Positions 1 to 64,000 of a stretch of 64,000 nucleotides of DNA are shown one piece after another. The stretch comes from Octopus vulgaris (lineage: Eukaryota), in NCBI GenBank assembly GCA_951406725.2, contig OX597829.1, positions 17,980,001 through 18,044,000 of the forward strand. The letters are read 5' to 3'. The notes under the pieces were generated by a model that was not told where the DNA came from, ran no database searches, and worked only from the letters and a program-made list of their open reading frames with translations. Numbering within the stretch: the first letter of the stretch is position 1; each line of letters opens with the position of its first letter. Both the position numbers and the translations under genes were made by a program.

Positions 1-258
1 CTTCTATTCCAGTAATACCAAAGAATGGCCTACAAACGTCTGAAGAAGTTCTTTCTGAAGGGGCTACTACTGATGTACAAGAAACCGAAGTTGATGATTT
101 CATGCTTGAAAATTAAGTCAGAGCCAGAAATTTTCTCAAGGAGAGTTGAATGATTTGGTTAGGGGCTTGGCACCGGCAAAAGATAAAAGTGAACTTTTAG
201 CATCTCGTCAAAGAGAAATGTCTGCTTAAAAAAAGATGTTTGTATTGCTCATTTCGTA
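1..258 (+). pseudogene. Degenerate DNA-transposase fragment, Chapaev3-like
   Basis: Manual translation gives an acidic linker, then FSQGELNDLVRGLAPAKDKSELLASR, a frameshift, and KEKCLLKKDV. This resembles the ELNDLVRDL..SKEKSELLASRLKEKNLL motif I recall from Chapaev3-type transposases. Contains a stop and a frameshift. Confidence 0.6.
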
Positions 259-269
259 GTCCTTCGTCC

Positions 270-341
270 GTAGATTCATCAGTACGATCGTTCCAATTAC
301 GTAAGTAATTTATTCGGTAATAGACGAAACCGGTATACGAT
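270..341. ncRNA. Hammerhead ribozyme split by a local inversion
   Basis: Minus 288-270 reads ATCGTA-CTGATGA-ATCTAC. Plus 321-341 reads TAGAC-GAAAC-CG-GTA-TACGAT. ATCGTA/TACGAT would form a 6-bp stem I. Confidence 0.6.
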
Positions 342-735
342 TAATTCTTGATTTTTATATAATTTTCATCTGTCTTGCCCGCCTATGTTTTAGTGTTCGC
401 TGAATTTTCTCTGGAGAACATCTTTCTTTGTAGTTAGATCGTATGTGATCTCCATCTAGCATATGGTTATCCACCTAGTAGTTTTTAACCCTAAATATAC
501 ACATGTGTAGATATATATATGTATAATATATACTACACAAAAGTGACTGTTGAGTTAGAACATGCAAATACTGCGACTAAGTACATCATAGCGACCGCCA
601 GCCGCATACAATCACCGCTGCTTCCGCTACCAGGTCACGTGATTTCGGTCTCTTTCCACCTTCTTCATGATAGATACATCGGAGCTGAAAATAGCAGTTA
701 CCGCTGCGAGAGCGATGTACGTAGAAACACAGACC

Positions 736-737
<2 letters not shown>

Positions 738-767
<30 letters not shown>

Positions 768-825
768 TGTATGTATGTATGTATGTATGTATGTATGTAT
801 GTATGTATGTATGTATGTATGTATG

Positions 826-855
<30 letters not shown>
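738..855. repeat. (ATGT)n microsatellite
   Basis: Direct reading; source of the MYVC/HTYI ORFs. Confidence 0.95.
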
Positions 856-856
<1 letters not shown>

Positions 857-1891
857 GCATGTCTAGATAGAGAAGGGGCGACGTAAATAATATACAGCAT
901 AATTCGTAGGTTAAAGTGAATTTTTATGCCGTGTTGTCAGGAAGAATTTGATGTTTTGGACCAGTAACTTCAGTTGAGAATTAGAGCATGACGTTTTCAT
1001 TATTATTTTTTATCTTTGAGATTAAGAGACAGCCCCTAAAACGTTAAAGTTATGTTCTCCCCAGGACATATATACTTAACCATATTCACAACGTTCTCAA
1101 TAATTTTTTGCCGACACATACGACGGTTTTCTTTTATAGTTAATGTCTGTTTTATTTTCTTTCTCACTTCTCTTCTATAACTATATAATATATATATGCA
1201 CATACATTTATATACACATACAGAAAATAATTAGAAGTATGTATGTATATATAGGGGGACGGGTCGAAGAAACACACACACACATACAAAACACATTTTA
1301 TTATTTAAATAATTACTTTTCTTTTGAGATGTTAAAAATATTTAGCTACAATAATAAAAACAATACGGCATCTTACAGTATAGAATTTCTTCACCAATTT
1401 CGTTCACATGAGAGATAAAATATAGTTTTCAAAGAGTTTGGGATTTGTTTGTGTTTCATGTTTTTGTATTTTTGTTTTGTTTTTTTGTTTTTTTACATTT
1501 AATTACATTTTCGAAAATAAATTGAAAGAAGTTTTTAAGTCGAATTTTTCTTATTTTTCAGAAGTAAAATATTTCCTTTTTATCTTCAATTTCTATTTTC
1601 GTTCCCTATTGTGTACAACTGTTATTTTTATATAATTGTCGATTTAAATTTTCGACAAACTTGTGTTCCTTTAATTTATTTTCTACAATTAATCATCTGC
1701 CTTTGTTTAGCGGGTATTTTAAAAGGATATTCTTTCATCTTCGGGGGTTGGGAAGCTTTCTATTCTACAATCCTCTGCCGAGCAAAATCTCCTAATTCTT
1801 TAATCTAAATGTAAAATGTCTGCAAAATCACACATTAGTAACACTGACCACTCTATACTGCTGCGATTTCTTTTAATTACTATATATATAT

Positions 1892-1990
1892 ATCACCGTG
1901 ATCACTGTGACCGAGCAGGCTATGAGATGTTCCTACACATCGCTGGTCACAATGCGCTTCGCATTGTTTTAGCCTTCAAATGACGCCACC
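1892..1990 (-). mobile_element. SINE family D, 3' fragment
   Basis: Reverse complement of the 3' end of 7967-8279. Confidence 0.8.
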
Positions 1991-2195
1991 TTGTCTGTCC
2001 TTGTTTGTCCCCTCTGTGTAAAGAAATAGGTATTTCGTCTGCCGCTACGTTCTGAGTTCAAATTCCGCCGAGGTCGACTTAGCCTTTCATCCTTTCGGGA
2101 TCGATAAATTAAGTACCAGTTAAACACTGGGGTCGATGTAATTGACTAGTCTCCTCTCCTAAATTTCAGGCTTTGTGTCTATTATGGAAAGGATT
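1991..2195 (+). mobile_element. SINE family A: tail fused to an internal fragment of another copy
   Basis: ...AAAGAAATAG|GTATTTCGTCTGCCG...GAGTTCAAATTCC...GCCTTTCATCCTTTCGGG; same sequence as 22606 and 59921. Confidence 0.85.
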
Positions 2196-2605
2196 ATTTT
2201 TTTTCAGATTGGTTTTCAATAATACATATTCTTTTGTTTAATAGGGTGCGTTGCATAATATCTCTTTTGAATAATATCCCTAATTCTTTTCAGAATTTCT
2301 AAGAAAGGTTTTAAATGAAATTTTATTCTTCCTTTGTTTATCCTTTCATTTTTTCCCTCTCTGTTTTGTCTATTATGTTTGTGTGTGTATGTGTGTATAA
2401 GTGTGTTGAGGTGTCTGTTTGTTCTCATCTATTTTTTTCTAGGTTTTCTTTTTTGTCGTTAAGTAGCAGTTGTGTGTGTGTGGTTGCTGTGTGTGTGTGT
2501 GTGTGTGTGTTGTGTGTGTGTGTGTATCATGTGAATATATACACATATATGCAACAGTCTATGCATGTGCTCGTAACTACATCGATAGTTACAGATAATA
2601 TCTAG

Positions 2606-2656
<51 letters not shown>

Positions 2657-2657
<1 letters not shown>

Positions 2658-2886
2658 TTCCAAATTTAGCCATGCATGGCCGAACACAGAGGTGACAATA
2701 CAATGAAGAATTTTTCTTTTCAAAACCGATCAATAGGGATCGAATACGTTTTGGAATGTGTACACAAAGAGAAAACAATGTAACCTTTTAACAACAGAAA
2801 TTCCCAAAAAGGAGAGAAAATATTACACTGACTAGGGTCATCCGTAGAAAGAAAAAAACCTATGAAAATAAAAGCCATGGTAGCCG

Positions 2887-2967
<81 letters not shown>

Positions 2968-3862
2968 ATTTACAGGATCATGCTCAAAGTGGTTTCGTCG
3001 CTCGCATGCACCATCTTGACTATATTTACTCACTTTCCCACCTTCCTTTTCAAGTGGTACTTGAAAAAGTTGATGAGCGATTGGCCAGAGAGGTAAGTGT
3101 TTGTCTCTAATCCTTTCGCTCTCGAGTCCACCACACACATTCTTTCACCATGACCACCAGTACCATGAAGACTACCTTGCCTTCCCGGTTGAGGGAATGT
3201 GGTGGAGCAACGGCCACGATAGATTCGGCCGACAGGCGAGCTCGTCTCACACGTGACAGCAGCCGTTCGGCATAAGCCCACAGGTCTGAAATGGTTGGAC
3301 ATTGCACGAGTGCGTGCAGAACGGTTTTGTCGCTTTAACCGCATCTCGGGAAGTCGGTCCAGTGTGTCTCGAACCGAGCCTGTAGAGCTTATCCCGAACA
3401 GGTAATGCTTCTCGATAGCACTGCCAGGCCAGGCATCTTTGGTGATTGTCCATACGACCCGACCCGAAAGTTGTCCTAAACAGGCGGGTCAGATGTTCCT
3501 CGTCGACGCCCAGATTCTGCCCGAAAACGTCGTTGCACCTCCCCTCCACTAATCCTCTATAGAACGCCTTTGTTGTAATGAAGTCGCACAAGTTTGGTCC
3601 CGGACGGCAGAGTTGCTCGAGAGCAACGCGACAATCGCGATGCCATTCGCCATTCCTCGGCTTCTTTTTGATCCACGACTGCAGTTCGGCCAAGGAGACG
3701 AGCTGCGGGAAAGCGCGCCGCACAAACAGTGATTACACCTGTTCACCGTCGTCTATGAAGCACCGGAGATGTCGCAGTCTCAGTGCATGTCTGCGCATCA
3801 TCAACCACGGTATGCCTAGCACTCCATTTACCGGGTGTTGACAGCGGGTGTTGAACGCTTCT
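2657..3862 (-). mobile_element. 5'-truncated L1/Tx1-clade LINE (ORF2 C-terminus with zf-RVT region and 3' UTR)
   Basis: Frameshifted ORFs give GVLGIPW..RRHALRLRHL, WQCYREALPVRDKL, ETVLHALVQCPTISDLW and KECVWWTR. Flanked on both sides by (GATA)n and interrupted by (CT)n. Confidence 0.8.
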
Positions 3863-3891
3863 CTTCCATAGATAGGTAGATAAAGAGATAA

Positions 3892-3969
<78 letters not shown>

Positions 3970-4171
3970 TGAAAACTAAGAAATATTACTTTTATTCTAT
4001 ACCATTTCCTCTTCTGTAATTCCTCCGCGTCCTTCTACTTTTTTGTCTTAAAACTTTATGACACACAGCCCCACGTTGAATCAACATCATGCTGAGGAAC
4101 TTCTAAAAGACTCCTGTGTTGATGTAGAAAGTGCCACTGTTTACAGAACCGAACAAATGAACCATCTGTTG

Positions 4172-5497
<1,326 letters not shown>

Positions 5498-5964
5498 TTG
5501 GGAATGATACAATCTTAGTTGCCTGTTTGTGAGTTTCAATTATCCACGTAGCGAGTCAATGCTAAACGCTTGAGATAGGCGTTTTGGGCGAAACTAATAT
5601 CATTGACTGTACCGACAACTGAACACTTCTAGTCCGAACCCAGGAATCTAGTAACCCTCTATAACACTATCACATAACCGTATTTACAAATGCGCATTTA
5701 CGCATACGTACTTCAATGTAAAGGTATGATTTGAGACATCGATTACTGAGAGACAGACACACAGAGAACGTAGCTAGTTTATATATCTGTATATATCAAT
5801 ATATTTTTACCCAGATTATAAAATTATTTTTAAACTTATAAGTATTTGTAGACTTAGGTATGTGATTAAGTGTTCAAAGCAATCTTGAAATGCTGGGGGT
5901 TTCAAGTAAAATAGGAAATGCAAACAATTAACAAAGACTTTTTCTATAGATTCTGTAAGCAAAA

Positions 5965-6288
5965 CTAGCACTATGACCTCGCACATACACGCGAGTACTG
6001 TCCAAATCTCCGACCAATCACATACAGCTAGCTAGCATTGAATTGGCATATCAAGTTTCGGGCATTTTGATTGGGTTTTGGACAGAAAATTCACAAAAAA
6101 GTCACTTCTATTGATTTTTTTTAATGGCTTTGCAGGGTGACTGATGAAATGTAAAGATGTGCACGACCACCCTTGGACGATTTTGAATGACCATAGAAAG
6201 TGCGAGCCCTCTAACTGAAAAATTGTGGATTTGTATACAGGACACGCTCACACACACACAGACATTTTGCCGTTTATATATAGAGAGA
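5965..6288 (-). mobile_element. Non-autonomous Helitron
   Basis: Minus strand starts A|TCTCTCTATATATAAA and ends with hairpin CTCGC-N8-GCGAG shortly before CTAG|T. No TSD. Confidence 0.7.
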
Positions 6289-6470
6289 TAAAACAATGGA
6301 AAGCTTTTCTAAAATTCATTATGTAATTTTTTCTCATAGTTGTTCTCTAAAATATCGAGTAATGAGACTTTATGTATTTATGCCTTTATTTGATAACATG
6401 TCCTTTCTGATCGGAAAGATTCAAATAATTATATGCGTAAGTTTGAATGTGTCTATGTGTACATACATAC

Positions 6471-7256
6471 ATGATGGCTGCCCCCTCGTTATCGAGTATG
6501 GCCGTTGCACGAAGCCTAACTTTTATTGGTGCTGTGATCGAATGTGACTTTTTAGCCCAGCTAAAGATCTACAATGTCTTGTACCAAATTGGCAACTAAA
6601 ACCTTTACCGGTAATAGCCGGCTGTAGTTGTAACTGGGCTTCATGTACCTTTGCATGTCGTTTAAGTCCTCCTGCCGAATTACACTCTCTTCCACATGCC
6701 CGACAGATATGATTAGTATGGTGTGTTACACCACCCTCAGTGGCCAGGTTGTCACTCATCTGTCTCGTTTTATGACTACGAAGATGACTCATGAGGCCAG
6801 CTTTACTGTGGCAGGGTCTTGCACAGACATTGCATGTCAGAATCAAAGGAAGACCCTTCCCTTCTGGAAGTGTAACAGCGATGCCCTTCCTAATATCCCT
6901 CCTTACTTTATCATGTGCAACTCGAGATTTCTCAAAAGTGGCTGTCCCCTCATGCACAATCCTTCTCCACCTGTTACTATCAATAGCTATGACTTCCCAT
7001 GTGTCAGGAGAGATGCAAGCATCTCTTAAGGAAGCCTGCAGCAAGTTCTTATACCTCATTTTTGGTTTATGTGGAGGTCGTTCTCCTTTAGCTAACTCTC
7101 CATAAAAGAGTTGTTTTGGCATCCTTGAATCCTTCATCCTGACCAGATGACCACTCCATCTGAGCCTTTGCTTTAACACAAGAGCTTCTATACTTTCACA
7201 CCGAGAGCCTTCCAATATCTCAAGATCACTGATGCGGTCCTTCCACTTAATGCCAT
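6471..7256 (-). mobile_element. 5'-truncated RTE-clade (BovB-like) LINE with three C-terminal C2H2-type fingers
   Basis: ORF 6523-7338 has GIKWKDRISD, RLRWSGHLVRMKDSRMPKQLFYGEL and WRRIVHEG, then CNVC..HLRSH, CRAC..HAKVH and CQF(G)..HIRSQH. Embedded in (ATAC)n. Confidence 0.9.
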
Positions 7257-7932
7257 ATACATACATACATACATACATACATACATACATACATACATAC
7301 ATACATACATACATACATACATACATACATACATACATACTTACAACTTCTAAGCCTGCAACTCTTCAAGCCGGATTATAAACCTATGGTCATAAATACC
7401 TTTTTCACAATTTGAAAACGCTAGGATTTTTAGGAAAAGAAAAAAGACTAGCAGGGACCTACAATCTGCTGTTAGTGAATAAGTAAATATTTGCGAGTAA
7501 GACATGTAATAATAATGGATGTTATCCAAAATCTAATGATGGAAAAAAAAGTTAGATTCTTTCTTTGAAACTTGCTCCCCAATCCAGAAAGAATGCTAAG
7601 AAATAGAAAGAAGAAAAAGCATACATACATGCATACAGACATACGTTCGCATGTACCTCCAATGTAAACAAGAAACACGCATGCACGCACGCATACAAAC
7701 CTACAAAATGTATTAAGATTGAATTCATAAAGTTCAAGACTCAAGAGAGGACAGCTCATTAGCAAGCCATTCGTCTTTTTTATTGTTTATTTGAATTCTC
7801 GTATCTCTGATATGTTTATTCGATTTTTCTCTTTACTTTTGAACTTGGTAAAGATGTAAAAGAGCGTTTTATAAAAGCAACGTTCCCCAGATGTCGTGGG
7901 AACGGTGAGAGTATATTAGTTAATCTCACTAA

Positions 7933-7966
<34 letters not shown>

Positions 7967-7967
<1 letters not shown>

Positions 7968-8279
7968 GAGGCGCAATGGTCCAGTGTTTAGGGCAGCGGA
8001 CTCGCGGTTGTAGGATCGCTGTTTCGTTTCCCAGATTGGACGTTGTGAGTGTTTATTGAGCGAAAACACCTAAAAAAGCTCCACGAGGCTCCGGCAGGGG
8101 ATGGTAGCGATCCCTGCTGTGCTCTTTCGCCACAACTTTCTCTCACTCTTTCTTCTGTTTTCCTGCTCGCTTAGCCAGCGGGGTGGCGTCATTGAAGGCT
8201 AAAACAATGCGAAGCGCTTTGTGACCAGCGATGTGTAACAACATCTGATAGCCTGGTCGGTCACGGTGATCACGGTGAT
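7967..8279 (+). mobile_element. tRNA-derived SINE family D
   Basis: A-box-like TGGTCCAGTG and B-box-like GTTTCGTTTCC; second partial copy at 1892. Confidence 0.75.
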
Positions 8280-8293
8280 ATATATCTATATAG

Positions 8294-8339
<46 letters not shown>

Positions 8340-9140
8340 CTACAGGCTGATGCCAGTATCGAGATAACATGACACCTTTACCCAGTCATCCAACATGCTA
8401 AAAATAGGAGCCAAATCTACTTCTTTAAAAAAATAATAACGAAAACCATATGCATATTGGGTATATGGTTTTAGATATATGGTCAGATAATACAAGATGG
8501 AATGGTCACAGCTGGAATGTCTTTTATTATAGGTTTGCTCGATCAGGGATAACCTAGACCAAGTAGAAACATCATTAAGCTAGTGACTCAAGCGTTTGTC
8601 CACACTACCTTGCGTTGTACGCATTACCGTCTCCATTACTGACGTTGTCTAGATAAGCATAGATCACACCGTTCCTGATCCATTCTTAAAAGTTCCACGC
8701 CCAAGTGTCAGCAACATGCTTCCTGGATACTTCACAACAAAGTTGCTCTAAAAACATACACTTAACCTCGAAATCATCTTCCTATAGAGTCATACTAGCT
8801 CTATCTTCTCCAATAGAGCGAATACACAAATCATTTCATACACCGAGAAAACGTTATACGACTCCCGCCCCTAAATAAGAACTACAAGTGACTGGAACCC
8901 TCAGTATCGTTATAAATACCAATCCTTACCATCACTGAGAAATTCTCAGGGCCAACACACATTTTCAGCATAGCAAGCTCTGTATCACTAAGCCTGGCTC
9001 TCTTTTCAGACCCAACTAACACTTCAGTCCCTAACAACCGGTAACCTACCCTCTATAATGCTACGGCGAAACCTTAATAAGATTTTTCCTCCAGCATCTG
9101 CAGTAGTGTTGCACCTGTACAAAGACAGCCTCGGGGTGGT

Positions 9141-9405
9141 AGCTCGTGGCTTAGTGGTTAGCGTATTCAGCTCACGATCTTAAGGTTGTGAGTTCGATTC
9201 CCGGCGGCGCGTTGTGACCTTGAAAACGACACTTTATTTCAAGTTGTTTCAGTTCGCTCAGGTGTTAAAGATGGGAAGTACCTGTAATTCAAAGAGCCAG
9301 GCTCGTCTCATTCTGTGCCATGCTGGATCTTCCAGAGGACTACGTTAAGGGTACGCGTGTCTGCGGAGCGCTCAGCCACTTGCATGTTGATTCCCCAAGC
9401 AGGCA
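9141..9405 (+). mobile_element. tRNA-derived CORE-like SINE (family C-related)
   Basis: TGGCTTAGTGG and GAGTTCGATTCC boxes followed by GTGACCTTGAAAACGACACTTTA (CORE-like). Confidence 0.75.
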
Positions 9406-9702
9406 GTAGTCAACGTACACAACAATACAATGGTTATTTCTGGTAGTGAAAACATCGGATGTAATCAAGTTGATAATTTAATTACAAAAATATGTGGTTA
9501 GCTCGGCTTTATAATTGTCGATTAATCTCATTTCCACATAATACTTGCTATGTAAGTTTCAGTGTAGTAATCTAGTTATTACAATACCAATAATTGATGG
9601 CGTGTGAATGTGTGAATGTGTGTGTAAATACATGTGTAAATATACATGTGTGTGTGTGCGTGTGTATTCGTAAATATATACCCGATATCCTGGCGCCCAC
9701 AT

Positions 9703-9872
<170 letters not shown>

Positions 9873-9875
9873 TCT

Positions 9876-10100
9876 TTTGTTCTTTTATTTGTTTCAGCCA
9901 TTTGACTGAAGTCATGCTGGAGCACCGCCTTAAAGGGTAATTTTTTTAGTCGAAGAAATCGACCCTAGTACTTATTCTTTGTAAGCTTAGTATTTATTCT
10001 ATCAGACTCTTTTGCCGAACCGCTAAGTTAGGGGACGTAAACACACCGACATTGGTTGTCAAGCGATGGGAGGGGAAAACACAGACATGAAGACACACAC
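9876..10100 (-). mobile_element. SINE family B, 3' half
   Basis: CATGCTGGAGCACCGCC...CCGAACCGCTAAGTTA, shared with about 12 copies in the window. Confidence 0.85.
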
Positions 10101-10264
10101 ACATAAAAATATACATATGTATATTATATTATATTATATTATATTATATTATATTATATTATATTATATTATATTATATTATATTAGAGGAATAATCAAA
10201 TCCGAAGCAGAACGAGTATCTCAAGTCATTTAGAACAATTTAAGTAAGGTAAGATGAATTTGAA

Positions 10265-10340
10265 ATCTTACAGCTGTTTCTGGGATAACCCAAGTGGTAG
10301 CTTAGCATGTCCACACAGAGAGCATTCCTTCATCAGAGAC
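10265..10340 (-). ncRNA. Type-I hammerhead ribozyme motif
   Basis: GTCT-CTGATGA-(long stem II)-GAAAC-AGCT-GTA-AGAT. Confidence 0.75.
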
Positions 10341-11056
10341 AAGATATGAATATTTCAGACGGTAAAAATTTACAGTTTACAAGGAATAAAATTTTTCAGT
10401 TTATAAGGAATAAAATTCTTCACAGTTTATAAGGAATAAAATAGAATAAAGAGTAAAGATTGTTAGAAGAATATATGCAGGAGAATAATGTTCACAACTC
10501 GTCTTTTTCCAGAGGATATGCATGTTGGTCGGTACCTCCATGAAGGTACATGTATTTAGTTAAAATCCAGGTACATTCAAGCGGTATTTTGGCAGTTTTT
10601 GAATAGTTTATTCATATTGTAAATGTGTATATGGAGCGAGAAAGTAAGATTAAACATAAATGGGTTTTGTGAGTGGATATACATGGCTATACCCACTAAA
10701 CCCATTTATGTCTATCTTAATTTCTCACAAAAAATTCTATCCTACAAAACCCATTTATATTTATCTTACCTTCTCGCTCCATATACACATTTACAATATG
10801 AATAAATCATTCAAAATACTGCCAAAATACCACCTGGATTTACCTGGAATTTTAACTAAGGACCTGTAGCTTCATGGAAGCACCAACCAACATCCATATC
10901 CTCTGGAAAAAGATGAGTTGTGAATATTATTCTCCTGCCTGTATTCTACCTTACTCTTTCTTCTTCTATTTACTCCTTCACTCTTTTGTTTTATTCCTTA
11001 TAAACGGTGAACTTTATTCCGTATAAACTAAATTTTCCCTCTCTAAAATATACATT

Positions 11057-11132
11057 GTCTCTGATGACGGGATCCCCAATGTGTGGACATGCTAAACTAC
11101 CACTTGGGTTATCCTAGAAACAGCTGTAAGAC
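11057..11132 (+). ncRNA. Type-I hammerhead ribozyme motif
   Basis: GTCT-CTGATGA-CGGGATCCCCAA...TTGGGTTATCCTA-GAAAC-AGCT-GTA^AGAC. Stem I is GTCT/AGAC; predicted cut after 11128. Confidence 0.85.
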
Positions 11133-11436
11133 TTCAAATTCACCTTACCCTAATTAAGTTATTTTAAATGACTTGAGATACACGTTCTGCTTTGGTTTTT
11201 GATTTTTCCTCTCATATAATATATACCTACTATAACGAAACCCTAACACGGATCCATAGATCGAGCCTTAGCTGTGATTCTGGAACCTAATGGTCGACCA
11301 ACTATAGCACTTATTCAGTGTACCTATTCACTTAGATCACAATTGAACTAAACTCTTCATATTCTCTCTCTCGCTCCCCCACTCTCTCTCTCTCACTCTC
11401 ACTCTTTCTATCTATCTCCCTCTCTCACTCTCACTC

Positions 11437-11475
<39 letters not shown>

Positions 11476-11548
11476 ATATATATATATATATATTTACAAA
11501 TCCACACAAATTTACATGCAAAATATATAGCAAAATATGTCAGACAAA

Positions 11549-11834
11549 CATCCATCCATCCATCCATCCATCCATCCATCCATCCATCCATCCATCCATC
11601 CATCCATCCATCCATCCATCCATCCATCCATCCATCCATCCATCCATCCATCCATCCATCCATCCATCCATCCATCCATCCATCCATGCATGCATGCATG
11701 CATTCGTACGTACGTACGTACGTACATACATACATACATACATACATACATACATACATACATACATACATACATACATACATACATACATACATACATA
11801 CATACATACATACATACATACATACATACATACA

Positions 11835-11863
<29 letters not shown>
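11549..11863. repeat. Compound tetranucleotide repeat (CATC)n-(ATGC)n-(TACG)n-(TACA)n
   Basis: Direct reading. Confidence 0.95.
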
Positions 11864-11865
<2 letters not shown>

Positions 11866-12299
11866 TTTGGACTGTTTTGTATCAGTTTATCCTTTCGTTT
11901 GTAAACGTATCTGTACTAGAGTTTTTTTTTGTTTTTGCAAAAGCACACACTGGCTACCATGTTCAGAGAAAGAAGCAAATGTTATAATTGGATTTGTAAT
12001 GATATTTTTTCAGCAAGATTTGTTGATAGACAAGACTTAGATCAGAGGTATCAGCCGCTTTCGACGAGAGATTTTTAATCTTCATTATCTGTAAATTAGA
12101 AGTCGGCGAGTCGTTCAAAATGGGTTTCCGTCAGATTCGAGTTTTCAATTGCTTAATCAACAGCAAAACTTATTCATTGACTTGGCGTGCAAGAGACTGA
12201 GTATTCCAAATTCACTGGATTGTACTACATTGATAATAACATGACATTCACCGAAGACGCCACTCCGTGAGATCGAAAGCATAACGTCGTGTTATATTA

Positions 12300-12346
<47 letters not shown>

Positions 12347-12557
12347 TGTATATATACATACATGTTTATATATATATACATAATACATACATATTTCTGT
12401 GAATTTACGTGTTTGAGTTGATTATAAATTCTAACACTATCATGTTCTTAACAATCAATTCAACCTCTCTGTATGTATATCTACCCTCTTTATAATGTTA
12501 GCAAACGAAATGTAAATAAGTATATGTATTGTCCCTTTGATGGAAGACATCTATAAA

Positions 12558-12641
12558 TGGCTGAAGATTGCTCAACATTTTAAAACTGATGTAATACTTA
12601 CAATGTTTAATAAAATGATGTAGCATGAAACGATCGTACCA
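12558..12641 (+). ncRNA. Type-I hammerhead ribozyme motif in a PLE pLTR-like fragment (about 12400-12774)
   Basis: TGG-CTGAAGA-TTGCTCAACATTTTA...TAAAATGATGTAGCAT-GAAAC-GATC-GTA^CCA. Confidence 0.85.
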
Positions 12642-12771
12642 AATTACCGAAGATATTCTTGTTGCTTATTTTGATTATAATCACCCCGTGGATTTATATG
12701 GATAATACCATACAAAATTCTGGTGCATCTGACTTAAGTACCATATTCATTTGAATATAAATTTGGCTGAA

Positions 12772-12872
<101 letters not shown>

Positions 12873-13829
12873 CGGTGCCCCAGCATGGCCACAGCTCATG
12901 AGCTGAAACTAGAATCAATCAATCATATATATATATACTACAGGGAATGGAATAGATAAAATCTAGGTTACATATGTTTCATAGATAGTTTTGATCGAAT
13001 TCTCAACGAGTTCACACGGTAGCAATGTAAAAAGAAGTGTTTTGCTCAACGCGCCACCCGATCCGGAAATCAAACCCCACGATTTAGCAATCGTGAATAC
13101 GAGACACTATCTATTAGGTCCTAACCACTAGGCCACGTGCCTTCATAAATATTTGGTGCAGAACAAAAAATATACAAAAATACAACACGTATTAAGTTCA
13201 CAAGCCATCATATTAGCTTCAGTCTCAGGAAAAGAAAATGGCTAATCGCTATAAAATTTCGGACATTATCTATCTCGGTTACCAGAAAAGGAAAAAAAAA
13301 AGAGATGGAAAAAATGGAAACTTGATAAAGAAACTTGATAAAGAAGAAAAAAATAACTTCAAAAAGTAGAAACTCAGTGGAAACAATTTCGTGAATTTGG
13401 TCCTACAAGTTGGCCTTTTAGATGGTGGGTTAAATGGGGTCTTTAACGGCAGAAGAGCAACCAAGAAAAGAGGCGTCTCTGCATATGCTGATGTAATGTG
13501 TGTGTGTGTGTGTGTGTGTGTGCGTGCGCGCATGCGCGCTAAACTGTGTCACCTAGTGAGTACAATTTTCAATTCACTATCACAATGTACAATTCCTAAA
13601 CCGAACAGTAATTTGCGCTTTTGACAATCGCATATATTTCACGGTTTCACATTTTTACTCAGCTAAAAGTTTATACTAGCTGAATGCTGGCAAAGCCCAC
13701 TCTCCGTCGATTTTTTTCGACATCTTAATGAGTTGCTGAGTCAAAGGTTAAGAGAGTTGAGAAGCTGTCAATGCCAGTTCCTACTCACTCATAAGTGACT
13801 GCAAACTAATTTGCGCTGGCGCGTGTATG

Positions 13830-13865
<36 letters not shown>

Positions 13866-13998
13866 TATATATATATATATATATATGCATATATATATAC
13901 ACATATATATACATAAAGATATATATATATATATAATACACATACATATATACGCATACATTCATGAATACATGTTTATTTATATATGTTTATATATA

Positions 13999-14511
13999 TC
14001 TATATATATAAAACTGTAGTTGTGTGAGTGTCTGTTTCCTTCGATTTAGATTCCTAACTACTCCCACATTTTGCGGTGCAGTTTAACCAAATTCGGGTAT
14101 CTTATAGTCGTGATTCATATCGAGCCCGTCTGAGTATTAGCGCGTGTCAACGATGAGTCTACGATTTTAAAAATAATTTAACATCATTTTTTATTCCATT
14201 TTAATGCATAATTTTTCGTGTGTCGATGGCGGCGGAGTTGGCGTCCATGGTCACACCTGCACCTGTTTGCTTCTCCCCCTTCTTCCCTCCCTCGTGAAGC
14301 TGTGGGGAAGAGAGTGTAAGGAAATCAACGTCGTAAAGCGTTGTCAAGGAGACCAGCGTTCTTTTAGAACAACGACTTCATGGCTTGAAGACACCAAAAC
14401 AGAAATGGCTAAGAAAGCCCGAATTGGCATCTATAAGGGAAGTAACTCTCTAAAAATGCTTATATAGTTATTTCCCTTACAAACCCGAGCAACGCCGGGC
14501 GATACTGCTAG
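13999..14511 (+). mobile_element. Non-autonomous Helitron
   Basis: Starts A|TCTATATATATAAAA; subterminal hairpin CCCGAGCAACGCCGGG, then CTAG|T. Confidence 0.85.
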
Positions 14512-14632
14512 TATATAATATAAATAATATATAAATATATGCATATAATCATACATATATGTACATACCTACATCTATAAGTATATATACATGCATATAT
14601 AGGTACAGGACATAAAAAAAAACGTTGAACAC

Positions 14633-14975
14633 AATGTTGACACTCGGTCTGCTTAGGAGGTTGTTGTGTCCTAGCATATGTGCTGCTTCTTTTAGTTTTC
14701 GTATTTTCCAGTAGTGTTCTCTGTCTATTATTTTAACTTCATCCCACAGAGGAAGGTGGTCTCCATTTTTCCATATATGAACGGCTATACCCGATTTATC
14801 AATATCTCCTCGTGTGACAGCTTTGCGATGTTCCTCTACCCTTATTTTGAGGGGGCTGCATGTTTCACCTTTGTATAACCTACCACAGCTGCATTGGATG
14901 GAGTACACACAGTCTTTGGTCATATTCTCTTCTATTGGTGGTTTTACTCGAAGGAGATATTTGCAAAGTGTTGCA
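14633..14975 (-). mobile_element. Penelope-like element fragment: GIY-YIG endonuclease
   Basis: ORF 14549-14923 reads VYSIQCSCGRLYKGET..LKIRVEEH..SGIAVH..H...WDEVKIIDRE..RKLKEA. Confidence 0.9.
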
Positions 14976-15209
14976 GACCAACTTTAAGCGAATCTTATAA
15001 ACTTTACATTTGGATGGACTCATATTAAACTCTGTTGGACTTTCGGATTTTACTCAAAGGATATTGGAATAATACACATATATACCATTATGCTTATAAA
15101 ACGGATTTATGAACTCACTAACCATACATATCTTACATCTTTTTTCTTTCCTCCACCTCACTCTCTATTTATATCACATCGAAACAAACTTAACTTTACC
15201 TCTCACACC

Positions 15210-15264
15210 GTCTCCGATGAAGCGCTATTATTAATAATTCATATTCTAGAAACAGCTGTAAGAC
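15210..15264 (+). ncRNA. Degenerate hammerhead motif
   Basis: GTCT-CCGATGA-...-GAAAC-AGCT-GTA-AGAC. Stems I and III match 11057, with one core mismatch and a weak stem II. Confidence 0.65.
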
Positions 15265-15330
15265 CTTCTATCTATAAATGCTCTAATATCTATACAGTCT
15301 TGGGTTTTTTTTTATCTCATTACACAAAAA

Positions 15331-15397
<67 letters not shown>

Positions 15398-15804
15398 GTG
15401 TGTGTACGTAAGTATGTATTTATGTATATACGCAACACAATTTCTATAGAATTTCACAGAAGCAGCTTCAAAATAACTATGGGAGATTAGTCTATTGGAG
15501 AATACAATACAAAGAATTGACACATAACTACTTGACCGCTGCGCCTTTTTTAAATCTGGCTTTGACGGTTTTATCATTGTGATCGTATTTCCATGATCCT
15601 TTGCAACCTGTTGCAAAATGGAAGAGGAAAGTGAAAGTAGAGAGGCAAGTTTTGTCTAGCGAATGTTTCAAAAAAAGATGGGTGAATGTAGCAAGGATGG
15701 CACGTGTGAATGACGAAGCCACCTTGAGCATAATCCTATGAACCCGGAAAAATTGAAAACAGAGGGTTACCTACTTGCAAACAAATGTGGTAACATGTAA
15801 CATT

Positions 15805-16095
15805 ATTGACCGAGGTTACCGTGGTCTTTTCCGTAGGCTTTTCTTCCCACGGATAAACCCTATCTGTTTCCCATTTTACACTTTACATCATGACATTTCT
15901 GTGATACACGATCCCTATTGATCGTTTTTTTCTTTTTCTTTTTCTTTTTTTTTTCGTCCACTTTTTTTCCTTTCCCTTTTACGATACCTTTTGATCGAAA
16001 ACCTATCCCACTCTTTTTTCTCTCCCCAAAAAGAAAAGCTCTACTGTGTAATCTGTCCGTCTGTGTGCAGCCCTGTGTGGCTAATAAAGAAACAT
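15805..16095 (+). mobile_element. 3' UTR fragment of L1/Tx1-type LINE
   Basis: Shares CGATCCCTATTGATCG and the upstream block with the 3' UTR at 2657-2885 (minus); ends GCTAATAAAGAAAC. Confidence 0.65.
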
Positions 16096-16276
16096 ATTAC
16101 CATTACTTATTTGTGATTATCATACTAGTGGAATGTCTTGGAATGTCAATGAAACAATTGACAAGAAAAATTGCATGTATCTCTCTTTCATCCTTTTTTT
16201 TTCTTTCGATGCTGTATCTTTCTGTATTTTACTTAGACTTTAATTGCTTCTCTCTCTCTATTTCTCTCTCTATTTG

Positions 16277-16381
<105 letters not shown>

Positions 16382-16697
16382 ACTTAATGAAGGATATTAA
16401 TTTTCATCATGATTGCGTCTTTAATATAAAATGTTTGAGAGTTATTTGTTTACACACACGTACGTACACACACAAACACACATATGCACTCACATATACA
16501 AACACAAATACACACACAGGTACACACACATACATATATTCATACAAACATACATGCATATATATGTGTACGTATGTAGGTATGTATGCATGCATATATG
16601 TATGTGTAGATATTTATATATGCTTGTATCCATATGCATAAATACATATATCGATTCATATACGTATATATACATATATATACACACACACATTTAT

Positions 16698-16750
<53 letters not shown>

Positions 16751-16879
16751 TGCGCGTGTATGTGTGACTATATATATATGAATTTTTCTCTAATTTATAT
16801 ATATATTTATATTATGAAATTTGACTTAATACTAAATTGAATTGATCCCTGTAAGTTTGGAGTTATACTCCCTAATATA

Positions 16880-16920
<41 letters not shown>

Positions 16921-17085
16921 CGAATGGTCATATTGTAATAAAAACACACGTATGTATTTTGTTCATGTATGTATGTATGTATGTATGTATGTATGTATAT
17001 ATATTTATATATATATACACACACACACACATATACATACATACATACATACATACATACATACATACATACATACATACATACA

Positions 17086-17116
<31 letters not shown>

Positions 17117-17304
17117 GTTTATCTGTTGTTCGTCCGAGTTTCGCCTGTTGGCACAAAGGGTCAGGAGACCATCTGTGCAAAAGGATGAAACTCAAAGTTG
17201 CAATAGATTGACCTGACCAAAATAATAATATATTATTAATCTCTCCCATGTTATTGAGTACTTTTTATTTAGTCAGTTATATCCACACATACATCTCTTT
17301 TATC

Positions 17305-17600
17305 TTTTATCTTTTACTTGTTTCAGACAGTAGACAGCGACCATGCTGGGGCACGCTTCCAAGAATCTTTAGTCGAATGAACCGATCCCGCATCAACTTT
17401 TTTAAGCCTGTTACATATTATATCCCCTTTTCATCGAATCGCTAAGTTACGAGGACGTAAACACATCAACGCCGGTAGTTTGAAGGCGGGGTGGGATAAA
17501 CACAGATATAAAGACACACACACATCTATATACGATAGGCTTCTTTCAGTTTCCATTTACCAAATCTACAAAGCTGAACCTCACAGCCACGCCTGTGCCT
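17305..17600 (-). mobile_element. SINE family B (diverged)
   Basis: Similarity to 32411-32858. Confidence 0.7.
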
Positions 17601-18741
17601 AACGTATATATATATACACGCATATAGATATATATATACACACATATATATATATATATATATAAATATGTGTGTGAGTGTGTGTGTGTGTAGACACACA
17701 TACATATATAGAAATTTATATATATTTATATATACAGATATATACATCTTTACACATGTATGTGCGTATGCATGCATATCATGTGTCCCTGTGTGTATAC
17801 ACGCTTATAAATACACAAAAAACTTGTGTGTGTTTAATTATGTGCATCCATGTGTTTATTATTAACGGCTGTTTGTATGCGTGTGTATGTGTGTGTGTGT
17901 GTTTACATTTTGACACCAGCTCCACCACTCGGTTCAAGACAAACTCTATGACTTCCGTCTAAAAAATAACGCCAGTCCTTTCAACTCCCCTGAATCCCAT
18001 TTTTTTTTTTCTTTTACTTCATTTCCTCCGTTCTTCTCGTCCCCACCTTTCTCTCTCTCTCTCTCTCTCCTTCTCTCCCTCCGTCTCTCTCTCTCTTTTT
18101 CTCCCTCTCTTTCTCCTTCACTCTCTGTCCTGTCTTTTTCTTGATTTTTTTTTCCGTCATTCTTTTCTCTCGCCTTTTCTTTGAATTTCTTTCATTTCAT
18201 TTCCTATCATCTCTTTTCATTTCGTTTTTCACTTTTCTTTGATTCTCACTTTTCTTTCTTATTTATTTTATTCCTTTTTTTTTCATTCTCTATTTTTTTT
18301 TTTCTTAAAATTTTTTACTAACAAGAAAGAATGCACGCAGTAACCCGGATTGTTAGAAAAAACCAATCTAATTTCACTCAAATCTCATTAACAAAATTAA
18401 AACAAATGTCATATTGATCAGCTTCGTCCCTCTTATACATCTTGACAGGATGATCACGGCTGGAACATATTTCCTCATATATCTACTTACATGTGTTTCC
18501 TTCTCATCCTTTCCTATTATTCTTCATTGTATCACCATAATTTTCTATGGTGGTGGCCACTGATTGTAATCACGGTTAGTGATTATTATCAAAGTCACTA
18601 GGCCCAGAAACCAATCTCAGTTATGTATGCTTAATATTAGCTGCTTATTGTTAACTGAACAGTTCCTTCCCAAAGTGATCACAATAAGCAGCTTTACATA
18701 CATACACATACACACACAAACACACATATGTACTTACAAAC

Positions 18742-18780
<39 letters not shown>

Positions 18781-18794
18781 GATAAATATGTGTG

Positions 18795-19003
18795 GGGTCT
18801 GTGTGGTAAGTGGCTTGCTTACGAACCATGTGGTTCCGGGTTCAGTCCCACTGTGCGGTACCTTTGGCAAGTGTCTTCGACCAAAGCATTGTGAGTGGAT
18901 TTGGTAGACGGAAACTGAATGAAACCCATCGTATATATGTATATACATATATATATGTATATACATATATATATGTATATACATATATATATATGTGTGT
19001 GTG

Positions 19004-19034
<31 letters not shown>

Positions 19035-19255
19035 ATGTTTGTGGGTCTATGTTTGTCCCCCCCCCAACATCGCTTGACAACCGATGCTGGTGTGTTTACG
19101 TCCATGTAACTTAGCGTTTCGGCAAAAAAGACCGATAGAATAAGTACTGGGCTTACAAAGAATAAGTCCTGGGGTTGATTTGCTCGACTAAAGGCAGTGC
19201 TCCAGCATGGCCACAGTCAAATGACTGAAACAAGTAAAAGAGAGTAAAAGAGAGT
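18795..19255 (+). mobile_element. SINE family B with internal microsatellite
   Basis: tRNA-like head (GGTTCAGTCCC), internal (TA)/(TG) tract, tail AAGTAAAAGAG repeats. Confidence 0.85.
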
Positions 19256-20418
19256 ATGTGTATTATGTAGTTTATTGTTCCATAATTGAGGGGATCAATA
19301 AAAAAATGGATATAAATATCATTTAATGTACATTGTATTAGAATAAGAGCGACTAGTTTCTTACTATTAAAACACGTGGTTAGGCAAATTTCGTAACGTG
19401 TTCTGTGTCTACAAGCAATATCCGTGCTCAGAGCATTTGGTTTATAGTATTTGAAATACAAGATGCTGTAAGTATATATGTGTGTGTGATATGTGTATAT
19501 GTGTGTGATATGTGTGTGTGTAAGTGTGAGTGATATGTATGATGGGTGTGTGTGTGCGTGTGTGTGTGTGTGTGCGTAACCATGTGTATATAAATGTAAA
19601 CAAACAAATATTTGTTTGTTGTTTTTATGAGAAGTGTCGAAATATGTATCGTTGACAAATTTTTCCGCCTTGTATTTCTGCTATTCTAACGGCAACTCTG
19701 CGTTCGAAAAGATATCATCTTATTAGTATCATACAACATGCATGCATGTATGTATGTATGTATGTATGTATGTATGCATGTACGTGTGTATGTATGTATG
19801 TATGTATGTGTATGTATGTATGTATGTATGTATGTATGTATGTATGTATGTATGTAGGTATGTATGTATGTATGTATGTATGTATGCATGTGTGTATGTA
19901 TGTATGCATGTACGTGTGTATGTATGTAGGTATGTATGTATACATGTGTGTATGTATGTGTGTATGTATATATGTATGTATGTATGCATGCATGCATTTA
20001 TATATATATATGTATGTATATGTGTGTGTGTGTATGAATGTATGTGTGTATGAATGTATGTATATATGTATGTATATATTATATGTATATAAGTATGTAT
20101 GTATATATGTATGTATGTATGTATGCATGCATGTATTTATGTATAATGTATGTATATATGTATGAATGTATAATGTAGGTATGCATGTATTTATGTATTT
20201 ATGTATGCCTATGTATTTGTAATCAACGACTTTATCCGGTTCTCTTTTTTCATCCGATTCATCTCTCTTGCTCTTTTTCTCCTTCTTTTTGGCCTCCATT
20301 TCGTTTTTTAACCCCCTCAGATTCCTTCATCTTCAACGTTTCTTTTTATCCTTCAATCCCGAGTTAATTTTCTCTCTCTTACCCGCCAGTTATACTGTTA
20401 TTATTACAGTTTAACCAG

Positions 20419-20850
20419 AAGGCGGTGAGCTGGCAGAATCGTTAGCACGCCGAGTACAGTGCTCGGCGGCATTTCGTCCATGTTAACGTTCTGAGCTCAA
20501 ATTCCACTGATGTCGACTTTGCCTTCATCAACTTGGTGTCGATAAAGTAAGTACCAGTCGGGTACTGGGATCGATACAATCGACTCATCCTCTCTCCAAA
20601 AATTGCTATCCTTGTGGCACAATTTCAAACCATTATTATTATCATTATTATCATTGTTGTTGTTGTTGTTGTTAAGGCAGGAGCTAAAAGAATCGTTAGC
20701 ACACCAAGCTAAATGCTTATCAGCATTTTGTCTGTCTTTACAGTCAGAGTTCAAATTCCGCCGAGGTCAATTTTGCCTTTCATACTTTCGGGGTCGATAA
20801 AGTAAGTACCAGTCAAGTACTGGTGACGATATGTTCGATGATTCTCCTCC
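20419..20850 (+). mobile_element. Two tandem diverged SINE family A copies
   Basis: AAGGCGGTGAGCTGGCAGAA-like heads at 20419 and 20674. Confidence 0.8.
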
Positions 20851-21199
20851 TTCCCACAATTATTGGTACCGATAATTATTGGTACTACTGCCAACTTTTT
20901 CATCGATCTTCAACTGCTTAACCTCCCAAGTTGACCTGTCATATCTATCGACTTTTTATGGCCGCCGTTCAGTAAAGTCACGGAAATTTGAAGCTCCGAA
21001 AGTTGAAATGTTTGTAATCTTTTCGGTTATCTAAGACCTCGTGTGTTCATTTTTATTGTTACTATTGCAACTCTGAGATTGTCTGAAGTGCGCAGATACG
21101 ATTTCTCCCTCTGTTTTGCACGAGGTGCGCATCAATAATTTTAAAATTTTAGCTATTTTCGGCAAAAGCAAATATTTTGCAACTTTCTTTAATTATTCA

Positions 21200-21880
21200 A
21201 AGATGGCTGATAAAGAAGCCATCATAATGTTCGGCAAAGGAACACGTTCCTCGTCGGAAGTAAAAAGTGAAAACAAGTTCATCGAATGGATCAAAGTTAA
21301 TGACGTCACCGAGGCGAATAATGTTTCGTCTTTAAGCAACGTCAAAACTTTCGGTGTCGACAAAATGAACAACAGCAACAAGAACAGAACTAACAACAAA
21401 AATAACAACAGCAGCAGCAGCAACAATAACAATCGCAACAACAATACGAAAGAAATGAAACATAAAAACGCGAATTTTGCTTTTGTTTTTTGTTTTTTGC
21501 ATTTACAGTAAGAAATATGGAAAATTTCCGCATAGATGAAAATTTTAAAATGGTAAGGAAAATGGTAAAAAGGAATGGCAGTAGGGTTGCTCTAAACCCT
21601 CCATCCAACGTGATAGAGAACATCTTTGGATGCACGGTAACATATGAAAAATGCTCCTGAGAGCGAAATGCAAAAATGCCTCGGGAACGTTTGAGAACAA
21701 AAGACCCACATCACCTCAGAAAAGAAGTTTGGAACTATTGAAGTGAGATTTGGTTCAGAAGAAGAAGCCAGGTGCCATTGTGCAACCACTTTGAGGAATG
21801 ACAACTTCTTAATCTCCAGCTATCACGGCCAACGTCTTGCTGAGATTAGGGAGTTGAATGTGTCCCCATTCAACAGTTAA
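21200..21880 (+). pseudogene. Possible decayed LINE ORF1 (L1/Tx1-like)
   Basis: Disrupted frames include KKFGTIEVRFGSEEEAR, which is only reminiscent of the RRM-like ORF1 region. Confidence 0.3.
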
Positions 21881-22453
21881 GCAGAAGATTTAATGGTCAC
21901 AGATATGACGTCAGGTACAATAAAAGTAGTTCGACATAACTTACTGAACATTTTGCATCAAGTGGCTGCAATTTTGAAAAAGACTCGAAAGTGAATATTC
22001 TCAGAAAATATTCTGAATCTGCTACACTTTCAGTACTCAAAATGCATGAGGAGAAATATGCTTGCGGATTATCAACATCACGCCCTCGAGGAATGAATAA
22101 AATGACAGGAAAATTTCATCAAATTTGCACAAGACTGATTAAATATTCATCTTTTTTTTTCCTATTCTTATTCTCTCTTTTCTTTCTTTTTCTTTTTTAC
22201 CAGTTGTAAACTTAAAATTTGAAGACTGATGATGTCATTCCATCAACGTGAGGGCGCTAGTTGCTCCCGTTCATATTTTGGATTTGAATTTCTATAGTTT
22301 TGAATTTTTATTACTCCTCATTTTGAACTCGACAAAGATAGGTTTGCTGTCGAAATATCGTTCAACCAATAAAATATCTAATTACAATCGCATCGCGGTC
22401 TTCGCATTGTCTATTTACATTTGCGAAAGAGTTACGTCAATCCTTTTGAAATA

Positions 22454-22930
<477 letters not shown>

Positions 22931-22962
22931 GATAATAATAATCATTATCATTACCACCATCA

Positions 22963-23015
<53 letters not shown>

Positions 23016-23032
23016 ATTATTATTATTATTAC

Positions 23033-23109
<77 letters not shown>

Positions 23110-23112
<3 letters not shown>

Positions 23113-23612
23113 GTTTGACTTTTCTTTGTATTTGTACAAGCTGGCTCCAAGTCTCAGCCAGAGACCTCAAAAGACAACAAGTTAGAACTTCATGTTGGTG
23201 TTATGCCTAGGGTGCCATATATTTGGTTTTGCCCGTTGCATTGTTCCAGAGAATGTTTAAGAAAACAAGAAAAGTATGAGTTTGTTTTAAAATTTGAGAT
23301 TACATAGACAATATTTTACGTAGGATATGGGCAGTTCCCATGAGCACTATCTTTTGAATTTCTGCCGTTTTGGGGGTTTCCTAGTATCTGAGCTAGGTAG
23401 CAGTCACCCTGTTTTGCTATCATTCCTAGGGCACCTGTGACAACAGGTATTGTTTTAGTGTTGAGGTTCCACATTTTGCCAATTTCTATTTCACGATCTT
23501 TATACTTGCTCAGTTTTTGGTAGGTCTTGATAGCTACATTTATGTCGGTTGGAACGGTTATACAGATGAGGAGACATGATTTGTGTCTGGCCTATTCGCA
23601 TCTATTTTTTGT
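23110..23612 (-). mobile_element. R4/Dong-clade LINE 3' end (restriction-like endonuclease)
   Basis: Manual translation gives KIDANRPD..KLSKYKD.EIEIGKMWNL..IPVVTGALG..EIQKIVLMGTAHILRKILSM*, then a 3' UTR and a (TAA)n tail. Confidence 0.8.
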
Positions 23613-23633
23613 CATTTATTATTATTATTCTGC

Positions 23634-24092
<459 letters not shown>

Positions 24093-24117
24093 TATAATTA
24101 TCATTATTATTATTATT

Positions 24118-25204
24118 GAGTGAGAGACCAGTGCATGCCATCAAAGTGACACTGGGATAATATATACGAAGCCCTGTATACCCATCATGATTTCCCGTCT
24201 GATAAGGGTACACCAGGCACATGCATCACAACCATATGTGCGCGACATGGTGATCTCATATCAAGATAACAGCACATGACCTTGTAGGTGGGGCCCAGTT
24301 AGAATTTTCTTCTGGTCGAGTAACCTATCCCGTTCAAAAGGTCCCTGAATAAGGATTATTTAAGGATGTTGAATGAAACACCCATATTTCCAGAGGTGAA
24401 TTATTCAATCCCCAAAGAATCCCTCTCAACACATGACTATGATACCCACCCACACTACTTCTGCTCGTGGTCAGATATGCACGTATCGTCAGCCACCAAG
24501 GGACATGGTCAACTGGTTATGGTCAAACAACTGACAAGCAAATCTGTGGTATTGAGCAGAATATTTGCTGTAGCCCATCTTTTATACCAAGACAAAACAA
24601 TGTACATGATAACACTTCCAATCAGTTAAGATCAGAAGCCATCAGAGCCACTGCCTGGTACTGCATCAGGGCATTATTATTTTATTTTTATTATTATTAT
24701 TATTGAGTGAGCGAGCAGTGCATGCCATCGAAGTGACACTGGGGTAATATATACGAAGCCCAGTATACCCATCATGACTACCCGTCTGATAAGGGTACAC
24801 CAGGCACATGCCTCACAACCATATTTGCGCGACATGGTGATCTCATATCAAGATAAACAGCACATGACCTTGCAGGTGGAGCCCAGTTAGAATTTTCTTC
24901 AGATCGAGTAACCCATCCCGCTCAGAAGGTCCCTGAATAAGGGTTGTTTAAGGATGTTGAACGAAACACCCATGTTTCCAGAGGTGAATTATTCAAACCC
25001 CAAAGAATCCTTCTCAACACATGGCTATGATGCTCCCCCACTACTTCTGCTCGTGATCAGAGATGCACATATCGTCAGCCACTAAGGGACATGCTCAACT
25101 GGTTAAGGTCAAACAACTGACAAGCAAATCTGTGGTATTGAGCAGAATATTTGCTGTAGCCCATCTTTTATACCAAGATAAAACAATGTACATGATAACA
25201 CTTC

Positions 25205-25250
<46 letters not shown>

Positions 25251-25761
25251 GAGTGAGAGAGCAGTTCATGCCATCAAAGTGACACTGGGGTAAAATATAC
25301 GAAGCCCAATATACCCATCATGACTACCCGTCTGATAAAGGTACACCAGGCACATGCATCACAACCATATGTGCGCGACATGGTGATCTCATATCAAGAT
25401 AAACAGCACATGACCTTGCAGGTGGGGCCCAGTTAGAATTTTCTTCATTTTGAGTAGCCCATCCTGCTCAAACGGTCCCTGAATAAGGGTTGTTTCAGGA
25501 TGTTGAAAGAACCACCCATGTTTCCAGAGGTGAACTATTCAAACCCCAAAGAATCCCTCTCAACACATGGCTATGATGCTCCCCCCACTACTTCTGCTCG
25601 TGATCAGAGATGCACATATCGTCAGCCACTAAGGGACATGCTCAACTGGTTAAGGTCAAACAACTGACAAGCAAATCTGTGGTATTGAGCAGAATATTTG
25701 CTGTAGCCCATCTTTTATACCAAGATAAAACAATGTACACCAGATAACACTGCCTGTACTG

Positions 25762-25762
<1 letters not shown>
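24118..25762 (-). mobile_element. Three tandem copies (24118-24672, 24705-25205, 25251-25762) of a roughly 550-bp non-coding retroposon separated by (TAA)n
   Basis: Highly similar units that share the same left boundary (TTATT|GAGTGAG) and have variable right ends. Confidence 0.85.
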
Positions 25763-25833
<71 letters not shown>

Positions 25834-26744
25834 AATGGTGAGCTGGCGGAATTGTCATCGTCCTGGACAAAATACTTAGCAACATCTCGTCCGTCTTTAC
25901 TTTCGGGAGTTCACATTCCACCAAGGTCGACTTTGACTTTCATCCTTTCGAGGTCGAAATTCCAAGCATTGTACCTATGATAGAAAGGTTTATTAATGTC
26001 TAACCTCGAATCAGTTTTCATCATACATAAAAATATTATCAAAAAGTACACCAGCTATATCAATTACTTCTCTACCTCCACATTTCCTGTTTTTCTTCTT
26101 CTTTTAATTGTTTAGTAGATGGCAGCAGAGTGGAGGAAACAGTATTTATTTACATCACCCTATATTCTTAAGGTCAGGGTTCGATTACTGCTAGGAATCA
26201 AGTTTACATTTCAATTAGCCGAGAAACAATAAGAATTATTGTTATACATTCAAAATTATCCGATGGGTTACTACCGTTCTTATCCTTCATTGAAATAAAA
26301 ACATTTAAACTCCGCAAGACTTTTATTCTTTGACACTTTCACCTAAGATAAAATATTTAGCGGCATTTCTTCAGTGTATATGTCTGTGCGCGTGTGTATG
26401 TCTGTGTGCGTGTGTATGACTGTGTGTCTATGTCTGTGCGTATATGTCTGTGTGTGTGCGCATGTCTGTATGTGATATGTCTGTGTGTGTGTATTTCTGT
26501 GTATATATATATATATGTCTGTGTGTGTCTGATTCCTTACGTTTTAAGGTCTGAGTTCAAGGGCCAACTTTACCTTTCATTCCTATTATTTACCCGCTCT
26601 TCTCAAAACTGCTGACCTTGCTCCAAAATCAGAAAGATTCATTAACTGTTCGTGTTCATCTTTTTAAACATTAGCATATGTGTGCATGTCTCAGTCAATA
26701 TATGTATGTATTTAGATAAACAGACATATAGATATATAGATAGA

Positions 26745-26750
26745 TAGAAT

Positions 26751-26824
<74 letters not shown>

Positions 26825-26893
26825 TAGATAGGTAGATAGGTAGACAGATAGATAGACAGACAGACAGACAGATAGATAGGTAGATAGGTAGAC

Positions 26894-26924
<31 letters not shown>

Positions 26925-26958
26925 TTGATAGGTAGATAGGTAGACAGATAGAGAGAGA

Positions 26959-26996
<38 letters not shown>
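26745..26996. repeat. (GATA)n/(GACA)n/(GA)n compound microsatellite
   Basis: Direct reading. Confidence 0.95.
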
Positions 26997-27000
<4 letters not shown>

Positions 27001-28019
27001 CTTTGCTGCTGTTGATACTACTGCTTTTATAGTTGTTTATTCCCGGATCAAATTTTACTGCGCATGCCTAAGATCAAAATCATTTAACTATAACTTTGAC
27101 ATTCACTGTATTCCAGAATTCAGGAAGCTTTGGCTACTATTTCTACCTGATCTAGCCTCTATGCAGAGATTCCTGTATGATATTGTTATTGATGTTTGTT
27201 TGTTTTTTAGCCCAGGGTGGTCTCGATTCAGCGGACCTATAACCAGACGCTGTCCTTGGATAGATAGTCCGCCATTCTAAAACTATCCAGCACTCACACC
27301 ATCCTAATATGTTCCCTACTACTAAAAAATAGTCCGAATTGATCTGAGGGAAATCTGGGTGCGATTTTCAGCATATATTGCGACTTCAAGTTTCTCTTTT
27401 GTGTATATACTAAGTGTATATGTGCGCATGTGCACTGATAAATTTAAAATGGAGGAGGTGGGAAGATGAGGTGACGTTTACTTGAATAATGTCCATATGG
27501 AGACCTACTGTCGTATGTCTATTAGTGAGTGTAATGTATGTATATTATTTATACCCGCGAGTGTACACGTGGTATAGATATCCTTGATGCTAGTATTCTC
27601 CTCTGTGTTTGTCGCCTTTTATCTATATTCTCTTCCATTACACATTTAGAACTGCTTAACGTAAAACAAACAATAGAACTCCATTGAAAATAATCTATAT
27701 ATTATTTCTGTTTCGTATTTCTTTTTAATTATTTACACTTTAATCATTTACAGATTTTTTTTCTTTATGAAATGTAAGAAATGTGTTGTTTTTAATTCGA
27801 TTTGTATTTTAGTTTGTTTTTTTTTTATTATTATTACTTGAAACTTATTTTACTGTAAATGAGAAACAAGGAATAGCAAAAGTAAAATATTCTATTAAAA
27901 TTTTCACCCAGTTTAATCTTATTTTCATATCCATAGGAAATGTATTGAGCGGCAGTCCTTCGACTGAAACCCCTAGAAGGGTAAAGAATAAAAGAATGGG
28001 ACATAGACATTCACAGAGA

Positions 28020-28280
28020 GTTCAACGGAATTTGCGACTTCTGTATCAGAAACATTAAGAACTCCAGCAACTCACTCCTGTTTCTCCATAATTCCAACTG
28101 GCAGCAAAAAGGAAAGTAATCGACTCTTCCACGTATCAAGAGTAGCTACGACGGAGCTGAGGTTCCCGACTTCATCGGGATAGTTTATCTTAAATAAACT
28201 AAGTGACGTACACTCGTCCACAGTTCAGCCTCGTACAGGGATGATAGTCTGGCAATCTCAGGTTATATGAACAACCACAT
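28020..28280 (+). pseudogene. Decayed Penelope-like (Neptune-type) reverse transcriptase fragment
   Basis: SSYDGAEVPDFIG and YRDDSLAI match the recalled MGSYDGAEV..L(V/I)G and YRDDGL motifs of PLE RTs. Confidence 0.7.
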
Positions 28281-28300
28281 CATGCGTATATACATACATT

Positions 28301-28652
28301 ATGGCTGCCCCCTCGTTATCGAGTATGGCCATTGCACGAAGCTTAACTAATACTGGTGCTGTGATCGAATGTGACTTTTTAGCCCAGCTAAAGATCTACA
28401 ATGTCTTGTACAAAATTGGCAGCTAAAACCTTTACCGGTAATAGCCAGCTGTAGTTGTAACTGGGCTTCATGTACCTTTGCATGTCGTTTAAGTCCTCCT
28501 GCCGAATTACACTCTCTTCCACATGCCCGACAGATATGATTAGTATGGTGTGTTACACCACCCTCAGTGGCCAGGTTGTCACTCATCTGTCTCGTTTTAT
28601 GACTACGAAGATGACTCATGAGTCCAGCTTTACTGAGGCAGGGTCTTGCACA
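28301..28652 (-). mobile_element. Short 3' copy of the zinc-finger RTE
   Basis: Near-identical to 6471-6825; abuts (ATAC)n. Confidence 0.9.
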
Positions 28653-28692
28653 TACATACATACATACATACATACATACATACATACATACA

Positions 28693-28726
<34 letters not shown>

Positions 28727-29278
28727 AATACATACATACATACATATATAAATACATACATACATACATACATACATACATACATACATACATACATACA
28801 TACATACATACATACATACATACATACATACATACATACATACATACATACAACACACTGCCTAAATGCTAATCTTGAGGAATAAAACTTCTCAAAACCA
28901 GAAAGGAAAAAGCTAATTCGAATATTACAGATCCAATCCATCACTGGAACTGTAAGAATCTATAAAACTTTCCACAAGTCTATCATTTAGATATATATGA
29001 GCATGTCTAGATATGCAACTACGTGCATGAGAATACATACATAAAAATAAACATACAACTCTGCACATATACATACATATATACATACCCTGTTGTTTAT
29101 GTTGAAATTCCAATGAAGGAGACTTGGATCTAGGTTACAAACCGATTCTTTTTCTATTGGCAAGAAATCTTGAAATAAAACTGAATAACATATGTACATA
29201 TATACATATATACATACATAGATGCATACATACATACATACATACATACATACATACATACATACATACATACATACA

Positions 29279-29310
<32 letters not shown>

Positions 29311-29339
29311 CATGCACACACATATGTACATAATTTAGG

Positions 29340-29610
29340 ATGGGAGCTATCTTTAAATGTACTGCACCTCGTTATAACAAGGCACCAGCAAGGAGTGACT
29401 TAGTCAGTGTAGATAGAAGATCCTCAGACTTCCAAATTCGAAGAGAGATGGTAGGTTTAATCTTCCATTCAATCTAGATATTTCCACTAATATAGCTAAG
29501 AGCTTCCTAGCGCTAGTTTAACAGCATTTTTGAAGAATTCGTATATATACCATAAGCTCCTTAATACTCATCCAGTCAAGGTTTGTTACTTATGCTTAGA
29601 TAAACGATGG
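29340..29610 (+). pseudogene. Decayed PLE RT thumb/linker fragment
   Basis: IFKCTAPRYNKAPARS and FNLPFNLDISTNIAKSFLALV*QHF..YHKLLNTHPVKVCYLC, compared with the recalled WFNPPFS..TNIGK.FL.L..KHF..LHKIFN..TVKVSYSC. Confidence 0.65.
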
Positions 29611-29815
29611 CGTTTATACATACATATCTGTTAACGGTTATTTTCAATACTTTTCTCGCTGGATTAAGTGTTCGTTTCTCTTTTTGTGGTCAAAAATTTT
29701 ATTTTTGATCTTCTATATAAATGAAGATATTTCCTCCGTCTAGCTGTTTTTGTCTCTACAAAATGGTAAGTTACATTGTGGAACTGTTATTTTAATGAGT
29801 TGATTTTATTTATTT

Positions 29816-29921
29816 ATCACCCGACAAGATACACCTGCACCACTGGATGTTCCTGGACCAGTTGTTGAGTGTCCCACCCAAGAGCAATCAATGCTAGATG
29901 TGTCGAAACAATTGTCGTGAT
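29816..29921 (+). ncRNA. Degenerate hammerhead motif
   Basis: ATCAC-CCGACAA-GATACAC...ATGTGTC-GAAAC-AATT-GTC-GTGAT. Stems I-III are largely intact; two core substitutions. Confidence 0.65.
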
Positions 29922-29965
29922 TAATGATAAATTCTCGTATATTCCATCTTCTGTCTTTCATTTCT

Positions 29966-30013
<48 letters not shown>

Positions 30014-30544
30014 CATGTTTTCATTGTATTAAACATTTAAAATAGTATGAATTACTATATTTGATTTAATTTTTATTGTTAAAATAAATCTTTGATAATA
30101 TGTTTAAATGCACGTCAATTTTAAATAATAATTTACGATTGATTTGCTGTATATTATTTTAGATAATTGAGTAAATACCTCTTGGGTATGCATGAATGTA
30201 AGTTTGATCGAATCAACTGGAAGACTCCTCGTCGTAACCGACGGAGAACCAGGCCATTCTGAGTGGAATAGGTTTACAGAAATATTGACTGACCATCAGA
30301 TCAACTGAACCTGTAATTAAAATGTCCAGTCTCCGGACATTCTGGCACTCTGACTTTGATACGGCCCGAGGGGCACGTTAAGAGTAAGCGTACCTGTGGA
30401 GTATTCAACCACGTTTATGTTAATTCAAAGAAAAAGATTGTTCAATTGGCTTAACAATTAAAATGCTCATCGCTGAAATCGACGGAGGATAGCTCACGAA
30501 AGTCTGTTTATTCCTTTTCTTTCTTTGTCTCTCTGTGTGTCTGT

Positions 30545-30644
<100 letters not shown>

Positions 30645-30693
30645 AAACAAGTCAAAAATAGAAAATGCTAAGATGATTTTATAGTGAATCTTT

Positions 30694-30731
30694 CAGTACC
30701 GGTTTCGGTCATTTTGAGACCTTTTCAACTG
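30694..30731 (-). ncRNA. Minimal hammerhead-like motif with variant core
   Basis: CAG-TTGAAAA-GGTC-N7-GACC-GAAAC-CG-GTA-CTG, in a roughly 240-bp insert between (TA)n tracts. Confidence 0.65.
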
Positions 30732-30877
30732 TAACGATTGAATAATTAAATTTAGAAAAATTTAGAAAAATTAGAAGAAAGGTTTTTTTAAAGGAATACT
30801 TCCATAGTAGTGTTCAGATATAGGTGGCATTCTGCCTTTCTCTGACTCCCTTGTTTGCACTTGTGTATTCGAGGTCG

Positions 30878-30947
<70 letters not shown>

Positions 30948-30966
30948 CATATATACATATATATAC

Positions 30967-31107
<141 letters not shown>

Positions 31108-31346
31108 CATACACTCCTAAATAGTATATTTACGTAGGGAGAAAAACACTAATGGAGAGAACACGTGATCCTCTTTAGCTTCGGTGGTGTTATACCTGTT
31201 TGTTATTTCATTACATTGATAGCTGATATATTTTTGTGAAAATATAACTTAAGTTCCTTCACATGTTCTTCTCAATTGTAAATACACTTCCTCATATCTA
31301 AGTTACGCTTATACATAGACAAATATATACATATATATACATATAC

Positions 31347-31377
<31 letters not shown>

Positions 31378-31386
31378 TATATATAC

Positions 31387-31445
<59 letters not shown>

Positions 31446-31569
31446 CCTGTGGGTAAGCATGCAATAAATGTGTGTATATGAGTGTGCGTATGTATGTATG
31501 TATGTATGTGTATATATATATATACATACAACAAACATATACATAAGCGACATACACACCCACACAAAG

Positions 31570-31800
<231 letters not shown>

Positions 31801-32410
31801 GTATATATAGTGATGCCTACCTACATACGCACACATACATAAATGAATGAATGTGTGAATGTACTGTCCTCCTACTAAGAAAGTGATTTTTGTGTCTTTC
31901 TGTTGCTCATTTTTATAGACTTAGTATATTACACATGCATACACACAAAAGATCACCCGCTGGCTTAGACGATTACGGACGAGTGTCTCAGTGTATGTGC
32001 GTACGTATGTGCCTCCCGAGACGTGAGGTTAGGGAAAGCCATTTGACATAAAAAAAACAGTCTCATAAACATCTATGAACGTGTATATATAAACTTCGGT
32101 TCTAAATGGTATATAAACTTTGTTTCTGACATGCGTTCAAGCTGCATACAGAGATTCCTGAACTGTTACAGGTGCCGTTTGTTCTCTTCTTATTTACGGT
32201 TTCTCACAGTTCGTGTCCTTCGCGAAGCTTCAAACGAAAACAAAGACTTAGCGTTTTATTAAAAGGGGATATTGAAAGTTTTTTTTACAACCTTCTAACA
32301 ATTATGTGCCCGTTGGAACCTTCAACTCCAGCTTTTCCTGGGGAATTGTTGATATGAAAGAATTTACATTTTTTTTTTGCCAAGATAACTCTGGCACCAA
32401 TGAGAACCAA

Positions 32411-32623
32411 CTCTCTTTTACTCTCTTTTACTTGTTTCAGACATTTGACTGTGGCCATGCTGGAGCACCGCCTTTAGTCGAGCAAATCGACCCCAGGACT
32501 TATTCTTTGTAAGCCTAGTACTTATTCTATCGGTCTATTTTGCCGAACCGCTAGGTTACGGGGACGTGAACACACCAGCATCGGTTGTCAAGTGATGTTG
32601 GGGGAACAAACACAGACACATAA

Positions 32624-32692
<69 letters not shown>

Positions 32693-32858
32693 TACGACAG
32701 GCTTCTTTCAGTTTCCGTCTACCAAATCCACTCACAAGGCTTTGGTCGGCCCGAGGCTATAGTACAAGACACTTGCCCAAGGTGCCACGCAGTGGGACTG
32801 AACCCGGAACCATGTGGTTGGTAAACAAGCTACTTACCACACAGCCACTCCTGCGCCT
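32411..32858 (-). mobile_element. SINE family B, full-length
   Basis: Head GGCGCAGGAGTGGCTGTGTGG..GGTTCAGTCCC, internal (TA)n, tail repeats. Confidence 0.9.
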
Positions 32859-32985
32859 ATTAACTGGTTGCTATGTGCCCGAAAGTCTTTTAGTCAGGGA
32901 ACAATGGGTAACTTCCTAAAATCCATGGACTGGTAAAGCTACCGGCGGGATGGAATAATCGGTTCGAGGAAAATTTTACAACCAC

Positions 32986-33470
<485 letters not shown>

Positions 33471-33702
33471 AACAAAAAGAAAAAAGAATATCAGACAGCA
33501 AGTAACCAAATCTATGTTCATCAAATGACACCTCAGTGGGATCAGGGTTAAGCTATGGCAGTGGTAAAAGAAAACGGAAAAAATTATTGAACCCAAATCC
33601 AACCTTGATATTCCTAACTTATTCGATTATTTTTTCAATCCAAAAAGTGTGAGTAGATGTAGAGGCTATTGCAGCCATCGTGAAAACCTAATTGTTATAT
33701 TT

Positions 33703-34005
33703 GGCATGGCTCAGTGGTTAGAGCGCCGGGCTCACAATCATGAGGTGGTGAGTTCGATTCCTGGACTGAGCTGTGTGTTGTGTTCTTGAGCAAGACACTT
33801 TATTTCACGTTGCCCCTGTTCACTCAGCTGTAGAAATGAATTTCAGTCTCACTGGTGCCAAGTTTGATCAGCCTTTGCCTTTCCCTTGGATAACACTGGT
33901 CGCATAGAGCGGAGAAGATGATATGCATGGGCGACTGCTGGTCGTCAATAAACAACCTTGCCCGGACTTGTGCCTCAGAAGGGAGTTTTTACCGAAGGGG
34001 GTCTT
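33703..34005 (+). mobile_element. tRNA-derived CORE-like SINE family C
   Basis: TGGCTCAGTGG and GAGTTCGATTCC boxes; reverse-complement homologue at 41369-41698. Confidence 0.85.
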
Positions 34006-34009
34006 TACC

Positions 34010-34242
34010 TATTTCTTTACTACCCACACGGGGCTAAACATAGAGGGGACAAACAAGGACAGACATAGGTATTAAGTCGATTACATCGACCCCAATGCGT
34101 AACTGGTACTTAATTTATCGACCCCGAAAGGATGAAAGGCAAAGTCGACCTCGGCGGAATTTGAACTCAGAACGTAACGGCAGACGAATTACGGCTAAGC
34201 ATTTCGCCTGGTGTGCTAACGATTCAGCCAGCTCGCCGCCTT
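34010..34242 (-). mobile_element. SINE family A, full-length
   Basis: Flanked by TTTACCTA direct repeats (34004 and 34243). Confidence 0.88.
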
Positions 34243-34529
34243 TTTACCTATAATAAAATTAACACCACAGAACGTACTCTCTCTGGGTGTAGAAAGCGAA
34301 GGTGGCTTGCCACGCTTCGACGTTGCTACCAACAGCTCGGCTACTGCAAATACAGCAACATCAGGAGAACCAGCAACAAGTACATCAGCAAAAGTGATAC
34401 AACAACTATAACACCCTCTACAACAGGCATACCAAAAAACAAAGAGACCTCTTCATACTAACAATAAGAACAGGGTAGAAGACAGATGAAAACTCAGTAC
34501 CTTTCAATCCCTCTGGCGAAGATGATACC

Positions 34530-34691
34530 TATTTCTTTACTACCCACAAGGGGCTAAACACAGAGAGGACAAACAAGGACAGACAAATTGATTAAGACGA
34601 TTATATCGACCCTCTACGTAACTGGTACTTATTTAATCGACCCCGAAAGGATGAAAGGCAAAGTCGACCTCGGCGGAATTTGAACTCAGAA
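34530..34691 (-). mobile_element. SINE family A, 5'-truncated
   Basis: Similarity to 34010. Confidence 0.85.
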
Positions 34692-35078
34692 TCCGTCGTT
34701 GATTTAGCACATCCCTTTATTTCTTCGGGGGAAGTGTAAAACGAAAACTACAAGTATCACTCCAATTTCAAGATGGTACGAAATATATCTGAATGGGATT
34801 TGACTACTTTTTCTAACACATCGAACAATCATGTACTGACTTCCGTGTTGGCTTGTGGTAAATCACTGTGGTTTGTTCAAGGTAGTGATATGGTTGCTAG
34901 TAGAAGATTGTTGGATTTGTTTTACTGCCTGAGATGAATCTTTTGTTTATTTTACTCACTAGTTTCAAAACTGTCTCATTGCTGATAGCAAGATCGTATC
35001 ATTATAAAATTAAATTGTCCCCTTAAAATGTTAATATAAATTATTTTCAGTTTAAGTAAACTCTGTACTTAAAAAAGC

Positions 35079-35489
35079 GGATCTTTTCGGTTTGAACGGC
35101 AGTTTTTTCTAGCGGTGTCATATGAGATTGTCACCCATAATTATGACCCTAGTATCGATCTATTGCATTTCAAACTGTTTTAGGGTTAGGGGTGGGGGGA
35201 AGGGTATCTTTTTTTCTTCACAAATGTAAATAAACCCAATCTGTTTCTTAAACGAGGGACATATTCATACGGCACAGAATGCTTTTTATCTCAATGGACG
35301 TCATCGATTGGTTGAAATTGCAGAATTTGAAGATAAAAACAACAGATATCTTACAAACTATAGAATTTTCTCAATAAAGCCAAGAGAAAAAAATGTTTTA
35401 TAAACACATTCTACCAGTATACGAAGTTTAAAGTTTTTTAGTTACCTAGAAATTATGTTAAAAACTGCCGTTCAAACCGAAAAGATCAC
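35079..35489. mobile_element. MITE with GGATCTTTTCGGTTTGAACGGCAGTTTT TIRs
   Basis: TIR pair, AAAAAAGC 8-bp TSD, internal TTAGGG units. Confidence 0.88.
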
Positions 35490-35610
35490 AAAAAAAGCTG
35501 TACTAAAAAAGCTCTGTGAAAGGCTGTATGTATGTATGTATGTATGTATGTATGTATGTATGTATGTATGTATGTATGTATGTATGTATGTATGCATGTA
35601 TGTATGTTAT

Positions 35611-36183
35611 GCTATGTCAGGTCACTTTCGAGTGCTACTGGTAACATGTATCCCAGTACAACCTGTTGCATGGTCGGGTCGTCGGCGACTAAACCGGCAA
35701 CCCCACCAAGCTTGCTTGGTGAGGAGGGTGTTTATTGGACACCCTGCGGGATGAAAAACAAAGCCCGTCAAAGGGCGGAGGAACTCTTGAGAGTCAACGG
35801 CCATCCAATAAATGTGTAAATTTTTTTTCTTAAGGATGTATCATGCGCGGGGACATAGAAATAATCGGACTGAATACCCGATTGCGCAGTTACACCATTG
35901 GGAGTGAAGGACTCCTAGCCTTTGTTAGGGAATCCTTCCAGGAGAAGGTAACTCAGGTAACTGGGATAACTCCAAAATAAAACCTGTGGCTCAGTGGTTG
36001 CCGAAGATGTTGAGTTGTTCTTCCTTCCGGATTATGTCTGCTGTTGCTTAGTGAGTGGGATTGACTCAGTGCACAGCCTTTCCTCACTATAAAAAAAATC
36101 TTCTTGCACAGGCATTGCACGATAACAACATTGATTAAGCTTCGTGCAATGGCCATACTCGATTACGAGGGGGCAGCCACCAT
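35611..36183 (+). mobile_element. Non-autonomous derivative of the zinc-finger RTE (5' UTR-like part plus shared 3' tail)
   Basis: The last ~47 nt match the 3' end of the 6471 and 28301 elements. Inserted in (TATG)n; contains GGAGAAGGTAACTC (RTE 5' UTR-like). Confidence 0.75.
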
Positions 36184-36548
36184 GTATGTATGTATGTATG
36201 TATGTATGTATGTATGTATGTATGTATGTATGTATGTATGTATGTATGCATGTGTTTGTGTGCGTGTCCTTGTATTTGCATTTGTCCTCCACCAAAGCTT
36301 CACCGGTGTTGTTTTGTTTACGCCCCCGTAGCATACTGGTTCGGCTAAAAGTACTAGACTCGATTTGTTCGGTGATTGGTTCTCATTTCCAGGCAACTAC
36401 ACAGAAGCCACGCACAAGAACCCAAAACACACCTTGGTCCTGGCATCGAACCCACATCTTTTTGATTGTGAACCTTATACTTCAAACAGTTCAACACACA
36501 CAAGCACACACACTCACATATAGGCATGCGTGTGTGTATACATACATA

Positions 36549-36764
36549 TTCTTTTACTCTTTTACTTGTTTCAGATATGTGACTGCGGCCATGCTGGAGC
36601 ACCGCCTTTAGTCGAACAAATTGATCCCAGGACTTATACTCTGTAAGCCTAATACTTACTCTATCGATCTCTTTTGCTGAGTCGCTAAGTTACGGGAACG
36701 TAAATACACCAACATCGGTTGTCAAGAGATGGTGGGGAACAAACACAGACACACAAATGCATAA

Positions 36765-36820
<56 letters not shown>

Positions 36821-36975
36821 GACAGGCTTCTTATAGCTTCCGTCTACCAAATCCACTCACAAGGCTTTGGTCGGCCCGAGGCTTATTGTACAAGATACTT
36901 GCCCAAGCTGCTACACAGTGGGACTGAACCCGGAACCATGTGGTGGGTAAGCAAGCTACTTATCACACAGCCATA
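36549..36975 (-). mobile_element. SINE family B
   Basis: Similarity to 32411. Confidence 0.85.
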
Positions 36976-37787
36976 CATAAACAAATAGACAAATATATGC
37001 ATATATACATACACATATATGCATGCATGCATACATACATACAAAACGTACATACATACATACATACATACGTACATACACATATACGTACGTACATAAT
37101 ACTTACAATGCATGGATACGTACGTGCATATATACATAAATACTCATATATATACATATCAGCAACAGCTCTGTGTTGGGATACAGGGGTACCTAACGAG
37201 CTAAGACCGAACATGACCAGCGGACGGGCAAGCTTAACAAGAAAATTTGTTGTAACATTATTCGACTGACAAAACAGAAAAAAAAAAGAGAAAGCGATAG
37301 AGAGAAAGGGTGTGGTTGATGTATGTGTGTGTATGTGTGTGTGTTTGTGGTGTATGTGCGTGTATGTGTGTGTGTGTGTGTTTAAAAAAAGTGAGACAGG
37401 GAGAGAGAGAGAGAATAAAATTAGTTCAAGTGTACTTTATTTTATAGCCCTTCTCTTCTTACAATGTAATGTACGAATTTGTGTATTCTTTTTGACCTTG
37501 CTGTCAAAATGAAAAGGCGAAAGAAGAAAGGAAAGATTTGACTTTATTAACCTGCTACCGTATCAGCAACAACAACAAAAAAAACAAGAAAGAAATATAT
37601 AAAATAATATAAAATATAAATAAACAAATAAACATATAACCGATACCTGTTTAAACGAGTTCCTTTTCAATTTCACCTTTTCATTAATTCTTTTCTTTCA
37701 TTTCCTTTATTCTGTCTTTCTCCCATATTTTACAGTGTTCTTTGCTTCCCTTTCTAGATGTCGCTCATTTTTCTTCCCCTTTCATTC

Positions 37788-37826
<39 letters not shown>

Positions 37827-38179
37827 CGTCATCATAGCTATTTTGTTATTTTTGTTGTTTTTTCAGGCTTGTCTGTGTTTTTGTTATTTGTTGGGTTTTT
37901 TTTTGGTTGGGTTCTGTTTTTTTTTTTTTTGGTAATTTCGTCCTTCCATTATTACAGAAGAAAAACAATAAATGTTTAAAATAAAAAAAAGAACGAAACA
38001 TTAAAAAAACATTATTTATAGACGCTTTGCACATAAATGCAACAATATTCAAACCGACCCTTCACCTGTCCGGAAAAGGACCCCTAGACAGTGACAGTAA
38101 ATAGGATTAACTAACAGGGGTGAGGGATATAAAGTTAAAAGGACAGGAGAAAACACATTTGGACTTTCAATCTTCTTCC

Positions 38180-38221
<42 letters not shown>

Positions 38222-38575
38222 TTCATCTCTTCTATTTCTCCATCTCCTCTATATTCCTCTTGTATTTCACCCTAAGTTACTGCCAAGCTTTCTATTGTCG
38301 GTTAGTTTCGAGACCGATAACCCAACAGGGCGTTTGCACTGTAAAACTCTAATAAAATGGAATAAGAGAATTAATCTTATATGACCCTTTACGAACATTT
38401 TCGTGAAAGATAAGGAGGGACTGTAGACGTGAGGAAACTAGAAAAGCATAACAATGGAATGCCTTAATCTTTGATGATGAAGTCATAAGCCAAGAAAATG
38501 GTTGAGTGCCTTCAAGACTACTACCATCTGAAGGAGGTTTCGTGCATGTATATATATTTTGAAATGCACAATTTT

Positions 38576-38714
38576 CATTATTTACATTCGACGGATATTT
38601 GTCCTAATTTTGTTTGTTGTTAACACAACATTTCGACTGATATATCCTCCAGCCTTCATCAGGAAATTTGGGGAAATTTCGAACCTGGGTACTCTTTCCC
38701 AAGGTATTTTTCGA

Positions 38715-38781
<67 letters not shown>

Positions 38782-38957
38782 ACATCGAGAAATACCTTAA
38801 GAAGGAGAACCCAGGTTCGAAATTTCCCCAAGACACCTGATGAAGGCTGGAGGATATATCAGTCGAAACGTTGTGTTAACAACAAACAAGATGAGGACGA
38901 ATATCCGTCAAATGTAAATAATGTACATAATTCCTCATCTCTTAAATATAGAACTAT
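38576..38957. mobile_element. Fold-back element centred on (TAT)n, with a hammerhead on each arm
   Basis: Arms 38576-38720 and 38778-38923 are reverse complements; mirrored ORFs MGKFRTWVL appear on both strands. Confidence 0.88.
38833..38876 (+). ncRNA. Minimal hammerhead ribozyme motif
   Basis: ACAC-CTGATGA-AGGCTG-N10-CAGTC-GAAAC-GTT^GTGT; stem III is reduced to the palindrome AACGTT. Confidence 0.8.
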
Positions 38958-38977
38958 ATTTTCAGCAACCCCTCACA

Positions 38978-39086
<109 letters not shown>

Positions 39087-39507
39087 ACAATTCCTAAATA
39101 AGGGCAAACATTTTGGATGTATTTGGGGTACTTAATTGTGCTCATGACTTAGTGTTTGCTTCTTCCATGGGTATGAGTAAGTATCTCATTTATTTCTTTT
39201 GCCACATGTATCACTGACGAAGGGAGGGCTGTTATAAGCTAACCCTGAAATCGGTCCGATATGGTAATAATGGAATTTTTTAGAAATTTCTGTCGACCTT
39301 TTTTCGAGTAGCGTGCAGATTGTGAAAAAATTAATGGTTAATGACAATATGTCCAATTTTTCGGCATATTTGGCATTAGAAATTTTTTCGTTTGCCCTTA
39401 TTTAGGAATTGTTTATAAATTTAACCTTTAAAGGTATTTTTTAATATGCTGGCCATTGATAAAATTTTTTGGGAAACGAATTTTTTTCGAAAAAAATTTT
39501 ATCCTAC

Positions 39508-39573
<66 letters not shown>

Positions 39574-39577
<4 letters not shown>

Positions 39578-39658
39578 TGATGAGTACGGGTCACTTGTAT
39601 TTGCTGCAATATTTGCAGCTTTTAATAAAGCTGTTCTTCGTATGAAACAATTGTACTG
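39574..39658 (+). ncRNA. Hammerhead motif with branched stem II
   Basis: TGG-CTGATGA-GTACG...CGTAT-GAAAC-AATT-GTA-CTG. Confidence 0.75.
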
Positions 39659-39909
39659 AAAAACTAATCCATTCTTGTTGCTTTTTTTCTTGTGTATATA
39701 TATATATATAATACATTTCTAAATCTCTCAGAGAGATTTATGTTACGATAAAGTAGTTGCATGCTGTCAGCTTCATATGACAGTCCCATGAAGGGAATAA
39801 TACGACTGCTATTTAGCCCTAGGAAGCAGCAACGCTTCCTGTCGGCCTTGACACATTTCCTGTGTCTTTATGTTTACAAGGGGGAGATAAGCACCTCCAC
39901 CCAGCTAAA

Positions 39910-39950
39910 CTAGAGACTAGTTTCTGAGTCTTTGCTCGTCGTCAGTCTGG
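39910..39950 (-). ncRNA. Minimal hammerhead motif
   Basis: CCAGA-CTGACGA-CGAG-CAAAGA-CTCA-GAAAC-TA-GTC^TCTAG. Confidence 0.75.
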
Positions 39951-40898
39951 AGTAGCATCGCCTTATTTCCTTATTATAGGCACAATGGCCTGATTATATA
40001 GAGGGGAGAATACAAAATACATGCGGGGACACAAAACGAATGAAAAAATGAAAATTAAATTAATATAAACAGGATGTAAATGAGACAGCCACCTCGCCCC
40101 CGCTGCAAGACGAACCATGATTATCTCTACATAGAACTTACTTTCTTAAACTTACAAAAAACTTTACAAAAAACATTGATTTTTACATCTATCCTAGCTT
40201 CGCTACAATGCGAAACTGTCCTTTTCTTTCATTTTTTGTTCTACAGTTCGTATATGTCCTTTTACGAATTACAATTTTTCTTTTTTCCACAATGTAATTG
40301 TCTGTTCATCAATTTTTCTATTACAATTTATAATGTATGTATGTATATATGTACACATAAGCAGTATATCTACATTAAGATACTATTCCAAACCATTACT
40401 GCTTCCATTACTAATAAAGAAATCTGACCCAGTCTGCTGTCTATTTGCAACACCAGTGACTTGCTAATCAGTGTTTTCCAATATCGGTGGAAGCTAAATT
40501 TGTCTAAGCATATGGTTCATAGTTGGTACTTGCTACTGATGACACACAAAAGACAAAGAAATCCAGATTTAGCAATTCTGCTATTGCTTATGGACATCTT
40601 TGATTCTCTTACTGGTACACATGTTTTTTTTTTTGGTTTTGTTTTTTTTTTCCGTACCAAACGTCTATAGGAAATACTTTCCTAAGATGAATACTGCAGG
40701 TTTATGGTTATCATAAAACATACAAAATGCTGTTCTGAACCAATGCTGCTTCCATTTCTAAATAAAGAAATTTTACCTGGTCTGCTATCAACTTGCCAGA
40801 CCAGTGACCTGCAAGACCACTTCTGAGCTTTTTAGCACCAAGCGTTTATATAAGATACATTCTGAAGATGAATACTGCAGTTAGGTGCCTTTCGTTAC

Positions 40899-40948
<50 letters not shown>

Positions 40949-41368
40949 ATATATATATACATACATACATACATACATACATACATACATACACGTATAC
41001 TCTCATATCGCTAGGCACCCAATACCAGCCATGTAGCATATCTGCCTTTGTTGCCACTATATGTCACGTGCCAAATGACGCCACTAGGCAACCGCAACGT
41101 TCGTTAGACACGCTGGCACAAGTACACACACACACCAATAGGTCACTTCTTTTGGTGGTGTTATCTATACTAGCTTATACTGTTTGTAGGCCAGCCTGTC
41201 CACATTCATCATCTATGGATTTGAAGGGTTGTTCATGTGATTAAGTCTTGGTCACCACAAAAACTAACCATAATTGGTTATTTGAGAATGAGAATGCATA
41301 GAACTTGGAACAAATAGCGTAAGGAATTTCGGCCGACAATCCAACGATTCTGCCATTTCTACATTGCT

Positions 41369-41698
41369 GAGACCCCTTCCGGTCAGACACTGACCATGGA
41401 CTTGCACCCAGAAAGTTACCCTCCCAAGCACAAGTCTGGGCAAGGTTGTTTATGGAAGACCAGCAGTCGCCCATGCATACCAGCCTCTCCTCTCTGATGT
41501 TATCCAAGGGAAAGGCAAAGGGGCCGATACAACTTGGTACCTGTGACTTCGCAACTCATTTCTACAGCTGAGTGAACTGGAGCAACGTGAAATAAAGTGT
41601 TTTGCTCAAGAACACAACACGCAGCCCGATCCGGGATTCGAGCTCACAACTTCACGATCGTAAGCTCGACGCTCTAACCACTGAGCCACGCGCCTTCA
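41369..41698 (-). mobile_element. SINE family C, full-length
   Basis: Homologous to 33703; tRNA-like head. Confidence 0.85.
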
Positions 41699-42245
41699 CT
41701 ATTTCTACACTATTGAGTGATTAAAATGTTGCACATGGTTTCGGATCCAGTCCCACTTTGCGGTATCTTGAGCAAGCTGTAGCCACGCACCGACCAATAC
41801 CCTGGTATCCACACACAAATGAAATATGCCCCAATAACGAATTACCTCAGCACACAAGTATAAGAACGCCATACCCAGAACAATAACAAAATAATGCAAA
41901 GAAATTGACCGCACAACAAATTGTCTAAAAGACAAATCCAAAAGAGACAAACATTCAAAAGATGCCACCTAAGAGTAGTGTCTTTTGGTTCTTTGTTTCA
42001 TTCACATGAATTCACGAGAATCTCGGTGAACTAAACGAGGCTGTGTTTTCCAAAACGGAGGCGAACACCTTTCTCCATATGTTCGGCTTGAAACTGAAAA
42101 ATTGTTAAGACACTAGGATACTTTCCTACTTTTCTAAACATGAAACCATTAGTAGCCTTATTTCACAAATAAAGATATATATATATATATATATATACAT
42201 ATATACATATATATATATATATACACATATACGGGTGTGTGTGAT

Positions 42246-42310
<65 letters not shown>

Positions 42311-42340
42311 GGGTGTGTGTGATTGTGTATAGAAGAATAT

Positions 42341-42749
42341 ATTAATAAAAGGAATTCCAACCTTGTCTGATTTTCACGTTTTATTTACAATCTTATAATG
42401 ATATAAGATAATATAATAAATATAATAAAATAAAATAATAGAATGTCAAATGTTCATTCTGATTGAACTAGTACTTTCATGCATTAAATTCTGCAATCTT
42501 CAGGTTCATGTAGTAGTGTTGACAGTCATGCTTCACAATTTTTGACAGTCAAACATTGTGAAGCATGACTGTCACCACTACTACATGAACCTGAAGATTG
42601 CAGAATTTAATGCATGAAAATACTAGTTCAATCAGAATGAACATTTAACATTCTATTATTTTATTTTATTTTATTACATTATATTATATTATATCATTAT
42701 AAGATTGTAAATAAAACGTGAAAATCAGACAAGGTTGGAATTCCTTTTA

Positions 42750-42754
<5 letters not shown>
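42341..42754. mobile_element. Near-perfect 414-bp palindrome with a hammerhead on each arm
   Basis: Axis TTTGAC-A-GTCAAA at 42547; the arms match with few mismatches. Confidence 0.92.
42464..42508 (-). ncRNA. Minimal hammerhead ribozyme motif (plus-strand twin at 42586-42630)
   Basis: TGAAC-CTGAAGA-TTGCA-N8-TGCAT-GAAA-GTAC-TA^GTTCA; 5-bp stem I. Confidence 0.85.
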
Positions 42755-42810
<56 letters not shown>

Positions 42811-42886
42811 TTGTTGCATGTCCTCGCGCTGTTGTGTTTTCTCTTTGTGTTTTCATGTTTGGATTAACTATATATATGTATATATA

Positions 42887-43134
42887 TAAAGTAAAATTTA
42901 ATTGACAGCATAATATGGCTGTCCTGTAACGGACGTTGTTATTGTTTATTAGCCCTATGAAACATCGTTTCTAGCTCGCTATACGACACATTATCTGTGT
43001 CCTTCCCGGTTCGAAAATATAAGGACACAGATAATGTGCCGTATATATAGCAGAGAAACTATGTTTCTTGAGGCTAATAAACAGTAACAACGTCCCTTCC
43101 GGCCATATTATATTGGCAAATAAATTTTACTTTA
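42887..43134. mobile_element. Imperfect fold-back element (pLTR-like)
   Basis: Ends TAAAGTAAAATTTA and TAAATTTTACTTTA; inner GACACATTATCTGTGTCCTT pairs with AAGGACACAGATAATGTGCC. Confidence 0.85.
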
Positions 43135-43237
43135 AAGAAATGTTACTGTATGATTCTCTCTGATAGATTCAGAAATAATACTGCTTTTCTCTCCTTTTTT
43201 TCTCTTCTTGTTTCTCTCCTTGTTTTTTCTGTGTCCC

Positions 43238-43271
43238 TTTCTGTAGAAGAGCGTAGGCGCGAAACGTAAAA
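43238..43271 (+). ncRNA. Hammerhead-like motif with variant core
   Basis: TTT-CTGTAGA-AGAGC-GTAG-GCGC-GAAAC-GTA-AAA. Confidence 0.5.
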
Positions 43272-43404
43272 TACTTTTTCTATTCCTGAGCGTTATACTA
43301 ATACATCTGTTTGTTTTGTACACTACCTGTCTTCGTGTTTTGTTGTTTTTTTTCGTAAACTCTCCCTATATATACATACATACATACATACATACATACA
43401 TACA

Positions 43405-43435
<31 letters not shown>

Positions 43436-43876
43436 TTGTGTGTAACAAAAATTAATACGAAACGCTTTCTCAAGACAAATACTGCGGTTTTGACAGTATA
43501 TCTTCGTTAAGTAACATTGCCGTACTTTGATTCCATTGATGAAGAAGCTTTCATCCTGTTGACCAAAAAAGTCATCAACAACAGATATGACGTCATCATC
43601 ACTACGATACTGGTTCCCACCCAGGTGGGGGTTTTTTATGTTGGGGAAAAGATGATAGTTAGATGGGGCCAAATCAGGAGAATAGAGAAGAGGATTAACC
43701 AGCTCAAAGCCACAACCATGCTCAGTAGCTATTTAAAGTAGGGACATGTGTGCTTGGAGCATTTTCCTGATAAAACAGGACCTCATATTATTAGTTTTTG
43801 GAAGCCTTTGGTCTTGATAGCCTTTCGTAACTTGGTATAGTACTCTTCATAGTTGGTATAGTACTCACTATACCTG

Positions 43877-44091
43877 AACCGTTAGCACGCCGGGCGAAAT
43901 GCGTAACCGTATTTCGTCTGCCGTTACGTTCTGAGTTCAAATTCCGCCGAGGTCGACTTTGCCTTTCATCCTTTCGGGGTCGATTAAATAAGCACCAGTT
44001 ACGCACTGGGGTCGATGTAATCGACTTAATCCGTTTGTCTGTCCTTGTTTGTCTTCTCTGTGTTTATCCCCTTGTGGGTAGTAAAGAAATA
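43877..44091 (+). mobile_element. SINE family A inserted in the mariner
   Basis: 14-bp TSD GGTATAGTACTCAC (43855-43868 and 44092-44105). Confidence 0.9.
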
Positions 44092-44520
44092 GGTATAGTA
44101 CTCACCAGTTCGTGGCTCTTTTAAAGATAGTCAATAAATATAATACCTTTTACATCTCAAAAAAAAGGTGGGGCTAATACCTTCCCTGGTCTCCTTTGGA
44201 GCAGGGAAATAAGGGTGTTTTCAGTTGCATAGTATAGTCTTCTTGTTGTATAGTCTTCTTCCCTTGATATGATCAGCCTGATGCGTTTTTGATCGGAAGA
44301 CGTGACACCCACCAAGCAGAAACCTTCGTCATGCCAAGTTCACTGTGTAGAATATTCTCAACTCTCTCACGAGATATGCTAATAATACAGGCTATTTGAT
44401 TTATAGTCACGCGTCATCACCATGTGAAGAACACGATCAATGTTTTCCTCTGGAGTGGCAGCTGCAGGACCTTCTGATCTTGTGTCAGCTTCAAGACTCT
44501 CCCTCCTTCTCCTAAATTCA

Positions 44521-45184
44521 TTGAAGTAAAGACCTATACAATTTGAGGCTTGTTCAAGAGATTGTAAAAGAGACTGGGCATTGGAGAGAGAATCACTGAT
44601 AAGAGCGATGTCGTCAGCAAAGTCAATGTCTGTTAAGTATTCAGCTGGGTACCTGGAACTTCTTCTAGGTTTTATTTCAAAGACCTTACCAGAAATGGAA
44701 TCAACTGACATACATAGCACATAGTCATAGAGATTTCAAACTTAAAATCTTCAAAGCCACAGTCGAACCAATTCTACTATATGGCTCAGAAACCTGGACG
44801 TTATCAACGAATCTGGAGAAGGGGTTAGATGGAACTTACACTCGCCTCCTTCTGAGAGCTCAAAATCTCTCGTGGAAGCGTCATCCAACCAAAGTACAAA
44901 TATATGGGAAATTACCACCTGTATCAGCTCTTTTGAAAGGTAGAAGAGTCCAGTTTGCTGGACATTGTTGTAGAGCTGAAAACGAGGTAATTTCTACTCT
45001 TCTCCTCTGGAAGCCATCTTCTCGCGATACCTGAGGGCGCACACTCTTCTACCCTGATGTAATCTCCAGGGATACAGGCATCCAGCAACAGGACCTCCGT
45101 AATGCTATGACGGACCGTGAGGTCTGGTGTAACATAGTAAATTCCATTGTCTCGACCGCGGTCGAACAATGATCATGATGATGA
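44521..45184 (+). mobile_element. RTE-like LINE 3' portion with inverted 5' segment
   Basis: Minus 44730-44521 encodes the RT motif LTDIDFADDIALIS. Plus 44731-45170 encodes KIFKATVEPILLYGSETWTL..FAGHC..AMTDREVW. (ATG)n tail; 13-bp TSD TCTCCTAAATTCA. Confidence 0.88.
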
Positions 45185-46171
45185 TCTCCTAAATTCAGCT
45201 CACTTTTGCACAGTTGATAAAGATGGGGGTGTCCATTCTCTAATGTAGTAAGCATGTCAGCATGAAAGTCCTTGGAGGCTAGACCCATTTTCTGCAGGAA
45301 ACTGATTACACTATAATGTCCAATTTTGTCTATTTTCAAGAAAATTCGCTACTCGTTACATTTGAATCCTTCTTTAGGAAGTCAGATGTCAGTTTACAAG
45401 TCATGCAGTTATTAATAAAAGCAGGCGAATTTAATGCATGCAAGATTTCACAGCTCTAGCATCTCTCCTTCATAGTCTTCCTATGAACTATTCAGCCGAC
45501 CCTCGTAACTTGAGCATAATCTTAGTTTCCGACAAGTCGAGAGCCCATATCGTGGCGCCTTTGTGTCTATAAATGAGTGTAACGCTTGCCTCTAGGACGC
45601 ATGCGATAAAGAACAAATACGTTTGTATCTGTATGCGCGGCCATATGTGTGTGTATATGTGTATGTGTGTGTGTGTGTATGCGCGCGCGAGCGCCTGTGA
45701 GTGTGTATATATGTGTGTGTCTTCTGTAAGGGAAATAGAATCAATGTGTGTGTGTTATTTGTAATAACAGAGCTCCTCTAAGCTTTCCATTGCTGATTTC
45801 TAAGTTTTTCAGGTATTGCCAAATTTAGAGACCACCCAGGAAATAGGATGATTATAAAAGCAAAGAAAGGAATGGTTAGAGAATAACAGCAAATAAATGG
45901 ATTATCAACATGTGTGATATGGCACTAGACTATACAAAGAGATGAAGATATTTTGCCAATCGGCATGATTTGGTCATGAAATACTACAATAATAAATGAT
46001 GTGTCGAAGAATGGCAGCCTGTTGTCCATGCCCTGAAGATCAAACATACCACGCCTTTCAAATATATAAAAATAGCAGGAAGAAATAAATGAAAATAGGA
46101 TAAAATAAAGTAAATTTATGAATAAAAAAATGGCTACTGTTGTCCTTGTCGTTTTTGCCCCAATGTTGTAG

Positions 46172-46275
<104 letters not shown>

Positions 46276-46855
46276 ATGTGTGTGTGTGCAGATATGTGTG
46301 TGTTTTTAGGCCAAGTCAGCCCTAATCGAACAGGCTTGTCACTCAAAACATTCCAGCATTAAACAAGATTAGCCATTTTCCAATGTTTGTTGTTTATTTT
46401 TATAGATAGTGGGGCGGGTGAATTGAGGGAGATTTTTACAGCTATTTTTAGCAGAACGAAGAAACGAAGACTGTTGTTGTTGTTGTTGCTGCTGCTGCTG
46501 CTGTCATTGTTGTCATCGTCGTCGTCTGACTCCTCATCCCCTCCACATCCCCCTACTCACTCCACTTCATCCTCATCATCATCTTTCCCCTCCTCATCCT
46601 CCCCTCCTCATCGTCTTCCCCTCATACTCATCCTCATTCTCCCCCTCTCCCAATTCCCCTCCTCCTTCTAATCCTCATCCTCCTCCACCTTCTTTTTTTT
46701 TTTGTCTTTCTTTGTTTAAGCATAGGTACTCAGGACTGAAGTTTTAAATTAATGTAGCTGTTGTTTCTAGCAAATCGATAGGACATCATTAGAATTCTAC
46801 CGTTGACATAAAAAAAGCTGTTGTAATACAGTAAAGTAAACGTTATATCTTGTAC

Positions 46856-47585
46856 ATTTTACTTGTTTCAATCATTAGACTGCGGCCATGCTGGAGCTCC
46901 TGCCTTGAAGAATCTGTAGTCGAATGAATCAACCTAGTATTCTCTTTTTAGGCCCGGTACTTATTCTATCGGCTCCTTTTCCCGAACTGCTACGTTACGG
47001 GGACGTAAACACACCAACGCCGGTTGTCTGGCGATGATGGGGAACAAACTGTGACATAAAGATACACACACATAGAGGAGGAGAGTCACAGTGCCTTAAT
47101 ATAACCAAATAATAACGTTTATTAGTGAATGTGTTTATTCAAACAGACTGGTTTACAATATTTTTTCTACTCTCAGTAACGAGTCTCTCTATCAGTGTGT
47201 GCGTATATATATATTCTTTTATCCGTTTACTTGTTTCAGTCATGTAACTGCGGCTATGTCAGAGCACTGCCTTTGTCGAAGAAATCGACCCCAGGACTTA
47301 TTTTTTGTAAGCCTAGTGCTTATTCTGTCTGTATCTTTGCCGAACCGTAAACACACCAGCATCGGTGTCAAGCGATGGGGAGTGGGACAAACACAGATAC
47401 AAAGACGCGCACTCATAAATATATGTATATATATATTTATATACGATGAGCTTCTTTCAGTTTCTGTCTACCAAGTCCTTTAGTCCTTGAGACTATAGTA
47501 AAAGACACTTGCGAAGGTGTCACGCAGTGAGATGGAAGCCGGAACCATATGGCTGGGAAGTATGTTTCTTACCACACAACCAAGC
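46856..47585 (-). mobile_element. Two SINE family B copies (46856-47070 and 47214-47585)
   Basis: Similarity to 32411. Confidence 0.75.
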
Positions 47586-47613
47586 TTATATATATACATA
47601 TATATATATATAT

Positions 47614-47840
47614 TAATTTAAAGATAGTAGACCCCTACATCTCACCAAATAAAAAAAATTGTATTTTTATTTTAAATACCTACTGTTTTATTACTTGGTA
47701 ACACGTGTTTCATGAGGTAGGACCCCGAGGACGTACCTCATGAAACACGTGTTGCCAAGTAATAAAACAGTAGGTATTTAAAATAAAAATAAAAACTCTT
47801 TTTATTTGGTGAGATGTAGGGTTCTACTATCTCTAAATTA
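47614..47840. mobile_element. Fold-back element whose axis is a hammerhead stem II
   Basis: AACACGTGTTTC-ATGAGGTA-N14-TACCTCAT-GAAACACGTGTT; arms of about 105 bp. Confidence 0.88.
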
Positions 47841-48258
47841 AAATATATTTCTTCATTGAGAATAATTTGACCTCTGTTATGCTGGAATTTTTATTCCCTA
47901 AAAAATAATATATATAAAATCTAAATACACACAAACAACCGAAAAACTTATGAGCTAAATCTAGCCAGTATTGAACCCACAAATCAATGCTAACACGGCT
48001 CTTTGCGCATCCGATTGAGCCAAACGCTCACCAATCAGTTTCCTTCAAATTTAATGACTATATACTTAAACTGTCTGATACCTCATATAATATTTGTAAA
48101 CAAATGCGAAAGGCTTTGTGAGTTACGGAGAGAAAGCTACTATGGAAGACTCATTGTATATAATAACTGTATAATAATACATCATAATAATATATATTAT
48201 CCGATTTGAAGCGACAATTTTTAAATGTAAACAAATGGTCGAAAATGATGAAATCACC

Positions 48259-48306
<48 letters not shown>

Positions 48307-48711
48307 GTTGATTCATCAGAAACGATAAATTGATACACATGTAGAACAATCTTTAATACATTATAACTGAAAAGTTCCGATTTCCAGTACCTAGAGGTAC
48401 CCTTTTCTGATCATCAGCTAGTAGACCAAATTTGGTTTTCTGTATAAATATCCACTGTCTGAATATTTTTTAAAACATAAAACGAAATTCTGAAGAAAAT
48501 GTTTATCTTTATGTTCTGTTTGAAAGCCTGTGAAAGCATACGAAAACAGCTACTCCATACTTTTGATTCTGTTTTCTCGTCGTAATATTATCATGAACTC
48601 CAATACAAGCGAGGTTATGAAATTGTGTACTTTTATATAAATACTTTTAATTAATGGTTCTAAAAAAACAATGGGTATGTGCGTGTTCTTTTTGCGTACG
48701 CCTGTGCAAAC

Positions 48712-48738
<27 letters not shown>

Positions 48739-48742
<4 letters not shown>

Positions 48743-49001
48743 ATCAAAATAAGCAACAAGAATAACTCCGGTAATTTGGCACGATCGTTTCGCACTACAT
48801 CATTTTATTAAATGTTGTAAGTATTACAACAGTTTTAAAATGATGAGCACTCAAGTTGTAATACTTACAACATTTAATAAAATTCTTGTTGCTTATTTTG
48901 ATTATAATCACCCCATGGATTTATTTGGATAACACCATACAAAATTCTGGTGCATCTAACTTAAGTACCATATTCATTTGAATCTAAATTTTGCTGAACT
49001 T
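48739..49001. mobile_element. Fold-back copy of the 12558 hammerhead family
   Basis: The right part matches 12656-12774; the left part is the inverted stem II plus GAAACGATCGT segment. Confidence 0.85.
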
Positions 49002-49149
49002 ATATATATATATATATGCTAACTCATACACACACATATACATACGCATACAGAGACATGCGACCACATATATTAAAATATATATCAATAAAACCTTTCG
49101 AAACCAACATTTTTCCCGAACCTGAACGATATTAAAGGAGACTTGTATT

Positions 49150-49515
49150 TACACTAAAAAAATAATTAGCCTCGTGCAAGCGAGGCGTTAACAGCTCAAT
49201 TCTTTTGTTCAAACTATTACTTCCTTGAGTCAAAATTCTCAATTTTTCACTTAGACAAATGATAGATCGCATCTTTGATCTGATGCTCTTGTTCCTGTAT
49301 GATTGCGCATAAACTAGGTAACTTTCAATTCGTCCTGTCTCGCACACAAGAACCAAAAAATACTTCTACAAATCAATAGTTCATTTTCTATCGAGGCTGA
49401 CAAATGAAAGCCTTTGCTTGTAATAACGGGACTTTAACGTGAGTTCTGTTGCCCCAGTATACGTTTCAGGTTCATCACTGTTGTTTGATTCAACCATAGC
49501 ACTGTACACTATCGA
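49150..49515 (-). pseudogene. Decayed PLE GIY-YIG endonuclease (Neptune-type)
   Basis: VYSAMV..ETYTGATELTLKSRYY..SF and ICLSEKLRIL..SLNKRIELL..RLHE. Confidence 0.7.
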
Positions 49516-49542
49516 ATTTTACATACACACACACACACACAC

Positions 49543-49634
<92 letters not shown>

Positions 49635-49759
49635 GTATATATATAAATCTTTAGCTAAATATATTCAATAAGAATATTATATATTGAATTTATATTGAGT
49701 GCTCCATTGTATAAAAATATTAAAACTAATAAAGTATTTATATATTTAATACGAGCGAT

Positions 49760-49782
49760 ATATACATATATTTTTAATAATA

Positions 49783-49834
<52 letters not shown>

Positions 49835-50112
49835 AAAGAAAATCAATATCCAAACCCATCATAACGATATACCCGTGTGAAAGACATTATTGTATTAAAC
49901 ATATATATAAATAAATAAATATAAAAATATAAATATAATGTATAAAATAAATTTGATAATTAAAAAATTTTGAATTAATTACTTAAGCATCTTACGATCG
50001 TTTCGCAGAAGAGCTGCGAATACAATAATTTCTTTCACACGGGTATATCGTTATGATGAGATTGGATATTGATTCTCTTTATTAATAATAATAATAATAT
50101 ATTATTAAAAAA

Positions 50113-50120
<8 letters not shown>
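49760..50120. mobile_element. Asymmetric fold-back with a half hammerhead in the spacer
   Basis: Arms 49760-49895 and 50019-50120; minus 50017-49988 reads GCAG-CTCTT-CTGC-GAAAC-GATC-GTA-AGATG. Confidence 0.8.
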
Positions 50121-50191
<71 letters not shown>

Positions 50192-50339
50192 ATATTGTAA
50201 TAAATATATAACGAATTGAAAACTTTGGTATTACTTCATATGTTTCAGTAGCAAATTTTACTATTAATACATTGCATCATATAATCTGACATTCATCATC
50301 ATACAAGATTATGCAATGACGTGTTTATTTAACAAACCA

Positions 50340-50600
50340 TGACAACAGAAAATACTCCACCAATGGTTTGAGTGATATGCCCCTACGGATGTCACACTGT
50401 TGGACGTTTCCTTCTTTTTTTTTTTTTTGCAGAGGTATAAAATACAGACATGTTCGAATTCTTGTGGAATTAGTTCGTGCTCCCAGATTATAATAAACAG
50501 GACGAGTTGTCTTTCCTGTATTTTTTCCGTCCACTATATTTATAGATTTCATTAGGAATTGCATCAGACCCAGTGGAATTTTCTGTCTGATAGTCTTTTG
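50340..50600 (-). pseudogene. Highly decayed LINE RT N-terminal fragment
   Basis: IPLQKK..G..QCDIRRGISL, compared with the recalled IP.KKG...C.NYRGISLL. Confidence 0.5.
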
Positions 50601-50833
50601 GGAGTCAGATGAATTTAACCAAATATATATAAGTATATATATAAATAGATATTCAATTTTTTTCATAGAAACAATTACGCCAGTATGCTACATTTCGTGA
50701 TAAAAAAATATGCCAACTTAAATATACAAGACGAAGTATATTATTGCAGACATATAAATGCATATTTCACTTCGGAATACTGAATCTCAAAGCACATAAA
50801 TCTATAAATAATAGCGTATAAATATTGGGTTGC

Positions 50834-50901
<68 letters not shown>

Positions 50902-51180
50902 ATATATAGCATTGTGTATATATGTCTTTGATAATAGAAAATTTGAGAGAGGTTGGAAGTCATGCTAGTATATTTTCAGCGCTTCTCATCTCAAATTTAT
51001 GATTTTTTTGTAAACGGATATATGTGTGTGTGCATGTGTGTATGTGTGTGGGGGGGATTTGTCTAGAGATGGGAACAGTAGATAATATATTAACTTCTAT
51101 ATAAATGTAACTTTTATTGGTGTGTATGTTCGTATATATATATAAATACATACATAAGTATATATATATATATACATTGA

Positions 51181-51222
<42 letters not shown>

Positions 51223-51228
51223 CATAAG

Positions 51229-51263
<35 letters not shown>

Positions 51264-51323
51264 GTATATATATATGTGTGTGTGTGTGTATGTATGTACA
51301 GTCACATAAACAGAGACGCACAT

Positions 51324-51402
<79 letters not shown>

Positions 51403-51569
51403 CGTGTGTGTGTGTGTGTGCTTGCAGACGTACATAAATACGTATCATCCGTTACCAAAATATCAAGACATTTCATCTCCTGAAAAGTCCCATAATAATA
51501 GTCAGAAATAGAGAACGATTTAATACTACCATTAAATTAAATATATATATATATGTGTGTGTATGTATG

Positions 51570-51648
<79 letters not shown>

Positions 51649-51665
51649 AGATATATAGATAGACA

Positions 51666-51701
<36 letters not shown>

Positions 51702-52272
51702 TGAACACAAAAAAAAAGATACGAATCTAAAATGAAATAAAAATGGAGAGATTGCTTTTGAAGGGTGACGCCATATCCCAAATCAAAGTTGACCCCACAC
51801 AGCTGCAGATAGGATAAAAGAGACCAAAAATAAAAAAATACATTTCTACTTTGGTGGAATTATGGACAAGTTAGATCCATTAGTACCTAGAGTCAATTAC
51901 CAAGTTTTGGTATAATTCAATTTACAAGATTGTTCAATAGGAACCAAATATACACGCCCTGTCAAACTTTTAATGGCTGTATTATTGTTTATATAATACA
52001 TGTGTTAACTGTAAAAATGTGATATATATATATATATACATACACACGTGCATGATTACGTACATACATGTATACACACACACACATGTATATATATTTA
52101 TATATATATTATAATAAGAGATATATATATATATGAACCTATATGTATCCATATACATGTATGTATGCTTAAATATATATACATATACATATATATGTAC
52201 ATCTATATATATGTATATAAATACACATATATATATGTGTGTGTGTGTGTGTGTACATATATATATGTATAT

Positions 52273-52324
<52 letters not shown>

Positions 52325-52354
52325 GTATATATATATGTATATGTATATATATGT

Positions 52355-52436
<82 letters not shown>

Positions 52437-53167
52437 GTACATACACATAAATGTATGGATGATATATAAATATTGTATGTATATTTTTTATGTATATGTT
52501 ATATATTTATACGTGTATGAGTATGTCTACATTTATTATGTCCATATATATATATGTATGTGTATATATGTATGTATAAATGCATGCATATACATACACC
52601 TGTACATAAGCACATGAATCTCTCTCACTGTCCCTCTCTTTCATATACACACATATTCTTTCTTTCTCTATCTATCTCTTTCTCTCTCCTTCTCTCTCTT
52701 CTTTCCTCTCTCGCTCTTTTTCTCCTTCTCTCTCTCTCTCTTTGTCTCTATCTCCTCTCGCTCTGTGCGTGTGTATGCATGCTTTTGTGTGTGAAACAGT
52801 GCTTGTGTCAGAGAATGAATATGTGTGAATGATTAACTGTTGTGTGTTCTGTGTTTGTGTTAGGGTTGAGTAAATTAAGTTAATTAATCAGTGATTGAGT
52901 AAGCGTATTAATGAATGAGAGATGAGAAAAAGAAAGAATAACTGCGTTAATGAATGAGTGACTAACAAAAAAAAGGAACAAAGTGAGCGAGAGATTGAGT
53001 GACAAAAGAGAGAAGTTAAAACAATGAGTGATGAAGAATAAAGACTGATAGAATAAAGATTGGATGTTAAGAAGGAGGAACAGAGAATATAGTGCGGTGG
53101 AAGACAGCAGACAGAAATGAGATGTAGAGAAATCAGATGTAGAGATAATGACAGCTTTAAAGGAAGT

Positions 53168-53168
53168 A

Positions 53169-53228
<60 letters not shown>

Positions 53229-53232
53229 AAAA

Positions 53233-53296
<64 letters not shown>

Positions 53297-53298
53297 AA
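53168..53298. repeat. (GAAA)n microsatellite
   Basis: Direct reading. Confidence 0.95.
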
Positions 53299-53301
53299 TA
53301 C

Positions 53302-53710
53302 TGGCTGTGTGGTAAGTAGCTTGCTTACGAACCACATAGTTCCGGGTTCATTCCCACTGCGTGGCACCTTGGGCAAGTGTCTTTTACTATAGCCTCGGGC
53401 CGACGTCTTGTGAGTGGATTTGGTAGATGGAAACTGAAAAAAGCCCGTCGTATATATGTATATATGTACGCGTGTGTATATGTTTGTGTGTCTGTGTTTG
53501 TTCCCCCCCCCCCCCAACATCGCTTGACAACCGATGCTGGTGTGTTTATGTCCCCGTAACTTAGCGATTCGGCAAAAGAGACCGATAGAAAAAGTGCTAG
53601 ACTTACGAAGAATAAGTTCTGGGGTCGATTTGCTCGACCAAAGGCGGTGCTCCAGCATGGCCACAGTCAAATGCCTGAAACAAATAAAAGAGTAAAAGAG
53701 TAAAAGAGAG
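53302..53710 (+). mobile_element. SINE family B
   Basis: Similarity to 18795. Confidence 0.88.
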
Positions 53711-54304
53711 ACAGACAGACAGCAAACATAAAAACAGACAAAGGCACACAAAAGCAGAAAAGGAAGGAAATAAAAACGTGGAATGGAAAAAAAGAAATAT
53801 GAGAAAAAGAATTACATAAAGAAAGGGAGACGATAGAGAGGTAGTCAAACTGGCACACAGACACAAAGACATATATAGAGACACATAGACAGACAGACAG
53901 ATAAGTTAATAGATAAATAGATAGATAAACAGACAGATAGACAGATGATAGATAGATAGAACGATCCTTGGAATCCTTCTTTCCATTTTAGAAAGTTTAT
54001 TCTTAACCAGCGAGAATTGTATGTTGCTGACGTCATAAGAATTTAGAAACCTTAGAGAGAACGTGAAATAATTCTGTTTTGGGGAATGGATATTGAAAAA
54101 CACCCAAAGTTTAAAATACTAGCAACTAAATACTGAGTTCAAATACCCCTTTTTTGGGGGGGGGATAGAATAAAAGGAGAAGGCCACCCGGCGGTACTCA
54201 AACCTACATCTTATGTAGACACTCACACACACACACGCACCCCAACACACACTCACAGACACACTTTTTTCCTATATATGTCTATATAATCTTTTATTCC
54301 TTTA

Positions 54305-54672
54305 TTATTTTACTTGATTCAGTCATTTGATTGTGGCCATGCTGGAGCACGCCTTAAAGGGTTTTAGTCAAAGAAATCGACTCCAGGATTTATTCTTTGT
54401 AAGCCTACGACTAATTTTATCGGGCTCTTTTGCCGAATAGCTAAGTAACTGTGATGTCAACACACCAACATCGATTTTCGAGTGATAGTGGGGAGGGGGA
54501 CAAACACAGACACAAAGACACACAAAAAAAATACATATATGTAAACGACAGGCTTCTTTCAGTTTCTGTCTACCAAACCCACTGGCAAGGCTTTCGTTGG
54601 CCCAAGGCTGTAGTAAAAGACACTTGTCCAAGGTGCCATGTAGTTGGAAAGCAAGCTTCTAACCACACAACC
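54305..54672 (-). mobile_element. SINE family B
   Basis: Similarity to 32411. Confidence 0.8.
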
Positions 54673-54928
54673 ATGGCCATACTATATATATATATATATA
54701 TATATATATCAATAATATATCTCAGGAATTCCATTTTCTCCCTCTCTCAGCTATCCACACACACAAATAAAAGAAAGAGAAATTGTATATAAGCATGTAT
54801 GTACTATATGTACGCTTATATGTATATCTCTGTGTGTGTGTATATGTACACATGCGTATAAATACATAATTTTTTGCCCATTGTCTTTGTACGTATATAT
54901 GTATGTATTTCTATTAACTCATATAACA

Positions 54929-54986
<58 letters not shown>

Positions 54987-55273
54987 CATATATAGTGTGT
55001 ATGTGTGTGTGTGTGTGTATGTCTGTGTATATATGCATCTGTGTGTGTGTATCAGTGTCTGTCTGTGTGTGGCAGACAGAAAGAAGAATGGTGAGACAAT
55101 GGTGGCTGAGAAACGAGAGGAAAAGAAAGGAAAATTAGATATTTTTAGCTTCTGGGTTTATTGCTTGAAAAAAATATATTTTAAGCCATACGAGATACTG
55201 GAAACAATAAAATCTAAGTGGGAAAGATTTATTTAATTTTTCTCACTAACACACAAACACGCACGCACACAGC

Positions 55274-55305
<32 letters not shown>

Positions 55306-55529
55306 AACATACACGCACATATATATATATATATATATATACATAAATACCGCACTCATGCCTACATATATTCATATAAATATATACATAAACACACACA
55401 TATACATATATGTATGTATGTATTTATGTATATATACCTATGTATATATATATATATATATATATATGTACATGCATATATACACATGTTTGTATATGCG
55501 TGTGTGCCTGTATACATACATGCATATAG

Positions 55530-55698
55530 GGGAAGGTGTGGCTGTGTAGCAAGAAGTTTGCTTCCCAGCCACATGATTCCAGTTTCAGTCCCACTGCGTG
55601 GCACCTTGAGCAAGTGTGTTCTACTATAACCTTGGGCCGACCAAAACTTACTGAGTGGATTTGGTAGACGAAAACTGAAAGAAGTTCATTGTGTGTGT

Positions 55699-55771
<73 letters not shown>

Positions 55772-55980
55772 ATATACTGCCTGTATTTGTCCCCCACCAC
55801 CGCTTGACAACCGGTGGTAATGTGTTTACGTCCCCGTAACATAGCTGTATGGCAAAAGGAACAGATAGGCTAATAGGCTTATAAAAAGTAAGTCGTGGTG
55901 TCGATATGTTCGACTTAAACCGTTCAAGGCGGTGCCCCAGCATGGCCACAGTTAAATGACTGACACAAGTTAAAGATAAA
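55530..55980 (+). mobile_element. SINE family B
   Basis: Similarity to 18795. Confidence 0.82.
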
Positions 55981-56091
55981 AATGCATAGAAACGTGGCGC
56001 ATGAATACATACAAACTTTTATAAAATATACATATATTTATACATCCATATCCATGTATATATGCATATATATTATATATATATATATATA

Positions 56092-56202
56092 TATAATCAA
56101 AATAACCAACAAGAATGACTCCGGTAATTTGGTACGATCGTTTCGTACTACATCATTTTATTAAATGTTGTAAGTATTGCAACAGTTTTAAAATGCTGAG
56201 CA

Positions 56203-56205
<3 letters not shown>
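56092..56205 (-). mobile_element. Third copy of the 12558 hammerhead family, truncated at the base of stem II
   Basis: Near-identical to 48739-48851; flanked by (TA)n on both sides. Confidence 0.85.
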
Positions 56206-56262
<57 letters not shown>

Positions 56263-56339
56263 CACGCACGTGTGTGTGTGTCTGTGTTTGTCTGTGTGCA
56301 TTTATCTTTTACCTTTTATTTGTATTATCACAAAGTCAG

Positions 56340-56750
56340 TAAGTTGAGGGAACGGATTAATTTGATTACATCCACTCTAGTCCTCAATCTGTATTTATTT
56401 TATCGACCCTGAGAGTATCGAAGGCAAAGTGGACCTTGGTGGAATGTGAACTCAGAACGTAAGGATGGACAAAATGCCGCTAAGCATTTTGCTCGTCACA
56501 CTAACGATTCTGCCAGCTCGCTGCCTTCATTCTGAAGTCACATTATTTTCAAATTTTGGCACAAGACCAGCAAGCTCGAGGAAGAGAGTAAATCGATTAC
56601 ATCGACCCCAGTGCTCAATTGGTCCTTGTTTTATCGATCCTGAAAGGACAGAAGTTAACATCAACCTCGGCACAGAACGTAAAAGATGACGAAGTGCTAC
56701 GACGCATTTTGTCCTGAGCGCTAACGACCCGGTGAGCTCGCTGCCTTTGT
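56340..56750 (-). mobile_element. Two diverged SINE family A copies
   Basis: CCAGCTCGCTGCCTT-like heads at about 56527 and 56747. Confidence 0.75.
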
Positions 56751-56839
56751 TCAGAAGTATTATTACTAGCATCTACACTCACTTCGGAGGAAAGACTAGA
56801 ACTCCATTTCCACACTCCAAATCATCTACAAGATCAGAT

Positions 56840-57172
56840 GCTGTTGGCCTCAGAGAAGAAATGCCTGTCGCAAAGTGTGTTTCGTAAAAGATGGAAGTCT
56901 ATAGCAAGTATGTTGCGTGAGAAAGAACCTGTTTAAACGAGAATGTAGAAAAGGAGAAAGCAAAGTCTTCAGTGTGAGTATGTGGTTTGTGGGGTCGACC
57001 GCGTCCTCCACTTCATTTTTCTAAATCACTCATTCTCATTTAATTGTATATATTTTAATTGTTTGTTTATTCATACATTTCGTCTCATTCGATACCCTGA
57101 CTCCAATGTTTGTTTTGTCTGTCCTCGTATCGTCCCCTCTTTTTCTCAACCTTATGGTGAATAAAGAAATTC
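56840..57172 (+). mobile_element. 3' end of L1/Tx1-type LINE
   Basis: EKKCLSQSVFRKRWKSIASMLRE..* followed by a UTR ending GAATAAAGAAAT and (CT)n. Confidence 0.55.
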
Positions 57173-57507
57173 TCTCTCTCTCTCTCACTCGCTGTACATA
57201 TAGCAAACTACTCAGTTTAATTAGTTTAGTAAGGCACACTCTAACAATTAATACTTAATAATGCACAACACACCGCATTTAGATAATTCAAAATAAATGT
57301 CAGTCGTAACTTTTAGTAATAAACTAACAATTTTAGCCTCGCTGTGAAAGTAAATAAAGTGGACACACTATGGGTTTTATTCTCTATGTGAACAGAAAAC
57401 GTATAAAATATCTGATTAGTTCCTAATATTTTTAGACTTTCGTCGGATAAAAGAGAACCTAAATTCTGTCCACGAGAGATTGATAGCTGTTCACCAGTTA
57501 AACTGGT

Positions 57508-57850
57508 GGATCTTTTCGGTTTGAACGGTAGTTTTTTTCTAGCGGTGTCATATGAAATTGTCACCCATAATTATGACCCTAGTATCGATCTATTGCATTT
57601 CAATGTGTTTTAGGGTTAGGGTTGGTCAGGGTTAGGGTTAGGGGTGGGGGAAAGGGTATCTTTTTTTCTTCACAAATGTAAATAAACCCAATCTGTTTAT
57701 TAAACGAGGGACATAAACTATAGACTTTTCTCAATAAAGCCAAGAGGAAAAGATGTTTTATAATCACATTCTACCAGTATACGAAGTTTAAAAGTGTTTA
57801 GTTACGTGGAAATTATTTTTAAAAAACTGCCGTTCAAACCGAAAAGATCC
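57508..57850. mobile_element. MITE copy 2
   Basis: GGATCTTTTC..GAAAAGATCC TIRs; TSD AAACTGGT. Confidence 0.92.
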
Positions 57851-58500
57851 AAACTGGTCAGTTTCATTTATATATCAATGCATGCACTGACAAGATAAAT
57901 GAATTGAAAACGTACATCTGCGTTAAATACATATGCAAGTCTGTGTACAACAATATAGATAAATGCATGTGGACATATGAATATGTATGAAAGCATATAT
58001 ATATTTGTGTAATAATAAGCAAAGCGTGTGCTCTCTTATCTATTCTCGCGCTAAAATAACTTATTGTATACAAGCCATTATTCAAACCACAAAGAACTTA
58101 ACGGAAAAAAATACATGTATATAAACATAATATACGTGGGTAAAGAAATACGTGCCCGTTCTATCTTTTCATCGTCGCACCTGTAGTGTCAAATGTAGTT
58201 AAAACGGCAGGAATAATGCATGCAGATGCAGACATCTATTCATGGTTGTAAGACATAGCAAGACATAATACAAAAAGAAAGAGACGAATATCTGCTGGAT
58301 TCTCTTTGAAAAGAAAGAAAAAAATGCTTTTGTAAAGGTTTTATTATTTTTTTTTTTTAAATTGTCTGAGATCGATCGATCGAGTTGACTTCTGCTTTTT
58401 TTCTTCTTTACTTGTGTAAAGATAACTTGGCTTTCTTTATTATGAATTATAGAGTTTTTTTTTGTGTTTTTTTGTTTTCTTTATTATTCTATAACAATGC

Positions 58501-58609
58501 GGGAAGGAAGGAATGAAGGAAGGAAGGAAGGAAGGAAGAAGAAGAAGAAGAAGAAGAAGAAGAAGAAGAAGAAGAAGAAGAAGAAGAAGAAGAAGAAGAA
58601 GCAGAAGAA

Positions 58610-58640
<31 letters not shown>

Positions 58641-58808
58641 GGGGAAAAGAAGAAGAAGAAGGAAAAGAAGAAGAAGAAGAAGAAGAAGAAGAAGAAAGAG
58701 AAGAAGAAGAAGAAGAAGAAGAAGAACAACAACAACAACAACAACAACAAGAAGGAGGAGGGGAGGCAGCGGCGGCGGCGGTGGTGGTGGTGGTGGTGGT
58801 GTGGTGGT
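58501..58808. repeat. Compound (GGAA)-(GAA)n-(CAA)n-(GGA)-(GGC)-(GGT)n repeat
   Basis: Direct reading. Confidence 0.95.
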
Positions 58809-59920
58809 GCAGGAGGTGAACTGTAAGAATTTTATAAGTTATAAGTTCTATATTGGCCGTTGGAAATATGTCAGTCAGTTTATATAATTCATCTTGTAAT
58901 TCAAGTTGATCTTTGCGGTCTTGTGCTGTCGACGTTTGCACATATTATTAGGAACAATGCAAGAAACACGCTCGTTGTTTGTACATTTAGAGACCTGCTA
59001 AAGACCAATGAATGGCTTTTGTTATGTCAGGACGCAACATGGCTCGCTCGCTCCTGTTGTTGTTTATTTTATTTTATTTTTTTTTTTTCAAACATTTTGA
59101 AATAATATTCAATGAAGGAGCAAAATATGTCTGAGAAAAAAAAAGAGAAAAAAGAAAAAAAGGAAAATGAAATAACTGAATGAATGTTGAATGTTGAGTG
59201 AATCAATGAATGAATCAACCAATCAGCCAATGAGCTTTACACGAATAGAAATGACTCTGACAGCAATACCCTATTCATAAAACATAGTTCTCTTTCTCTT
59301 TGTATTTCTATTTCTATATCTCACACCCTCTTTTATTCTTATCTTCCATTTTCTTTCTCTATATCCCCCTCTTTTATTTCTTTGCCTTTTCTATGCATTA
59401 CCTTCTTTATCTAAGTATTGACCGACTTTTACATTACTATCGAGTAAGAAAATTGAACAAAGGATTTTTTTTTTTTGGTATTTTTTTCTTTACCTTCTTC
59501 TTACAAAATGATTGATATTTTAAGTTGCCGTCTGGTTTTAAAGTCGGTTTACTGACTGAACTTTCAATTATCAATTTTACGTTGTCATTGCAAAGTTTAA
59601 AACAAAATTTAACTCACTGACACGACTCAATCGTAAATTTGATATCCAAGCTATAATATAACAATATAAATTATAACAAAACCATTCCCGTAAGCAGAGG
59701 TGAAAGTTAAAGAAGTTTGAACGAAACTCCTCGACATAATTCCACGCAAATATAATTATTTCCTTGCATATCTTTTAACTTTGTGTTTTTTGCAGATTGC
59801 ATGACAAAATGCGGGTCGATTTTTTAAAAACTGGGGACACCTCGGTAAAAATCTTGGTTGCACTCATGAAAACAACGCTTCGAGACTCATCGCGGCCAAT
59901 CAATACTGATCTGTAAGTTC

Positions 59921-60385
59921 AAGGCGGTGAGCTGGCAGAACCGTTAGCACGCCGGGCGAAATGCGTAGCTGTATTTCGTCTGCCGTTACGTTCTGAGTTC
60001 AAATTCCGCCGAGGTCGACTTTGCCTTTCATCCTTTCGGGGTCGATTAAATAAGAACCAGTTACGCACTGGGGTCGATATAATCGACTTAATCCGTTTGT
60101 CTGTCCTTGTTTGTCCCCTCTGTGTTTAGCCCCTTGTGGATAGTAAAGAAATAGGTATTTCGTCAGCCGTTACGTTCTGAGTTCAAATTGCGCCAAGGTC
60201 GACTTTGCCTTTCATCCTTTCGGGGTCGATAAATAAAGTACCAGTTACGCACTGGGGTCGATATAATCGACTTAATCCGTTTGTCTGTCCTTGTTTGTCA
60301 TCTCTGTGTTTAGCCCCTTATGGGCAATAAAGAAATAAGAAACGTTAGCACGCCGGGCGAAGTGCTTTGCGTTATTTCGTCTATC
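59921..60385 (+). mobile_element. Nested/tandem triple SINE family A
   Basis: A full copy, then re-entry at GTATTTCGTC (60154), then re-entry at GAAACGTTAGC (60339). Confidence 0.9.
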
Positions 60386-60631
60386 TTAACAGACAAATGC
60401 GAAAGAGAACAAAACCCCGTCAGTTGTATTTTTGGTAAAGGTGCACAATAATATGACGATGGTGACGATGGTATGACGATAGCGTGACGATGATGGTGAT
60501 GATGATGATTGTTTTTGACTTCTAAAACATTTCTTGAAGTAAATGCCTTCCCTTTTATGTTAGAATTCAGAAATATGTAAAGTTTCTTGTGTTCTGTTAT
60601 TTTATTTTACTCATTTTCGATATTTGATTCT

Positions 60632-60841
60632 TATATTCTTTTACCTGTTCCAGTCAATAGACTGCGGCCATGCTGGAGCACCGCCTTTTAGTCGAAAAAA
60701 AATCGGTTCCTGGACTTATTCTTTGTAAGCCAGGTACTTATTCAATCGGACTGTTTTTCCAAACCGCTATGTTACGGGAACATAAACACACCAACAGCGA
60801 TCGTCAAGTGATGGTAAGGTGGGGGACAAACACAGACACGA

Positions 60842-60925
<84 letters not shown>

Positions 60926-61085
60926 GATGGGCTTCTTTCAGTTTCCGTCTAACAAATCCACACACAAGACTTTGGTCGGCCCGAGGCTATAGTAAAGGAC
61001 ACTTGCCCAAAGTGCTACGCAGTGGGACTGAACCCGGAACCAATGGTTGGGAAGCAAGCTTCTTACCAGACAGCTACACCTGCGG
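60632..61085 (-). mobile_element. SINE family B
   Basis: Similarity to 32411. Confidence 0.85.
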
Positions 61086-61773
61086 TTGAATATATTTTTG
61101 TATATTTAAAAATTGGAATTTGGAAAATAAAAGTTTTTTTCACAACCACAATTTATTTTTGTTCACGTGTAATTAAAAAAATTTCGAGATATTCGGCTGT
61201 TATTTCTAGCACATGAAAATACTTACTAGGTTTAACTTCATGTGCAGGTGGAAAATCACCGATGCATATGCAAATGAGCGAACGAGGTTTAAAACATACG
61301 GAATATTGGTGCGGATGTGCGAGTGGTAGAAGGGGTATTAATTTTTTTTTTTTTTTCATATATTTAAAATTTTTTTTAAATTGCTTCAAATTCAAAAGCT
61401 CAGTATTTTCTACGAAAATTCCTCCCAAAAAATTCTCAAAATTGCAAAAAATGACAAAATCGGGGGAGGAACGGGGTATTTAAATTGTGAAATGCTGATT
61501 TTTTTTTTTTTTTTTTTCCAAAACCAGAATCTCCTTGCCGAAAACGTCAGAATTTGTGAAAAAAAGAAAGTGGGGGAGATGAGATATTGCTTATTGTATA
61601 CATGTGCCGAAAATATAATTGAAGGGGTTTAGTCTGCTTTCGCACATTCACTTAGGGATTTTTGTCCGAAATGATTGTGTCTGAGGGGGTGGTTGTCCTA
61701 AGGAGGTTTTGTCCTAAAGGGGGATTTTGTTCTACACTATCATTTTTCATATGGTGAATTAAAGACTAATCCA

Positions 61774-62210
61774 GGATCTTTTCGGTTTGAACGGCAGTTT
61801 TTTCTAGCGGCGTCATATGAAATTGTCACCCATAAGTATGACCCTAGTATCGATCTATTGCATTTCAATCTGTTTTAGGGTTAAGGTTAGTTAGGGTTGG
61901 TTAGGGTTAGGGTGGGGGGGAAGGGTATCTTTTTTTCTTCAGAAATGTAAATAAACCCAATCTGTTTCTTAAACAAGGGACATATTCATACGGCAAAGAA
62001 TGTTTTCACCTCAATAGACGTCATTGATTGGTTGAAATTGCAGAAATTGAAGAAAAAAAACAACAAATATCTTACAAACTATAGAATTTTCTCAATAAAG
62101 CCAAGCGAAAAAGATGTTTTATAAACACATTCTACCAGTATACGAAATTTAAAAGTGTTAAGTTACGTGGAAATTATTTTTAAAAACTGCCGGTCAAACC
62201 GAAAAGATCC
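61774..62210. mobile_element. MITE copy 3
   Basis: TIRs; TSD CTAATCCA. Confidence 0.92.
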
Positions 62211-63479
62211 CTAATCCACCATATGGTAACTCGTGTACACGTATGACGGCTGTTCTTATAAAATCTCCAGGTTTCCTATCAAGTTGCCACCGTCTGAACA
62301 CTAGAGATTAATTCGATGGTTCGGGTGTCTCTTATTTATAAACAGACTTCAAAAGCAAAAGCCAAAAGTTCAAATTTTATTTCACTGTTAAGTTTTCATC
62401 AGTCACACAAAACAGACGTGCCCGCCAACAAACAACAGAGAGATATATTTTACCTATTGGTAAACTTCAGGAAACGACTCCTCCACTGTCGACAGAAATT
62501 TATTACAATCAACTTACAAAATAGCATTATCCCCCCATCAGCTTTAGATTTATATATTTATTTACTTATCTATCTATTACTTTATTTTACGAGAGGGGGA
62601 GGTTATCAGAAGTTACGATGATTTGTGTGATGTCATTGAAGCTGCATCTACCTTTTCTTCTTTACTTTTTTTTTTTCTCCTTTTTGTCATCACACATAGG
62701 AACTGAAATATTTGGAGCCTCAAAAGAACCTTTGACATGTCGATACAGTTTTTAAACGGTTACTACTACATGGTCAACCATGAAATTCTAAACTATGATT
62801 ATCATCGCTGACAAGAATAATTAGTTTAGAATGGGCGACGGTTGAACACATTATAGCTGATTTGAATGATTCGTATATACTGTGTTTATCTTGACTGGGA
62901 TAGGTGAAGTGAAGGGATGGGAACTTGCTTATGTGGGGTGTTATGTGTGTAATGGATATCAGTTAGTGTTCAAAGGATTTGGTGGCAGCCCAAAAGTCTG
63001 GAGGTGAAGAAAAGGTCAAGTAGTTTGGTTTTGTCAGTTTATGTGTGTACGTTGTTAAAGACTGCGTGAGCGTGTTGATATAGGCAGCTCTTATAAAAAT
63101 ACAGTTTGCCGAACTATATTTAATGTTTAATAAACATATGTAAATAATCTTACCGTGGACCGAAACATGGGAGTATACACCGAATTCTCGGCAGCATGGC
63201 GCGGGTATCGTATTGACTACAGTTGTTAATCTTTGTCAGAGTTAGTTCAACGATGGCTGGATATGTCTGTGTAATGCATAGGTGAGATTCGTGTGCAATA
63301 AATACGTAGGATAAGTTTATGAAACCATTGCCACCACTGTTCTGATTTGGCTGGTTGGAAGGGTTGAACGGAAGTAAAGTCACAGGAAAAAGAAGTCACA
63401 GAAAATAAAAACAAAAACTTTATTCGGGTTTGGAGAAAATGTCAGAAGAAAATAAATGTTAAACTTCATCTAAGTGCCA

Positions 63480-63835
63480 TAAATATTAGTTTCAAATTTT
63501 GGCACAAGGCCAGCAGTTTTCAGGGGTGAGGGAAGTCGATTGTATCGACTCTAGTATTTGATTGGCGGAATTTGAACTCAAAACATAACGTCAGACGAAA
63601 TACCTATTTCTTTACTACCCACAAGGGGATAAACACAGAGAGAACAAACAAGGACAAACAAACGGATTAAGTCGATTACATCGACCCCAGTGCGTAACTG
63701 GTATTTATTTAATCGACCCCGAAAAGAAGAAAGGCAAAGTCGACCTCGGCGGAATTTGAACTCAGAACGTAACGGCAGACGAAATACCGCTAAGCATTTT
63801 GCCCGGCGCGCTAACGTTTATACCAGCTCTTCGCC
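63480..63835 (-). mobile_element. SINE family A nested in an older copy
   Basis: Junction GACGAAATACC|TATTTCTTT at about 63604. Confidence 0.85.
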
Positions 63836-64000
63836 ATAGTGGCATCAATTACCGCCTGACCGACGTGCCTTGCCCCGCATCATATTTGATCAGACTGGAG
63901 CGTTTTTACTTTTGCTTCATGTATAAAGGACAATTCATTTACTATCCGTAACTGCTGCGTAGAAGTCTAGGTATACTGTGTTTAACGACGCTCTGACATA

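Follow-up and report, generated by a model that had tools for sequence, protein, structure and literature searches.

The palindrome at 47606-47848 of the window, the whole 64,000-nt stretch of Octopus vulgaris DNA analysed here, consists of the 3' end of a Penelope-like retrotransposon (PLE) present twice, head to head and 5'-truncated in both copies, and we infer that the inverted pairs of this family probably arose when a single RNA was twin-primed from two AU-rich starts. The initial annotation had instead centred the palindrome on stem II of a hammerhead ribozyme, and had derived it from a cDNA that stopped after copying this stem, folded on it and primed its own back-synthesis.

The two arms are 91.0% identical over 244 nt, with the innermost 20 bp perfect, and they enclose a non-palindromic spacer of 14 nt (Table 1). 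Both read outward as GAAAC-ACGT-GTT, followed by GCC in the right arm and ACC in the left, so that the outward motifs and the non-palindromic centre that had been described are confirmed by the sequence. Several differences between the arms make a collapsed assembly unlikely. The left end of the palindrome merges into a (TA)n run, and the spacer matches positions -22..-9 of the parental element (the G of GAAAC being 0) with 2 substitutions. A cut site in the GTT triplet is predicted after 47753; because the 5' half of the core is absent, the hammerhead piece is inactive as it stands, and the locus itself is ordinary debris.

Table 1. Parts of the palindromic insertion, in window positions.
Feature	Position	Strand	Basis
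Target microsatellite, (TA)n, on the left, adjoining a piece of a common SINE-like repeat	47587..47613	.	sequence; in this family, arms without tail end in (TA)n
Left arm: 3' end of the element, 5'-truncated at -8 and reaching the tail-less end, without tail	47614..47719	-	
Junction: 2-nt TA overlap common to both arms	47718..47719	.	
Spacer: parental -22..-9, belonging to the long stem II (3' side), retained by the right arm only	47720..47733	+	
Right arm: copy 5'-truncated at -24 and reaching the first AT-rich end	47718..47848	+	
Hammerhead 3' half: GAAAC, palindromic ACGT stem III loop, GTT triplet, GCC (stem I 3' strand)	47742..47756	+	
3' tail of ~55-60 nt, right arm only, AT-rich end	47849..47909	+	

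The family to which the arms belong has hundreds of copies in the O. vulgaris genome: the arm is a dispersed repeat with 43 scored matches at 91-100%, the 14-mer around GAAAC has 327 exact sites (3 control matches), and the 3'-end motif has 418 (0 control matches). Since both arms are copies of this dispersed family, the palindrome lies far beyond chance. Long copies contain ORF remnants ~1 kb upstream of the ribozyme with an RT, a Cys-rich linker and a GIY-YIG domain. D-x-G, GAPDSAQV and GLYRDD motifs are found in the RT remnants, and Atlas look-alikes, at 0.91-0.94, are eukaryotic RT clusters, RVT_1 included. A Pfam search of the RT piece returned no RT match, and a PDB search of it was likewise empty; the assignment as a PLE-type RT rests for this reason on the motifs and the look-alikes. 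For the endonuclease, a VY..YIG motif lies ~1 kb upstream of the ribozyme, with a Pfam GIY-YIG match at E=0.005, under the curated cut-off, and in many copies C-x-C-x4-C-x5-C precedes the VY motif. A Zn-finger-like Cys linker between RT and EN defines the Neptune clade (PMC8557442). One copy (L244) has the order pLTR-ORF-pLTR, its ribozyme region and tail continuing into the ORF's start and a second ribozyme following it; this partial tandem occurs in the family together with inverted truncated copies (35 head-to-head pairs among 83 sampled insertions) and an optional tail. Judged by these sequence features, the family can be classed as an EN+ PLE that appears Neptune-like by its Cys linker, with Nematis or Hydra as further possibilities. 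A reading of the palindrome as a MITE was dropped, the arms being 3' pieces of an RT-encoding element and the joints being scattered. In three copies (L153, L149 and L173) a long Asn-rich stretch lies in frame between the RT thumb and the endonuclease, and is comparable to the N-rich inserts reported in rotifer Penelopes (PMC3846280).

What the arms contain only in part is present whole in other copies. Intact members read GGC-CTGATGA, then 67-71 nt that begin with TTGGG and close with CCTCAT, then GAAAC-ACGT-GT(A/T)-GCC. The initial annotation had predicted a core of this kind immediately upstream of ATGAGGTA in non-palindromic members. The core is indeed upstream, with 244 exact GGCCTGATGATTGGGG sites genome-wide against 0 control matches, but it does not adjoin ATGAGGTA: GGC-CTGANGA sits 70 nt upstream of GAAAC, and none of the 245 loci fetched contains CTGANGAATGAGG, in which the core would adjoin ATGAGGTA. 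The stem II 5' strand, TTGGGG, is at -70..-40, and the partner strand of TACCTCAT in intact copies is TTGGGGTG (or TTGGGGTT), ~60 nt further upstream. With a CTGANGA core in the family, the identification of the locus motif as half a hammerhead holds.

The full-core set comprises 88 copies (92 rows minus 4 unrelated look-alikes), in which N7 is T, C, A or G and the remaining core letters are nearly fixed, a constancy that the search itself, by partly selecting core letters, helped to produce. In 43 hand-picked copies, 92.6% of cells in stems I and III and the base of stem II are paired, and the middle pair of stem I varies by subfamily (G-C in 22, A-U in 8, U-A in 6). The segment between the core halves forms a single long hairpin that pairs its ends in 83 of the 88 copies, with a median z of -2.1. 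At the closing position of stem II, U stands opposite U in 43/43 aligned copies, where a G10.1-C11.1 pair had been looked for; the cut-site triplet in the youngest subfamily is GUU, not GUA. Standard tools recovered little of this: RNAalifold on the plain sequence alignment did not return the hammerhead fold, unconstrained folding of whole ribozyme regions did not give it either (1 of 3 stretches lost the core), and Rfam reported no hammerhead on an intact copy or among the best 150 of 461 matches in the window. Stem II folded by itself gives the correct hairpin. On this comparative evidence the motif is classed as the 3' half of a Penelope-type type-I hammerhead whose stems I-III could form with covariation. 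Cleavage by the ribozyme was also considered as what sets the 5' ends of truncated copies, and was rejected, with only 2 of 114 sampled ends at +10..+12.

The position of the true stem II decides the reading of the axis. A search of both arms of the palindrome found no CTGANGA, in agreement with the proposal that this half had been replaced by a mirror image; the mirror, however, is of the stem II 3' strand only, and ATGAGGTA resembles the 5' strand because both complement the same 3' strand. The ATGAGGTA/TACCTCAT pairing is merely the inner 8 bp of an arm of ~106 bp and is not stem II of the hammerhead, whose real 5' strand is found in neither arm; nor is the 14-nt "loop" a ribozyme loop, being parental sequence retained by the longer arm. 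As the 5' strand was copied into neither arm, a fold of the cDNA on stem II was impossible, and in a modelled cDNA stopping at -24 the last 9 nt are unpaired. The two copies meet instead at their 2-nt overlap.

Nor do palindrome axes gather at stem II elsewhere in the genome, as had been expected. Of 70 arm ends, 10 fall in stem II (0.14/nt), against 16 in +15..+72 (0.28/nt) and 20 in -140..-71 (0.29/nt), so that ends are about half as dense there as in either flank (p=0.063 toward depletion). For the joints expected if the cDNA had folded on stem II, at either its inner or its basal helix, there are 0 genomic matches at <=1 mismatch; with several percent divergence among copies, one or two of these joints could escape. 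Pattern searches, which span gaps of <=400 nt (longer pairs come from position lists only), found a single pair with a 2-30-nt gap at this place genome-wide, the locus under study, along with 12 loci with gaps of 31-400 nt and 13 pairs anchored further 3' with scattered axes. Two other hammerhead palindromes in the window retain both ribozymes whole, with the axis well upstream. Priming on stem II did correctly predict the hammerhead, both 5' ends at the locus fall within the 3' side of the stem, and the short arm ends at -26 in three sampled pairs; weighed against the missing 5' strand, the unpaired cDNA end, the sparse arm ends, the absent joints and the two intact neighbours, we consider this mechanism very improbable. 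For this single copy a 2-bp snap-back in which stem II is uninvolved is possible, as is a small hotspot for arm ends at stem III, where 0..+14 holds 3 of the 70 sampled ends, not above the flanks.

Several further repeats were seen in the window and at family loci. The palindrome at 38576-38923 (348 nt, 86%) has a (TTA)n centre and a complete hammerhead with short stem II in each arm; it belongs to another PLE-like family, and its axis is ~85 nt upstream of the core. That at 10175-11223 (1.05 kb, 80%) has CTGATGA in its arms, then ~62 nt of hairpin-like sequence and GAAACAGCTGTA, and represents a second family in which stem II is long and the stem III loop palindromic. A single hammerhead-like motif (CTGACGA ... 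GAAAT) at 39213-39260 lies within a repeat bounded by 34-nt inverted ends (39076-39423). Other palindromes are at 42419-42675, 42887-43134, 48802-48883, 49758-50161 and 31482-31834, the first of them (96%, 1-nt spacer) with CTGAAGA on both arms and no GAAA match nearby. At many loci (L050, L051, L062, L067, L092, L096, L101, L111 and L124) a truncated ribozyme piece, -82..+31, sits within a different, young repeat whose copies are 98-99% alike across 3 kb or more. A common SINE-like repeat with a (CAT)n start has repeatedly used a single insertion site, ACTATC, close to the 3' end of the element (L201:1705-2079, L146, L017), and short arms in L144, L098, L128, L078, L139 and L114 end in or beside the self-complementary stem III sequence AACACGTGTT.

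The origin of the inverted pairs was addressed with a sample that is independent of the ribozyme, namely the first 100 3'-end sites out of 418 (contigs C1-C3). Arm ends were mapped with a profile from 30 natural copies, pairwise BLAST mapping having proved too noisy because of TA repeats and inverted references, and were then curated by hand to within ~10 nt in AT-rich stretches; the tail state of the arms was read in the sequence for most earlier loci. The 83 curated insertions comprise 35 pairs, 44 singles and 4 ambiguous cases that were dropped (L201, L216, L231, L237). Of these, L201 resembles a further pair in which the short arm bears the tail.

Two fixed AT-rich 3' ends, ~55 nt apart, occur in the family, and tail-less arms end at one fixed AT-rich site. 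Exactly one arm is tailed in 33 of the 35 pairs, neither in 2 and both in none, whereas singles are tailed in 21 of 44; against an independent choice for each arm, one tail per pair has p=1.7e-8. When 7 pairs whose 5' ends lie no more than 5 nt apart are set aside, 26 pairs with unequal arms remain; in 15 of these the 5'-longer arm has the tail and in 11 the 5'-shorter arm has it, and in 8 of these 11 the arms differ by >20 nt. With one-tail pairs whose ends are 6-40 nt apart, the shorter arm is tailed in 5 of 8 sampled (L181, L095, L098, L232, L104) and, when L238 is added, in 6 of 9. A copy cannot pass the start of its template, a strand copying itself after folding back leaves the shorter arm nested within the longer, and the 11 pairs with a tailed shorter arm are thus not products of a one-pass fold-back.

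The arms of a pair are related and their 5' ends are coupled. They rank near each other's closest relatives (median in the top 1.6% for 48 pairs, by a rank test used in place of arm-to-arm identity against the best other copy, which was uninformative), and shared rare alleles part pairs from their nearest neighbours weakly (17 vs 10 of 48). The 5' ends are within 40 nt of each other in 17 of 35 pairs, against 7.2 when shuffled (p=5e-5); in the other 18 they are >40 nt apart, in some by 500-1600 nt. Junctions are scattered from +85 to beyond -2000, and the joints have, within the limits of an approximate mapping, overlaps of 0-6 nt or short inserts, some locally templated; those of L019, L030 and L036 hold short local fold-back inserts, and L144 has a perfect fold at the stem-III palindrome (1568-1577) with a 10-nt overlap. 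A joint in L041 (1524-1608) contains a captured piece whose source lies ~1.2 kb upstream within the element and which itself forms a perfect palindrome by folding; this joint is a template jump plus a local fold-back.

A generic fold-back of the cDNA at short overlaps, giving a hairpin or palindromic intermediate from which the endonuclease trims the tail of either arm at an AT-rich site, would account directly for the excess of close 5' ends, for arms drawn from one template and for the fold in L144; self-priming has been proposed (PMC3846280), as has resolution of the tail by EN (PMC8557442). It would need a second, unobserved step for every tail on a shorter arm, it fits poorly with the 18 pairs whose 5' ends are far apart, and the tail has been mapped to two RT starts and not to a cut (PMC11167929), so we regard it as rather unlikely. 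We think it more doubtful still that two separate RNAs, held by a dimer of the element protein, were copied from both target ends and then joined. Such a dimer (the Poseidon protein is predicted to be dimeric; PMC11167929) would explain tails on either arm and distant 5' ends, but by itself leaves one tail per pair and coupled 5' ends unexplained, and no two-subfamily pair was seen among the 48 ranked, in which the worst single-arm rank was 0.37.

Under twin priming, the reading we favour, the endonuclease would cut both strands of the (TA)n target, and the two (TA)n ends would pair with the two AU-rich sites of a single element RNA, each site being used once. The two cDNAs would then run toward the RNA 5' end, often stopping close together, at a common broken RNA end, or else apart, and end-joining repair would fuse their 3' ends through overlaps of 0-6 nt or short templated inserts. 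The ribozyme would be a passenger, both cDNAs at this locus having stopped in the 3' side of stem II by chance. Arms from one template are expected here because twin priming copies the same RNA. In vitro, both strands of the target are nicked and extended by a Poseidon PLE protein, RT starting from two internal sites bounding the tail, and hammerhead mutants were without effect on insertion (PMC11167929). Against twin priming, two RTs on one RNA would require strand displacement, the coupled 5' ends are explained only with the added assumption of a shared RNA end or a shared stop, and the copy under study has its tail on the longer arm, which fits the geometry of a fold-back.

PLEs are already known for inverted truncated copies, tails on one side, microsatellite targets and hammerheads in the pLTR. 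For the origin of inverted pLTRs the published guess is self-priming (PMC3846280), and the stem II version first put forward for this palindrome is not supported by the data. One-sided tails are reported, without relation to the longer arm, in the accessible text of PMC8557442 and PMC3846280, and a literature search that took in the available parts of 10.64898/2026.07.22.740005 and PMC6765202 found tail side and arm length nowhere related. Counting one against the other is a cheap genomic test, and its result speaks for priming from the two target ends and against a simple fold-back. We advance only tentatively the combined proposition that inverted pLTRs arise by obligate twin priming and that the hammerhead of the family works, with a stem II of 70 nt and three helices closed by a U-U pair, and is missed by standard searches. 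Were obligate twin priming true, the one-sided tail and the head-to-head copy would be two faces of one reaction. The hammerhead suggests that some PLEs scored as ribozyme-less may carry one that short-stem descriptors miss.

The putative ribozyme resembles the minimal type-I hammerheads of PLEs, as far as these are described in the accessible text of PMC4209133, in its CUGANGA and GAAAC boxes, 2-bp stem III, palindromic 4-nt loop, short stem I and pLTR location. It differs in a stem II of 67-71 nt, against 6-8 bp, and in starting this stem with U opposite U, where the minimal hammerheads have a conserved G10.1-C11.1. In some Naiads the core halves are 35-50 nt apart (PMC8557442); we found no published 70-nt stem II in a PLE, and figures S2-S5 of PMC4209133 and file S2 of PMC8557442 may show one. 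With EN+ PLEs as described in PMC8557442 and PMC3846280, the octopus family shares the head-to-head 5'-truncated pLTR copy, the optional tail at one end, the microsatellite target, the partial tandem pLTR-ORF and an RT with C-terminal GIY-YIG, although its tail is longer (~55-60 nt against 30-40) and its 3' UTR of ~1 kb is unlike theirs. Poseidon PAc likewise has two RT start sites bounding the tail, an AT-rich target and extension of both strands, but its starts are in an AC-rich stem-loop inside the ORF, whereas the octopus starts are AU-rich and before the ORF (PMC11167929); the available text of that study gives no explanation of inverted pairs. As in Neptune PLEs, there is a C-terminal GIY-YIG, a Cys-rich linker between RT and EN and a (TA)n target; unlike in these, an Asn-rich stretch lies between RT and EN. 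In the twin priming of L1, the second target strand primes on the same RNA and a microhomology join leaves an inverted segment. There the outcome is an inversion without duplication, whereas the octopus cDNAs cover the same stretch of RNA and the product is a palindrome.
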